Counted from the first letter of the stretch, positions 1 to 64,000 are shown. The stretch: 64,000 nt of DNA from Synechococcus sp. (GCA_047285535.1 JBJBDC010000001.1:2784136-2848135), one strand, 5' to 3'. The notes: generated by a model not told the origin, from the letters alone. Numbers and translations are program-made.

Positions 1-35
1 AATTCGCGCAGATCTGTTGTTTTAGAACGTGCCAT
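1..35 (-). CDS. rpmC: 50S ribosomal protein L29 (5' part only, runs off window)
   Basis: ATG at 35 two bases after the rplP stop, reads [11 protein letters not shown]; canonical position after rplP. Confidence 0.8.
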
Positions 36-37
36 GG

Positions 38-505
38 TCAGGACTCCACGGTTGAAGAGGCAGCAGCCTTGGTATCGGCAGGCTGTTCCTGTTCATCGAG
101 AGTGATGAACTTTGTTTTTACGGGAAGTTTGTATTGCGCTAAGCGCATTGCTTCTCGCGCAATTTCAGGGGTGATTTCTGCACCGCCCATCTCGAAAAGA
201 ATCCTGCCGGGCTTGATCACAGCAACCCAAAATTCTGGATTGCCCTTACCGGAACCCATACGGGTTTCAGCGGCTCGCATAGTGACGGGCTTGTCTGGAA
301 AGATTCGAATCCAGATTTTTCCGCCACGTTTGACGTAGCGCGTCATGGCACGTCGGCTGGCCTCAATTTGACGAGAGGTGATCCAACCGCACTCTTGGGC
401 CTGCAGGGCGAATTGACCAAAGGCAATGGTGTTGCCTCGGGTCGCGACGCCTCGCATACGCCCTCGTTGCTGCTTGCGAAATTTGACTCTTTTGGGACTC
501 AGCAT
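38..505 (-). CDS. rplP: 50S ribosomal protein L16
   Basis: [22 protein letters not shown] motif. Confidence 0.99.
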
Positions 506-521
506 GATTTAGACCTCCTGT

Positions 522-1253
522 TCAACCCTCGTTTGAGCGGTCTTCGAACTGTTGTGGCCTCCGACCGGCCCGACGGCGGGGATTCGCTCCCACCGGGATC
601 TTTTGTTGGGAGTCGTCGCTCAATACTTCTCCCTTGAAGACCCAGACCTTGATGCCTAGAACGCCATAGGTCGTGCTGGCCACTTTGGTGGCGTAGTCAA
701 TGTCGGCGCGAAGGGTGTGTAGGGGCACACGGCCTTCACGAGTCCATTCGGTTCGGGCGATCTCGGCACCGTTAAGGCGTCCGCTGACTTGGATTTTCAG
801 GCCAAGTACGCCAGCTCTTTGAGCGCGCTGAACGGCCATGCGGATCGTTCTGCGAAATGCCACACGCTTCTCCAGCTGCTGAGCGATGTACTCAGCGAGG
901 AGAAAGGCGTCGGCATCAACACGCTCAACTTCGACCACGTTGATACGAACCTGCCGGCTCGAATCACCAACAGTTTTTTGGATGCCGCTGCGAAGATCTT
1001 CAATGCCGCTGCCTTGACGGCCAACCAGCACACCTGGGCGTGCTGTTTTGAGTTCAACCTCGAGTTGATCAGCCTTGCGGGCAATCAGCACGTCGCTGAT
1101 GCCGGCTGAGCCGTATTTCTTGTGGATGAACTTGCGAATTCGATCGTCCTCTTGAAGGAGGGCTGGATAGCTTTTGCTGGATGCATACCAGCGTGACCGG
1201 TGCTCCTGGGTGATCCCCAGGCGTAAGCCGGTTGGATGGATTTTGTGTCCCAT
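522..1253 (-). CDS. rpsC: 30S ribosomal protein S3
   Basis: [27 protein letters not shown]. Confidence 0.99.
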
Positions 1254-1273
1254 TCAGACGGTGTGCTTGGGGG

Positions 1274-1639
1274 TCAGGATTCGGTCTGAGCTGCCACAGC
1301 AATGCTGATGTGGCAGGTCTGTTTTTTGATCGCGTAGGCGCGACCTTGAGCGCGGGGTCGATACCGCTTCATGGATGGACCCATGTCAGCAGTGGCCTTG
1401 GAAATGACCAAGCTTGCTGGGTCAAGCCCGAGGTTGTGTTCAGCGTTGGCTACGGCGGACCGAAGCACTTTTGTGATCGGACCAGTGGAGCGGTAGGGCA
1501 TGAACTCGAGCATGATCAACGCGTCGCGATAAGTACGGCCGCGGATTTGGTCTAGAACACGTCGCACCTTGGACACGGAACCGCGAATGAAGCGGCCGTG
1601 AGCTTGTGCACTGGTTGCCGTTGGGGATGACGTTGTCAT
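1274..1639 (-). CDS. rplV: 50S ribosomal protein L22
   Basis: [17 protein letters not shown]; start moved to ATG 1639 (MTTSS) just after the rpsS stop. Confidence 0.97.
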
Positions 1640-1643
1640 GGTG

Positions 1644-1919
1644 TCAGCGGCCTCCTTTCTTGTCTTTGATGTGGCCCTTAAAGGTGCGTGTGGGGGCAAA
1701 TTCACCCAACTTGTGCCCAACCATTTGCTCAGTCACGAAGACTGGAACGTGGGTTCTGCCGTTATGAACGGCAATGGTGTGGCCGATCATCATTGGAAGG
1801 ATTGTGGAAGCCCTGGACCACGTTTTGATCACCGACTTGTCGTCAGCGGCGTTTTGCTTTTCAACCTTACGAAGAAGACTGTCAGCAATAAAAGGGCCTT
1901 TTTTGAGAGAACGTCCCAT
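1644..1919 (-). CDS. rpsS: 30S ribosomal protein S19
   Basis: [21 protein letters not shown]. Confidence 0.99.
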
Positions 1920-1954
1920 GGCGGATTAAGCGAACTGCAAAGCGGTGAGTGACA

Positions 1955-2818
1955 TCAGGAATCGCGTCCGCCACGGCTCCGCTTGGACGTCTTGCGACGT
2001 TTCCGGAGGACGAACTTGTTGCTGGGCTTATTCCTCTTGCGGGTTTTCAGGCCCAGTGCGGGTTTACCCCATGGAGTGACAGGTCCGGAGCGCCCAATGG
2101 GTGCACGGCCTTCACCACCACCATGAGGGTGATCGCAAGGATTCATCACGCTGCCGCGCACCTGAGGTCGGCGCCCCAGCCACCGGCGGCGACCAGCTTT
2201 GCCCAAGCTGGTGTTGCGAATTTCTGAGTTGCCGACTTCGCCAAGTGTGGCGAAACATTCACGGCGAAAAAGACGCACCTCAGTAGAGGGAAGCTTAAGA
2301 GCCACATAGTCGCCCTCCTTAGCCATCACCTGAGCGCTGGCTCCAGCGGTTCGGACCATCTGTCCACCGCGGCCTGCATAAAGCTCGACACAATGAACGC
2401 TGGAACCCAGTGGAACGGCCGATAGCGGCATGGCATTGCCGATCTCAATCGGAGCCTCGTGACCGGAAACAACGGTTTGCCCAATGCTGATTCCGGCCGG
2501 GGCCAGGATGTAGCGCTTCTCGCCATCGGCATAGAAGAGCAAGGCCAACCGTGCGTTGCGATGGGGATCGTAGTGAATGGCAGCCACTTTGGCGGTGACA
2601 CCGTGCTTGTTCCGACGAAAGTCGACCAAGCGATACAGACGTTTGTGGCCACCGCCTCGGTGGCGACAAGTGATAACACCACGATTGTTGCGTCCTTTAC
2701 GGCGATGTTTGGACACCACCAAGGAGCGCTCCGGCTTGCGGCCGGTGACTTCACTGAAGTCAGTGACCACCCGGGTTCTGGTGCCGGGGGTGTAGGGGCG
2801 GAAAGTTCGGATTGCCAT
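1955..2818 (-). CDS. rplB: 50S ribosomal protein L2
   Basis: [22 protein letters not shown]. Confidence 0.99.
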
Positions 2819-2833
2819 AACGATTCAGACCCC

Positions 2834-3136
2834 TCAGGACTCAGGGAAGAGTTGGATGGAGTTGCCCTCGGCCAGGCGCACCACAGCTTTCTTCACCTGA
2901 GCTCGTTTACCGGCAAAACGGCCGATACGACGACTCCTGCGAGGAGGATTCATGGTGCTGATTCCCGTGACCTTGACATCGAAAAGCTGCTCGACTGCAG
3001 CCTTGATGTCGGGCTTGGCGGCTCGATGGTCCACCTCGAAGGTGTACTGGTTTTGTTCCAGAGCACGGGTGGCCTTTTCAGTGATCAGAGGGCGACGGAT
3101 CACATCGGCCAGACGTCCGGTGAAGCGTTCAGTCAT
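2834..3136 (-). CDS. rplW: 50S ribosomal protein L23
   Basis: PLITEKA, KKAVVRL; operon position. Confidence 0.98.
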
Positions 3137-3767
3137 CTCCGTAGACCTCCTGAATCTTGGCGAGAGCGTCCTCTCCTACTACCAGTTTGTTGGCGTGGAG
3201 CAGATCGAAGACGTTGAGTTGGTCAGCTGCAATGAGCTTTACGGTCTCCAGGTTCCGAATCGAGCGCTGCACCGTTTCGGAGGGATTGGAGAGGATGATC
3301 AACACCTTGCTGTTGGCAGAGACGTCGAGTCTCCCCAGAGCATCGATGATTTCTCTGGTTTTGGGAGCTGTTAAGGCCGTTGCGAAATCTTTGACGACAA
3401 CTAGATCCTCGATGCGCGCCATGAGGGCGGTACGCAAGGCTGAACGGCGCTCCTTGCGGTTCATGGACAGGTTGTAGGACCGAGGCTTGGGCCCAAAGAT
3501 AATTCCGCCACCTGGACGCAGGGGGGTGCGAACGGATCCTTGGCGCGCGCGACCTGTGCCTTTCTGTTTGTAAGGCTTGCGCCCACCGCCTCGTACCTCT
3601 GACCTGGTCAGTGTGCTTGCTGTGCCTTGACGGCTATGGGCCTGCTGACGCAGTACGGCGCGATGCATGAGGTCAAGGGCGCTGCTCTCTTTGGCAACCT
3701 TCAAATCAAGGTTTGCCTTACCAGTCTCTTTCCCTTGCCAGTCGCGAACAATGCAATGAGCCATCAC
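3129..3767 (-). CDS. rplD: 50S ribosomal protein L4
   Basis: [20 protein letters not shown]. Confidence 0.99.
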
Positions 3768-4420
3768 TTACCTCCTTTTGCGGGCTTGGCGCCCACCCTG
3801 TTTGCAGGACGGATGTTGAGTAGTGACCCGGGCTTGCCGGGAACAGACCCCTTCACAACCAGAAGATTGCGATCACTATCAACTTTGAGGACTGTCAGTC
3901 CACGAGTGGTGATTTTTTTGCCGCCATAGCGACCTGACATCCGTTTGCCTGGATAAATCCTGCCTGGCGTGGTGCCGGCACCGATCGAACCGGGTTGGCG
4001 ATGATTTTTGGAGCCGTGAGTCATAGGGCCCCGGCTGAAACCATGGCGTTTTTGAAGACCTGCAAAGCCTCGACCCATTGTGTCGCCACTGACGTCCACT
4101 TTTTGGCCTGCTTCGAAGTCGCCAACGGTGACGGCACCACCCAATTGGAGCCCATCGAGATCTTCGACTCGGTACTCGCAAAGGTGACGGACCAAATCCT
4201 CGCCTGATTTTGCGAGATGGCCTTTTGCCGGTTTATTGATCAGCTTGTCGCGAATTTCGCCAAAGCCGATCTGAACAGCCGAATAGCCGTCAGTTTCTGA
4301 ACTTTTGAGTTGGGTGATGCGGCAAGGGCCCGCCTCGATCAATGTGACCGGGACGGCTTTACCTTGCTCGTCGAAGAACTGGGACATGCCCAATTTCTTC
4401 CCAAGGATGCCGATAGACAT
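3764..4420 (-). CDS. rplC: 50S ribosomal protein L3
   Basis: [24 protein letters not shown]. Confidence 0.99.
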
Positions 4421-4570
4421 GGAGGTAAGAACGCCAGCGTGGACAACCGCTTATCTATTGAAAAAAGATGAAGAGGCCTGGAAGGGCGCTGTTCGTATTG
4501 ACGCAGTCATGACCGTCAGAGTTTCGCCAATGGCAAAGATGAAGACGGATTGGAGCTAGCGAGCGAATCA

Positions 4571-4705
4571 GCTGGCTGGGACTTTCCGTGCAAGTTGCTC
4601 GGTGAGTTTCCCGGCAGTAGCACCCAAGGATTTGGAGTCACTGCTCTGGCCTGTGGATCCGGCGCAAACGCCGAACCTGCTCTGTGATCTGGAGGCCCGG
4701 CTAGC
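4571..4705. promoter_or_regulatory. Putative structured RNA element in the rplC/ndhN intergenic region (r-protein operon leader or sRNA)
   Basis: Several stems visible by eye, including a 10-bp closing helix 4571-4580/4696-4705 and CGGCG-CAAA-CGCCG at 4660-4673. Confidence 0.45.
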
Positions 4706-4810
4706 GGACGGGCACAGTTCGACAAAGCAAATAAAGACACTACAACATTGCCATCCTGTCCTGAATAAGAGTCTTCTGGCTGCCAGAATCTCTGAATCTG
4801 GTCTGATTTC

Positions 4811-5272
4811 ATGCCGCTGTTGCTGTCTGGTCGGGGTTTTCGCCGTGAGCTGGAGTCGGCAGGTTGCATGGCGGTTCATGCCCCTTTAGAGGGGGGGGCG
4901 GAGACTCGTTTGCTCCGTCGCTTGCGTGGGGCTGGGTATCGCACTCAGCTCACCTCTGCCCGAGGTTTTGGTGATCCAGAAGTTTTTCTGTTTCAAAAAC
5001 ACGGCATTCGCCCTCCTCATCTCGGTCATCAAAGCGTTGGTCGTGGTGCCGCTGTTGGCGAGGTTCAGGAGGTGATGCCTTTACTGGGTGAGGCCATGTT
5101 GGGTTCTAAACCTTTGGTGCTCTGGCTTCTTGAAGGCCAAGTGTTGTCACGTTCAGAATTATTTGCGTTGTGTGACCTTTGCAAACGGGAGCCCCGTTTG
5201 AAGGTGGTCGTGGAAATGGGCGGAGCTCGTCGTCTTCGCTGGCAGCCAATGAAACAGCTCCTCCAGCACTGA
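4811..5272 (+). CDS. ndhN: NAD(P)H-quinone oxidoreductase subunit N
   Basis: [31 protein letters not shown]; divergent from rplC as usual in cyanobacteria. Confidence 0.95.
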
Positions 5273-5280
5273 ACATCAGC

Positions 5281-6312
5281 GTGAATACTGCTCTTCAGCG
5301 AGCGGATGACGCCGAGCTCGCCTTATCGAATGGACGATGGGTGAAGTTGATTTGTGGAGCTAGCAATCAGGATCTGGCCACGATTGGTGATCTTTGCGCT
5401 TTGTATGCCGTTGCAGGGGTTCATTGCGTCGATGTGGCGGCCGATGTTGCAGTTATTCGAGCTGCTCGAGAAGGACTCGATTGGGCCTGGGATCAAACAC
5501 GGCGCCGGCCTTGGTTAATGGTGAGTGTGAGTGACGGCAATGATGCCCATTTCCGCAAGGCGGTTTTCAATCCAAGACTTTGCCCTCAAGATTGTTCACG
5601 CCCTTGCGAGCGCGTTTGTCCAGCAGATGCCATTCGTGCTGATGTAGGGGTTGATGAACGTCTTTGCTACGGGTGCGGCCGATGCTGGCCAGCCTGCCCG
5701 CTGCACTTAATCAGTTCGTTGGATCGTCGTGTCGGATTGAAGGATTTGGCCGCTCTTCTGCAGGAATGGCGACCCGATGCCTTAGAGATTCACACAGCTC
5801 CTGGGCGCTTTGAGGCTTTTCAGGCGACCCTTGAGCAGGTTTGTCTCGCCGAAGTTCCCCTGCGTCGGTTGTCAGTGAGTTGTGGTCTTGAGGGCCACAA
5901 CGTCACAGTAGAGACCCTCTCCAGAGCTCTTTGGCAGAGACATCAGGCTCTACGAGTTCATCATCAACGGCCTCTTTGGCAACTTGATGGTCGACCCATG
6001 AGTGGTGATCTCGGGGCCGGGACGGCGCGTGCAGCCGTTGGGTTGTGGGAGGTTCTTCATCCCCTCGCGCCTCCTGGTCCACTACAGCTGGCTGGTGGCA
6101 CCAATATGGCGACGATTAATCTGCTGTCAGGACAGCGTTGGGCCTTTCAACCTGCTGGAGTTGCTTTTGGTGGCATGGCCAGGAAGCTTGTTCAGCCTTT
6201 TTTGCAAGTTGCGCAGAACCGAGGGATCCGTTTGCGTGACTGGCCTGAAGGGTGGTCTCAGTCTCTTCAGGTTGCGCGCAATCTGATTGCCCCTTGGTTG
6301 TATCGCTGCTGA
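5281..6312 (+). CDS. ldpA: LdpA light-dependent period Fe-S protein
   Basis: WVKLICGASN, two CxxCxxxC ferredoxin-type Cys clusters, QLDGRPMSGD, QLAGGTN; start at GTG 5281 is an estimate. Confidence 0.9.
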   Translation: MNTALQRADDAELALSNGRWVKLICGASNQDLATIGDLCALYAVAGVHCVDVAADVAVIRAAREGLDWAWDQTRRRPWLMVSVSDGNDAHFRKAVFNPRLCPQDCSRPCERVCPADAIRADVGVDERLCYGCGRCWPACPLHLISSLDRRVGLKDLAALLQEWRPDALEIHTAPGRFEAFQATLEQVCLAEVPLRRLSVSCGLEGHNVTVETLSRALWQRHQALRVHHQRPLWQLDGRPMSGDLGAGTARAAVGLWEVLHPLAPPGPLQLAGGTNMATINLLSGQRWAFQPAGVAFGGMARKLVQPFLQVAQNRGIRLRDWPEGWSQSLQVARNLIAPWLYRC

Positions 6313-6389
6313 TTGATCTTTAACTGAGCTCCGGTGTGGTCGTTCTCTTGCTATGAAGATGTGCGGTCCGACTGTTGGCCGAGTGAGCC

Positions 6390-8021
6390 ATGACGACCGA
6401 GCGCATCACTGACGACTTAGACCGACTGGTGTCTTTGCTGCCATCCGAGGTTCAATCCTTTCTTGTGTCTGCGGAGTCCAGAGATCAACTTTTAGAAGTT
6501 GTGCTTGACCTTGGGCGAGTTCCGGAAGCCCGTTACCCAGGATGGTCAACAACTCTTGGAAAAAACAGCATCTCTCGAGGTGATCTGCAGGGGATGGTGG
6601 ACCGTCTTGGCGAGTTTGGTTCTGATAACAGGGCGGGAATTGAGCGGACCTTGCATCGCATCAGCGCCATTCGTAATCGTCGCGGTGAGGTTGTAGGTCT
6701 GACTTGCCGTGTCGGACGTGCGGTGTTTGGGACGGTGTCCATGGTTCGCGATCTCATCGATAGCGGTGAGTCATTGCTTCTTATGGGTAGACCTGGCGTA
6801 GGTAAAACTACGGCCTTACGTGAGATCGCTCGAGTTCTCGCAGATGACTTGGAAAAGCGAGTGGTCGTGATTGACACCAGCAACGAAATTGCTGGTGATG
6901 GCGATATCCCACATCCGGGCATCGGGCGCGCAAGGCGCATGCAGGTTGCCCGACCAGAGCTTCAGCATCAAGTCATGATCGAAGCGGTTGAAAACCATAT
7001 GCCTGAGGTGATCGTGATTGACGAGATCGGCACTGAACTTGAAGCTCGGGCTGCTCGCACCATTGCTGAACGGGGTGTGACATTGGTGGCGACAGCCCAT
7101 GGCAATGCCCTTTCGAATCTGATCAAAAATCCAACGTTGTGCGATCTCATCGGTGGTATTGAATCTGTCACCCTTGGGGATGATGAGGCTCGCCGTCGCC
7201 GGAGTCAAAAAACGGTGCTCGAGCGGGCGGCTGAACCCACCTTCCCGATGGCTGTTGAGATGCACAGTCGAAGTGGTTGGGCTGTTTATCGGGAGGTAGG
7301 GCGAGCGGTTGATGCATTGCTGCGTGGGCAAGTGCCGAGCCCTGAGGAGAGAACGATGGCCTCGGATGGAAGCATTGTTCGGGTTGAATCGCGGGCGTCT
7401 CCTTCTCTTTTAAGGCGCCCTTTATTAGCTCAGTCTCCACTGCCTCATCTTGTTGATTCCAATCATTCCCAACCTGAGGGCATCAACACTCCAGAGCAAG
7501 GGCGGCAGGAAAATCTTGACACTTCAGAGGTGTTACAGGTTCTTTGTTGTGGTCTCAGTCAGCAACTGCTGGAAGAGGCTGTGCGCCGTCATGGATGGTC
7601 TGTCCAGGCTGTCGATGACCTGATTCAAGCTGATGTGGTGCTGAGTGTTCGGCAAGGTCTTGGGCGTCAGCCTGGTCTTCGTCGACAAGCCAGGGAGGCT
7701 TGCATCCCCATTTTAGTGATCAAATCTGACACCCTTCCACACGTGGAAAGGGCCTTGGAGCGTTTGATCATGCGCCGTAGTTCTGTTGAGGGAAGAAGAT
7801 CCGCTAAGCATCCTGGTGATCAGTCCGACGCCTCCGCTGCTCTGGAGGAATGTCGCCTGGCTGTCGAGCAGGTGGTCGTTCCTGAAGGCCGTCCTGTGGA
7901 ACTGCTCCCGCGAACGGAAGATATTCGACAAATGCAGGCAGATCTCGTCGCTCAATATCGCCTTCGCAGCGATGTCTATGGGCCTACTGATCAACGACGG
8001 CTGAGAGTCTTTCCACCTTGA
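6390..8021 (+). CDS. ycf45: Ycf45-family AAA+ ATPase with C-terminal R3H-like domain
   Basis: Walker A GRPGVGKT, VIVIDEIG, AVENHMPE. Confidence 0.88.
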   Translation: MTTERITDDLDRLVSLLPSEVQSFLVSAESRDQLLEVVLDLGRVPEARYPGWSTTLGKNSISRGDLQGMVDRLGEFGSDNRAGIERTLHRISAIRNRRGEVVGLTCRVGRAVFGTVSMVRDLIDSGESLLLMGRPGVGKTTALREIARVLADDLEKRVVVIDTSNEIAGDGDIPHPGIGRARRMQVARPELQHQVMIEAVENHMPEVIVIDEIGTELEARAARTIAERGVTLVATAHGNALSNLIKNPTLCDLIGGIESVTLGDDEARRRRSQKTVLERAAEPTFPMAVEMHSRSGWAVYREVGRAVDALLRGQVPSPEERTMASDGSIVRVESRASPSLLRRPLLAQSPLPHLVDSNHSQPEGINTPEQGRQENLDTSEVLQVLCCGLSQQLLEEAVRRHGWSVQAVDDLIQADVVLSVRQGLGRQPGLRRQAREACIPILVIKSDTLPHVERALERLIMRRSSVEGRRSAKHPGDQSDASAALEECRLAVEQVVVPEGRPVELLPRTEDIRQMQADLVAQYRLRSDVYGPTDQRRLRVFPP

Positions 8022-8128
8022 ATCATTGATTTGTAGTCAGAGGTGGATTGACGAAGGTCACGGTGTTGTGGGTAACTATGTATGCGCTAGCACGACTCGT
8101 CAGATTGGCGATTCCGAGCTGGGGTTGA

Positions 8129-8200
8129 TGGGCCGTCGCCAAGCGGTAAGGCAGCGGGTTTTGGTCTCGCCATTCCTAGGTTCGAATCCTAGCGGCCCAG
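8129..8200 (+). tRNA. tRNA-Gln (anticodon TTG)
   Basis: Cloverleaf TGGGCCG...CGGCCCA, anticodon arm GCGGG-TT-TTG-GT-CTCGC, GTTCGAATC T-loop. Confidence 0.97.
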
Positions 8201-8216
8201 TTTTTCCGGATTTCCG

Positions 8217-8981
8217 GTGTCATTGAAGCCACTCCTCGTTTTCGATTTCGACGGGGTGATCCTCGACGGGATGAATGAATACTGGTCGAGTTCTCGCCAA
8301 GCATGTCTGTCCCTCCTGCCTGCAGCGTCTCTGTCGGAGCAGACACCCGTGGCCTTTCGACAGTTGCGTCCCTGGGTGCATCACGGCTGGGAAATGGTTC
8401 TGATTGCTGCTCTGCTTCAAGAGCCAGGCGGGCCCCTGCAATGTCTTGCGGTTAACGCTTTTGCGGCAGACTACGCACAACAGCTTCGAGATGGCCTGGA
8501 TCGGTTTGGGTGGCAGCCTGCGCTGCTTCAAGAGTCTTTAGAGCATGTTCGTCACCAAGCGATGTCTTGCGATCGTTCTGGCTGGGTGGCATTGCATCAA
8601 CCGTTTGAGGGGGTTTCAGACCGTTTGGCGCGATTGGAGCAGGAGGGTGTGGCCTGGTCGGTTCTCACCACAAAGGGGCGTGATTTCACCGCGGAGTTGC
8701 TTCAGGCTTTCGACCTTCGTCCTATTCGCCTGGATGGTCGAGAGTCAGGCCCAAAGCCTGAGGTTTTGCTGCGCTTGCGCCGAGAATGGGAGCTCAAGGG
8801 GTTCATCGAAGATCGCCGGGCCACTCTGGAAGTTGTGTTGAGGACGCCTGGTCTTGAGGGGGTCCAGTGCTTCTTGGCTGATTGGGGTTACCTGAGGCCG
8901 ACGGACCGACAGAATTTGCCTCAGGGGCTTGATTTGCTGGAGGCAAGTCAATTTGCATGCCCCTTGGCGATCTGGCCCTGA
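8217..8981 (+). CDS. HAD-family hydrolase
   Basis: FDFDGV motif I, LTTK, FIEDR, LADWGY. Confidence 0.85.
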   Translation: MSLKPLLVFDFDGVILDGMNEYWSSSRQACLSLLPAASLSEQTPVAFRQLRPWVHHGWEMVLIAALLQEPGGPLQCLAVNAFAADYAQQLRDGLDRFGWQPALLQESLEHVRHQAMSCDRSGWVALHQPFEGVSDRLARLEQEGVAWSVLTTKGRDFTAELLQAFDLRPIRLDGRESGPKPEVLLRLRREWELKGFIEDRRATLEVVLRTPGLEGVQCFLADWGYLRPTDRQNLPQGLDLLEASQFACPLAIWP

Positions 8982-8989
8982 TTCGATAA

Positions 8990-9003
8990 CGTACATCTGT
9001 ACT
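8990..9003. promoter_or_regulatory. LexA (SOS) box upstream of recA
   Basis: CGTACATCTGTACT; the reverse strand AGTAC-AGAT-GTACG fits the cyanobacterial consensus RGTACNNNDGTWCB; about 130 bp before recA. Confidence 0.85.
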
Positions 9004-9134
9004 AGGTGGGACAAGTGGCGCTGGTTGGGGCACTGGATGATCTGTCCAGTGCTGTGTCGGCTCCAGTCTGTGGTTATTCCGCCGGCTGGATCGGCGGCCT
9101 GCGGCACCTGATTGCTCCTTAACTGTTCTTTGCC

Positions 9135-10295
9135 ATGCCAGCCGACGTGAAAGCCGCCCAGTCCTCAGGGGGAGATCCCCGTTCCGATGCCCGTCCTGGT
9201 GAAAGGGATAAAGCCCTTGACCTCGTGCTCGGGCAGATCGAGCGAAATTTTGGCAAGGGTTCGATCATGCGATTAGGCGATGCCTCCAGGATGCGGGTGG
9301 AAACCATCTCGACCGGTGCGCTCACGCTCGATCTGGCTCTTGGCGGCGGTTATCCCAAGGGTCGTGTCGTGGAGGTCTATGGCCCTGAGAGTTCCGGTAA
9401 GACCACGCTCACACTCCATGCCATCGCTGAGGTGCAAAAGCGTGGCGGGGTGGCGGCATTTGTCGACGCTGAGCACGCCCTTGATCCTGTCTATGCAGCT
9501 TCTCTTGGTGTCGATATTGAAAATTTGCTGGTGTCCCAGCCGGATACGGGGGAGATGGCCCTGGAGATTGTCGATCAGCTCGTCCGTTCTGCGGCGGTCG
9601 ATATTGTCGTGGTCGACTCCGTTGCAGCTCTAACCCCTCGAGCTGAGATCGAAGGAGAAATGGGTGATTTGGCCGTTGGAAGTCAAGCTCGCTTGATGAG
9701 TCAGGCCATGCGCAAGATCACTGGCAACATCGGTAAGTCCGGTTGCACTGTGATCTTTCTGAATCAGCTTCGTCTGAAGATCGGAGTGACCTATGGCAAT
9801 CCGGAAACCACAACTGGTGGCAATGCACTCAAGTTTTATGCCTCGGTCAGGCTCGATATTCGTCGGATTCAAACTCTGAAGCGTGGGACTGAGGAGTACG
9901 GAATTCGAGCGAAGGTGAAGGTGGCGAAAAACAAGGTGGCACCTCCGTTTCGGATTGCTGAATTCGATATTTTGTTTGGGCGAGGTATCAGCACTTTGGG
10001 ATGTGTTCTTGATCTGGCGGAGGAGACGGGTGTGGTCACCCGCAAAGGCGCTTGGTACAGCTACGAGGGCGACAACATTGGCCAAGGTCGTGACAACACA
10101 ATCGGTTGGCTTGAGCAAAATCCTGAGGCCAAGGACGCTATTGAAGTGCTCGTGCGTCAGAAGTTGACAGAAGGATCTGAAGTGACAGCAAATTCCATGC
10201 GTCCGCTGGCGGCAGCGGCGCGTACGGCTGTTGCTAAGTCGGCCACTAAAGCGGCTGTCCTTGACAAAAAGTCGCCTGCGAGTGGAGCGGATTAG
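9135..10295 (+). CDS. recA: Recombinase RecA
   Basis: [25 protein letters not shown]. Confidence 0.99.
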
Positions 10296-10406
10296 CCACT
10301 GCGTCATAAGGAGTGCTTGGCGCAGCGCTCCTTCGCTCCTTCATGGCTATGGCGTGGTTGGCACTTTTGAAGGACTTCTCAAGGCCTTTTTGTGCTGATC
10401 AGTGGC

Positions 10407-10646
10407 TTAAGGCGTATCGGCCAGCGTCCACCACCCGGCCAGGGGGCCAATGAAACGCACCACGATCCAAAAGACCACCAAACCTCCGATTCCAATCCAG
10501 GCTCCGCGTGTTGTGATGGCAACGAATTGCTGGGATTGGCTCCTTGTTAGAGGCAGCCACGCAACGATTCGTTCGCTGTCTTTGGGATCTGGTTTGCGAT
10601 GCTTTGGAGGTAGTCCCTGAATGCTGCGACGTCGAGCTTCTCCCAT
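10407..10646 (-). CDS. Small membrane protein, DUF2839-like
   Basis: MGEARRR N-terminus and one TM segment ending RFIGP; start reassigned to ATG 10646. Confidence 0.75.
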   Translation of the reverse strand: MGEARRRSIQGLPPKHRKPDPKDSERIVAWLPLTRSQSQQFVAITTRGAWIGIGGLVVFWIVVRFIGPLAGWWTLADTP

Positions 10647-10687
10647 AACGGCAGGCTGATTGGCATATCCAAAGACTAGGGACCGAT

Positions 10688-12151
10688 TCAGTCCGGCAAT
10701 AGTCTCTGTAGCGGTGTCCACGGCTCGAGAGCGTGGAAAACCTGCTTCCCCCAACTACGTGCTCGGACCCTGCCATCCAAAATGGCGAGTCGACCGCCGC
10801 TTTGTCTTAACGGGGTGATCGCTGGAACAAGCCTCGCGAGCGCTTCGGGGAGAAGCAGGTCACGGAACCAGTCTCCCCCCAGTTGTTTTAGAGATTGCAC
10901 TCGAGCTGCCGTGAGCGGATCTTGAAGGCTGGAGACAGGAAGCAAGGCAATAATGAGCTGATCTGGAGCAGGAAGCTGGTCCTGATGGTGAATCCACCAC
11001 GACCAACTGCAACAGATCACGCCGTTAGCTTCTGGTGTGGTGTGTTCATGTATCACTCTGCTGCCAAATTCACCAGCGAGTTCTGTGGTCAGCTTCTGCT
11101 TTAGCCCAGGCTCATCGAGTAAAACCACGGTGAGACCTGGTCTCCCGAGAATTAAGCGCCGACATTGGTCCAGAAGGTGTTCGGCATAGATCGCCGTATT
11201 TGGCAAAGGCTGTCTTCTGGGTGCGAACAAACGAAGTGGTTCCGATCGAATGCGATCGTGGAGCTGAATTTCTACTACTTTCGCTAAATCCTTGATATCT
11301 GAAATCGGTTCATCAGAACGATTGTTTTGTTCTAGAAGAACACCATCAGTCTGAAGAAGAATTGATGGGGATTGCTCCAATAGACCGCTGATCTGCTGCA
11401 ACGGCTCAAGCGGTTGGAGATGCCAGGTCCATTGCAGGAGGTTTTGATCAAGATGAGCCCAGCTGGCCCATTGGGCATGATTGAGACTGAGAAAGTCAGA
11501 CCAAGGATCAGGAGCAGGTCCAAGAACACCGATCAAATCGTGAAGACTGACCCAAGCGCTGTTTGGCATCGGCAGATCGCAGGTTGATCGACTGGAGGCC
11601 GTAAATAGCTGCTTGCTGAGGCGTTCGTGGAGCTCGAGGAGCGCAGGTCCTGCGGCTGGATATGCCTGCCGTAGTCGATCCCAATCCTTGGTTTCGATGA
11701 CCATTGCCATCGCTTGGCGTAACTGGTCCGCCAGATTTTCCGCTTCTGGAATGATCAACTGTTGCGATTGTTTCAAGCCGCCGCGGCGGTGAACGTTGAT
11801 CAGTTCGTTTGGAGAAAGCAGCCACAGTTGTTGACCGTTGGGAGGAGTGCAGCCGCTCCAACACGCAAGCCTTAGGCCTCCATTCCGTAGACGAGGAAGC
11901 TCGACTTGAAGAAAGCGTTGGCGTTGGCGCTCGTCAAGCACCAGAACACTGTCTTGTGATTGAAGGCAAAGAGGGACGAGCAACCCCAGCCACCACCGAT
12001 CTCGCTCTCCTGAGGAGAGCAGGATTCTGGTCCGATCTTTTCTTCGCAGGCTGCGACCGACCAGACGGCTAAGGGTGAGATGGTGCTCCCATTTCACCTC
12101 CTCGCGGTGGAGCAGATGCTTGAGTTGCTGATGGGCTTGGACTTCCAGCAT
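10688..12151 (-). CDS. DinG-like helicase C-terminal domain protein (degenerate)
   Basis: MLEVQAHQQLK, HHLTLSRLV, C-terminal LAILDGRV..RSWG. Confidence 0.75.
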   Translation of the reverse strand: MLEVQAHQQLKHLLHREEVKWEHHLTLSRLVGRSLRRKDRTRILLSSGERDRWWLGLLVPLCLQSQDSVLVLDERQRQRFLQVELPRLRNGGLRLACWSGCTPPNGQQLWLLSPNELINVHRRGGLKQSQQLIIPEAENLADQLRQAMAMVIETKDWDRLRQAYPAAGPALLELHERLSKQLFTASSRSTCDLPMPNSAWVSLHDLIGVLGPAPDPWSDFLSLNHAQWASWAHLDQNLLQWTWHLQPLEPLQQISGLLEQSPSILLQTDGVLLEQNNRSDEPISDIKDLAKVVEIQLHDRIRSEPLRLFAPRRQPLPNTAIYAEHLLDQCRRLILGRPGLTVVLLDEPGLKQKLTTELAGEFGSRVIHEHTTPEANGVICCSWSWWIHHQDQLPAPDQLIIALLPVSSLQDPLTAARVQSLKQLGGDWFRDLLLPEALARLVPAITPLRQSGGRLAILDGRVRARSWGKQVFHALEPWTPLQRLLPD

Positions 12152-12217
12152 TGGAGAAGCCTAAGCAGGTACTTCAAGCGGTTTGGCCCATGTCGATCGA
12201 TCGATCAACATGGGTGA

Positions 12218-13114
12218 ATGAGCGAAATCGATCCGATGGGTCCGGTGCAGCAGGCGCAGCCTTGGTCTGTCGATCGGGTTGGCATTGTGGGGATGGGACT
12301 GATCGGTGGTTCCATTGCGCTTGACCTCACCAAACAAGGGACCGTGGTGCAAGCCCTTGTCCACCGTGAAGTCACGGCGGAACGAGCACGCAGCAGGGGG
12401 CTCGCACAGTTCGTAAGTACTGATCCGAGGTGTCTTCAGGATTGTGACCTAGTGATCCTTGCTCTCCCCTTGGAGTCGTTACTGGCTCCTGACAAGAACC
12501 TGCTGATGGCCCTACCTGAGCTGGCAGTAGTCACTGATGTGGGTTCTGTGAAGGCGGAGGTTCTGCAGGTTTGGCAAGATCTTCATCCGCGCTTTGTGGG
12601 TAGTCATCCGATGGCAGGAACTGCTGAAGCAGGTGTTGATGCTGGAGTAACGGGTCTTTTTTGCGGTCGTCCCTGGGTGTCTACACCAGTGTCAGAAACC
12701 GATCGTTCTGCTCTAGAGGTAATCCGTCAGCTTGCGCTGCGTCTTGGTAGTCATTGGCTGATTGCTGATGCCGCTCGTCATGATCAGGCAGTAGCGCTGA
12801 TCTCGCATCTCCCCGTCATCGTCAGTGCAGCGCTGCTGCGAGCGGTCGGCGAAGAACGTGATCCTGCTGTGCTGGATCTGGCGAAGAGATTGGCTTCAAG
12901 TGGTTTTGCCGACACCAGCCGAGTGGGAGCTGGTAACCCGGCACTTGGAACAGCAATGGCCTCAAGGAACACCCAAGCCGTGCTTCGGGCTCTTGCGTCT
13001 TATCGCTGGAGTTTGGAGCAGCTTGAAGAGTCGATCCTGCAAGGGCATTGGGACCAGCTCGAACAAGAGCTGGAGCGTACTCACAGGCTCCGACCGCAGT
13101 TTCTATCTGAATAG
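12218..13114 (+). CDS. tyrA: Prephenate/arogenate dehydrogenase
   Basis: GMGLIGGS, TDVGSVK, HPMAG, HDQAVALISHLP. Confidence 0.93.
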   Translation: MSEIDPMGPVQQAQPWSVDRVGIVGMGLIGGSIALDLTKQGTVVQALVHREVTAERARSRGLAQFVSTDPRCLQDCDLVILALPLESLLAPDKNLLMALPELAVVTDVGSVKAEVLQVWQDLHPRFVGSHPMAGTAEAGVDAGVTGLFCGRPWVSTPVSETDRSALEVIRQLALRLGSHWLIADAARHDQAVALISHLPVIVSAALLRAVGEERDPAVLDLAKRLASSGFADTSRVGAGNPALGTAMASRNTQAVLRALASYRWSLEQLEESILQGHWDQLEQELERTHRLRPQFLSE

Positions 13115-13124
13115 TTGAGTGCTC

Positions 13125-14639
13125 TTAGCAGTTCAGCTGAAGGTTCTGGCCTCGATCAGCCATTAACTGCCTGCAAGCCATTAGTGCGGACAGAGTGACT
13201 CCTGCCGTTCCTTCACCAGGATGGATGGAGTCTCCACAGAGCCAGAGTCCTGGCATTGGAGTGCGGCTGGCCAGTCCAAAGGGGCCAAACCGACGGGGCG
13301 CTTGCCCTAAGCCACCGACGATGCCTCTTGGTCGACCGGTCCAGTGCAGAAAGCCACGCGGGGTGGCCAGCTCTTGATGTCGCCAGGAGTGATCAGGCAT
13401 ATTCAAGGCTGCTTCTACTTCCTTGCGGATCTTGTCTTGACAGGTTTGTTTTTTGCGCTGGTAATCGGTTTCGGAGTCAGGGAACCAATCCTTGGGGGAG
13501 GTGAAAACACTGGCGATTACGGTCGCTTGACCTTCCGGGGCCCTTCCATCTCCATCTCGGCTGATGGAGATAAAGACTGAGCCGGGATCGCAAGCAGCCC
13601 GTTGCCAATGGCCTGGGCAGTCCGCAGGAAGATATTTTCTGTCAATCGCGCCATAAAACACCAGTGCGCCACTGGGAGCCTCGAGGTTTGTCAAATGTTG
13701 GCGATAGGTCGCAGGCATGACGCTCTGCTCTGGGATCAGTTCTGGGAGGCATTGCGGTGGAAGTGTGCTGATGACATCGCTTGCTTGAAAGAGTTGGTCT
13801 TTTCGATTTGGACCGTCCACCCGTAGTTGCCAGCCTGAATTTTCAGGGTTGCGTTGCAGTTGACGCACCCGGTGCCGCAGAAGCAAGGTCCCTCCATCGC
13901 GCTTAAACCCAGAGATCAAGCGCTTGCTTAACGCCTGCATCGACCCTTGAAGATGCCATAACCCATGTGGAGCTTGGGTCATTTGCAGGACTGTCGCCCC
14001 ATAAAGAGCTGAGGTTTGATCAGCGGCTTGTTGGGAGTAGAGCCTCAGTTGTAGATCGAGAAATTGGCGCAGGCGTTGATCCCCTGCACAGCCACAGAGT
14101 GTCAGCAGGTCTTTAACTGTGAGAAGACACAGGGGAGCGCTGACCAGATGACTGGGTTTGATGGCCGCAAGGGTTTGTTGTAGATCCCAGCCATTGCGAA
14201 TCGGTAACACTGGGTCGGCGCTGGCAAATTTCCAATTGCTCTCATGGAGAAAGCTGCAGAGTTGCCAGAACCTTTCACTGTGGGGAAATTGTTTCTGTCG
14301 TTCTTGTCGCCAACGGATCGGATCGTTCCAGAGCCGCACGGGCGCTGATCCGTCTGCAAGGTCGACAATGCAACCTGGATCGAGGAGCTCTGCCTCTGGA
14401 AGCGGAAGATTCAGGTGTCGGAAGATTCGGGAGTGGCTGCCGCCGGGTTCGAAGCCTGCAACTTGGGTGGCACCTACATCAAACGTGTAGTCCCCACGAC
14501 GGAAGGTTCCTGCACAGCCCCCCGGCTGGTAATGCGCCTCTAAAAGAGTGACCGAAACACCATCCCGTGCGAGCAGGGCCGCGGCACTGAGTCCGGCGAT
14601 TCCACCGCCGACCACGATTACATCATCCCTCTGTTCCAT
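13125..14639 (-). CDS. crtD: Carotenoid C-3',4' desaturase (CrtD-like FAD oxidoreductase)
   Basis: GGGIAG FAD motif, FDVGATQVAG, CGDSIHPGEGTAGV. Confidence 0.85.
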   Translation of the reverse strand: MEQRDDVIVVGGGIAGLSAAALLARDGVSVTLLEAHYQPGGCAGTFRRGDYTFDVGATQVAGFEPGGSHSRIFRHLNLPLPEAELLDPGCIVDLADGSAPVRLWNDPIRWRQERQKQFPHSERFWQLCSFLHESNWKFASADPVLPIRNGWDLQQTLAAIKPSHLVSAPLCLLTVKDLLTLCGCAGDQRLRQFLDLQLRLYSQQAADQTSALYGATVLQMTQAPHGLWHLQGSMQALSKRLISGFKRDGGTLLLRHRVRQLQRNPENSGWQLRVDGPNRKDQLFQASDVISTLPPQCLPELIPEQSVMPATYRQHLTNLEAPSGALVFYGAIDRKYLPADCPGHWQRAACDPGSVFISISRDGDGRAPEGQATVIASVFTSPKDWFPDSETDYQRKKQTCQDKIRKEVEAALNMPDHSWRHQELATPRGFLHWTGRPRGIVGGLGQAPRRFGPFGLASRTPMPGLWLCGDSIHPGEGTAGVTLSALMACRQLMADRGQNLQLNC

Positions 14640-14645
14640 CCAGTC

Positions 14646-15548
14646 ATGCTGACAGTTGACTCAGGGGGATCGAGCATGAGAACGCAACTTCTGGCGGCGT
14701 TGCAAAACGATTCTGATCTGCTTCAAGACTGTCTTTGTATGCAGCTGGAGCCTGTCTTGAGTGGCTCAATTTGGCGTGCTGATTTGTCGGATGGAAGATC
14801 GCTATTCATCAAGCTGGTTGCTCCAGCAATGGTCCATGTGGAAGCGAGAGGGCTACGCGCTCTCAAGCGTTGGGCTGATCCTGAACATCTGTTAATCCCT
14901 GAGCCGCTTGGCATCGTCCCGCTGGGGGAGTGGGCAGCTCTGATATTGCCTTGGCTCGATTTTGGGACTGGGGATCAATATGCTCTCGGTCAAGGCTTGG
15001 CCAGGCTGCATCGATCGTCCGCTGCCAATGGTGTGGATCAATTTGGTTGGGATGAAGAAGGTTTTATTGGTTTGGGTCCGCAACCAGCTGGATGGTCCAG
15101 TTCTTGGGGTGATGCTTTCGTAACGTTGCGTCTGCTTCCTCAGCTTCAGTTGGCATCAAGCTGGGGATTAGATCTGAATCAACAACACTCATTGCTGACA
15201 GCCATAAGGGTTTGGTTGGATCAACATGAAACTCAGCCCTGTCTTGTCCATGGCGACCTTTGGGGAGGGAATGCTGCTGTGATGGGCGACGGACGGGGTG
15301 TTCTGCTTGACCCTGCCTGTTGGTGGGCTGATCGGGAGGTGGATTTGGCGATGACTCGCTTGTTTGGAGGATTTAGTACCCGTTTTTACGCGGGCTATCA
15401 AGACCAATGGCCGTTAGATCAGAACCAAGAACAAAGGGTTGAGACCTATAACCTCTATCACTTGCTTAATCACGCCAACCTTTTTGGCGGGAGTTATAAA
15501 CAACAAACCCTTATGGCACTCAGTGCCATAAGGGCGATGCTGTTGTGA
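14646..15548 (+). CDS. Fructosamine kinase family protein
   Basis: LVHGDLWGGN, DPA..DREVDLAM, YNLYHLLNH. Confidence 0.9.
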   Translation: MLTVDSGGSSMRTQLLAALQNDSDLLQDCLCMQLEPVLSGSIWRADLSDGRSLFIKLVAPAMVHVEARGLRALKRWADPEHLLIPEPLGIVPLGEWAALILPWLDFGTGDQYALGQGLARLHRSSAANGVDQFGWDEEGFIGLGPQPAGWSSSWGDAFVTLRLLPQLQLASSWGLDLNQQHSLLTAIRVWLDQHETQPCLVHGDLWGGNAAVMGDGRGVLLDPACWWADREVDLAMTRLFGGFSTRFYAGYQDQWPLDQNQEQRVETYNLYHLLNHANLFGGSYKQQTLMALSAIRAMLL

Positions 15549-15572
15549 AAATGAAGTGGTATCGAATCTGGC

Positions 15573-15959
15573 TTAGCCGAGGTATTCAGTGCGAAGGCTC
15601 TGAACGCGGTTAACTAAGGCAGTACGTTTTTCACTTGTGGTGAGATTGTTCCAGCTCCATTGACCAACCACCACTACGCCTAGTAGCTCAAGCAGTCCAG
15701 GAATCACAGGAAGCAGATTGATGGTGTCGAGAATGCCCTTGATGAGAATTTGGGCGACGATGACAGCTGCAAAAATTCCCACGACTTTGCCCATCCGACC
15801 GGCTTGGCTCCAGTCAACTTTGTCTAAGGTTTCATTCACCTTTCCAAGAATTTCGCTGTATCGCGCAGAAAAGTTTGCGGTCTCTGCGTTAGGAGAAGAT
15901 TCGGTGGTGGTGTCGGTCCAAGTTGACTCACTCGCTGGTTTGGTGGCTTCCTCGATCAT
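15573..15959 (-). CDS. CAAD/CurT-like thylakoid membrane protein
   Basis: C-terminal INLLPVIPGLLELLG...W hairpin TM domain; start at ATG 15959. Confidence 0.8.
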   Translation of the reverse strand: MIEEATKPASESTWTDTTTESSPNAETANFSARYSEILGKVNETLDKVDWSQAGRMGKVVGIFAAVIVAQILIKGILDTINLLPVIPGLLELLGVVVVGQWSWNNLTTSEKRTALVNRVQSLRTEYLG

Positions 15960-15982
15960 GGAACTAAGGCCTAGGGTTAAAT

Positions 15983-16513
15983 TTGACTGAGCGTATCGGT
16001 CTTCTTTCGCAAACGCCATCCCAGCTGAGCTTTGATGCGGAATGTCTGATGGTTCTACGTCACGATCTTGTGGCGCCAGCACCCGCTGAAGGCTGTGCTC
16101 TGTTGATTGGAGATACGCATGGCTTTGATGATTCAGGCTTTCTGGATTGGCATGTGCAACTGATCTGGCCTTGTTGCAATCTGCTGAGTAATCAACAACA
16201 AGATCGTTTTGCACTCGATCCACGTGAACAGATTGCCGCTCAACGCTGGGCGCGATCTCGGTCCTTGAGGGTGCTTGGTAGCGCCCATTCCCATCCCGGT
16301 GTTTCGGCTCTCCCCAGTCGGAGAGATCGCCTCTGGGCTGCCACTTCTGGGCTGATGGTGATCCTTGGAGGCCACCATGCATTGGCTGCTTGGTGGCTGG
16401 ATGTCGAGGCTCCTCATCGCTCCCTCGCCAAAGTTCGATCTCTTCCGATTCGGATCATGGGGGAGACTCAGGTGGAACCCATCCCTGAAGAGCCTGGAAT
16501 CCACCATGTCTAA
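15983..16513 (+). CDS. JAB/Mov34 (M67) metallopeptidase
   Basis: EGCALL, HSHP...PS..D JAMM motif; start uncertain. Confidence 0.85.
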   Translation: MTERIGLLSQTPSQLSFDAECLMVLRHDLVAPAPAEGCALLIGDTHGFDDSGFLDWHVQLIWPCCNLLSNQQQDRFALDPREQIAAQRWARSRSLRVLGSAHSHPGVSALPSRRDRLWAATSGLMVILGGHHALAAWWLDVEAPHRSLAKVRSLPIRIMGETQVEPIPEEPGIHHV

Positions 16514-17669
16514 AGAGGGGGGAGTCTCTCAGCTCAGCTCAGAGGAAAAGAGCAGATATGCCCGTCACCTCACGCTTCCAGAGGTGGGAGTTGAAGGTCA
16601 GCAGCGATTAAAAAAGGCATCCGTCTTATGCATCGGCGCTGGTGGACTCGGGTCTCCATTGCTGCTCTATTTAGCAGCTGCAGGAGTCGGCCGAATTGGC
16701 ATTGTTGATGATGACGCAGTTGAACCTTCTAACCTGCAACGGCAAGTCATCCATGGCACTGGAACCGTTGGACTGGCCAAAACTTCATCGGCACGCTCTC
16801 GGATTGAAGACCTCAACCCTTTTTGCCAAGTGGAAGACTATTGCTTTCGTCTTTCTGCAGACAATGCGCTTGATGTGATTGGCGCTTACGACCTTGTTGT
16901 TGACGGAACAGATAATTTCGCAAGCCGATATCTGATTAACGACTCTTGCGTATTGATGAAACGACCGTTCGTCTACGGATCAGTCCAGCGATTTGAAGGC
17001 CAGGTGAGTGTGTTCAATCTTGGGATTGACTCACCCGATTATCGAGACCTGGTGCCGGAGCCTCCGCCTCAAGACCTTGTTCCTTCATGTGCTGATGGCG
17101 GAGTGATGGGCGTGATGCCTGGATTGATTGGACTCATTCAGGCTGCTGAGGTGATCAAACTCATTACCGGCATCGGAAATCCTCTCGATGGACGTTTGCT
17201 CCTTGTGGATGGGTTGTCAATGCGTTTTCGAGAGTTAACCCTAAAAAGAAGGCCTAGTCGTGCCCCGATCGAAAAACTGGTTGACTATCAAATGTCCTGT
17301 ATGGCCGAAGGTTCGGTCTTAAGAGAGGAGTCAAAGCTGGTGAACACCATTTCTGTCGTTGAGCTCAAAGCCTTGTTGGATCAGGGCAGCGATTTGGCTC
17401 TTATTGATGTTCGTAATCCTGAGGAAGCGGAGGTGGCTGTGATTGCTGGTTCCGAGTTGATACCACTGGCCAGCATTGAAAACGAGGAGGCGATGGCTCG
17501 AATCCATGCGCTTGCAGCGCATCGAACCCTTTACTTGCACTGCAAGCTCGGTGGACGGTCGGCGAAGGCCGTTGCTCTCTTGGAGGCCCATGGGATTTCT
17601 GCCATCAATGTGGAGGGCGGTATCGATGCCTGGTCACGGCAGATTGATCCTTCCATTCCTCGCTATTGA
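16506..17669 (+). CDS. moeB: MoeB/ThiF adenylyltransferase with C-terminal rhodanese domain
   Basis: RYARHL, GAGGLGS, SNLQRQ, DGTDNF, rhodanese CKLGGRS. Confidence 0.93.
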   Translation: MSKEGGVSQLSSEEKSRYARHLTLPEVGVEGQQRLKKASVLCIGAGGLGSPLLLYLAAAGVGRIGIVDDDAVEPSNLQRQVIHGTGTVGLAKTSSARSRIEDLNPFCQVEDYCFRLSADNALDVIGAYDLVVDGTDNFASRYLINDSCVLMKRPFVYGSVQRFEGQVSVFNLGIDSPDYRDLVPEPPPQDLVPSCADGGVMGVMPGLIGLIQAAEVIKLITGIGNPLDGRLLLVDGLSMRFRELTLKRRPSRAPIEKLVDYQMSCMAEGSVLREESKLVNTISVVELKALLDQGSDLALIDVRNPEEAEVAVIAGSELIPLASIENEEAMARIHALAAHRTLYLHCKLGGRSAKAVALLEAHGISAINVEGGIDAWSRQIDPSIPRY

Positions 17670-17693
17670 ATTCAAAGATTGCTTGGTTCTGGG

Positions 17694-18887
17694 TTAGTAA
17701 TCAACTCCGCGCTTGAGATCAACGCCCTGTTCCGCGTAGTGCTTGTGACACACCATTTCCGAGTGAACGCTTGCTAAGTCGAAATAAGCCGGTTGGTGTT
17801 TGCATCGTCCTGTAATGATGACTTCGGTTTCTGTTGGCTTACGGAGCAGGGTCTGCACGATTGGCTCTACAGGAAGAAGTTCGAGATCAACGGTGGGATT
17901 CAACTCGTCGAGAATCACCGTTTTGTAGAGCCCGCTTGCAATCGCAGCCCTCGCGATCTCCCAGGCCCGTTCAGCTTCGACATAGTCAATTGGCTGTTGT
18001 TGACCGCGCCAAACAATGGCATCCCGACCTGAACGAAGATGATCAACCAGATGGGGGTAGCTCTCCCGCAACGCCGCGATAGCTGCATCTTCGGTGTAAC
18101 CACTTCCGCCTTTCAGCCACTGCAGGATCAGTACGCGATGGCTTTTGTCTTGGCTAATCCCTCTGCCGATCGCTTGAAGGGCTTTCCCGAGGGCACTGGT
18201 TGATTTTCCTTTCCCTTCACCGGTATAAATCTCGATACCCCCAGCTGTGGCCAAGGACAGGGTTGAGTGGTGTTTCACCTCGGGCCGTCTGTGGGCACGC
18301 ATCTCAGAGTGGAGATCACAGATCTCCACTAACGGCCGAGGAGCGCCACGGCCGGTCACAATGATTTCCATCCCTTCTGGACGGCTGTGCAGCGACCGGA
18401 TCACCTCCTGGATCTCTAGCAGTCCAAGATCGAGAACTGGATTCAGCTCATCGAGAACCACAACTGAATAGAGAGCACTGGCGATGGCTCCTTTGGCAAT
18501 ATCCCAGCCACGTTGTGCCTCTTCGCGGTCGAAACGTTTGACCTCTTCGACACTGAAATAATCTCCTCGTCCTGTTCGCACCTGGTCGATGAGGTGGGGA
18601 AAGCCCTGTTGTAGAGCTTCGATGGCCGCGTCTTCGTCGTAAGCCCTTCCAGGGCCTTTGAGAAAACGAAGCAACAGCACCCTGGTGCGCCTCCGTTCGC
18701 AAATTCCAAGTCCGATGGTGCGAAGGACGACTCCTAAAGCCGCTTGGCTTTTTCCCTTGCCTTCACCGTCATACACATGGAGTTGGCCAAGGCTTCGTTC
18801 GCGACTATCGGCAGCCGTGACAATTCCAACTCCTCTGTTGTTGCGAGAGCGGTTTGTGGGAGTAGTACCGGATGAGACTGCATCCAT
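17694..18887 (-). CDS. cobO: Cob(I)yrinic acid a,c-diamide adenosyltransferase (tandem-duplicated domain)
   Basis: Two GEGKGKS P-loops and two LDELN motifs; GVDY end. Confidence 0.9.
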   Translation of the reverse strand: MDAVSSGTTPTNRSRNNRGVGIVTAADSRERSLGQLHVYDGEGKGKSQAALGVVLRTIGLGICERRRTRVLLLRFLKGPGRAYDEDAAIEALQQGFPHLIDQVRTGRGDYFSVEEVKRFDREEAQRGWDIAKGAIASALYSVVVLDELNPVLDLGLLEIQEVIRSLHSRPEGMEIIVTGRGAPRPLVEICDLHSEMRAHRRPEVKHHSTLSLATAGGIEIYTGEGKGKSTSALGKALQAIGRGISQDKSHRVLILQWLKGGSGYTEDAAIAALRESYPHLVDHLRSGRDAIVWRGQQQPIDYVEAERAWEIARAAIASGLYKTVILDELNPTVDLELLPVEPIVQTLLRKPTETEVIITGRCKHQPAYFDLASVHSEMVCHKHYAEQGVDLKRGVDY

Positions 18888-18957
18888 TGGCGGCAACAAG
18901 GATGAGTCTTCTTACGCTGGGAGCATACAGAGATTTCAAGCACACGCATTACTCAAC

Positions 18958-19788
18958 GTGACGTTCCGCCAGCTAGAACTTTTGTCTGATGAGGATTTGG
19001 ATGTCCTAGATCAGCTGCGTCGTGCGATAGCGGCCTTTAAACACGTTTGTGTGGCCTACTCAGGTGGTGTGGATAGCAGTCTCGTTGCAGCAATTGCGCA
19101 TGAGCAGCTGGGAGAGCAGGCCTTGGCCATTACTGGCGTTTCACCATCACTGGCACCCCATCTCCTTGGGGAAGCGCGTCAGCAGGTGGCCTGGCTGGGA
19201 ATGCGGCATCAGGAGGTGTCCACCCTTGAACTAAAAGATCCGCACTACACCAGTAACCCTCATGATCGTTGTTATGCCTGCAAGCGTGAGCTGCATCGCC
19301 ATCTGGCGGTGATGGCAGAGGCGGCCAATGGTGCGGTTGTGCTCGATGGAGTGAATCGTGATGATCTCGGTGATCACCGCCCTGGGATTGCGGCGGCTCA
19401 AGAAGCCGGTGTGCGCTCCCCTCTTGCAGAACTTGGCATCAGGAAGGCGACCGTTCGCCAAGTCTCTTGGGCGCTCGGCTTTCCTTGGTGGGATAAGCCT
19501 GCGCAACCTTGCCTTGCCTCCCGCTTTCCGTATGGAGAATCAATCAGCAGTGAGCGCCTGAAAAGGGTTGGACAGTCTGAAGCCTGGTTGATTCAACAGG
19601 GATTCCGTGAGGTGCGGGTTCGTAGTCATGGATTGGCCGCTCGTGTGGAGGTTCCTGAAAACCGAATTGCTGATCTATTGCAGCCTGAGCTGCGTGAAGC
19701 GGTAGTTCGGACCCTGCTGAGTCTTGGATTTACGTCAGTGAGTGTTGACCTGGAGGGGCTGGTGAGCGGCAAACTCAATCGTCGCTAA
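18958..19788 (+). CDS. larE: LarE-family ATP-dependent sulfur transferase
   Basis: PP-loop SGGVDS, RCYACK, DHRPG, PCLASRFPYG; start GTG 18958. Confidence 0.88.
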   Translation: MTFRQLELLSDEDLDVLDQLRRAIAAFKHVCVAYSGGVDSSLVAAIAHEQLGEQALAITGVSPSLAPHLLGEARQQVAWLGMRHQEVSTLELKDPHYTSNPHDRCYACKRELHRHLAVMAEAANGAVVLDGVNRDDLGDHRPGIAAAQEAGVRSPLAELGIRKATVRQVSWALGFPWWDKPAQPCLASRFPYGESISSERLKRVGQSEAWLIQQGFREVRVRSHGLAARVEVPENRIADLLQPELREAVVRTLLSLGFTSVSVDLEGLVSGKLNRR

Positions 19789-19868
19789 CAAATCAGAGTC
19801 CTCTTTCGTTACGACTGTGGCGCTGGTTGCTAACTCTGAATAGTTTTTATCCAGATGAATTTTGACTT

Positions 19869-21263
19869 TTGGCACTGCATCAATCCCGTCATCATCTCAA
19901 TGACAGTGAGGAACAGGCGTTGGTTGATGCCTTGGTTTCTCCTCTCCCTAAGCACCAATTTCCTGGAGTAGGTCGCGAAGGCAATTCCACGGTGCAACTT
20001 TTGAAAGAAGAGTTGCTACTCGATGGCAACAGTAAGCAGAATCTGGCCACGTTCTGCCAGACCTATCAAGCTCAAAGTGCCATGGAATTAATGGCACTGG
20101 GCGTTGACAAAAATTTGATTGATAAAGACGAATATCCTCAAACTGCAGAGCTGGAAAACCGTTGTGTTTCCATGATGGCGGATTTGTGGAATGCACCTGG
20201 CGCTGCTGTTGGCTGCTCCACGATTGGAAGTAGTGAGGCGGCCATGCTTGGCGGTATGGCTGCGAAGTGGAGGTGGCGAAAGCGTCGCGAGGCAGCCGGT
20301 CTGCCAACCGATAAGCCCAATATGGTCTGCGGAAGTGTGCAGATCTGTTGGAAGAAGTTTGCGCGTTATTGGGATATTGAAATGCGTGAATTAGAGATGC
20401 TTTCTGGTGAAATGTGCATCAGCCCTGAGAGAGTTGTAGAGGCAGTTGATGAGAACACGATTTTTGTAGTACCAACCCTTGGCGTGACATATCACGGCCT
20501 TTATGAAGACATTGCATCCATCAGTAAGGCCCTTGATGATCTTCAGGCCCGCACTGGCCTCGATGTGCCGATTCACGTGGACGCTGCCAGTGGCGGATTT
20601 CTGGCACCGTTTTGTTCACCAGATCTGCCCCCCTGGGATTTTCGGCTGGAGCGTGTGAAATCGATTAATGCTTCAGGCCATAAATTTGGTCTTGCTCCTC
20701 TTGGAGTGGGTTGGGTTCTATGGCGCAGCCAGGACGATCTACCAGATGAGCTTGTCTTCCATGTGACTTATCTGGGGGGGGACATGCCCACATTCCAGAT
20801 TAATTTTTCAAGGCCTGCAGGTCAGGTGATTGCTCAGTATCACGAATTTGTTCGTTTAGGTCGAGAGGGGTATCGCAAGCTCCATATGGCTAGCCATGCC
20901 AATGCTCAGTATTTCGCAAACAAATTGCGTGAACAAGGTATCTTTAAAATCGTCCATGACGGCAATCCCGACAAAGGCATTCCCACTGTGGTTTGGACCC
21001 TGGATGCTGACTTAGAACACGGATTCAATTTGTATGACTTCGCGGATCGCTTGCGGATGCGTGGATGGCAGGTTCCTGCTTATCCCTTTACTGGAGAACT
21101 TGAATCAACTGCATTCCAAAGAATTCTGGTCAAGCGTGACTTCAGTCGTGAGATGGCAGACCTGCTGCTGGAAGACATGAGTCAGGCTATTACACATTTC
21201 CAAAAGCACCCGATTACGAATAATCTCCTTGCTTCAGAGGTGGCTTCTTATAACCACCTCTAA
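19869..21263 (+). CDS. gadB: Glutamate decarboxylase (PLP-dependent)
   Basis: NLATFCQT, KNLIDKDEYP, HVDAASGG, SGHKFG PLP lysine, INFSRP. Confidence 0.95.
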   Translation: MALHQSRHHLNDSEEQALVDALVSPLPKHQFPGVGREGNSTVQLLKEELLLDGNSKQNLATFCQTYQAQSAMELMALGVDKNLIDKDEYPQTAELENRCVSMMADLWNAPGAAVGCSTIGSSEAAMLGGMAAKWRWRKRREAAGLPTDKPNMVCGSVQICWKKFARYWDIEMRELEMLSGEMCISPERVVEAVDENTIFVVPTLGVTYHGLYEDIASISKALDDLQARTGLDVPIHVDAASGGFLAPFCSPDLPPWDFRLERVKSINASGHKFGLAPLGVGWVLWRSQDDLPDELVFHVTYLGGDMPTFQINFSRPAGQVIAQYHEFVRLGREGYRKLHMASHANAQYFANKLREQGIFKIVHDGNPDKGIPTVVWTLDADLEHGFNLYDFADRLRMRGWQVPAYPFTGELESTAFQRILVKRDFSREMADLLLEDMSQAITHFQKHPITNNLLASEVASYNHL

Positions 21264-21277
21264 AAAACGTTCTGCTC

Positions 21278-21772
21278 TTATGCAGCGATTGGTACGGCAG
21301 GTATTCGCTCTGACCTCCCAATTGCTGCGGGAGTTTCCCTTAGAAAGCTGCGCATGGCATGACGACCAGCATCTAATGCCTCACACAGCACCTCACAGGC
21401 TTTATCAGGCATGGTGTGGTCACCACAGGTGAAAACATCCACGGCTGCATAGCCATTTTCTGGCCAGGTGTGGATTGAGATGTGGGATTCTGCCAACAGT
21501 GCCAGCCCTGTTACACCCTGTGGGTCGAAGCGGTGGGTGATGAGGTTTAGCAGTGTTGCGCCAGCACGTTTGGCTGCTGTTGTGATGGCGTTTCTCAGGA
21601 AGATTTCGTTATCAAGCTTTGAAGGATCGCAGTCATAAAGCTCGAGAATGCAGTGTTTCCCAACCATGTCGGTTGCACTGCTATTGGTCGCAATGGAGTT
21701 GAGGGCTTGGTTGGATTCTGTCTTGGTCCATCCCGGGTTGGGATGCAGGCTGGACAATGTCTGCTCCATCAA
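21278..21772 (-). CDS. speD: S-adenosylmethionine decarboxylase proenzyme
   Basis: [13 protein letters not shown] self-cleavage motif, DVFTCG. Confidence 0.92.
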
Positions 21773-21799
21773 GATTTTTCAAGCAAATGGTTCGCGACC

Positions 21800-22918
21800 C
21801 TACCGTGATTCCGAGTCTGATCTCAAGGTGTCTGCATTGACAATCTGCGACTGCTCCCGCCAGCCTCCTTCAAATGCCTCGAGGTGAGTTGCACTTACTA
21901 GGCATTGATGATTTTCACCAACAGCCTCTAAGAGGGCAAGTTGACGCGCTGGATCGAGTTCTGCCAACACATCATCGAGCAGAAGCAGTGGAGGCTCACC
22001 ACAGAGCTCACCCACAAGTTGTAATTCCGCCATTTTCAAAGCCAGCACCAAGGTTCGTTGTTGGCCAGACGACCCGAATCGTCTGGCGACGGTCCCATTG
22101 ATTTGCATCGCGATCTCATCGCGATGAGGTCCAACCCTGCAGCTACCTAGGCGTTCCTCTTCTTTACGTTGATGGTGCAGTTGTTGTTCGATTGCAAGTC
22201 GCCAGGATTCTTCCGCTTCCTCTCCAATCAATGCACTGCCTGGGAGATAGCGCAGCTGGAGCTGCTCGTTTCCCTCACTCAGCCTTTCCTGCCAGACGGC
22301 GGCAAGAGGCTCCAAACGGGCAAGTGCACGGCGTCGTCTGCGATGAATCCGTGTGCTCACTAAAGCCATCTGGCTATCAAAGCTATCGAGGAGCAGTTGC
22401 GGTTCCATCGTTGAGGACAGGCCGCCACGTCGCCAGAACTGTGCTCGTTGTCGCATTAGGCGTCCGTAGCGACTGATGAGGTCTGCGTAAACAGGTTCTA
22501 GCTGAAGGACAACACGATCAAGCCATTGCCGGCGCAGGGCTGGCTCTCCTCTCACTAAATGGAGGTCAAGAGCGCTGAAGCCCACGCATCTCAGTGGACC
22601 AATGAGCTCAAGTTGTCTTTGTAGTGGTTTTCCATTGCGTTTCGCTTGGCGTCCGCCTTTTCGACGAAGCTCAAGTTCGAGCAACTCCTGATCCGCACAG
22701 GTTGCCTTGAGCAGAGCACGGTTGGCATCCCAGTGAATTAAATCACCATCTTGATTGGAGCGATGGGAACGCAGGCTGCCGAGTAGCTCCACCGATTCGA
22801 GCAGATTGGACTTGCCGACACCGTTGCTGCCGATCACCAACAGTCGCTTGGCTTCAATGTCCAGCTGCAGGTGACTGTGGTTGCGAAAGCCCTGCAGTTG
22901 AAGCTTGAGAAGCCGAAT
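21800..22918 (-). CDS. recF: DNA replication/repair protein RecF (probable ATT start)
   Basis: [26 protein letters not shown]; reading frame extends upstream to [13 protein letters not shown]. Confidence 0.93.
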
Positions 22919-23001
22919 CGGTCCAAAGGCGACGTGTCGCTAAGGTACTTGGATCGGCTGGTTTTGCCGATCAATACCGGCAGCTGTTCTGGCAGCGGCA
23001 G

Positions 23002-23075
23002 GGGCATGTAGCTCAGTTGGATAGAGCATCAGATTCCGGTTCTGAGGGTCGGGGGTTCGAGTCCCTCCATGCTCG
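23002..23075 (+). tRNA. tRNA-Arg (anticodon CCG)
   Basis: GGGCATG...CATGCTC acceptor stem, TCAGA-TT-CCG-GT-TCTGA anticodon arm. Confidence 0.97.
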
Positions 23076-23096
23076 TCACAGATCAGGCTCCATCCG

Positions 23097-23558
23097 CTAG
23101 CGGAGCCTCAAGCCCATGGCGCGAATCCCTCCAGGGTCCAAAATAAAGCCACGCTTTTTCAAGGCATCAAACGCAATTCCAGGTGCGGAGATGGAGATAC
23201 TGCATCCTGGCAATTCTTTTTTTAAGCGTGCAAGTGAGTGATGAACCAAGGCGTTCACGATTGAGTCTTGATCTTGACCAGGTTGCGCGGCCAGATTCCA
23301 GAGGTTGGCATTCAGTGCGAGGTCGCTCGTTGCTCGAATGAATCCAGCCAAGGAGTTAGTGCGCTCATCGATGATGCTGAGATGCCAGAGGCTGCGGTTC
23401 AGTGCTAACGACCAACGTTCCACAGGATGAGCGGTCTCACCGCAGGAAGTCAGCAGGCTGTTGATGGCCTTACCACTTGGATTGGGCTGTGCCTGCATCC
23501 GATAGTGGGAAGGCAGTCTGGGTGCCGTGGCCTGCTGTCGAAAAGGAAGCGGTGACAC
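23097..23558 (-). CDS. GNAT-like N-acetyltransferase
   Basis: GFIRATSD..LNANLW, GFILDPGGIRAM, resembling cyanobacterial Ycf52-type GNATs. Confidence 0.7.
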   Translation of the reverse strand: MSPLPFRQQATAPRLPSHYRMQAQPNPSGKAINSLLTSCGETAHPVERWSLALNRSLWHLSIIDERTNSLAGFIRATSDLALNANLWNLAAQPGQDQDSIVNALVHHSLARLKKELPGCSISISAPGIAFDALKKRGFILDPGGIRAMGLRLR

Positions 23559-26500
23559 TCAGCCTGTATTGCGCATGCCTGCAGCAATTCCATTAATAGT
23601 CAGCAGTGCGCCTCGTAAGAGCTCGCTGCGGCTGTAGGTGCGTCCATCTCCATGACTGCTGGGCGATTCGCTCATGGGTGGTTGACGGTTTTGATCTCTA
23701 AGCCTGCGCAACAAAGCGACTTGTAAAAAACCAAGCGGAACAATGGTTCGATTGCGTAGATCAACCGAGAGTCGCAGAGCTGGATCAGCTTCAAGAAGTC
23801 TTTCCTGGCCTGTAATCGCCAATACAAGCTCCTTGGTTCTTGCGTATTCCTCAGCCACCGTGTCGTAGATCGTTTCAAAGGCGGCGTGGTGCTCTGCTCC
23901 GCCCAAACTTGTGACGTAATGACGTGCAAGATCGAGATCCACTTTCGAGAGGGTCATCTCCACTTTGGAGATCAACATACGGAAGAAGGGCCAGCGTTGA
24001 TGCAAAGTGCGCAACAACGAGAGTTGGTCTGGATCTGATTCAAGCTCTTCACTCAGGGCCGAGCCAACCCCAAACCAGCTTGGGAGAAGAAAACGACTTT
24101 GAGTCCATCCGAAAACCCAAGGGATCGCCCTGAGGCTCGAAAGATCACGAGCACCAGATTTTCTCCGGGCTGGTCGGCTGGAGATCTGTAGCTTGCTGAT
24201 TTCTTCAATGGGGGTGACCTGTTGGAAAAAAGCCACCAGATCAGGGTTGTCATGTACCAAGGCTCGGTAATGGCGGCGTGAGCTTTTGGCGAGCCTCGAC
24301 ATCAGTTCATTCCAGTTTGGTGTTGCATCGAGTTGGTTGGTTACAAGACTGTTTTGTATGACAGCGGTCGTAACCGTCTCAAGGTTGTACAAAGCAAGCT
24401 CTGGCAGGCTGTACTTCGAAGCCAAAACTTCTCCTTGTTCCGTGATTTTGATCCGTCCCTGAAGCGTGCCACTGGGCTGAGCCAAAATCGCTTGATAAGC
24501 AGGACCACCGCCTCGCCCTACTGAGCCACCACGACCGTGGAAAAGTCGAAGGGCAATGCCCTGACGAGAAGCTAAGTCTTGCAAGGCGATCTGGGCCTGA
24601 TGTATCTCCCAATTGCTGGATAAAAATCCCGAATCTTTGTTGCTATCTGAATAACCAAGCATGAGCTCTTGCAAGAGCAGCCCCTGGGTGCCGACCTTTG
24701 GAAGCAGATCTCTATATAGAGGGGTTTGGAACAGTTGTTCCATGACCTCAGGTGCCCTCTGGAGGTCTTCAACGGTTTCAAATAACGGAACAACTAAGAG
24801 GTCTGCGTGGTGGGCTGATGGATCAACCAATCCTGCTTCTTTTGCGAGCAGCAGCACTTCGAGCAAGTCGGAGACGCTGTGACTCATCGAGATCACGTAA
24901 GTGCCGCAAATACGACTTCCGAATTCATCCTGCAATCGGTGCAGCATGCGGAACACGTCCACCGTTTCAGCCGTGGCTTCAGACCAGCTCACAGCAGGTG
25001 GAATTAATGGACGACGGGTCTGCAGTTCCTCCATCAACCAGGCCACACGCTCCGGCTCTTCCATCGCTCCGTAGGCACGCTCTGGATTGATGTAACGGCT
25101 TAGTTCGTCCAGAGCATCACTATGACGAGTGCTTTCTTGTCGAATATCTAGACCTGCAAGCGAAAATCCGAAAATGTGCACTTGTGTGATCAGAGTATCG
25201 AGAGTTTCACAACTCAGATTTGTGTTGACCAGGCTGGTTCTGATGAGCTCAAGTTCGCTGCGGAATTCGGCAATAGACCCGTAGTGGAGGGGATCACCAG
25301 GGGGATGCCCGGGTGCACAGGACGGCAAGCCTTCGGGAGGTGTTCGCCACCCTGCTTCAGCCAACTGCTGATTGCGCAACTGGGTAAGACGTAGCCGTTC
25401 AAGCATGAAACTGAGCTTGAGCCGATAAGGCTCCAGTCGGTATCGGGTGGCTCGCTCTTCATAGACTTCTGGGAAGCGCAATCGGTCCATTTCCAAAGAC
25501 TCGAGCAGAGGCGCACTCACTTGGCTCCATTGCATGGAAATGCTGAGCTGATTGCGGAGGTGCTGAACGGCATTTACATACCGATCAATCATTAACTGGC
25601 GTTGATAACAGGCCGTTCGCCAGGTGATTTCAGTTGTGACAGAGGGGTTTCCATCCCTGTCGGAGCCCACCCATGATCCAAACGTGCAAAACGATGGGGA
25701 AGGCACTTTGACGTCGGGATAGCTTGCCGCGAGGGACGTGATGATCCTTCTTCGCAACTGCGGCATTGCATTGAAGAGCACCTGCTGGAAATAATGCAGG
25801 GCATAGTCCACTTCATCTAAAACCGATGGTTTGAATTGATGGAGCTCATCGGTTCGCCACCACAGCCGGATCTCTTCTTCGAGCTGCAGTCGCACGTTGT
25901 CAACGACGCCTGATGCAGACAGCGGCTGTGTTTCAAGTTGCTGGAGGAGGCTGGCGACGCGTCTCTGTTTATGACGGACGGTATGACGGACGATCTCTGT
26001 GGGATGAGCTGTGAAGACCAAGCGGATGTCTAGTTCTTGAAGAAGGGACTCAAGCTGGGCAGGCGGGACGTTGAGGCGTCTCAGTCGTTCAAAGAGTTCT
26101 CTGAAGGTGGCGGGTTCGGTCTGCGTGGCCAGAGGTGGTGCAAAGGGATCAACCTTCTCTGCGTGTTCCTGGGATCGATTAATACTTTCGAGATACGTGT
26201 CTTCTTCGATCCGTTGCTCAAGGATATTGACCAGCTGGAAATACAGCGAAAATGCCCTGGCTGCAGCGATAGCTTCAGCAAGATCCATTCCGCGAATCAG
26301 ATCAACGAGTGCGTCAGTCCCTGGTGAATGCTTGCCAGGGAGTACCGGATCACTGAGCTGCTTCATTCGCAGCAATCGCTCTGCCTGCTCAGGGGGACAT
26401 TCGCTTCGCAGAACGGTTTGCCATAGGTCCTCAACAAGGGCTAAGCGTTGTTGCAGGAGTTGACCATTACCAGCTTCATTTCCTTCAGCCCTGGGCTGTG

Positions 26501-26570
26501 TGCTCTCAGGAATAAGAGCTGAGGACGAAAGCATCGATGGGAGACCGCTATCAGATTGAGACATGATCAT
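23559..26570 (-). CDS. ppc: Phosphoenolpyruvate carboxylase
   Basis: [42 protein letters not shown]. Confidence 0.99.
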
Positions 26571-27712
26571 CCCAAAGCGTCAGCTAGCGGTCGGTCGCTG
26601 GGCTGTTCTTCCAGCTCCATGTCGATGATTCCAGTGCGGAATTCAGCTTCAAGGCTCCCACCTTGGGAGATCCCCTGGAGCCAGCGCATGGCTTGGTTCC
26701 CTTCCTTGAGCACCGATTCAAGAGGGAGTAAGAGAGTTGTTAGTTCCAATTCGTGGGCCAAAGGCAGCACGGTGTTGATCAGTTCCCTTAGCCATTCACG
26801 ACAGAGTCTTGGCCGACCATCACGCCAGTCTTGCAAGTGTGCATCGAGGCTTTGTTTGGCAGCAGCGACGTCATTGGAATCGCTGAGGTTCATCAGCTGT
26901 TCAGCATCCAGGCAGCTCGCCTTGAACGGGTCGAGTTGATCGGGATCTTGAAGCAACATCTGCACACGTAGTTCTAAGAGTGCGGTAATCGCCAGGAGTA
27001 GATCAGGGTTGGTGACCAGATCGCAGATGCGCAGCTCAAGTCGATTGAGATCAAAGGGACGTTTAGGTCCATTGGGACGCACAGATGTCCAGAGATGACG
27101 AACGTTGTGCATGTTCCCTTCTAGGAGTTGGCTATCGGTCCATGTGATGAAATGCTCAAGATCGCGAAACAGCGGGACTTGTTCTGGGGTCAATGGAAAC
27201 TGCAGCCAGCGCTGTGAGTGTGCGCCGGAGATCTGGCCGCTTAGAAAGGGAGAACTGGCACTGAGTGCAAGCAGCAAAGCGGCTTCACAACGCACAAGTC
27301 GTAGTGCACGAAAGAGATCTGTTGGTTCCCTGATCCCTAGGTTGATATGGATGCTCGCGGTCACCACAGAGGTTCCATAAGTGGCTTCGATCAGGTCGTG
27401 ATAAGCGTCGTCTGGGTTTGATCGTTCAAAGCGACTGGCATCGCCCAGAGTGAGAGTGCTTCCAGGGAGCAAGGTGAGATCGCGTTCTGCGAGCCATCTG
27501 CGTAGGCGGCGGCGAGGAGCCAGAAGGGCTTCCTTGAGTTTTCGGTAGTCGGATTCGGGTTCCGTGATGTATTCCAGGTTGCGGTGGTCGGGTTCAACGC
27601 AGAACTCAGAGAGTTCTTGTTTGACCAACTCCGCCACACCAACATTTTCTCCAGTGTGCCGTCCTGTGAACAGTTCCACTTCAAAGCCCTTGAGCATCAG
27701 GGTTTGGATCAT
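26567..27712 (-). CDS. gshA: Glutamate-cysteine ligase (cyanobacterial type)
   Basis: [34 protein letters not shown]. Confidence 0.9.
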
Positions 27713-29244
27713 GAAACTGGCTCCTCAAGGCAAGCGAGAGCGGTAAGCATGCCTCGGGCTTTGTTCAGCGTTTCTTGATACTCAGCTTTTGGTTCGGAGT
27801 CAGCAACCACGCCTGCGCCTGCTTGGACTTGGATCCGCCAACCCCCATCTGGGTGCGGTCGCACCACCATGGTTCGAATCGTGATGGCAGTGTTAATCGC
27901 TCCTGCCAGATCCACGGAACCGTAGACGCCGGAGTAGGGCCCACGAGCATCAGGCTCCAGCTGATGAATGAGCTGCATAGCTCTAATTTTGGGGGCTCCA
28001 CTCACGGTTCCCGCTGGAAACGATGCTTTCAGCAGGTCCCAGATGTCTCGACCTTGAGCTAATCGGCCCTCAACCTGACTGACGATGTGCATCACATGGG
28101 AGTAACGCTCGATCACCATCAGCTCCTTGACATCGACTGTGCCAGCGGCACAAACCCTGCCGAGATCATTGCGGCCAAGGTCCACCAACATCACATGTTC
28201 TGCGCGCTCTTTGGGGTCTGCCAGGAGATCAGCTTCGAAATTCCGATCTTCCAGCTCCGTGCGTCCTCTTGGGCGTGTGCCAGCGATGGGTCTCAGGCTT
28301 GCGCGAATGCCTCCCTGATCGGGTTCCGCCTTGACCATGACCTCGGGGCTTGAACCGATCAAATACCAGTCTCCGAAATCGAAAAACGCCATATAGGGGG
28401 ATGGATTCACCATCCTCAAGCTTCGGTAGATGTCTAAAGGTGGCTGGGAGGCGTGAGTTTCCAGTCTTTGACTAATAACAAGTTGGAAGGCGTCTCCTGC
28501 GGAAATGTGTTCTTGAGCCGTGACGACGGCTTGCTCAAAATTTTCAGGAGAACGATTGCTTTCTGTTTTGGGTGGGTTGTCTGCCTCAGGCTTCCAGCGC
28601 AATGGATGAACCTGGGGTAGTGGTGATGCCATCCTGTTTTCGAGCTCCAGGATTCGACCTATCGCTGAGTCCCACGCTTCATCTGGGGTGTTGTGGGTCC
28701 CTGCCCTTGCATGGCTCAGATCTCCATAGGCCACAGCGGTGATGAGACGTTTCACCTGATCGATGATCAAGATGCTGTCCATCAACATCCAAATGCCGTC
28801 AGGCGGGTCGGAGGAAGCAGTGGCATGAACGGGAACAGTTGGTTCAATCCAGTGGATTAGCTCATATCCCCAGATCCCATACAACTGTCCAAGGGGTGGA
28901 AGTCCTGGAAGTGAAACAGGTTTGTAGGCATCCGTGCACTCACGCAGAACGTCGAGAGGATTGCCATGAAAGATCTCTTCATGACCATCACGCCAGCGTC
29001 GGGTGAGCGCTTGGCCCCTGGCGAAGAGCGTCCAAAGAGGATCACATGCGATCACACTCCACCGTCCAAGGTTCTCCCCACCCTCAACCGATTCGAGTAA
29101 GACCCCAGGTGGATGGCCTTGGCCTGCCTTGATCCAGGTGGTGAGAGGAGTTTCTAAATCAGCTGGCCAGCTATGGGCTACCGGGATAAAGGTGGCACCA
29201 CAGCGAGCTGCTTCAAGAAAGGCGGAGCGGTCGGGGCTGATCAT
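27709..29244 (-). CDS. trpE: Anthranilate synthase component I
   Basis: LLESVEGG, NPSPYM, PIAGTRPRG, EHVMLVDLGRND, GAPKIRAM. Confidence 0.95.
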   Translation of the reverse strand: MISPDRSAFLEAARCGATFIPVAHSWPADLETPLTTWIKAGQGHPPGVLLESVEGGENLGRWSVIACDPLWTLFARGQALTRRWRDGHEEIFHGNPLDVLRECTDAYKPVSLPGLPPLGQLYGIWGYELIHWIEPTVPVHATASSDPPDGIWMLMDSILIIDQVKRLITAVAYGDLSHARAGTHNTPDEAWDSAIGRILELENRMASPLPQVHPLRWKPEADNPPKTESNRSPENFEQAVVTAQEHISAGDAFQLVISQRLETHASQPPLDIYRSLRMVNPSPYMAFFDFGDWYLIGSSPEVMVKAEPDQGGIRASLRPIAGTRPRGRTELEDRNFEADLLADPKERAEHVMLVDLGRNDLGRVCAAGTVDVKELMVIERYSHVMHIVSQVEGRLAQGRDIWDLLKASFPAGTVSGAPKIRAMQLIHQLEPDARGPYSGVYGSVDLAGAINTAITIRTMVVRPHPDGGWRIQVQAGAGVVADSEPKAEYQETLNKARGMLTALACLEEPVS

Positions 29245-29291
29245 GAAGTGATTGTCGCGACCGACCGCTGGGCATTATGGCCAAACGCTGA

Positions 29292-29723
29292 TCAGGAATC
29301 GAATGTGTTGCGGTCGCTGAATTTGATTTTCGCAGGATTGGTGTTGGCTCCAATGCTTCTAGGGTTGTGACCGACCATGGCCCTGCCTTCATTGACTTTT
29401 TCAGGGAACACTCCATCTGCAGGGTGGAGGAACTCAGTATCTCCTCCAGGGAAGATTCGGTAGATCTTGAAGTCCTCGATGCGAGGCTTGAATTTGGTGC
29501 GAAGTTGAGTGCCCAAGGCAAGACACTGCTCTTTACGGGCGAAATACATAATATTTTCGCCAGAAGACATCATTGCGGCTCCGCCAGTGGGGAGCTCGAA
29601 AGCCTGATCGGTTGTGCTGGTCCAGGTGATGGCGTACTTCTCCTCGGTTTCAGAGGAATTGAGCAGGCCTCCGGTGCTGCCGATGTGTTGGGGGAGCTGA
29701 CCCTTTAAGGCGGATGCTGTCAT
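29292..29723 (-). CDS. psaD: Photosystem I subunit II
   Basis: [32 protein letters not shown]. Confidence 0.98.
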
Positions 29724-29816
29724 AGCTGTCCTCGGAATTCGGCATACCGTGATGCTGAAAAATTAGCATTGAGCTTCCTCTCTGATCGCTCTTCTGGCCT
29801 GGAAACTTCACACCCG

Positions 29817-31238
29817 TCAACAATGGGGGGCTAAGGGGAAAAAGACTGTCAGACCACGATCCCGTCGCTGAGTGAGTCGACCGCCTAGTCGTGCTAAAAG
29901 GCGTCGAGTAGCAGTTTGACTCAGCTGCAAACTGCCCGTGTCTGGATTCCAGCTCAGCACAGGCCCCAGTTGGGCGATTGGTTCTGGACTCATGCCCCCC
30001 TCACCTCGTTCTGCTGGACTTTGGCCATGCAGTTGCAGTTTCAGGCGGGCTCCTGCCGGTTGAAGCGTCAGGACTAGCTGACTCCCACTGGGTAGTCCTC
30101 GACTGCAACGATCTACGAGGCCTCCGAGCATCGGTTCGAGACGACTCGGATCGCTGAGCACAGATGGCAAGCTGCTGGCGATCAAAAGGTTGAGCTCGAT
30201 TCCACGCCGCTGGAGCTGTTGCTCCCAGGAGGGCGTCAAATGATTGATCATGCTGCCAAGATCAGTCTGAGCAAGGACGGATGGACTCTCTGGTTGGCGT
30301 TGCAGCTCTGCCGCCTGAAAGATCAGGCCAAACCGGTCAATTTGTTCACTGCACTCCGTATCGATAAGCCTCAGCCGGTTGAGGGCTGTTTCAGGTATGT
30401 CATTTCGCCTCAACAAGGAGCGGATCAGAGTACGGATGGTGGCTAGTGGTGTTCGCACTTCATGGGCGATGGCCTCGAGCAGGGAGAGCTCTTCATCGGC
30501 CTTGCTGGCCACAGAACCCAGCTCCTTCGCTTCATGTTCCTTTCGTTTTTGATGAGTGCTGTTGAGCGGTGCTGATAGCGACGCTTTTAAGGTGACAGTT
30601 GGTGCCATTCCAGCAAGTCGCTCGGCCAGGCTTGGCCAGAACGTTTGTCCAAACGCACTGCTGCTTTCAAGTGGACCGAGTGCTTCTAAGGCTCGATGGA
30701 GAGCCAGCGCTTGCTCTGGAGAATCACAATGAAGTCTCTGTTCGATGATCCCCAGAACGGCGCTTAACGTTTCAGGCTCACTGCGCATGAGCAGCTGTCG
30801 CTGGTTTTGATTGCCATGAAGCGCCAAAGCGACTTGCATCTGGGATGTGATGACAACTAGTAGTGGGTCATGGCTGTCCTCCTCGTGCAGCGGAAGTTGT
30901 CTGAAGGATGCTGGGTGGGCATCGTTGTTCTTTCCCCCATGATTCAGGTTGGGTCGTAACAAATCTGGAGGGAGAAGACTTGTGCTTGGGGACGTCAAAG
31001 CTCCCAGTGCCTTCGGAGCCCAAACCCATCCCTGAAGGCTGTTCAAAAGTTGTGGTGAATAAAGAGCTGGTAATGGGGCTGCCAGCCAAACTCCTGATGG
31101 TGCCTTGTCGTTGTTTAGGAGTGTCTCTTGCAGGGTCTCAAGGGCAGCCCACCACATTCTTCGTGCGGTGGAGTCGTCGGATCCTCCCGCGCTCACTCCA
31201 TCTGCCATCCTTTGGTGAATGCTCTGGAGCAACATCAC
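29817..31238 (-). CDS. Sensor histidine kinase, Hik2-like
   Basis: H-box HEVRTPL, degenerate HATPase with NPDTGSLQLS; lies between rodA and psaD. Confidence 0.85.
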   Translation of the reverse strand: MMLLQSIHQRMADGVSAGGSDDSTARRMWWAALETLQETLLNNDKAPSGVWLAAPLPALYSPQLLNSLQGWVWAPKALGALTSPSTSLLPPDLLRPNLNHGGKNNDAHPASFRQLPLHEEDSHDPLLVVITSQMQVALALHGNQNQRQLLMRSEPETLSAVLGIIEQRLHCDSPEQALALHRALEALGPLESSSAFGQTFWPSLAERLAGMAPTVTLKASLSAPLNSTHQKRKEHEAKELGSVASKADEELSLLEAIAHEVRTPLATIRTLIRSLLRRNDIPETALNRLRLIDTECSEQIDRFGLIFQAAELQRQPESPSVLAQTDLGSMINHLTPSWEQQLQRRGIELNLLIASSLPSVLSDPSRLEPMLGGLVDRCSRGLPSGSQLVLTLQPAGARLKLQLHGQSPAERGEGGMSPEPIAQLGPVLSWNPDTGSLQLSQTATRRLLARLGGRLTQRRDRGLTVFFPLAPHC

Positions 31239-31242
31239 TGAG

Positions 31243-32514
31243 TCATCGTTTCAGGGACCTTTTGGAGCGCTTGGAGACGGAAAGACAAAGGCCTAAAGCG
31301 AGAAAATTAACGACCATTGCACTGCGCCCGTAACTCATGAAAGGAAGAGGTATTCCGGTTACTGGTCCCAATCCAATTGTCATGAAGATGTTCACTACGA
31401 CCTGGAACATCAACATCGTGGCAACACCAATCACCACAAGCGATTCGAAATCGGAACGACTTTGGCCTGCGACCTGAAGGAGTCGACCCATCAACAGTGC
31501 AAATCCCAGAACCACTAAAACCGTTCCTACAAAGCCAGTCTCTTCTCCAAGAGCGCTGAAAATGAAGTCCGTATGTTGTTCGGGGATGAAGCGCAATTTC
31601 GTGAGTTGCCCCTGCAGTAGTCCCATCCCGATCCATCCACCCGATCCGATGCCTACCGTGCTTTGCAGCAAGTGGTAACCGCCTCCGAGCGGATCTTTTG
31701 TGGGATCCAGAAACAGAACGAGGCGATCACGCTGGTAGTCCTGTAAACCATGCATCCACATCCAAGGTGTGACGAGGGCTACGGCTGATTGAACGATCAT
31801 CACCAAGCCGATGGCCACTCGTTTCCAGGGCAAAGATCGGTAGGCAATGATCATCGTGACTGGAATCCACATGGCAAGACCCCATGGGCACATTCCAGCG
31901 AGTAAAGCCGTAGTCAGTGGTGAGAGCAGCAGAAACAGCCACTCAATTGGCATGCCTGACCAATAGAGCATTGTGAGTAGCAGCGCACCAAAAACCAAAG
32001 AGGTTCCGAGGTCGGGCTGGATGAATACCAGCAACCATGGAATAGAGATAATTCCCAACGGTCGAAGTAGATCGACCGGTCTTTCAACAGGGTGTCGATC
32101 GAGAACCGCCGCTAACAGAAGAATGGCAGATAATTTTGCAAACTCAGACGGTTGTACGTGCACCCCACCGATGCTGATCCAGCGCTGAGCCCCAAGAGCG
32201 GTTGTGCCAATCAGGCGTACGGCCACCAGGCTGATCACCGTCATTGCATAAATTGGCATCAGCAGAGGTTTGAGCCTCAACAAAGAAATTCTGGCTGTCA
32301 CCAGAGCAATGACGATGCCGAACCCTGCAGTGATCCAGTGGTGATACCAGTCGGCATAATCAGCTTGGCGCTGGGTGCTGGCGATCAATAGTCCTGCGAC
32401 GATGATCATGGCTAAAGGGATTCCCCAAAGCACGGGTTCGTTGAGCGTCCATTTCTTTCGTCGCCGGTTGCGGGCGAAAAGACTGTGCTGATGACTCACC
32501 CCCCCAAGTCTCAT
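31243..32514 (-). CDS. rodA: Rod shape-determining protein RodA (SEDS)
   Basis: GAQRW, QPSEFAK, QPDLGT, PEQHTDFIF, PFMSYG. Confidence 0.95.
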   Translation of the reverse strand: MRLGGVSHQHSLFARNRRRKKWTLNEPVLWGIPLAMIIVAGLLIASTQRQADYADWYHHWITAGFGIVIALVTARISLLRLKPLLMPIYAMTVISLVAVRLIGTTALGAQRWISIGGVHVQPSEFAKLSAILLLAAVLDRHPVERPVDLLRPLGIISIPWLLVFIQPDLGTSLVFGALLLTMLYWSGMPIEWLFLLLSPLTTALLAGMCPWGLAMWIPVTMIIAYRSLPWKRVAIGLVMIVQSAVALVTPWMWMHGLQDYQRDRLVLFLDPTKDPLGGGYHLLQSTVGIGSGGWIGMGLLQGQLTKLRFIPEQHTDFIFSALGEETGFVGTVLVVLGFALLMGRLLQVAGQSRSDFESLVVIGVATMLMFQVVVNIFMTIGLGPVTGIPLPFMSYGRSAMVVNFLALGLCLSVSKRSKRSLKR

Positions 32515-32516
32515 AG

Positions 32517-33593
32517 TCAGCTGACGGTTTGAATGCTCGTGAGAACTGTTCCTGCCAGCTCATTGAAAGCCTGAGCACTGGCGGATTTTGGGGCGCTAAC
32601 GATGATTGGCTTCCCTTGATCGCCTCCCTCCTGAATGGTCATTTCCATTGGGATCTTGGCCAATAGGGGGACTTCGAAGGCCTCTGCCAACGTTTGCCCA
32701 CCTCCTGATCCAAATAGGGCGTAGCTGCGGTCGGGCTGGTCTGGAGGGATGAATGCGCTCATGTTCTCGACAACACCAAGGACGGGGATGCCCATCTGAA
32801 CAAACATGGCCAATCCACGCCGCGCGTCCTGCAGGGCCACCTTTTGAGGGGTCGTGACAATGACCACTCCTGCCATGGGCACGGCTTGGGCTAGTGAAAG
32901 CTGAGCATCGCCAGTCCCTGGGGGAAGATCCACAATCAGTACATCCCGCTCGCCCCACTCCACTTGGTAGAGAAATTGACGGATAATTCCGTTCAGCATT
33001 GGCCCGCGCCAGATGACCGGTTGGTTTTCTTCAATCAAAAGACCCATCGAGACCACGGAGACTCCGCTGCTCTCCAGAGGGATCATCCGCTGATCATCGC
33101 CAGAGCCACTGACCTCAGGGCTTTGATCAGCAACCCCAAGCATGATTGGAGCGTTAGGCCCGTAAATATCGGCATCGAGTAATCCAACCCGTTGTCCCTG
33201 ATTGGCCAAAGCGCAAGCAAGATTCACCGCCACCGTGGTTTTGCCGACACCACCTTTCCCACTGCTGACCGCAATCACCTTTTTGACACCAGGGATGGGC
33301 TGTCGCTCTGCTGGCTGGCCATGCCCGGCTTGCCCAATTCCACCTTGTGAAGGTGGAGAGCCCAGTTCAATTTGAACATCTTGAATGTTCTCAAGTGTTA
33401 AGAGGCGTTCTCGCGCCTCTGAAACGATTCGATCCCGTTGACTCTGGGCAAAGCCAGGGAGATTGAGACGGATCACCGCTCGAGGGGGATCGATTCGCAC
33501 GCGATCCAGCCAGCCGAGGTCCACAACAGATCGGTCGCTGCCGCCATCCTTGACACCTTTGAGCAACTCAGTCGCCTGTTCTGCCGTGACCAT
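32517..33593 (-). CDS. mrp: Mrp/ApbC Fe-S cluster carrier ATPase
   Basis: SGKGGVGKT, WRGPM, DLPPGTGD, VVENMS. Confidence 0.93.
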   Translation of the reverse strand: MVTAEQATELLKGVKDGGSDRSVVDLGWLDRVRIDPPRAVIRLNLPGFAQSQRDRIVSEARERLLTLENIQDVQIELGSPPSQGGIGQAGHGQPAERQPIPGVKKVIAVSSGKGGVGKTTVAVNLACALANQGQRVGLLDADIYGPNAPIMLGVADQSPEVSGSGDDQRMIPLESSGVSVVSMGLLIEENQPVIWRGPMLNGIIRQFLYQVEWGERDVLIVDLPPGTGDAQLSLAQAVPMAGVVIVTTPQKVALQDARRGLAMFVQMGIPVLGVVENMSAFIPPDQPDRSYALFGSGGGQTLAEAFEVPLLAKIPMEMTIQEGGDQGKPIIVSAPKSASAQAFNELAGTVLTSIQTVS

Positions 33594-33707
33594 CGATCTG
33601 TTGCTTTAGGGAGGATCCTAGGTGCGTCGCCCATGACAGTCCTTCACACATGCTTGTCGGGATCGGTGTCAGGCTGAAAGGGTCAGTTGATCATTCATCG
33701 CCAGTTC

Positions 33708-34793
33708 ATGGTCCGCTCTTTTCTTAAGCGCCTTAAGGGAAAGGTCTTGCTCTCCTCGGATGCCACTGGTGAGTGCCCACCTTCTGATTCTCGTGCTCGT
33801 GTTCGCCAGCTGGTTCAAGGTCTTCAAAATGAAATTTGCACTGGACTTGAGCAGCTAGATGGACACGCTCGTTTTCAGGAAGAAAGTTGGGTTCGTCCAG
33901 AAGGAGGAGGTGGACGCTCCAGGGTCATGACTGAAGGGCGAGTCTTTGAGCAAGGAGGGGTGAATTTTTCTGAGGTTCATGGGAAAGAATTGCCACCAGC
34001 CATCCTTAACCAACGTCCTGATGCCAAAGGGCATCCCTGGTTTGCAACAGGAACATCGATGGTGTTGCATCCGCGCAATCCCTATGTTCCGACAGTTCAC
34101 TTGAACTATCGCTATTTCGAAGCAGGGCCGGTCTGGTGGTTTGGCGGTGGAGCTGATCTCACCCCGTACTATCCATTCCTTGAGGATGCCCGACTCTTTC
34201 ATCGAGAACACAAAAAAGCCTGTGATTCCATTGATCCCAAGCTTTACTCAGTGTTTAAACCTTGGTGTGATGAGTATTTTTTTCTGAAGCACCGCCGCGA
34301 GACTAGAGGGATCGGTGGAATTTTTTATGACTACCAAGATGGCAGTGGTCGTTTATATCGAGGCAAAGACCCAGAGGGCCCAGCAGCGCATCAAGCTTCT
34401 GACATTGGATCATGTCGCCTTGGGTGGGAGCAACTTCACGATCTGGCTAAGGCCTGTGGCCAGGCCTTCTTACCTGCTTATTCACCAATTGTTGAGAAGC
34501 GCAATGATCTTCCCTATGGAGAGAAGGAACGACAGTTTCAGCTTTACCGGCGTGGCCGCTATGTGGAATTCAATTTGGTGTGGGATAGGGGCACGATTTT
34601 TGGACTGCAGACCAATGGTCGGACTGAGTCGATCTTGATGTCTCTTCCGCCGATGGCACGTTGGGAGTACGGCTATCGGGCTCCTGCCGGTTCGCGGGAA
34701 GAACTCCTCACGGACTTGTTTACCCGGCCGCAGGATTGGTTTGATGACCAGTCGCTTGAGGATCGTTGCCGTCCCCATCAGGCGATTGGCTAA
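33708..34793 (+). CDS. hemF: Oxygen-dependent coproporphyrinogen III oxidase
   Basis: [30 protein letters not shown]. Confidence 0.97.
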
Positions 34794-35619
34794 GGCCTTG
34801 TTCTAAGGCATCGACGATACGCAGCCCAAGGCAGTTGATCGTTTCTTTTTGAGTTTTTGGATTTCGTAGTTTGTGTTCAAGCGGAGGTTCCAGCATTCCA
34901 ATTTCGAGAATGCCTATGCCTCGTCGTGGACCCCCTAACCCACCTCTAAACAGTCTCGGGAAGCGCCCGAAGGCCTTGCCGAGACTTTCGTCCACTGAGT
35001 TAAGTGGTCTGTTAATCGCTGGAATCAGTCCTGATCCGAAACCATGGGGTCTATAAGCATCGAAATGAATTTCGAGGATGTACTCTCCTTTCGCAGAACG
35101 CATCCTCGCCTGAGACCAGTTCGTTTTTGGGTCGTTGTCATTTCGGATGGTCAATGCTGGTGGGGTGTAGGCGCTGATGTTGAGCCCTCGGGCTCTGCCT
35201 AAGCGAACCACCGCTTTCTGCACTTTTAAATTCCAGTACAGCTCGTCGCGCATTCGGGAATCCATAGGGGCTTGTTTCTGCACATCGACAGCAAAACCAG
35301 GGGTCCCTGCACTCGCCATGCCCTGAGAGTCTGCATGCCCTGCCATGACAACAATGGATAAGCCTTTACTCATTGGAGTTGTCCCGACCCAGTTGCCAGG
35401 CATGCGAGTGCGCGGACCCAGCAGGGGGTCAGGATTGAATGGCTCGGGGCAGCTCTTTTTCCCCTCCGTTGAAACTTCCGTAGTGGCGCCAGTGCGTTGT
35501 TGGATCGATGGGTTTTGTTGTTTGGCCTGGGTTGGCACCATGGCGACCAGGGTCAGCATGGTGATGTTGATCGGGATTGAGAAGCGTTTGGATTGAATCC
35601 AGGCCAGGAACGGGGGCAT
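34720..35619 (-). CDS. Putative N-acetylmuramoyl-L-alanine amidase (Amidase_3-like)
   Basis: VMAGH, E, LEIHFD and ILEIG zinc-amidase spacing; hydrophobic N-terminus. Confidence 0.65.
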
Positions 35620-35624
35620 GGGTT

Positions 35625-36179
35625 TCAGATCGGAGAGGAGAGCAAAGCGCCATCGCTGACGAGCTGTAATGGTTCTGCTAAAGCAAGCTCGAGAGCGATC
35701 AATTCATCGCGGTGCGCTCGAAGCCTAAGGGTGCTTCCTTCTTGGGATGTCGGTTCGATTAATCGGATTTGAATGCCTTCTTGGCGCTCAGCTCGTTGGC
35801 TGTAAATCCATCCTGCTACTGGTCCCAGGAGGATCAGCGAAACTGGCCAACCCCCGAATGCCGGATTGAGCTCACGAAGCACGAGTCCGAGGCAACCTGC
35901 TCCGACCCCGCCAAGAATTGACAGCAACACCGCTAAGGGGGTGCTGGAGGACACCTCCCCTCGATATTCGAGAAGAAAGCGCTCCGCATCACCACCATCG
36001 CGGATCCAGCCGCGTGATTCGAGCCATGTGCAGAGCCCATCCATGACTTCAATCGCAGGTCGGGGAGAGTGCACTTCCACAACAGTGGTGCGATCCTTGC
36101 TGGCGGCTCTCAAAAAAAAGACGAGCCCAATGGCCAAGAGCAGAGTCAGCAACAATGTGGACGACTGAGTGCTTGGCAT
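35625..36179 (-). CDS. ccb1: Cytochrome b6f heme c(i) assembly factor CCB1
   Basis: GLVFFLRAASKDRT, AHRDEL, three TM segments. Confidence 0.85.
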   Translation of the reverse strand: MPSTQSSTLLLTLLLAIGLVFFLRAASKDRTTVVEVHSPRPAIEVMDGLCTWLESRGWIRDGGDAERFLLEYRGEVSSSTPLAVLLSILGGVGAGCLGLVLRELNPAFGGWPVSLILLGPVAGWIYSQRAERQEGIQIRLIEPTSQEGSTLRLRAHRDELIALELALAEPLQLVSDGALLSSPI

Positions 36180-36210
36180 TCTCCGTGGTTGGTTTTTCGA
36201 CCTATCTGTT

Positions 36211-36594
36211 CTAAATGGTCACTGGGTCATGTTCGAGTAGCCAGCGACGCCAAGGCTCCATGAGTTTCTCTGCTTCGGCTCTGGCTTCCTCATGGAGGTG
36301 GAGCATGCGGCGAGGACGGCCGCGGCTAGGGCAGCGCTTGCTGTAGGAATCCAGAAGCTCTTGTTGATTCAGGAAATCAACGGCTTGGTGCAGAACGGTT
36401 TCTGATACGCGCAACTGCGGGTGCTCCCGCTGAAGCTTCTGCAGCAGTCCAGATGGGTAGCTGTCGTTTTGGAGAAGGCAGGCGAGGATCCAGCAAACCG
36501 CCAGTTCACGATCGAGGAACAGTGGAGGTGGTTGCTGGAAATAATCTTCGATATCGGCCAGGCAGTTTTTTGTTGCGTTGCGACGGTGGAACAT
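36211..36594 (-). CDS. pex: PadR-family regulator, Pex (period extender)-like
   Basis: DIEDYFQQPPP, ELAVCWIL, SRGRPRRM. Confidence 0.75.
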   Translation of the reverse strand: MFHRRNATKNCLADIEDYFQQPPPLFLDRELAVCWILACLLQNDSYPSGLLQKLQREHPQLRVSETVLHQAVDFLNQQELLDSYSKRCPSRGRPRRMLHLHEEARAEAEKLMEPWRRWLLEHDPVTI

Positions 36595-36718
36595 AAAGCC
36601 GATCGATCTCAGATTGGTCTAGCTCGGTCTCGGTTTGATTTTCAAGCCGCGAATGGGAATTCATTCGGGTAATGGCAAGAGGTCAAAGTGGAGGTCACTG
36701 TCCGCACGATTCCTTGTC

Positions 36719-37363
36719 ATGAGCGATGTCTCCGCGCAGCCTCGAACGTTTGCTGTTTTCGATGAGGATCTTGATGAGGACGGGGCGGAGCGCTACAGCC
36801 ATGCCACGTCTCTTGCTGTCGATACGGAAGCCATGGGGCTGATTCACGGACGAGATCGTCTCTGCCTTGTTCAGATTTGCGATGAAGAAGACCACGTGTC
36901 CTGCGTGCGCATCGCTCTTGGCCAAACAGAGGCTCCTCGCCTGAAGTCCTTAATGGAGAATGCCTCAATTGAAAAAGTTTTTCACTTTGCTCGGTTCGAT
37001 CTTGGAGCTCTTGCGACCGGACTTGGAATCCGGGTGAACCCCATTTTCTGCACCAAGGTTGCCAGCCGATTGGCCCGAACCTATACCCCAAGGCATGGTC
37101 TGAAGGATGTGGTGTTGGAGCTGGTGGGGGTTGAGCTTGATAAGCAGGCTCAAAGTAGTGATTGGGGGCGTGTGGATGCACTCAGCGAGACTCAGCTCGC
37201 CTATGCGGCAAACGATACGCGCTATCTACTTCCTGCACGGGATCGCTTGAAAGAGATGTTGCAGCGTGAGGGACGTTGGGACCTCGCCGAACGTTGCTTT
37301 GGTTGCATCCCAGTGATGTCGGATCTCGATCGTTTTCGATTCCTTAATACATTTGAGCACTGA
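36719..37363 (+). CDS. rnd: Ribonuclease D-like 3'-5' exonuclease
   Basis: AVDTE, FHFARFD, QSSDW, YAAND DEDDy motifs. Confidence 0.88.
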   Translation: MSDVSAQPRTFAVFDEDLDEDGAERYSHATSLAVDTEAMGLIHGRDRLCLVQICDEEDHVSCVRIALGQTEAPRLKSLMENASIEKVFHFARFDLGALATGLGIRVNPIFCTKVASRLARTYTPRHGLKDVVLELVGVELDKQAQSSDWGRVDALSETQLAYAANDTRYLLPARDRLKEMLQREGRWDLAERCFGCIPVMSDLDRFRFLNTFEH

Positions 37364-37399
37364 TGGCCTCAATGTTGAGTCGACGAGCCAATGCTGAGC

Positions 37400-37669
37400 T
37401 CAGTCTTCAATCATGAATTTCTGATCACTTGGGTCTGCTTCCAGTAATTGGTCGAGAACCTGTCCCTGATCGTGATCCTTCCTGTTGCTTTCGTCTTGAG
37501 CTTGAGCAAGCAGGTTTATGGCCATTTCTTTGCGAGATCTCAAATCTTTGGCGCCTGTTTTGTGGGTAGCAATTTCGACTCTTCGACGGGCTGATGACTG
37601 ACTGATCCCAAGTTCAGTGGCTAGTTCCGCGCAGAGCCTGAGGTAGTCATGGTCCTGAATCGCGGGCAT
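37400..37669 (-). CDS. Hypothetical protein
   Basis: ATG 37669, LCAELA..LGIS...ARRRV, ends FMIED; fills the gap between convergent genes. Confidence 0.6.
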   Translation of the reverse strand: MPAIQDHDYLRLCAELATELGISQSSARRRVEIATHKTGAKDLRSRKEMAINLLAQAQDESNRKDHDQGQVLDQLLEADPSDQKFMIED

Positions 37670-38915
37670 GGCTAGAGGACAATTGCGTCTCAGTATGTTG
37701 ACCAAGGGGCAGTTTGCACAGAACTCGCTTAGCGATCGCCTCACTGCCACCAGCAGGGCCCATGCGTTGGCGGCCTCTTGTTCCCACCTGTCGTCGAAGG
37801 GACGGATCCTTCAGCAGCTGGATCAGTCGCTTGCTTAGCTCATGGCTCGATTGACATGTGAGTACAGCTCCACCCAGTAATCGACTTTGTCGTTTGGCAA
37901 ATCCCTGAGTGAATTGGGGGCCTGATCCTGGAAGTGAGAGTGCAGGGATGCCTAGCCCTACCAGTTGTTCGGTTGCTGTTCCAGCAGTTGCTATTCCCAC
38001 CTCTGCCCAGGGTGCCCAGAGGTTGAACTGTCCTGTTCCCAGCAAGATTAGTAGGTGGCCTCTCAACCAGCAGGCCCCTGCCTGTAGTGCATCACTGGGT
38101 GGTGGACTCGAACGAAAACCTTGGCGTTTGAGTTCTTCGCCAAGTTCTTTGAGAGTTGGCTGAGTGCCAAGGGCAACCAACACGGCAATTGGTCGATCGT
38201 TGGGTAAGGGGGCCAAGCTATGCATCAGCCGGCAAAAGTTCCTCTTTGCTTCCGGCATGCGGCTTCCGCAGAGAAGCAGGATGCGCCGGCAGCGTATGAG
38301 GCTAGGAGGAGCGTCAGCCTTGCTTAACCCGTCCATCATCGGGTTTCCGGGGGCTTCCGCAGCGACACCGTGCCTTCTCAGCCCTCGAGCTGTTAATCGG
38401 TCACGGGTGACAACCAAACGGCAACGTTTGCTGCGCATAAGGCACCACTCCCAGGGATCCCATTCGCTGCCCTTCAGCGCGTGGTATTTGTCACTGAGCT
38501 CTTGGCCAGGGCCGCTGCACCATGTGTAATCGCTTTTGGGAGTGCCAACGAAGCCGAATGGCCGTCCTGAACTCCAAGCCATTAGTAGAGGGAGTAGATC
38601 TCCTACTGCAAGCACGGCATCCGCTTCAGACTTGTGTTGGAGCAGGCAACGCCACTGCTGCCAAGTTAGTAGTGGCAACCCCGCGATCAAGTCAGCTAGT
38701 AGACCTCGCAGGCTTTGGTTGCTAAATCCGCCGCTGGGTAAGGGAGCGGCGGGGCCAACGCGATGTATCCACCCCTTTTCAATGGCTGCCCTGAAGCTGC
38801 CCCCGGCGCCGACGAGCGGCAGTACCGACAATCTCAGGCGCGGCCGTTGTCGGCGAAGTGCCTCGATGATCTTCAAAGCGATGAGATCTTCCCCGTGACC
38901 GTTGCTGATGAGCAA
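37647..38915 (-). CDS. Lipid-A-disaccharide synthase-related glycosyltransferase-like protein
   Basis: SNGHGED, PSGGF, GNPMMD, AGTATEQ..GLG, GPQF; start at about TTG 38915 because the longer ORF overlaps tRNA-Cys. Confidence 0.8.
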   Translation of the reverse strand: MLISNGHGEDLIALKIIEALRRQRPRLRLSVLPLVGAGGSFRAAIEKGWIHRVGPAAPLPSGGFSNQSLRGLLADLIAGLPLLTWQQWRCLLQHKSEADAVLAVGDLLPLLMAWSSGRPFGFVGTPKSDYTWCSGPGQELSDKYHALKGSEWDPWEWCLMRSKRCRLVVTRDRLTARGLRRHGVAAEAPGNPMMDGLSKADAPPSLIRCRRILLLCGSRMPEAKRNFCRLMHSLAPLPNDRPIAVLVALGTQPTLKELGEELKRQGFRSSPPPSDALQAGACWLRGHLLILLGTGQFNLWAPWAEVGIATAGTATEQLVGLGIPALSLPGSGPQFTQGFAKRQSRLLGGAVLTCQSSHELSKRLIQLLKDPSLRRQVGTRGRQRMGPAGGSEAIAKRVLCKLPLGQHTETQLSSSHARDSGP

Positions 38916-38972
38916 CAGAGAACCCGAACCCGCGCTGATACGATCCGATTGTGGAGTTGACGCTCCTTGAAT

Positions 38973-39043
38973 GGCGGCATGGCCAAGTGGTAAGGCAGAG
39001 GATTGCAAATCCTTTATCCCCAGTTCGAATCTGGGTGCCGCCT
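38973..39043 (+). tRNA. tRNA-Cys (anticodon GCA)
   Basis: GGCGGCA...TGCCGCC acceptor stem, GAGGA-TT-GCA-AA-TCCTT anticodon arm. Confidence 0.97.
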
Positions 39044-39421
39044 TCTGAAGAATTCCCCAAATGCCAGATTTCTGATGGTGTTTGGAGTATTTGTCTTGAA
39101 ACGACACTGGTGGGTAAACGGTAGGTAGCCGTCAGGTTCCTTCCAGTGTCCCAAATTCTCTTGGGAGTGAACTACATCGTCATGCTGAAAGGGGTGTCAG
39201 GGCACAAACAGACCAGTGAAGTTCCCACAGCTAGAAGGTCCTTGTTCTTTCTTTCATGACTCAATCCATTCATCTTATTTCTGAAGTCTCGTAATGAGGA
39301 GAAGGAGAAACGACGCGAATGGTGCGGTGTGTCCGCCTGAGTTATGAAGCAGGACCGCTCAAAAAAGCGAGCAACTCAAGCACTGATCAGTTCGTTGGCA
39401 ACTGCTGGTCAACACTGGAAG

Positions 39422-40209
39422 ATGACCAAGGGCAAGGGGAGATTCGCTACGAGTTTCTGTCGAGAACAAGTCTTGCATCGGTTCAATGCAGGCGATGATA
39501 ATAAAAAGTCGACAAACGATGCCAAGGCAATTGGTTTACTGATCATCTTTTCTATCGGTTTAGCGGTTGTTGCGTCAGAACCAGTCGTCCGATCTTCTCA
39601 TGGAGATTTGCCCGTAAACTTGATATTGCAGTTATATCTTTGCCTAAGACTCTTGTTAGGCTTTGGTTTGCATCACTGAAACATGGTGCAAGGAAAGGCG
39701 CAAAAGTCATCTGGACTACGCGATCATTCCTCTCGTAATCCTTGGCCTGCTAGCAATCGCGCCAATCATCTTTGGATTCATTACTCCCGAGCTTTATTTG
39801 CTGAGGATGATTCGATTCGCACACCTTGGACGGCTAGGTCGCTCAAAGCGTTTTCGTAAGAGCATCAAGTACTTCAAAAGAGCATTATTTATCTGCCGAG
39901 AAAGAAGAACTCTAAATTTCCGCCCTCTATTAGCGCGTCGTCGTCATATTAAGCAGCATCTTGATGTTCCTCGCACAAGGAAGTGTTCGGCAGGAGCAGT
40001 TTGGTTCACGACCTAGATGTGTTTGTTGGTCGGTGATTACAATGGCGACAGTTGGGTTTGGGCATGCCTGCCCAGTCACAGCATGAAGGCAAATAGTTTC
40101 AGCATTCTCTGCAATATCTGGAGTCGCAGTGATCGCCATATCCATCGGGATCATTTCTGCAGGATTTACCGAATCTCTGGGCTCTAAAAGTTCTACAGAA
40201 GATTCTTGA
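39422..40209 (+). pseudogene. Fragmented voltage-gated potassium channel (Ion_trans family)
   Basis: Pieces in different frames: S1 IGLLIIFSIGLAVVASEP; S4-like LRMIRFAHLGRLGR; pore WSVITMATVGFGH with in-frame TGA at 40084-40086; S6 IAISIGIISAGF. Confidence 0.85.
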
Positions 40210-40633
40210 ATCCCCGCACAGTATCAAAGAATTATTCATCCCATTTTGCATCATTAAATATTTACTCTTCATCAATCTCTGCCCTTCGGTTGAAGGTTGT
40301 CTCTTCTCTCTCCAGCAGAGGTGACTGACGCTTTTAGGCCAATTGTTTATCCCTGCTGCCGTCTTTTGTAGCATTTTTTTAAGCCTTGTTAAACCTGGTG
40401 CTGTCAGGAGGAATCGCCTCGGTTTCGATGAATCATGTTGCTTGGTAAGCGACTTTAAGTTCAGCGATGTCGAGAATGACCATCGCCCTTCCGAGAAGAC
40501 GACTCAAGCATCGCGACGAGCTCTTGGTGCATATGGATGTCTACACCTTTTCTTGTTTAAATGTCCAACGACGTTTTGTCGCATGATGGTCTGATTGGGT
40601 GGAGCTTTTGGACAACAAACGGATTTTGAAGGC

Positions 40634-41146
40634 TTAAAGCTGAGCTTCGGCTGTGAATAGCTTGCCGTTAATTTGTTGAGCGCTGCATTTGAGGATTTTA
40701 TCCTTTAAGTTACATTCTCCTTGGTTGACAAACCAAGACTTTGGTATCCCTGTCGCAATTCCGTTGGGATTAAAGGATGCCTCTGCCACGCTAGAAACTG
40801 TGCTCTGCCAAGACGAAACGTTGAGGTGACATTTGCCAACGTTGCATTTTAAAAGTGGTTGACCTTTTGTCGTCAGAGTGACAAAGGTAATCTGCCTTCG
40901 GGCATTTTTGGATTGACCCTTGCCAATAAAGCTAATTCCCACCACTGATGCACTGCGTCCATTGAACTGCAAGTTGCTACAAGTAAGAGTGTCTTGAGTG
41001 CTGTTGATGTATGTGCAACCCTTAGGTCTCGCTTCGTATCGACCAATGTTGATGTTGGGATTCGCCATACTCCCTTGAGGAAAACTCAGGGTGATTCCCA
41101 GAAGAACTAAAGCTCTGAGGTGCAGGGAGGGTGGATGGTTAAGCAT
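40634..41146 (-). CDS. Hypothetical exported protein with six Cys
   Basis: Signal-peptide-like N-terminus, 170 aa ORF. Confidence 0.6.
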   Translation of the reverse strand: MLNHPPSLHLRALVLLGITLSFPQGSMANPNINIGRYEARPKGCTYINSTQDTLTCSNLQFNGRSASVVGISFIGKGQSKNARRQITFVTLTTKGQPLLKCNVGKCHLNVSSWQSTVSSVAEASFNPNGIATGIPKSWFVNQGECNLKDKILKCSAQQINGKLFTAEAQL

Positions 41147-41150
41147 CCGC

Positions 41151-41249
41151 CTAGTAATCGTTATCGGCTACGCACATACCAAGGCATCGGATTCCATTGG
41201 TGGCAGTACGACGGCAGTGATCACAAAGAATGGGTTCACTCTGGTTCAT
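41151..41249 (-). CDS. 32-aa Cys-rich microprotein
   Basis: MNQSEPILCDHCRRTATNGIRCLGMCVADNDY; GAGG upstream; stop 4 bp before the next ATG. Confidence 0.65.
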   Translation of the reverse strand: MNQSEPILCDHCRRTATNGIRCLGMCVADNDY

Positions 41250-41379
41250 CGCTATGGCAACCTCTGCCTGATTGGTTTCTCTCTCTGACGCCTTGCTCGT
41301 GTGGATGATGGTTTTTGCAATGAATGACATGGCGAGCATCCTTACCACGCGATCATGGCGTACTGAGTGATACGTCTGC

Positions 41380-42339
41380 GTGGCAGGAATTGGATTTGGA
41401 ACCTGGGCATGGGGCAATCAATTGCTTTGGGGATATCAGCCAGAGCGAGATGATCCCGATCTTGAGGCCACTCTTAGTGCCGCTGTTCAGGGAGGTCTTT
41501 CGCTTGTGGATACTGCCGATTCCTATGGCACAGGCAGATTCAATGGGCGGAGTGAACTGTTGTTGGGTCAGTTTCTGAAGACAATGGATCCGTCCCAACG
41601 GAAACATCTCACCGTGGCGACGAAACTCGCACCATTCCCTTGGAGATTGGGTCGGCAAGGATTTAAACGTGCTTTTTATGCGAGCAGAGATCGCTTAGGT
41701 GGCCATTTGGATCGCATCCAGTTGCACTGGAGCACGGCTCGTTATGCCCCCTGGCAAGAGTTGCCTTTGCTGGATGGGCTTGGAGATTTGATTGAGCAAG
41801 GACTGGTTGCAGAGCTCGGCCTCTCCAACGTCGGTCCCAAACGTCTTCGTTTCTTGCATAAGCATCTATCGAACAGAGGGATTCCTCTGCGGAGCCTTCA
41901 AGTCCAACTCTCACTGCTCGCTCCTGATCCGGTCTTTCGTCATGAACTAGTTGCGATTTGCTTGGAGCTTGGCGTTGAGTTATTGGCCTATAGCCCTTTG
42001 GCTCTTGGCGTTTTGGCGATTCCACCAGGAATCCATCCCCCCTCTTCAACAAGGCTCCGATCGAGGTTGTTTCGCCGTTTGCTTCCAGCTAGTGAAGATT
42101 TGCGTTCGGTGATGAGTGAGATGGCAGCCACACGAGGTACCTCAATGGCACAAGTCGCTTTGAATTGGTGCCGTGCCCATGGTGCATCACCAATCCCGGG
42201 GTTAAGACGACCCGAGCAGGCCATGGAAGCTGCGGCAGCTTTGTGTTGGACATTGAGCGCTACCGAGAGGCAGATTTTGGATCAACACAGTCAAAGAACT
42301 CTGGACCGCATGCCATCCAACCCATTTCAGAGTGCCTGA
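41380..42339 (+). CDS. Aldo/keto reductase
   Basis: GFGTWAWG, DTADSYG, ATK, QLHW, GLSN, AYSPL, PIPG. Confidence 0.92.
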   Translation: MAGIGFGTWAWGNQLLWGYQPERDDPDLEATLSAAVQGGLSLVDTADSYGTGRFNGRSELLLGQFLKTMDPSQRKHLTVATKLAPFPWRLGRQGFKRAFYASRDRLGGHLDRIQLHWSTARYAPWQELPLLDGLGDLIEQGLVAELGLSNVGPKRLRFLHKHLSNRGIPLRSLQVQLSLLAPDPVFRHELVAICLELGVELLAYSPLALGVLAIPPGIHPPSSTRLRSRLFRRLLPASEDLRSVMSEMAATRGTSMAQVALNWCRAHGASPIPGLRRPEQAMEAAAALCWTLSATERQILDQHSQRTLDRMPSNPFQSA

Positions 42340-42953
42340 TCAGCAGGGTCAGGGTCTGGACTCACAACCACTGGAAGGCTTGAGGCTTTTCCCTGAAATG
42401 GAATGACTTTCACAGGAGCAGGACGTGAGATGACATCCTGAGCTTTTGATTGCTCGCAAGCATTCAGGGCTTCTTGAAGCAAGGAGTCGAATGTTGCTCC
42501 TGGCAAGCGGTGCCTGGCGATTTCTAGAAAAGTTCTGGGTAGAGATTCCCCTGCAGCACTCAGGACGGCTGGATTCTCACGACGTTGGTGTTGTTCGTCT
42601 TCAATCGCACGTAGGAAGCGATGGGTGACATCACGTTTGGTACAGGCTTTGATCAAGGTGTCTCGATCGGCCATGGGTTGATCGGCGATCTCCTCAAGTT
42701 CAACGATTCTTCGCTCGAGGCTCTCAAGAACTTCGCTTGCTTCTTTTGTGATGTTGGCGAGCTGTCCGTCCGAAAGGAACGGCATATCTGCTACAAAAAC
42801 TTTTCCATGATCCTTCAGTGCAAGGAACGTCGGTCGAGGCCCCTGTCGATGGCTTGTAGCTCGGTCGTTACTTCCGCCCAAGGGACGGCGTGGAGGCTTA
42901 GGACCAGCAGATGTCCTTCTGCGTGTCGTTCGTTGAATTCTATCGAAAGCCAT
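42327..42953 (-). CDS. Hypothetical protein
   Basis: 208 aa ORF with RPTFL..HGKVFVAD and coiled-coil-like centre; no function recognised. Confidence 0.7.
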   Translation of the reverse strand: MAFDRIQRTTRRRTSAGPKPPRRPLGGSNDRATSHRQGPRPTFLALKDHGKVFVADMPFLSDGQLANITKEASEVLESLERRIVELEEIADQPMADRDTLIKACTKRDVTHRFLRAIEDEQHQRRENPAVLSAAGESLPRTFLEIARHRLPGATFDSLLQEALNACEQSKAQDVISRPAPVKVIPFQGKASSLPVVVSPDPDPADQAL

Positions 42954-43093
42954 TTCTAGTTAAAGATTTAACGTCTCTGCGCGCGGCTGGGGGCCGGTTT
43001 GCCTGCACAAGACTAACGATTCAAGAGTTAAAAAGCTCTAAGGGCAGAGCCAGTTTCAGCAACTGACGTAATTAACCGGCGCTCAGATTGTTC

Positions 43094-44134
43094 TCATGCT
43101 GGGAGTCCCAGGACGGATCCAGCATGCTCACAGATTGCAGAGGACTGGATGCTTCCGATGTTCCAGGCCTGGATTCCTGCCATCTCACATGCTTTCTCGG
43201 CCATGAGAACACTTGCCTCCGGCACGATCAGGCAGTAGCCAATGCCTAGATTAAATGTGTGCCAAAGGTCTCGTTCTGGTATTTCTCCATGGGACTGCAG
43301 CCATTGATACAGAACTGGGCGGGGCCAACTCGACGCCTCTACATGTGCCTGAAGTCCAGGAGGTAAGCATCGAGGAAGATTTTCGGGGAGGCCTCCACCG
43401 GTGATGTGAGCCATGCCATGGATGGGTGTTCCTGTAGAGAGCAGCGTCTGCACCAGGCCCCCATAGAGCTGGGTAGGCTTGAGCAAGGCTTCAATTAGAG
43501 ATTGGTCGTCTGGGCCAAATTTAGTCTCGGCCTTGGCTCCGGCTTGCTGCAGCACCTTTCTGACAAGGCTGAAGCCATTGCTGTGAACTCCGCTACTTGC
43601 AAGCCCTAAGATTCGATCCCCGATTTTGATTTGACCACCATCGATGAGGTTGTCTTCGTCAACGACGGCTACGCAGAAGCCGGCTAAGTCGTAGCGCCCT
43701 GGAGGATAAAACCCAGGCATCTCAGCTGTTTCACCACCCAACAATGAGCAACCGCTCAATCGACAACCCTCAGCGATTCCTTCCACCACAGTGGCCATGG
43801 CGTCAGGGCTCAGGGCTCCAGTTGCCATGTAGTCGAGGAAAAACAGCGGTTCTGCTCCACTGGTGATCACGTCATTGACACACATGGCCACGAGATCAAT
43901 CCCTACGTTGTAATGGCCTCCATGGTCTTGAGCTAGCTCAAGCTTGGTGCCCACCCCATCTGTTCCTGAAACCAGCAGCGGTTTTTTTAGGCCCGCGGGT
44001 AGTCGCATCAGGCCACCAAATCCACCGAGTCCACCAACCACTTCTGGACGATGGGTTGCTTCCACGCTCTTGCGAATTCTGTTGACGAAGGCTCGCCCGG
44101 CCTTCACGTCAACCCCAGCAGTTTTGTAATCCAT
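43094..44134 (-). CDS. purM: Phosphoribosylformylglycinamidine cyclo-ligase
   Basis: [28 protein letters not shown]. Confidence 0.98.
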
Positions 44135-44470
44135 TCAAAAGAGCTGTACTTCAATGATCCTCCTCTTTCACAGCTCCGGGTGGACCTGATGCAAAATCGT
44201 CCGCCGGTTCGATGAGTTGAGCTTGCCTCAGCGATTAGTCCCTCTAATGCTTGATTTGGTTTGTTCCGCGATTCAGTCCTTTGCTGATGGGGTGTTTCAG
44301 GGTTGCCTCGTTGATCGTGTGCCCAAGACCTTCCCCATTGCTCTTGAGAGGTTCAGAAAAGGTTTTTAACGTCGATGCACTTTGTTTTTGAAGATCGTTC
44401 GCTGACAGCAGTCCTTGTTGATTGAGATCACAACATTGAGTGCTTTGGCAAGGCTGAACAATCGACTTGC

Positions 44471-44980
44471 ATGATCCGATCATTCCCTCTCGCGACTTTT
44501 GCCACCGGGCTTCTGGCCACAGGCTTTGCACTCTTTCCTGTCTTGGCTCGAGACATGGTCTCAACTGAGTTCTATGACCCATTTGAGTCAGTTTCTTCGC
44601 TGTCTGAACAAGCTTCCAATGTCTCTGAGCCAGCAGTTATTCCCCCTAAATCCGTAGCTCCTCCGAAACCTCCCAAGATGTCGATTGTCTCGACCTCAAC
44701 AGGAGAAGCTAGCTGGTATGGACCTGGATTTTTTGGTAACCGTACAGCTAATGGAGAATTATTCAGGCCGGGCACGATGACAGCTGCGCATCGAACGTTG
44801 CCCTTCGGAACCTTGGTTAGAGTGACTAATCTTCGCAACGGTCGCGAAACAATCGTTCGTATTAATGACAGAGGTCCTTTTGCTGGTCACCGAGTGATTG
44901 ATTTGGCTCATGGTGCAGCCCATCACTTGGGTTTGGTGTCCAGTGGAATTGCTCAAGTACGACTCGAGGTGCTGCGCTGA
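44471..44980 (+). CDS. rlpA: RlpA-family lytic transglycosylase
   Basis: GEASWYG, TAAHRTLP, RINDRGP, IDL. Confidence 0.92.
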   Translation: MIRSFPLATFATGLLATGFALFPVLARDMVSTEFYDPFESVSSLSEQASNVSEPAVIPPKSVAPPKPPKMSIVSTSTGEASWYGPGFFGNRTANGELFRPGTMTAAHRTLPFGTLVRVTNLRNGRETIVRINDRGPFAGHRVIDLAHGAAHHLGLVSSGIAQVRLEVLR

Positions 44981-46530
44981 GCTTTCAGATTCTGCGTTCC
45001 ATCCAGGATCTTCGTCAGTGGCGTTCGGCGTCCAGAGGATCCGTGAATTTTGTGCCGACCATGGGTGGGCTCCATCAAGGTCATGCCAGATTGATTGCCG
45101 CTGCTAGTCAGCGAGAAGCGACTCGTTCAAAGACCCTGGTCAGTGTTTTTGTCAATCCACTGCAGTTTGGTCAGGACGAAGATTTTGATCAATACCCACG
45201 GACTCTCGACAACGACTGTGCTTTGGCCGAAAACTCTGGCGCCTCAGCACTCTGGTGCCCCAATGATGCACAGATTTATCCCGGCGGCTTTGCTGAATCC
45301 TGGCAGGTTCATCCCCCAAAATCACTGCAGTCCTGCCTTTGCGGGTTTGCAAGACCAGGACATTTCGATGGTGTAGCCACTGTGGTCTGCCGCCTTTTGG
45401 CTTTAGTGCAACCGCATCAACTCTTCCTTGGTGAAAAGGACTGGCAGCAATTAATTATTTTGCGTCGAATGGTGGCTGATCTTGCTTTGCCGGTTCGCGT
45501 GCGCAGTGTGGCGACCGTCAGGGATGAGGATGGCTTGGCGAGTAGCTCAAGAAATCGCTATCTCAGTGATCGGGAGCGTCAACAAGGGGTGATGTTTGCC
45601 AACACGTTGCGGGAAGCGGCGAGTTCGTTTACTCATGACAACTCCTCCTTGGATGCTCGTCAGATTTATCGTCGCCTTGAGGATGAAGGCCTCCAGGTGG
45701 ACTATGTCGAAGTCGTTGATCCATGTTCGTTGCAGCCTGCAAATCCGACCAAGGCCTCCATTAATTTGCTTGCGGCGGCTGTCCGATGTGGTCAAACCCG
45801 CTTGATCGATCATGTGTTTTTAATGGCTCGCTCTCCAATTGTTGCTATTGACGGACCTGCCGGTGCTGGGAAAAGCACAGTCACCAAAGCCTTTGCTGAG
45901 CGGTTAGGTCTTGTTTATCTCGATACTGGAGCTATGTATCGGGCTGTGACCTGGTTGGTTCAGGAGAAGGGCGTTGACCCTGTTGATTCGGCTGCAGTGG
46001 AGATTTTATTGAAAGATCTAGACGTTCAGCTTGAGCCCTTGCATCAAGGTGTGCAGGTTGTGCGTGTGAATGGTCAAGATGTCACCGAAGCGATTCGTGA
46101 TCCAAGGGTGACGGCGTCGGTGTCTGCGGTCGCAGCTCTTGGTTGTGTGCGTGCAGCGATGACCACCCAACAACAGCGCATGGGACAAGCAGGAGGTCTC
46201 GTCGCCGAGGGGCGTGACATTGGCACTGCTGTGTTCCCTGATGCCGATGTGAAGGTATTTCTTACGGCCACTTCGGAAGAGCGTGCTCGTCGCCGTGCAC
46301 GCGATTTAGAACAAAGAGGTCATCAAGTTCCTCCTTTGGCTGAACTCGAGGCGCAGATTGTGGAACGCGACCGTTTGGATAGCACTCGTGATGTCGCTCC
46401 TCTCATCAAGGCTGAGGATGCCACTGAACTCATCAGCGACGGAATGAGTATTCACGAGGTGATTGATGCTCTCGAGGATCTGTTCCGTTGTCGTGTGGCA
46501 GAAGAAGCCTGGCCTAACCCTGGCTGCTAA
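44977..46530 (+). CDS. panC/cmk: Bifunctional pantoate-beta-alanine ligase / cytidylate kinase (probable CTG start)
   Basis: VPTMGGLHQGH, GEKDWQQ, RLIDH, then IDGPAGAGKST, EGRDIG. Confidence 0.95.
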   Translation: MSFQILRSIQDLRQWRSASRGSVNFVPTMGGLHQGHARLIAAASQREATRSKTLVSVFVNPLQFGQDEDFDQYPRTLDNDCALAENSGASALWCPNDAQIYPGGFAESWQVHPPKSLQSCLCGFARPGHFDGVATVVCRLLALVQPHQLFLGEKDWQQLIILRRMVADLALPVRVRSVATVRDEDGLASSSRNRYLSDRERQQGVMFANTLREAASSFTHDNSSLDARQIYRRLEDEGLQVDYVEVVDPCSLQPANPTKASINLLAAAVRCGQTRLIDHVFLMARSPIVAIDGPAGAGKSTVTKAFAERLGLVYLDTGAMYRAVTWLVQEKGVDPVDSAAVEILLKDLDVQLEPLHQGVQVVRVNGQDVTEAIRDPRVTASVSAVAALGCVRAAMTTQQQRMGQAGGLVAEGRDIGTAVFPDADVKVFLTATSEERARRRARDLEQRGHQVPPLAELEAQIVERDRLDSTRDVAPLIKAEDATELISDGMSIHEVIDALEDLFRCRVAEEAWPNPGC

Positions 46531-47017
46531 TCAGTTTGTGATGACCTGATGGGTCTAGAAGGTCTTCTAGTAGTCCTTGGCAGGCATCCTCTAGAAGGTC
46601 GAGCACATGATCGAAGCCGTGATCTCCTCCGTAATAAGGGTCTGGAACATCCAGCTTGTCAACGTTGCGCGCGTGGCTGAGCATCGGACGTATGTTCGCT
46701 GTACTTTTTTGACCAAATTCTTTGGCCAGGCTGATGACATCTCGGAGGTTGTCCTCATCCATGGTGAGGATATGATCGAAACTCGACAGATCTTGGGGCT
46801 CGATTTGACGAGCTCGACTGGGAAGGTGAATGCCTCTTCGATTTGCAGCGGCTTGCATCCGCTGATCAGCGGGGTTGCCCACATGCCATCCCCCTGTCCC
46901 TGCAGAGTCCACGACAAAGTGATCAGTTAGTCCGAGCTCAGTAATCAAGCGAATAAACACGCCTTCTGCTGCAGGTGAACGGCAGATGTTGCCAAGGCAT
47001 ACGAATAAAATTTTCAA
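46514..47017 (-). CDS. ptpA: Low molecular weight protein-tyrosine phosphatase
   Basis: CLGNICRS, DPYYG; borders the phycobilisome region. Confidence 0.95.
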   Translation of the reverse strand: MKILFVCLGNICRSPAAEGVFIRLITELGLTDHFVVDSAGTGGWHVGNPADQRMQAAANRRGIHLPSRARQIEPQDLSSFDHILTMDEDNLRDVISLAKEFGQKSTANIRPMLSHARNVDKLDVPDPYYGGDHGFDHVLDLLEDACQGLLEDLLDPSGHHKLISSQG

Positions 47018-47063
47018 GTTTTCATCCGGTTTTGATTAATGCTGAGTATAATATTATTCATGT

Positions 47064-48434
47064 TCAGGACTTAAGAGTCCTGGCCAGAGCTAAATGAATG
47101 CGCAACCAAACGACAGGGTCTGACTCTGAAGTTTGAGCTATCGATAAACATTCCGAAGACTGATTGTTATTGATTTCTTCTAGGGCTAAGCAAGCGCTAT
47201 AGCGCAACCCCCAATCATCTGGTTTGGTAGCGGCCCAAGCTAGCTTTGTGAGGATGCTTTGAAGAACATCTTTCTCCGCATGCTTTTGAGATCCTATTTT
47301 TCCAAGCGCGCAGGTGGCAACGCGACGAATATTCCCTTGGCAATGATTGCCAATATCGACGCCAATTGCGTCAATCAAGGCTGCAAGGGATCGAGAATCT
47401 TCCGTTGCTGCTATGGCTTTTATGAGGCCGATTTTGATGTCCTGGTCAGATTCTGAAAAGTAAAGTTTTGAAAGACCTGAGTCAATAGAATGATGATTGG
47501 TCGCTAGAAGCTGAATCCCTAATTCTCGATCTGATAGAGAAGGGCTTTTTAGAAGATTAAAAGAATCTGATAAGTTGAATGCATTCTCAATTGGTGGACT
47601 TGTTTTGCTTATGTCTTTGGGGGATTTGTCTTTTTCGATTACTATATTTCCTGCAAAGTTTTCTCGAACTAGGTTGTCTAGTTTTTGTATGATCGCCTCC
47701 TGGTCTATGTTGAGATTGTGCAATGCTTCGTGTGAATTTTTGCTAGAGAAGAGTATGGACTTGCCCAGAATTGACTTTAGACAATGCATCTTAATGTTGT
47801 TGGGTATCTTGGCGTTTAAAATTGATTCTGTGCTGTCCATTGAGGCGATCCTTGCAAGATCAAATGCTGCAGACTGTCGTATAAAGCGATTGTCATGTCT
47901 TAAATAAGCATGTATTGCGTTTAAATAGCAAGTTTCGCTCGTATAAGAGTAAAAGTAGGAAGCTGCTGCACTGGCAATCCTTGCTGATTCAGAACTTAGA
48001 TAAGGCTTTATCTTTTCGCTGCAAGCCCATACTTTGTAAGTAGTGAGGGCTTCTATTAAGGCCTCGATAGGTTTGCCTTCAATGTTTTTGTCTATATATC
48101 TGTTCAATGCATCAATGCAGTCAGCATCCTTGAGTGCAATGAGTGCTCTTAACGTGGCTTCGTGGAGTTGGGTGTCATTGGTTTCCAATGTTTCTAACAA
48201 ATATGGTGTGCAACTACTGTCATTAATGAGTCCTAGTGATCGCGCAGCTTGTCTTCTTAAGGGATAGCCACCTGTAGATGTTTGTTCGCCGTCATCCTGA
48301 AGGCATTGAATTAAAACGTTTACAGCCGATTCGACTCTGTTTTTTCCAAGCCACCATGCAGCATGGTATCTCACTCCGGCATCATCGCTCGTTAAGGCCT
48401 TGATTGCAGATTCGGCAGAGTTGATTGCGATCAA
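47064..48434 (-). CDS. rpcG: Fused E/F-type phycocyanin alpha-84 lyase-isomerase
   Basis: CpcE-like N-half (RYHAAWWLG, GGYPLRR) fused to PecF-like C-half with NHCQGN and DWGLRY. Confidence 0.9.
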   Translation of the reverse strand: MIAINSAESAIKALTSDDAGVRYHAAWWLGKNRVESAVNVLIQCLQDDGEQTSTGGYPLRRQAARSLGLINDSSCTPYLLETLETNDTQLHEATLRALIALKDADCIDALNRYIDKNIEGKPIEALIEALTTYKVWACSEKIKPYLSSESARIASAAASYFYSYTSETCYLNAIHAYLRHDNRFIRQSAAFDLARIASMDSTESILNAKIPNNIKMHCLKSILGKSILFSSKNSHEALHNLNIDQEAIIQKLDNLVRENFAGNIVIEKDKSPKDISKTSPPIENAFNLSDSFNLLKSPSLSDRELGIQLLATNHHSIDSGLSKLYFSESDQDIKIGLIKAIAATEDSRSLAALIDAIGVDIGNHCQGNIRRVATCALGKIGSQKHAEKDVLQSILTKLAWAATKPDDWGLRYSACLALEEINNNQSSECLSIAQTSESDPVVWLRIHLALARTLKS

Positions 48435-48550
48435 ATTTGGGATTGGTTTTGTGGGTGTTGATCACTCAAAATTGCACTATGGACTTCTCTTCAGCTTGAA
48501 GTTTTAGAGAAGGTGCGATTGATGATCTCTTCTCCAATATAAGTGCTTTC

Positions 48551-49129
48551 TTAGTTCCACTTGGCTTGCCAAGAAGTGGTACGGATAAACTGGAACTTGC
48601 CTGCGATTGCTCCCCATAGTCTTTCATGTGTTTGTGGATCGTAGCCCTGATCTAGAGTGCTCAATTTATCACCTTGTAGATGGAAGGAACTTACTAAATA
48701 AGTGTTTCTACCATCACGACGAACCATGCAGTAACAACCTGGCTCGATGTAGCCATGGTATCCATCAATTTTTTCAACCACTTGGTAATGGCAGTTCTCA
48801 AGGGGGATTAAGTCATGTTCATTGATTTTTTGCCTTTGCCGTTGATCAGTTGTTGCTGTTGCGAATAACTCTGGATTTTTAAATTTGTGATTCCATAGCT
48901 TGATCACTCCTGCGGAGCTTTCTTCGGCTCTGATCATGCGTAAACGATAGGGAATTTTCGGATTTAATGCATAGCTCTGCTCAAGTAAAATTGATCCTGG
49001 TTGAAGGTGTTCTATAGGGTGGTAGCGAATGAAGATGTGAGCAAAAAATGGTGGATTATCGAGTGCTTGTTGCTGATTGTTGAATTCGCCGCACAATTGG
49101 TTGAGAAATCGTTTCAAGAAAGGTTGCAT
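48551..49129 (-). CDS. rpcT: T-type phycobiliprotein lyase
   Basis: NQQQALDNPPFFAHI, PYRLR, D.GYDP...LWG; directly after rpcA. Confidence 0.88.
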   Translation of the reverse strand: MQPFLKRFLNQLCGEFNNQQQALDNPPFFAHIFIRYHPIEHLQPGSILLEQSYALNPKIPYRLRMIRAEESSAGVIKLWNHKFKNPELFATATTDQRQRQKINEHDLIPLENCHYQVVEKIDGYHGYIEPGCYCMVRRDGRNTYLVSSFHLQGDKLSTLDQGYDPQTHERLWGAIAGKFQFIRTTSWQAKWN

Positions 49130-49149
49130 AGCATCTCGGGCTAAGGCAT

Positions 49150-49178
49150 AAAAACAGCCCCCAATAGGGGGCTGTTTT
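49150..49178 (-). terminator. Intrinsic terminator after rpcA
   Basis: AAAACAGCCCCC-AATA-GGGGGCTGTTTT inverted repeat. Confidence 0.85.
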
Positions 49179-49195
49179 ACTTGATCAATCAATGA

Positions 49196-49684
49196 TCAAG
49201 TAAGTGCGTTAATGGCGTAATCAATATAGCTGTTAGCCTCAGCAGCAGCGTCACCGCTTAAACCGTGATTAGCTTTGATATGTTTTAGAGCTTCAACATA
49301 CCAAGTAGGAGAAAGCTCGAATGTACGATTGATTTCAGCCAGGCCTGCAATGAGGTAATCATCCATTGGGCCAGTGCCTCCTGCTACCAAGCAATAGGTA
49401 ATCATCCGCAGGTAATAGCTGATATCCCTAGAGCACTTGGTTTTGCCTTCGGAGGTTGATGCGTAGTTCGGACCTTCCATCTGGGTCGTGAAAGGGAACT
49501 TGGTATAAACGGCCTGGGCTGCACCATTGACTAGTGAGTCGCCTTTTGTGGTGAGAGCTTTGGCAGCTTCAAGGCTTGCCTTGGCACGGCTGAATCGACC
49601 TGATGCACCTTGGATCTCAGTGTTGCTCAGAAAGCGTCCCTGGGAATCAGCCGCTGCAACTGCTTCAGTTAGAGGAGTTTTCAT
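49196..49684 (-). CDS. rpcA: Phycocyanin alpha subunit
   Basis: [19 protein letters not shown], Cys84 in KCSRD. Confidence 0.98.
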
Positions 49685-49729
49685 AATGATGTAGATGAAG
49701 AAGTTTAGTCGGAAATGTTTGTAACTAAA

Positions 49730-50251
49730 TCAAGCAACTGAAGCAGCTGCACGATCGAAGTAGGTTCCAATTTCGTTGGCGATGTTTGTGCAGTCTCCAG
49801 AGCTGCAATAAGTTCCAGCTTCAAGCACCATTCCGATAGCAGTTGCCTTCATCAGGTTGACCCCTTCGGCGACGGATGCGCCTGGAGTTCCAAGGGCTAG
49901 ATAAGTTTCGCGCAGGCCATTCAGGCAGCGGTCTTCCATCACGGAAGCGTCACCGGTAAAGACTGAATAGGAAACGTAGCGAAGGATGATCTCCATATCG
50001 CGCAGGCAAGCAGCCATGCGACGGGAGGTATAGGCGTTTCCTCCTGGTGCAATCAGTGCAGGTTGCTGAGCAAACAGTTCACGTGCTGCATTGGCAACGA
50101 TCGCGGAGGCATTACCGGAAATTCGGTTTACAGCATCTAAACGCTTGTTGCTTTCGGAAACAACAGCAGCAAGAGCATCAATCTCGCTAGTGCTGATGAA
50201 CTGTCCCCTGGCATCGGCCTGGGCGACAACCTTGGTGAAGGCGTCGAACAT
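49730..50251 (-). CDS. rpcB: Phycocyanin beta subunit (atypical near beta-153)
   Basis: [25 protein letters not shown]; 173 aa. Confidence 0.97.
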
Positions 50252-50464
50252 TTGTTACTCCTGCTTGCAATGTCTAGAAAGGTGTCCAAGCACCTGAGAG
50301 GACATCCTAAGGAAGGTCCTAACGGGTTCGCTGTAATTCTCTCCTAAGTAACTAGAGCTTCCCCGGAAGCGGTTCATAATGCGTAACCAGGTCTTCGAAT
50401 TTGGCCTTGAATTTGCTGCCCAAAGCTGGACAACGCTCTGCCTTTAGGTCAATCAGCACGTTGT

Positions 50465-51948
<1,484 letters not shown>

Positions 51949-51958
51949 CTAAATGTCC

Positions 51959-52561
51959 TTAAGAAGGATTGGTTTGAGCAAATGTTTTGGCTTGAAGGGC
52001 AATCTCCTCAATCTCGGCTTTGCTTGGACATCGAAATTCTGTGCAGTAGGTGGTCATTGCTGCTCCACCAAGAAATTGAACTGAGCTAACACGTATTCTG
52101 ATTTGATCGTTGACAAACCAGCAGCGCTCGACCCCTACATTACTGTCATATCTGGTTGTGATTGTGAGTACTCCGTCTGGAGCGAATTTGTAAGTACTAA
52201 AAGCAGGTTTTTTTTCAACGTAGCCAACATCTCTTAAAAGGTATCCGCTGTTGGGATTTTCAGGATTTGGCACATTGATGACAACCGCTGCGTAATCGTT
52301 ATTGCGAGTGTCTGATAAAAGGTTGCTTTCCCACCAAAATCTGGCTCCCCCACTGGCTTCTTTGGCTTCTATTCCGAATACTTTGCAAACTTTCTCCACT
52401 GTTTCGTCAGACGCATCGAAGGGCTCGATAATCAAATTTGAATCAGCTGCTTCGTCGTCTTGGCTGTCGAGATGATGAACCACTCGTCTATTGAGCCAGA
52501 GGCCACGGCTGGCCTCAAAAAAGTCCTCCATGGTTACAGGTGGTTGGTCAATCAAATTCAT
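51959..52561 (-). CDS. cpeU: S/U-type phycobiliprotein lyase
   Basis: FFEASRGLW, LLRDVGYVEK, ERCWF, YCTEFR; upstream of pebA. Confidence 0.85.
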   Translation of the reverse strand: MNLIDQPPVTMEDFFEASRGLWLNRRVVHHLDSQDDEAADSNLIIEPFDASDETVEKVCKVFGIEAKEASGGARFWWESNLLSDTRNNDYAAVVINVPNPENPNSGYLLRDVGYVEKKPAFSTYKFAPDGVLTITTRYDSNVGVERCWFVNDQIRIRVSSVQFLGGAAMTTYCTEFRCPSKAEIEEIALQAKTFAQTNPS

Positions 52562-52791
52562 GATTGATTCTCTTGAGTATCCCGTTGAGCTTTTAGCTGC
52601 ATGAGAATTGCATCAATGCGGGTTAGTTCAGGATGCTCTTTGATGGTCGCTTCGATTTTTTTCTGGGATAACCGAAGCTTTTTGCCAAGCCCTACAACGT
52701 CATCGTAGAGTCTCTCTCGATAAGAAGTGAGTTCTGTAATTGTTTCTGTCAGCTCTTCAATAGAAGGCGCTTGACTCGTTTCTTCTGTCAT
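52558..52791 (-). CDS. Small hypothetical protein of the phycobilisome region
   Basis: 77 aa helical ORF overlapping the cpeU start; YRERL, HPEL. Confidence 0.75.
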   Translation of the reverse strand: MTEETSQAPSIEELTETITELTSYRERLYDDVVGLGKKLRLSQKKIEATIKEHPELTRIDAILMQLKAQRDTQENQS

Positions 52792-53072
52792 GCCGACCTG
52801 TGATTTTCAGCAAACAAGCCTTCAAACCATACCTCCTAGAATAAAGAGACAATTTTTGTGTGCAAAAGAGGAGCACTCACCCAGGGTGTGGCGGACAGTG
52901 CCTTTTGAGGGCTTTCAAGATCGAATCTGAAGGTCTAGGCAAGATTGGCGCGATTGGATCGCAACGATCCTCAACCGTCAAGGTGACGAACTCTTGCGTG
53001 ATCAGCAGATACTGGGACACTCGTCAGCATCTTACGCTTAGGTTTATTGAGCGCTTCGCCTGAAAAGGCTAG

Positions 53073-53720
<648 letters not shown>

Positions 53721-53772
53721 TTCGCAATAGAGACCTACCTCTGCTCCTTTCTCAGACACTATTCATCTTTAG

Positions 53773-54276
<504 letters not shown>

Positions 54277-54301
54277 GAAGCATTTCAAAGTGATAGAGGA
54301 G

Positions 54302-54330
54302 AAAGGAGAGCATTGCTCTCCTTTTTTTTT
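54302..54330 (+). terminator. Intrinsic terminator after cpeA
   Basis: AAAGGAGAGC-ATT-GCTCTCCTTT followed by a T run. Confidence 0.9.
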
Positions 54331-54339
54331 GAATATTAA

Positions 54340-55272
54340 CTATTGGTTGTCAGCCATGTTGCGTAGTTGATTAATCGCTAATTCTAAAATATTTGAAACA
54401 ACTTCATCTTCTTCTTTCACGATTCTGTCTTGTAGGGCTTGGATAGATGACATAGAACGAAGTTTCATTAATGAGATTGCACTATTCTTTCTTACCCAGG
54501 TATCTGGATCCGAGAGTAGAGGTATTAATAATGGTGTCGCCATCTTTTCATCATCAATTTTGCCAAGACAGGTAGCGGCTTCAGCTCGAATCTCTGCACA
54601 AGAGTCAGATAAGGCATTTAGAAATATTCTTCTGTCCTCATCTATCTCTAAGGTTTGGATCTGGCTCCCTAAGGCCGATATTGATGCTTTACGAACATTA
54701 AAATTATCTGAATTGGCAGCCTGGCGAAGTGCTGTTGGAGCTCGATCTGCTACCAGAGAAAGGGCCCAATTCGCTAGTCCAATTTGCATTTCCGTGCTTT
54801 CCGGATTCTCTACAATGCCTAGAATCGCTTCGATAGCTTGTTCTCCCATCGCGGCCATCGCACCCATTGCCGAGCCTTGAACAACTGAATCTGTATCAGC
54901 AAGAAACGCTGAAAGTAGATCAGGAAGACTGGCAGGATCCGCAATCAGAGTAAGAGTTTTTGCAGCGGCCCTTCTTACGGTGACTTGACTGCTATGTTTC
55001 ATGGCTTGGCATAAAGCAGGCACAGCAGTTTTGCCAACTGATCCAAGGCTTTCAGAAAAACTGCGACGCAAGAGCCCTCGAGGATCACCTAATCCAGCTA
55101 TCATTATTTGGATTGAGTCTGGATCAGAGTCGATCGGCAATCCAGCTTTAAGTTTCTCTTTGAGATGAGTGGCCAAATCAAGAGCCTCTTCTTGACTCAA
55201 CTGTATTTCAGCAGAGTTATTTTCTGGAATGTCTGTTTGAAACAAATTCCCAGTTGCTCCTTCTGTCTCCAT
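54340..55272 (-). CDS. cpeF/mpeV: HEAT-repeat phycoerythrin beta-50/61 lyase of the CpeF/MpeV family
   Basis: [27 protein letters not shown]; convergent with cpeA; lyase versus isomerase not resolved. Confidence 0.8.
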
Positions 55273-55303
55273 AATTCCTAGATTTTACTCTGTCCAATCT
55301 TCC

Positions 55304-55747
55304 TTGACCATAGTCGAAACCATGACTACTTTTGTTATCTCACACAATCTACAAGTTAATTCAGAGCTTACCCCCGCGTTGTCGGGACAAGAATTGGCTT
55401 TTGGACTTGTTACTAGTTCGAAACTCTTAAAAGCTGGGGTTGCTTTGACTCATTCGCATTGGTTAATGAGGATTGAATCGGATTTGACTCCAACAGAAAT
55501 GGCAGATGAACTGATTAAAGCTTGGAGAAATTTTCGCGTTAGTCAAGGTCATGCAGTTGATCATGCATGGCTTGCACTCGGTGGACGAAAAGATACGCCA
55601 GCTATTAAAGATTCTCCTTTACAACAAGGTTATTGGGGCGTTGATCTCGTAGAATGTAGCAATCCAGATGTTTTCCTTGAGAGTATCAATTGGGATGCTC
55701 TCAAGTCAGGTCGTGAAGTTGATTCAGTTTTCGAAGTAAGAGGTTAG
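55304..55747 (+). CDS. Hypothetical protein, DUF2656-like
   Basis: FVISHNL, HSHW, LALGGRK, WGVDLVE, INW. Confidence 0.75.
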   Translation: MTIVETMTTFVISHNLQVNSELTPALSGQELAFGLVTSSKLLKAGVALTHSHWLMRIESDLTPTEMADELIKAWRNFRVSQGHAVDHAWLALGGRKDTPAIKDSPLQQGYWGVDLVECSNPDVFLESINWDALKSGREVDSVFEVRG

Positions 55748-55763
55748 GCTTTGTATGAAATGA

Positions 55764-56078
55764 TCAACTTTTCTTCTTTGTCCTGCGATTGGGAGCTTTT
55801 CTTTCTTTCCTTGAAGCGGATTTTAATTCAGTTTCTTTCTCACTCTTTTTGGATTGACTCGCCTTAGGAGATTGAGTTGTCTGATTGTCTGATAAGCCTA
55901 TAGCGTCATTATTATAGATATTGGTTACTGCTGTCACAGTGATGCCTGCTTGACGCATGGCCTGAATTCCCTGGCAAAGTAAATTAAATGGAATTCGAAT
56001 GTTTGTGGATGTTGTGGGTCTAGAGCTGCTAAAGGCAATTGTTTTGGCAAGATAAGAGTTGGTTGAGAAAGGACCCAT
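55764..56078 (-). CDS. Small protein with CpcD-like segment and Lys/Arg-rich tail
   Basis: IRIPFNLLCQGIQAMRQAGITVTAVT resembles the rod-capping linker motif; basic low-complexity C-terminus. Confidence 0.5.
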   Translation of the reverse strand: MGPFSTNSYLAKTIAFSSSRPTTSTNIRIPFNLLCQGIQAMRQAGITVTAVTNIYNNDAIGLSDNQTTQSPKASQSKKSEKETELKSASRKERKAPNRRTKKKS

Positions 56079-56197
56079 TGATTAAATTTAGACTGGACTT
56101 AGATTATGCTCATATCATCATTGATGCAAGTTTTTTGAAGATACCTTTTTGATCCCAGAAGATTGGTAAAAGATTTATGACGAAATGCTAGTATTGT

Positions 56198-57544
56198 ATG
56201 AATGTCTATGCACTTGTTTTGAGTAAGCTCGCAAGATTTGACAATATCCATCCTGGTCTGACTTGTGACCACGCTCTTCATTTGTTGATGAAACCTGTCA
56301 ATGAGCAAGATTCAGAAAGTGATTTTTATACAGCCGCAGCACATTTAATTAATTGCCCATCTGATAAAACGCAGCAAGCATTGATTGAATTTTTGGAATG
56401 TCGAAGTTCTTCCAATCAATCAGTAAAAATCGCCAAACGTAAAATTGTAGAAGTCCTTGCACGTCTTGGCGCTGTAGATGCAATAGCTGCTATCGGCAAA
56501 TGTCTATGGTCAGACGATCAATACTTGGTAGAAAATACTGTTTGGTCGTTACAAAGGTTGCATTGCCAGGATGAGGCTTTGATAGATAAAATGATTGCGC
56601 TACTTGAGGCTAATACAGTCAATCAGCGAGTCATTATTCAATGCTTGGCATCTTTGAATGTTGCTAAAAGTTTGGATGTAATACATCCTTTTCAGTTTAA
56701 TGCGGTTCCAGGTATTCAAGGTGCTGCGATTGCGGCTGTGTCACGCCTGACAAATGATTCATCTCGGGTTTGTGAGATTACTAAGGGTTTGCTATTGCCT
56801 AATCAAATGGACAGGCATTGTGCGATTCAAGATTTAATCGATGCTCAAGCTGTTGATCAGCTTGGCGAAATTTTTAGTGCACCGGTATCTCCTGTCTTCA
56901 AAACGCGGGCATTACGTCAAATCTATGAAGGACGATCTCTCGAAAATATAGAGCCTAATATGCTTTCGTCGCTGGATTCTGTTTTGTCATGTGATTTATC
57001 GATGATTAATTATGTCCATCAATATGATACTGAACCGTCTGCTGAGTTCTTGATTCAAGAATTATATAATACAGATTTTGGGCGATGCTATCTGGCGCTT
57101 AAGTATTTGTATGCATATTCATCCGCCACGCTTTTTCCTGCCTTGAAAGTGTCATGGTTGGACGAAGCTCACAACGATTACGGAGCACATTATTTCTTTG
57201 CGTTTCTATTTGGTGCATTTTCAGATTGGCCTGAGGGATCTCAGGCTTGGATTTTTGAAACCCTCCTTTCGTCTATTTTTAATCTTAGACCGCAATTTCA
57301 GAAGAGCAGGGCTGCTGCGGTGATATCACTTTCCAAGTTAAATCCTTCACTACTGTGTGAGAGTCTGCCGAACATTCTTTCTGGTCGTGATGGCTTGCCA
57401 TGGGACATGCGCTACTGTCTCATCTATTGTTTGGATCATTATATTTCGATGGATAAATCAACGAAAGATGACTTGATCATGCAAGTCTCTGACGGTGATC
57501 GTGATGATTTTGTTCTTGCAAGAGCTCGAATGGCACTAGCATAG
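56198..57544 (+). CDS. cpeY: Phycoerythrin alpha lyase CpeY
   Basis: RFDNIHP, AAAHL, NDYGAHY, KSRAAA; followed by cpeZ; true start may be TTG 56219. Confidence 0.88.
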   Translation: MNVYALVLSKLARFDNIHPGLTCDHALHLLMKPVNEQDSESDFYTAAAHLINCPSDKTQQALIEFLECRSSSNQSVKIAKRKIVEVLARLGAVDAIAAIGKCLWSDDQYLVENTVWSLQRLHCQDEALIDKMIALLEANTVNQRVIIQCLASLNVAKSLDVIHPFQFNAVPGIQGAAIAAVSRLTNDSSRVCEITKGLLLPNQMDRHCAIQDLIDAQAVDQLGEIFSAPVSPVFKTRALRQIYEGRSLENIEPNMLSSLDSVLSCDLSMINYVHQYDTEPSAEFLIQELYNTDFGRCYLALKYLYAYSSATLFPALKVSWLDEAHNDYGAHYFFAFLFGAFSDWPEGSQAWIFETLLSSIFNLRPQFQKSRAAAVISLSKLNPSLLCESLPNILSGRDGLPWDMRYCLIYCLDHYISMDKSTKDDLIMQVSDGDRDDFVLARARMALA

Positions 57545-57619
57545 CCTTTCGCAATTTGTCAAATATTAGGCCTCGTTATTGCCTCCTGCTAGAATTGATA
57601 AAGTCTTTGTTTTTACATT

Positions 57620-58246
57620 GTGTCTTCAATAATTCCATTGGATGATTTGTTTTTAGACCTATCTCACCCTAATCCTAATATTAAGATGGAGGCATGTGTA
57701 GCCATGTCAGAACATTACTTTGATGAGGCATTGCCCCGCTTGCTTGATTTATTGAAAGACCCTGACCCTCAGATCTATCGATCGGCCGTTAAGGGTTTAG
57801 GTGTATTTGGTCACCAAACATTATCGCCCCTACTTGAGCTTTACCATTCTACTGAAAATTGTACTGTTAAAGCCTGTTGTATTAAAGCTTTTGTGCAAAT
57901 TGCTGTTAATTATCCAGATACAGCTTTTCCTGATGAGTCGATTATTGTATTAAAGGATGCGCTCGATGATGCTAATCCCGTTGTATCTCAATCTGCCTTG
58001 ATGACGCTTGGGTATTTTTCCAAGTTAGAACATGAGAAAGAACGTGTGATTCCTCTTTTGATTCATGCTTGTCATAGCACTAACATGGCGCATGTACAGT
58101 CAGCGGTAATGTCCCTTGCTGAAGTACACTCTAAGCAGGTGGATCAGTGTTTCGCGAATTTAATCAATGATGAATCTACTGATGGATTGATTAAGGAAGT
58201 TCTGGAAGCAAGTATGTCTCGTCGACAAAGCCTTTTTGGGAGTTAG
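57620..58246 (+). CDS. cpeZ: Lyase chaperone CpeZ
   Basis: L.HPNPN, YRSAVKGLGVFG HEAT repeats; follows cpeY. Confidence 0.88.
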   Translation: MSSIIPLDDLFLDLSHPNPNIKMEACVAMSEHYFDEALPRLLDLLKDPDPQIYRSAVKGLGVFGHQTLSPLLELYHSTENCTVKACCIKAFVQIAVNYPDTAFPDESIIVLKDALDDANPVVSQSALMTLGYFSKLEHEKERVIPLLIHACHSTNMAHVQSAVMSLAEVHSKQVDQCFANLINDESTDGLIKEVLEASMSRRQSLFGS

Positions 58247-58248
58247 AT

Positions 58249-59148
58249 TTAATTTTGGCATTTTGCTAGCTGATTTCTCGCTACTATGAGTACCTTCTTG
58301 ACTTGTTCATCAGATTCTTTCTCAATCGCTTGCTCTATAGAGGTAATCGAAATAACTGACTGCATTTTCATCAGTGATAAGGCAGTATTTTTTCGTACTT
58401 GATCGTTTTGATCTTGCAATAATCGATGTAGTTCGTCGGCAGCGTCTTCTTGGTCCATGGATTTCCCTACGATCGTCGCTGCTTCTGCTCTGACTTCACT
58501 TTCAGGATCTTTCAATCCATTCAAAACTAGTAATCTGGCATCTCCGTTTTGGCTGGATTGGGCTTGTTCTGCTAAAGCATTCAATGCTGCTATTCTAATT
58601 TCTTTGTTTGTAGATTTTGTTGCTGTCTTAAAGGCTAATGGATTTGCTGACCCAATAAAACCTAAGGCGAGATTGATCAAACCTATCTGAAAAGCAGTGC
58701 AATTATTTTCAGTTAAAATTTTAAGCATTGGTTCAATTGCTGGCTCTCCTATTGTTGCCATCGCACCAGCTGATGATCCTTGCACCACAGGATCTTGATC
58801 TGTTTCAAATGCTTCCACAAGATTTGGAAGTGCTTTTTTATTTCCGATTAGATTTAATGTTTTAGCGGAAGCTCTTCGAATGAGGATATTGGAGCTATTT
58901 TTTAGCGCTTCGCATAGTATTGGTATCGCTTCTTCTCCTATTGAACCCAGACTTTTTGCAAATGTTAGTCTTAATTCTCCTCTGTCATCCCCTAATCCTG
59001 AAACCATTCTATTTAATGATTCCAGGTCAGAATTTGGTAATTCTCCTTGGCTCAATTTTTGTTTGAGTTCATTGGCAAGTTCAAGTGCTTCTTCCTGAGT
59101 CAATGTCTCGTTATGCATCATCTCTTGATGAGATTGGACTCCTGGCAT
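58249..59148 (-). CDS. mpeU: HEAT-repeat lyase-isomerase MpeU
   Basis: Paralog of the 54340 gene (GLGDDRG, RRASAKTL); located downstream of mpeC; start ATG 59148 or 59121. Confidence 0.82.
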   Translation of the reverse strand: MPGVQSHQEMMHNETLTQEEALELANELKQKLSQGELPNSDLESLNRMVSGLGDDRGELRLTFAKSLGSIGEEAIPILCEALKNSSNILIRRASAKTLNLIGNKKALPNLVEAFETDQDPVVQGSSAGAMATIGEPAIEPMLKILTENNCTAFQIGLINLALGFIGSANPLAFKTATKSTNKEIRIAALNALAEQAQSSQNGDARLLVLNGLKDPESEVRAEAATIVGKSMDQEDAADELHRLLQDQNDQVRKNTALSLMKMQSVISITSIEQAIEKESDEQVKKVLIVARNQLAKCQN

Positions 59149-59245
59149 GTTCAAGCAATCGATCTTCTTATAATCTAACCTATTGTTTAGGTTTTTTCTT
59201 TGTTGGCTAAATGTTTGATGGATGGGAGCAGCTTTAAACTTATCC

Positions 59246-59275
59246 AAAAAAATGCCCCCGCTATTGCAGGGGCAT
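59246..59275 (-). terminator. Intrinsic terminator after mpeC
   Basis: Minus strand ATGCCCCTGC-AATA-GCGGGGGCAT then T run. Confidence 0.8.
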
Positions 59276-59301
59276 CAAGTTTTTATCTTGCCATTTGAAA
59301 T

Positions 59302-60183
59302 CTAGAAAAAGATGCCAAATGGACGGAATGGTACGTAATCACTCATCGCTGGTACATTGTGACCTGTGTACTGTTGTTGAGGAAGTTGTACGGGGATTTT
59401 GGTCACAGAGACGTAGTTGAAAGGCTGAGGCTTATTATCTTCTCTTGTGGCAATTGCTAATGGATTAATTGTTTTGCTTTGTCGACCTTGCGCATTATCA
59501 CTAATGGCGACTTTCATGCCACCAAGATCCCTCATTAAGTTGAAGGACCGAGTATACATTCCTGCATAGGAATCCTTCGTGCGGTCGTAAGGAACGATAT
59601 CTGCACCAAAGACTTCTGTGTATTCTGCAGAATCTGTCAGGGTGTCGATTAGTGCATCAAAGCCTTCTTCTGCCTGTAGTTTGATATGGTCTTGAACTTC
59701 TTGCTGGTCTAGAGGTGCTCGTCCCAGCAAATGCTTGAAGTTGAGCTCAATTCCACGTTGGGCTCCTACAGCATGGAAGAAATTGTCCTTGTAGAAGTCA
59801 GATTTAGCCAGGCCATTGACAAAATCACGTACGGTGATTTCCCCATTCATCAGACGTACTTCGAGAGAAGTCTCACGCTGGTTGTCTGTTGGAGGAAGAT
59901 TGCCAAGTACTTGACGATAGGCAGCAGCAATGACCCTTTCTAGGGCAGCACTGTTGTCTGGAGCATACTGATCGAATGTGACTCTGAATGGGCAATCTGA
60001 GAGCAGCCTTGGACCGATTCCAATACCCATTGCTGCGCAGTGCTGGCGCTTGTATTCAGCAATGGCACCAGCAACTGTGCGAGGAACAGTGTTTTTACCA
60101 GCTTTGCTTTTGGTTGAGAAAGCAGCAGGACCGGTTCTGGTCGCTGCAGTAAGCGCTTTCAGGCTTGTTTCTGCTCCGAGCAT
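59302..60183 (-). CDS. mpeC: Phycoerythrin II-associated linker (gamma chain)
   Basis: MLGAETSL, YRQVLGN, TVRDFV, KHLLGRAP, EY..FG..IVPY; 293 aa after mpeA. Confidence 0.92.
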   Translation of the reverse strand: MLGAETSLKALTAATRTGPAAFSTKSKAGKNTVPRTVAGAIAEYKRQHCAAMGIGIGPRLLSDCPFRVTFDQYAPDNSAALERVIAAAYRQVLGNLPPTDNQRETSLEVRLMNGEITVRDFVNGLAKSDFYKDNFFHAVGAQRGIELNFKHLLGRAPLDQQEVQDHIKLQAEEGFDALIDTLTDSAEYTEVFGADIVPYDRTKDSYAGMYTRSFNLMRDLGGMKVAISDNAQGRQSKTINPLAIATREDNKPQPFNYVSVTKIPVQLPQQQYTGHNVPAMSDYVPFRPFGIFF

Positions 60184-60392
60184 GATGAAGATGGGGGGTG
60201 TGGTGTGTTGAATTCGCCTCTACATCTCAGGGCAAGAAATCAATTATGCCCAGAAATTGTAAGGCTTAATATGGCCCAATTATGCTTCGCCATCGAGTCA
60301 TCGTACCTATTGATAAAATAACGCAAAGGCGACAGTTTGATTAAAAGGCTGATCGTCTAATGTGACTTTAATTCGAACGATTTAAATTCCTG

Positions 60393-60420
60393 AAAAAAAA
60401 GGGTGGGCATAGCCCACCCT
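60393..60420 (-). terminator. Intrinsic terminator after mpeA
   Basis: Minus strand AGGGTGGGC-TAT-GCCCACCC then T8. Confidence 0.9.
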
Positions 60421-60461
60421 GTTTTCCTATGCGGATTAAAATCAGTCCTTGGGGATGAATA

Positions 60462-60959
60462 TCAACCCAGGGAGTTGATCACATAGTCGAGCAGAGTGTT
60501 GTAAGCAGTCAGAGCTTGTGCACTCATGTCACGAGGTGAGCAACCATCGTTACGCATGTTGGAGAAGCCAGCCACGTAGGTACCAGCATCGATGCTGAGA
60601 GCCTTGTAAACTTCTTTCTGGCCGTTGATTGCCAGTTCGTCAAGTGGGCCAGTGCCACCTGTTACGAGGCAATAGTTGATCAGACGCAGGTAGTGAACGA
60701 AGTCACGCTTGCACTTCTCTTTGCCCTCAGTAGCGCACTTGCGTGGCTGGCGGCCAGTGGCGCCATTGGGATACTGAGCGTAGACAGCGTCGACAGCACG
60801 CTGAGCAATCGCGTCGTAGTTAGAGGCAAGCTTTTCAGCGGCTTCAAGACGAGCAGCTGCGCGTTGGATAGAGCCCTGTACGGACTCCATGTCTGAGGCT
60901 GAGGGGAAGCGTGAAGCGCTGTCGGCTGAGCCAACAACTGTGGTGATAACAGACTTCAT
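60462..60959 (-). CDS. mpeA: Phycoerythrin II alpha subunit
   Basis: 165 aa with Cys75 (QPRKC), Cys83 and Cys140. Confidence 0.97.
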
Positions 60960-61002
60960 GAGTTGGAAGTGAGTGGTGTTTAACGATTAAAAGAATTCAG
61001 GT

Positions 61003-61701
<699 letters not shown>

Positions 61702-61732
61702 TCAGACTGACTTTTGGACTCTTTGCAAAAAG

Positions 61733-62929
61733 TTATGAAAACTCTTTAAGCACTTGAGCGCAGCTCCATTTCAGTGGCATCCATTTGGAGCTGGTGTTGA
61801 TTGCCTTCAGAAGCTCTAACTGGTCTGTTAGCTCAAGCTTGAGACAAGCCCACGCTGCTGCAACCCTTGATTTCGCATATTGAGGCAGGGTCTCTGCCAG
61901 TGACGTTCTGATCAGCTCGGATCGCTCATGAATGGAGTCGAGTCCAATCAATGAGGTCAGAAGATAGTTGGCTCCGTAATCACTCCAAAGACGCGAGTGA
62001 ATTCCATCAATGATTTCGAGCTGTTCAGCTCTTGGCATCTTTAGGATTGTGAGAGCAGCTCCATATTGTTTCCCTTCATCTCGATGCTGCAGATTTTTCT
62101 CAATCTCGATGGGGTCAGACTTGCATATCCACTCTTCACGGATGCAAAGATTCCTGGGATCATCATTTAGCAACATCGTGATCATTTTGATATGTTGCTC
62201 AGGTACTGATCCTTTTTTATGTGGGTCAACGAGTTGAAAGGCACTCTTGGCTCTCAACGGCATGGATACAGCAGACTTGATGAGATATTCCAGCATGTTG
62301 ATATCTCCAGCATCTCCGAGGTCGATGACGGCAGAGCGTCGCCAGCCTGCTTGAGGGACAAGGAGTTGCGGAATTAAAGGTGTTAGTTCTTTTAGATCTC
62401 CCTCAACCCGCGCACAAAATGCCCTTGCTGCACCTGCTACGAGAGGATTTTCATCATGTATCAGAGTTCGGATTGATTGAGAGCCGCTTTTCAGACCAAG
62501 TCGTGTATGCGCCTGGATCACAGATCGCTTCTGTGGATCACTACCTTGTAAAACTTTTAGAAGTGCTTTGCTTTGTTCGTCACTTAGATCAGCTGATATT
62601 TGGCTAATTGAATCAGTCGCATTGATGACCGCAGGCTCATCATCATATTCAAGTGCTTTGAAGAGGCAATTTAAAGCTTGCGTGTCCTTCCTGCGTCCCA
62701 ATGCCTCTATTGCCTTGCGTCGTGTGATTCTGTTGAAAAGGTTCTCCGGATCAAGATCAACTGCCTGAATGAGAGCTTGCAACGATGCATCACTTGTACA
62801 TGCAGCAAGCCTTGTTGCAGCCATGTATTTATCGACTGGATTCGTTAATGATGTGGGATCAGATAAGAGGATATCTATTGATTTCTCTTCGGATAGGCCC
62901 TCGAACAAAATGTCAAACCGCTCTGCCAT
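61733..62929 (-). CDS. mpeY: MpeA Cys83 lyase of the MpeQWYZ family, lyase-type (MpeY)
   Basis: 398 aa upstream of mpeB; Y318-G319-A320 and K353 by direct count. Confidence 0.8.
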   Translation of the reverse strand: MAERFDILFEGLSEEKSIDILLSDPTSLTNPVDKYMAATRLAACTSDASLQALIQAVDLDPENLFNRITRRKAIEALGRRKDTQALNCLFKALEYDDEPAVINATDSISQISADLSDEQSKALLKVLQGSDPQKRSVIQAHTRLGLKSGSQSIRTLIHDENPLVAGAARAFCARVEGDLKELTPLIPQLLVPQAGWRRSAVIDLGDAGDINMLEYLIKSAVSMPLRAKSAFQLVDPHKKGSVPEQHIKMITMLLNDDPRNLCIREEWICKSDPIEIEKNLQHRDEGKQYGAALTILKMPRAEQLEIIDGIHSRLWSDYGANYLLTSLIGLDSIHERSELIRTSLAETLPQYAKSRVAAAWACLKLELTDQLELLKAINTSSKWMPLKWSCAQVLKEFS

Positions 62930-63103
62930 GATCCTATCTTTTAGTCATTTCTATAATGACTATAATTAGGTTTTAATTCTACCATGATGCTCTCGTCAAG
63001 ACTGACTCAGTCTTTAGATCTCTTCTTTTTTGATCGCGATTGACGCAGCTTGTCTGCGATCTGTGTCAATGATATATAATGGTTGCAGTATGTGGTATTA
63101 GGT

Positions 63104-63424
63104 ATGCCAGTATCTGTTGAATCCGAAAAAGCTTTGCCTCGATTTGTTGAATCGGTTGCAAGTAATGCTGAAATTCAGGAAAGGCTCAATGATCTGACAG
63201 ATATTGATTCACTTCGTAAGTTGATTTTGTCAATCGAGCCCTCCTTGACAGGTTCTGCTTTGATTCCTTATGAGCAAGCAACCAGCCCCCCAAAAATCAC
63301 GATTGATTCAGGTGTTCTTGTTGCTGATATCCCGTGGCGGTTGCTTCGATGTCCTGGAGGACCACTCGTATTGCAGATGATTTGTAAAAAAGTGAATTTT
63401 GCTGTTTGGATTGAGGCTTGTTAA
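63104..63424 (+). CDS. Hypothetical protein of the phycobilisome region (Nif11-like N-terminus)
   Basis: WRLLRCPGGPLVLQMIC; divergent from mpeY; ATG 63104. Confidence 0.75.
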   Translation: MPVSVESEKALPRFVESVASNAEIQERLNDLTDIDSLRKLILSIEPSLTGSALIPYEQATSPPKITIDSGVLVADIPWRLLRCPGGPLVLQMICKKVNFAVWIEAC

Positions 63425-63426
63425 GG

Positions 63427-63702
63427 ATGGAAACTTGCCAGATAGACGAATTTGTTAAAGCTGTTGTCTATGACCATTCCATTGCCACTGGTCTTAAATC
63501 ATGCACAACGCAAAATGAGATCGTCCTTTATGCCAAATCTCAAAATTTTCATTTTACTCTTGAGGATTGGAAGCATTCTGTAGATTCTTATATCACGTCG
63601 CTTCATTCAGAACAACAAGAAGAAATTCTTCAGTGTGATTCATCTCACTGGTCTTGGGCGTTTCGTCAAACAGCTGCTTGGCGAGCTATGTTGATGGAGT
63701 GA
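63427..63702 (+). CDS. Nif11-like domain protein
   Basis: IDEFVKAV..D....GLK, IV.YAKSQNFHFT; HWSWAFRQ. Confidence 0.75.
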   Translation: METCQIDEFVKAVVYDHSIATGLKSCTTQNEIVLYAKSQNFHFTLEDWKHSVDSYITSLHSEQQEEILQCDSSHWSWAFRQTAAWRAMLME

Positions 63703-63770
63703 GATCTTCTTCTCTGGCTACGCTTAGGCTAAATGCTTAGGATTTGAAAAGGCTCTTGTTTACACATCCC

Positions 63771-64000
63771 ATGACGACTACCCCTTCAGATTCTCAAAAG
63801 GATTCTAATCTTGAATCGTTTGTTGCACTTGCTCATCAGGATTCAAATCTTCGAGATGAGATTAAAGCTGCACTAAATCAGGATCAGGTTATTGACATTG
63901 CTGCGTCTCGTGGTTTCACTTTTGATTCTTTGACTATTTTAAGACGATGGAGTAAGCACACTGATTTTTCTCAGGATACCTGGTTGGGTTGGTTTAGCGA
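63771..64000 (+). CDS. Nif11-like domain protein (runs off window)
   Basis: Own translation MTTTPSD...LESFVALAHQDSNLRDEIK...VIDIAASRGFTF...WLGWF; absent from the ORF track because the stop is outside the window. Confidence 0.75.
   Translation, partial: MTTTPSDSQKDSNLESFVALAHQDSNLRDEIKAALNQDQVIDIAASRGFTFDSLTILRRWSKHTDFSQDTWLGWFS

Follow-up and report, generated by a model that had tools for sequence, protein, structure and literature searches.

A rare R-phycocyanin beta allele of marine Synechococcus with a rewritten loop and an extra cysteine at the beta-153 bilin site

In this study, a DNA stretch of 64,000 nt from Synechococcus sp. (GCA_047285535.1 JBJBDC010000001.1:2784136-2848135) was analysed; it is referred to below as the window, and all coordinates are counted from its first letter. 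The genes considered here lie in the order pebA-pebB-rpcB-rpcA-rpcT-rpcG-ptpA, with cpeBA and mpeBA located beyond pebA and pebB, upstream. The following genes were annotated.

46514..47017, minus strand: ptpA, low-molecular-weight phosphatase, closing the rod region at its 3' end (Pfam LMWPc)
47064..48434, minus strand: rpcG-like fused E/F-type lyase gene, 456 aa, with an NHCQGN motif, a CpcE-like N-terminal part and a CpcF-like C-terminal part
48551..49129, minus strand: rpcT, T-type bilin lyase of 192 aa when read from a conserved ATG (49129) (Pfam PF06206, CpeT/CpcT, 161 bits)
49196..49684, minus strand: rpcA, phycocyanin alpha subunit, 162 aa (TIGR01338, 298.7 bits)
49730..50251, minus strand: rpcB, phycocyanin beta subunit, variant allele, ORF of 173 aa (TIGR01339)
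50465-51238, minus strand: pebB, phycoerythrobilin synthesis, upstream of rpcB (NCBIfam NF009722, 463.5 bits)
51235-51945, minus strand: pebA, phycoerythrobilin synthesis (NCBIfam NF009720, 400.5 bits)

This region is the 3' end of a pigment-type-3 rod region of a marine Synechococcus. The gene order agrees with that given in the supplementary material of Grebert et al. 2022 (PMC8995045), and the use of ptpA as the boundary of the phycobilisome rod region follows the accessible text of the same authors. An earlier, first-pass annotation of this DNA had named RpcT as a neighbouring T-type lyase and RpcG as the enzyme adding PUB at alpha-84. The position of rpcB beside a T-type lyase gene, identified by the Pfam profile, was borne out, as was the presence of an RpcG-like fused E/F lyase; the latter carries NHCQGN, a motif linked to isomerase activity in the available excerpt of PMC2246261. 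Moreover, an rpcG fusion lyase with NHCQGN and rpcT both adjoin rpcBA, as in the R-phycocyanin type that bears PUB at alpha-84 together with PEB at beta-153, a likeness at the level of the genes. No extra lyase gene was found between pebB and ptpA.

The rpcB product matched the NCBIfam model of phycocyanin beta, TIGR01339, over the full length at 305.2 bits (cutoff 279.3). It contains four cysteines, Cys82, Cys109, Cys149 and Cys154, and the following features are relevant to its chromophore sites.

50006..50008, minus strand: Cys82 codon, central bilin site, unchanged (invariant column in the phycocyanin beta alignment)
49790..49792, minus strand: Cys154 codon, for the cysteine to which the beta-153 bilin is attached, with the GDC motif kept (invariant column in the alignment)
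49805..49807, minus strand: Cys149 codon TGC, the extra cysteine, aligned with a near-invariant Ile (Ile in 194/196 non-carriers)
49808..49810, minus strand: Tyr148 codon, a one-residue insertion giving 173 aa (gap in 194/196 non-carriers)
49775..49846, minus strand: residues 136-159 of RpcB, by ORF translation
49775..49831, minus strand: carrier-specific stretch, residues 141-159, comprising the rewritten G-H loop together with the beginning of helix H (alignment and AF2 model)

The length of 173 aa and the position of Cys149 five residues ahead of Cys154, both given in the first-pass annotation, are exact by ORF translation and codon coordinates. In the AF2 model of RpcB (pLDDT 81), helices 124-143 and 155-172 are joined by a loop at 144-154, for which the confidence was moderate (pLDDT 66 over residues 141-150). 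The top Foldseek matches of this model were solved phycocyanin beta chains (TM 0.74-0.83), and the predicted fold matched C- and R-phycocyanin crystal structures, such as those of Nostoc (6jpr) and Polysiphonia (1f99), with a TM of 0.74. All solved phycocyanin chains in the alignments have the ordinary loop, and none has the insertion or the extra cysteine. With a score above the profile cutoff, cysteines at beta-82 and beta-153 and a predicted globin-like phycobiliprotein fold, RpcB remains a member of phycocyanin beta; the canonical G-H loop (..ND..G-I[TS]xGDC..L.. in 172 aa), from which it departs, is a conserved feature of the family and no formal criterion, and the residues replaced are kept in 185-195 of the 196 other sequences.

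To describe the departure, an alignment of 201 phycocyanin beta sequences was used, consisting of 5 carriers of the loop and 196 non-carriers. Positions at which one residue was common to the 5 carriers and occurred in <5% of the non-carriers were confined to 141-159 (M141, L143, E144, A145, T147, Y148, C149, I157 and N159). The changes are as follows.

I141M: ordinary Ile in 162/196 non-carriers
N143L: ordinary Asn in 185/196
D144E: ordinary Asp in 192/196
x145A: variable position in non-carriers
Gly to T147: ordinary Gly in 195/196
Tyr148 inserted: gap in 194/196
Ile to Cys149: ordinary Ile in 194/196
L157I: ordinary Leu in 194/196
S159N: ordinary Ser in 187/196

Outside the loop RpcB is ordinary, with 92-97% identity to relatives when the loop is masked, in agreement with the earlier claim that the protein is otherwise typical and that the change is confined to the beta-153 bilin pocket. 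Cys149 was present in 5/5 carriers, and no cysteine was found at positions 120-153 in the non-carriers (0/196). The family consensus given in the first-pass annotation, 172 aa with a single cysteine in the loop, also proved correct: 186/196 non-carriers are 172 aa long, 190/196 have 3 cysteines in total, and their loop reads ..VNDxxG-I[TS]xGDC... Two other 173-aa forms (clusters P0024 and P0084) have a one-residue loop insertion without a cysteine. In the codon alignment, the variant loop appears as an in-frame replacement with one added codon, on which ground an origin by a pair of frameshifts was rejected. Copying from CpeB or MpeB of the window was rejected as well, the loop of the window's CpeB being unrelated.

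Family, fold, Cys82, GDC cysteine and operon layout are common to the allele and to the ordinary beta subunit of R-phycocyanin (RpcB/CpcB) in marine Synechococcus, to which it is 82-86% identical overall and 92-95% identical outside the loop. The allele differs from the ordinary subunit in having 173 instead of 172 aa, a rewritten stretch at 141-159, a fourth cysteine and a partner lyase with a distinct N-terminus. The nearest known forms are R-PC II and R-PC V, the latter associated with RpcG.

The loop was present in 2 of the best 120 homologue clusters from a search with 5458 hits in all. These were P0001 (95% identical to the RpcB of the window, 72 member sequences) and P0002 (88% identical, 34 member sequences). 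When the search was restricted to residues 128-173, at least three candidates were obtained, namely P0001, P0002 and P0121, a cluster of a 95-aa fragment with 4 members. The three carrier clusters comprise 110 member sequences, which came from ENA assemblies only; none had an NCBI or UniRef source. In species-representative genomes, the motif occurred in 1/80 genome loci among the matches listed. This locus, L001, belongs to Synechococcus sp. AG-670-A05, a clade IIIb single-cell genome of pigment type 3c or 3dB according to Table S1 of PMC8995045. A survey of this kind had been proposed in the first-pass annotation, and its outcome is that the allele is rare. The chance that the loop is a sequencing or assembly artefact, or belongs to a decaying gene, is negligible, since the frame is intact, the motif recurs in an independent genome and in all three clusters, and the synonymous differences between the window and L001 show that the copies are independent. 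The allele is a real, rare and conserved version of the R-phycocyanin beta gene, and all of its occurrences to date are in metagenomes or in cells that have not been cultured. In our literature search, no paper was found that reports an additional cysteine or a rewritten loop for the beta-153 site, and the allele was not mentioned in the available portions of Six et al. 2007 (PMC2246261) and of Grebert et al. (10.1101/2021.06.21.449213, PMC8995045).

Comparison of the window with L001 gave information on the age and constraint of the motif. Over residues 142-159, 7 synonymous and 1 non-synonymous (V142I) codon differences were counted among 18 codons, and in the rest of rpcB synonymous differences were found at 39/107, 17/28 and 8/14 codons, which is similar to the loop. 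Because synonymous divergence is similar in the loop and in the remaining codons, the motif should be as old as the split between the two genes and constrained since, and these codon comparisons indicate purifying selection on the loop motif. The possibility that the allele had recently passed from one of these two genomes to the other was rejected, the synonymous divergence of the loop (7/18 codons) being equal to that of the remainder of the gene.

The loop was common to different rpcB backbones, and the approximate limits of the transferable segment are given below.

49778..49843, minus strand: approximate transferable cassette, residues ~137-158, common to different rpcB backbones

P0002 agrees with the window at 20/24 positions in the loop (136-159) and at 132/149 masked positions, whereas it agrees with L012, a subcluster-5.3-like locus, at 143/149 masked positions and at only 9/23 in the loop. 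In a tree made with the loop masked, the four full-length carriers did not form one group, and on well-supported branches they require at least two origins. P0002 was placed inside a clade with RCC307 and MIT S9452 (98% SH-aLRT), the window and P0001 lay near CRD1-type sequences, and the placement of L001 was without resolution. Forcing the carriers into one clade gave a marginal AU result (p = 0.042, delta lnL 31.5). The rod-region DNA of the window was closest (76-91% identity) to L008 (AG-679-C18), a single-cell genome with the ordinary loop that is classified as clade I, type 3dA, in the accessible part of PMC8995045. In the 3' third of rpcB, the identity of the window to L008 drops to 55-64%, and that to L001 reaches 79-80%. 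By alignments and trees, the cassette is demonstrably present in at least two or three rpcB backbones: that of the window and P0001, which in its flanks most resembles a clade I genome, that of a clade IIIb single-cell genome, and a subcluster-5.3-like one. The occurrence of an identical 17-residue motif on different backbones is best explained by the transfer of a short recombination patch covering residues ~137-158. Recombination of rod-region genes between clades has been described (PMC8995045, available part).

The neighbouring lyase was examined in the same manner. The mechanical ORF of rpcT extends to a TTG at 49192; the ATG at 49129 was chosen by alignment with homologues, and in L001 a stop codon lies 5 codons upstream of the ATG of rpcT. 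The start of RpcT is thus probably ATG 49129. RpcT aligned to the CpcT structure 4o4o with an E value of 5e-29, and its Y61/R62 align to Y65/R66 of CpcT, which we take to be a functionally important pair. By profile and by the Tyr-Arg pair RpcT is a T-type lyase, but it represents a distinct N-terminal subtype, here called F-type.

49010..49129, minus strand: RpcT residues 1-40, the F-type N-terminal segment going with the rpcB allele (alignments and trees)

The F-type signature (..QLCGEF.., ..[FY]IRY.., ..YA[IL]..) was found in 2/2 carrier genomes (the window and L001) and in 0/11 non-carrier loci, an association that consists of two genomes which are not phylogenetically independent, with no ordinary-loop clade III genome among the loci. 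The residues that mark this signature are Q11, F16 where other sequences have Tyr, I34 instead of Leu and L/I55 instead of Val; the C-terminus is short in L001. Among RpcT clusters, the signature occurred in 7/95 (243/3765 member sequences), and none of these had an NCBI or UniRef source. Residues 1-40 of the window RpcT are 79-93% identical to the F-type and 53-84% to the clade-I type, and for residues 41-192 the relation is reversed. In the tree of residues 41-192, the window fell in a 97% set with clade-I-like sequences, and forcing it together with the F-type was rejected (AU p = 0.016). Over rpcT codons 1-35, the window differed from L001 by 8 synonymous and 3 non-synonymous changes, and from L008 by 15 synonymous and 10 non-synonymous changes. 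Judged from these alignments and trees, the RpcT of the window is a chimera of an F-type N-terminus and a clade-I-type body. The first-pass annotation had asked whether RpcT co-diverges with the loop and, as far as the available genomes allow this to be judged, it does: the rpcB allele appears to go with a matched RpcT variant. Yet the F-type RpcT might merely mark a lineage or a pigment type. Prediction of a complex of RpcB and RpcT gave a score of 0.00 in two runs without controls, which is not evidence either way.

In rpcA, which lies between the rpcB and rpcT patches, the comparison of DNA identity gave no clear carrier signal, so that a single recombination tract across both patches is not demonstrated. 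At the protein level the signal was weak: only alpha-46 (Thr) is common to carriers and rare elsewhere, and alpha-148 is off the marine consensus, the window having Ala and L001 Ser at this position. In 17 other marine sequences, alpha-148 is Thr in 14, all with Ser28, and Gly in 3, with Phe28.

The surroundings of the beta-153 bilin are known from the crystal structure of Nostoc phycocyanin (PMC6614406, available portion). According to this portion, the thioether and main-chain hydrogen bonds keep ring A in place, the loop beta146-152 masks ring B with Thr149 closest and hydrogen-bonded to a propionate, the pyrrole nitrogens are bound by Asp39, and ring D is surrounded by Phe28, Gln33 and Asp145 of the alpha chain. 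The rewritten loop corresponds to beta146-152, and because this loop covers ring B, Tyr148 and Cys149 of the variant would be placed over rings A and B, away from the ring-D vinyl. On this basis, the reading that we favour, and to which we would give about an even chance, is that the allele re-tunes a bilin that is still singly linked at Cys154, and that it needs a matched lyase N-terminus. RpcT would link a single bilin, presumably phycoerythrobilin, to Cys154; a lid in which Tyr and a thiol replace Gly and Ile would alter the geometry and polarity round rings A and B, and with them the absorption and energy transfer of this sensitising chromophore. The new loop may also alter the docking of the lyase. 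Cys149 would then serve as a packing or hydrogen-bonding residue and not as a second attachment point. RpcG presumably puts phycourobilin at alpha-84, and uncultured Synechococcus of blue water would then possess an R-phycocyanin with a shifted spectrum.

A single link is consistent with the retention of the GDC motif and of an intact T-type lyase in which the Tyr-Arg pair is kept. Moreover, there is a precedent for an apoprotein residue steering the outcome of a lyase, also in the pigment diversification of marine Synechococcus: a residue of the substrate reportedly decides whether MpeV isomerises, His141 of CpeB blocking the isomerase activity (PMC9705338, accessible excerpt). That case concerns a single residue, another subunit site and another lyase family, whereas the variant RpcB has a whole rewritten loop and a co-varying lyase. 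The allele is probably a new colour variant of light-harvesting phycocyanin.

With regard to the nature of Cys149, two observations should be recorded as points against a single link. A cysteine beside the bilin in all 5 carriers is what a second covalent bond needs, and Ile to Cys is no obvious choice for plain packing.

It is unlikely that a different bilin, such as phycourobilin, is singly linked at Cys154 by way of the remodelled pocket and the F-type RpcT. RpcT would then be a T-type lyase-isomerase, or the pocket would force the isomerisation, and an R-phycocyanin with two blue-absorbing sites would result. We know of no T-type lyase-isomerase, the changes in RpcT are conservative (Y to F, L to I, V to L/I) with the Y61/R62 pair kept, and nothing in the sequence identifies the bilin. 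On the other hand, the co-variation of the RpcT N-terminus with the loop and the presence in the genome of an RpcG of the alpha-84 lyase-isomerase type with NHCQGN would fit such an exchange, as would the pigment type of the other carrier genome (3c or 3dB; Table S1 of PMC8995045) and the settling of MpeV isomerisation by a substrate residue as reported in the excerpt of PMC9705338.

A second covalent bond between Cys149 and the same bilin, either a C18-1 link on ring D or a thiol adduct at the methine bridge (C5/C10), is improbable, even with the strict restriction of a cysteine in this segment to the carriers. The first-pass annotation had likened the variant to the doubly linked bilin of phycoerythrin beta-50/61, and in both cases a bilin has a pair of cysteines close to it. 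A PEB-type bilin, which carries a vinyl group on ring D, would be available. The analogy is nevertheless weak, since the spacing is 5 residues as against 11 for Cys50 and Cys61 in the window's own CpeB, and the site lies in another part of the fold. In addition, attachment at phycoerythrin beta-50/61 is the work of E/F-type enzymes, for instance MpeV (PMC7948978, available excerpt), and not of a T-type lyase. The loop bearing Cys149 does touch the bilin, but it lies over ring B; unlike in the beta-50/61 double link, the bilin at beta-153 has its ring D directed towards the alpha chain, and a ring-D link from Cys149 would require a large rearrangement, ring D lying among alpha-chain residues (PMC6614406, same portion). 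A methine adduct is geometrically more plausible than a ring-D link.

Such an adduct has a parallel in the DXCF or insert-Cys cyanobacteriochromes, in which a second conserved cysteine lies over the middle of a Cys-linked bilin. These proteins have an unrelated GAF fold and are photoreceptors, not antennae, and the comparison is an analogy without any claim of membership. By this analogy, Cys149 might bond the beta-153 bilin at a methine bridge that adjoins ring B, at C5 or else at C10, which we consider a long shot. To our knowledge, methine adducts have no example in phycobiliproteins, and a C10 adduct would destroy the useful absorption. If true, a C5 adduct on phycoerythrobilin would leave only rings B-C conjugated and would yield a phycourobilin-like, blue-absorbing and doubly anchored chromophore without an isomerase, and a new spectral class of R-phycocyanin would reside on a small cassette recombining between Synechococcus clades with a matched lyase N-terminus.

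There is also little probability that the allele is a surface-loop variant without a pigment role, spread by hitch-hiking drift or selected for escape from an NblA-like adaptor (of host or phage) or from a linker. In its favour are the position of the beta-153 loop at the periphery of the hexamer, the existence of the 173-aa variants without the cysteine, P0024 and P0084, and the recombination of rod-region genes between clades (PMC8995045, as above). Against this, the residues replaced (N143, D144, the Gly, the Ile and L157) are near-invariant across cyanobacteria, and the new motif is frozen across backbones despite synonymous turnover, which is unlike drift.

A redox-sensitive CxxxxC, in which a disulfide between Cys149 and Cys154 would form in the apoprotein or under oxidative stress and gate chromophorylation or quenching, is highly unlikely. 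Two cysteines five residues apart on a flexible loop would be suited to it, but Cys154 is expected to be permanently thioether-linked after the action of RpcT, the lyase gene is intact and conserved, and we know of no precedent for such a disulfide in phycobiliproteins. An extra bilin at Cys149, giving a fourth chromophore per alpha-beta monomer, is scarcely credible: phycoerythrins gained bilin sites through added cysteines and the new cysteine is conserved, but no additional lyase gene was found between pebB and ptpA. There would also be little room for it, five residues from an occupied site on a loop that packs against the bilin (PMC6614406, same portion).

The pigment diversity of marine Synechococcus decides which light colours these cells can use and hence their niches in the ocean. 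To date, lyases, lyase-isomerases and phycoerythrin sites have been identified as its source, and phycocyanin has been regarded as nearly uniform, with the forms C-PC, R-PC II, R-PC III and R-PC V. The allele reported here is a variant of the phycocyanin apoprotein itself, which rewrites one chromophore pocket and has moved between clades as a short patch. If colour or attachment chemistry is shifted by it, a further type of phycocyanin would be added to those known, and the loop would provide a compact, transplantable 'colour cassette' for phycobiliprotein engineering.

In the present study, the mechanical rpcT ORF was found to open with a TTG codon located 4 nt after the rpcA stop codon.

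48551-49192, minus strand: mechanical rpcT ORF, with start TTG at 49192

Homologues point instead to the ATG at 49129 as the true start codon. In Synechococcus sp. AG-670-A05 (L001), a clade IIIb single-cell genome and the second carrier of the rpcB allele, the ATG of rpcT is preceded, 5 codons upstream, by an in-frame stop. The RpcT of the window is a chimera, in which an N-terminal part of the F-type, seen in both carrier genomes, is joined to a remainder of the clade-I type.

49010-49129, minus strand: RpcT residues 1-40, F-type as found with the rpcB allele
48551-49009, minus strand: RpcT residues 41-192, clade-I type

The same mosaic was present in the metagenomic RpcT cluster P0122 (87% identical).

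Several other genes and ORFs were noted in the window.

45043-46530, plus strand: panC-cmk, fused pantoate-beta-alanine ligase and cytidylate kinase, 495 aa
52558-52791, minus strand: small conserved rod-region gene of unknown function, 77-aa product
55304-55747, plus strand: small conserved rod-region gene of unknown function, 147-aa DUF2656 protein
37647-39107, minus strand: ORF, ~486 aa
10688-12151, minus strand: ORF, ~486 aa

The panC-cmk gene lies immediately outside the rod region, and its 3' end overlaps the opposite-strand ptpA by 17 bases. By position, the 77-aa gene, whose product gave no family match, and the DUF2656 gene match unk13 and unk11/12, respectively, in published rod-region maps. 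The two ~486-aa ORFs had no Pfam match at E <= 0.001.

Two further phycocyanin beta clusters, P0024 and P0084, are also 173 aa long, each with one residue inserted in the loop that is rewritten in the carriers. Their loops (..GGTIGSGDCTN.. and ..GGPVGTGDCTN.., respectively) lack the extra cysteine and share with the carriers the GDCTN motif at the attachment cysteine; these forms may represent related or intermediate states of the loop.

The RpcA alignment showed Phe at alpha-28 in three marine loci (L013, L021 and L024) and Ser in the rest. At alpha-148 the window has Ala and L001 has Ser, whereas every other Ser28 marine RpcA aligned has Thr, and the Phe28 forms have Gly instead of Thr.

49241-49243, minus strand: RpcA residue 148 codon

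This residue lies three positions past alpha-Asp145, which, according to a crystal structure report (PMC6614406), forms a hydrogen bond to ring D of the beta-153 bilin next to it. The difference between the Phe28 and Ser28 forms may track PCB versus PEB at beta-153.
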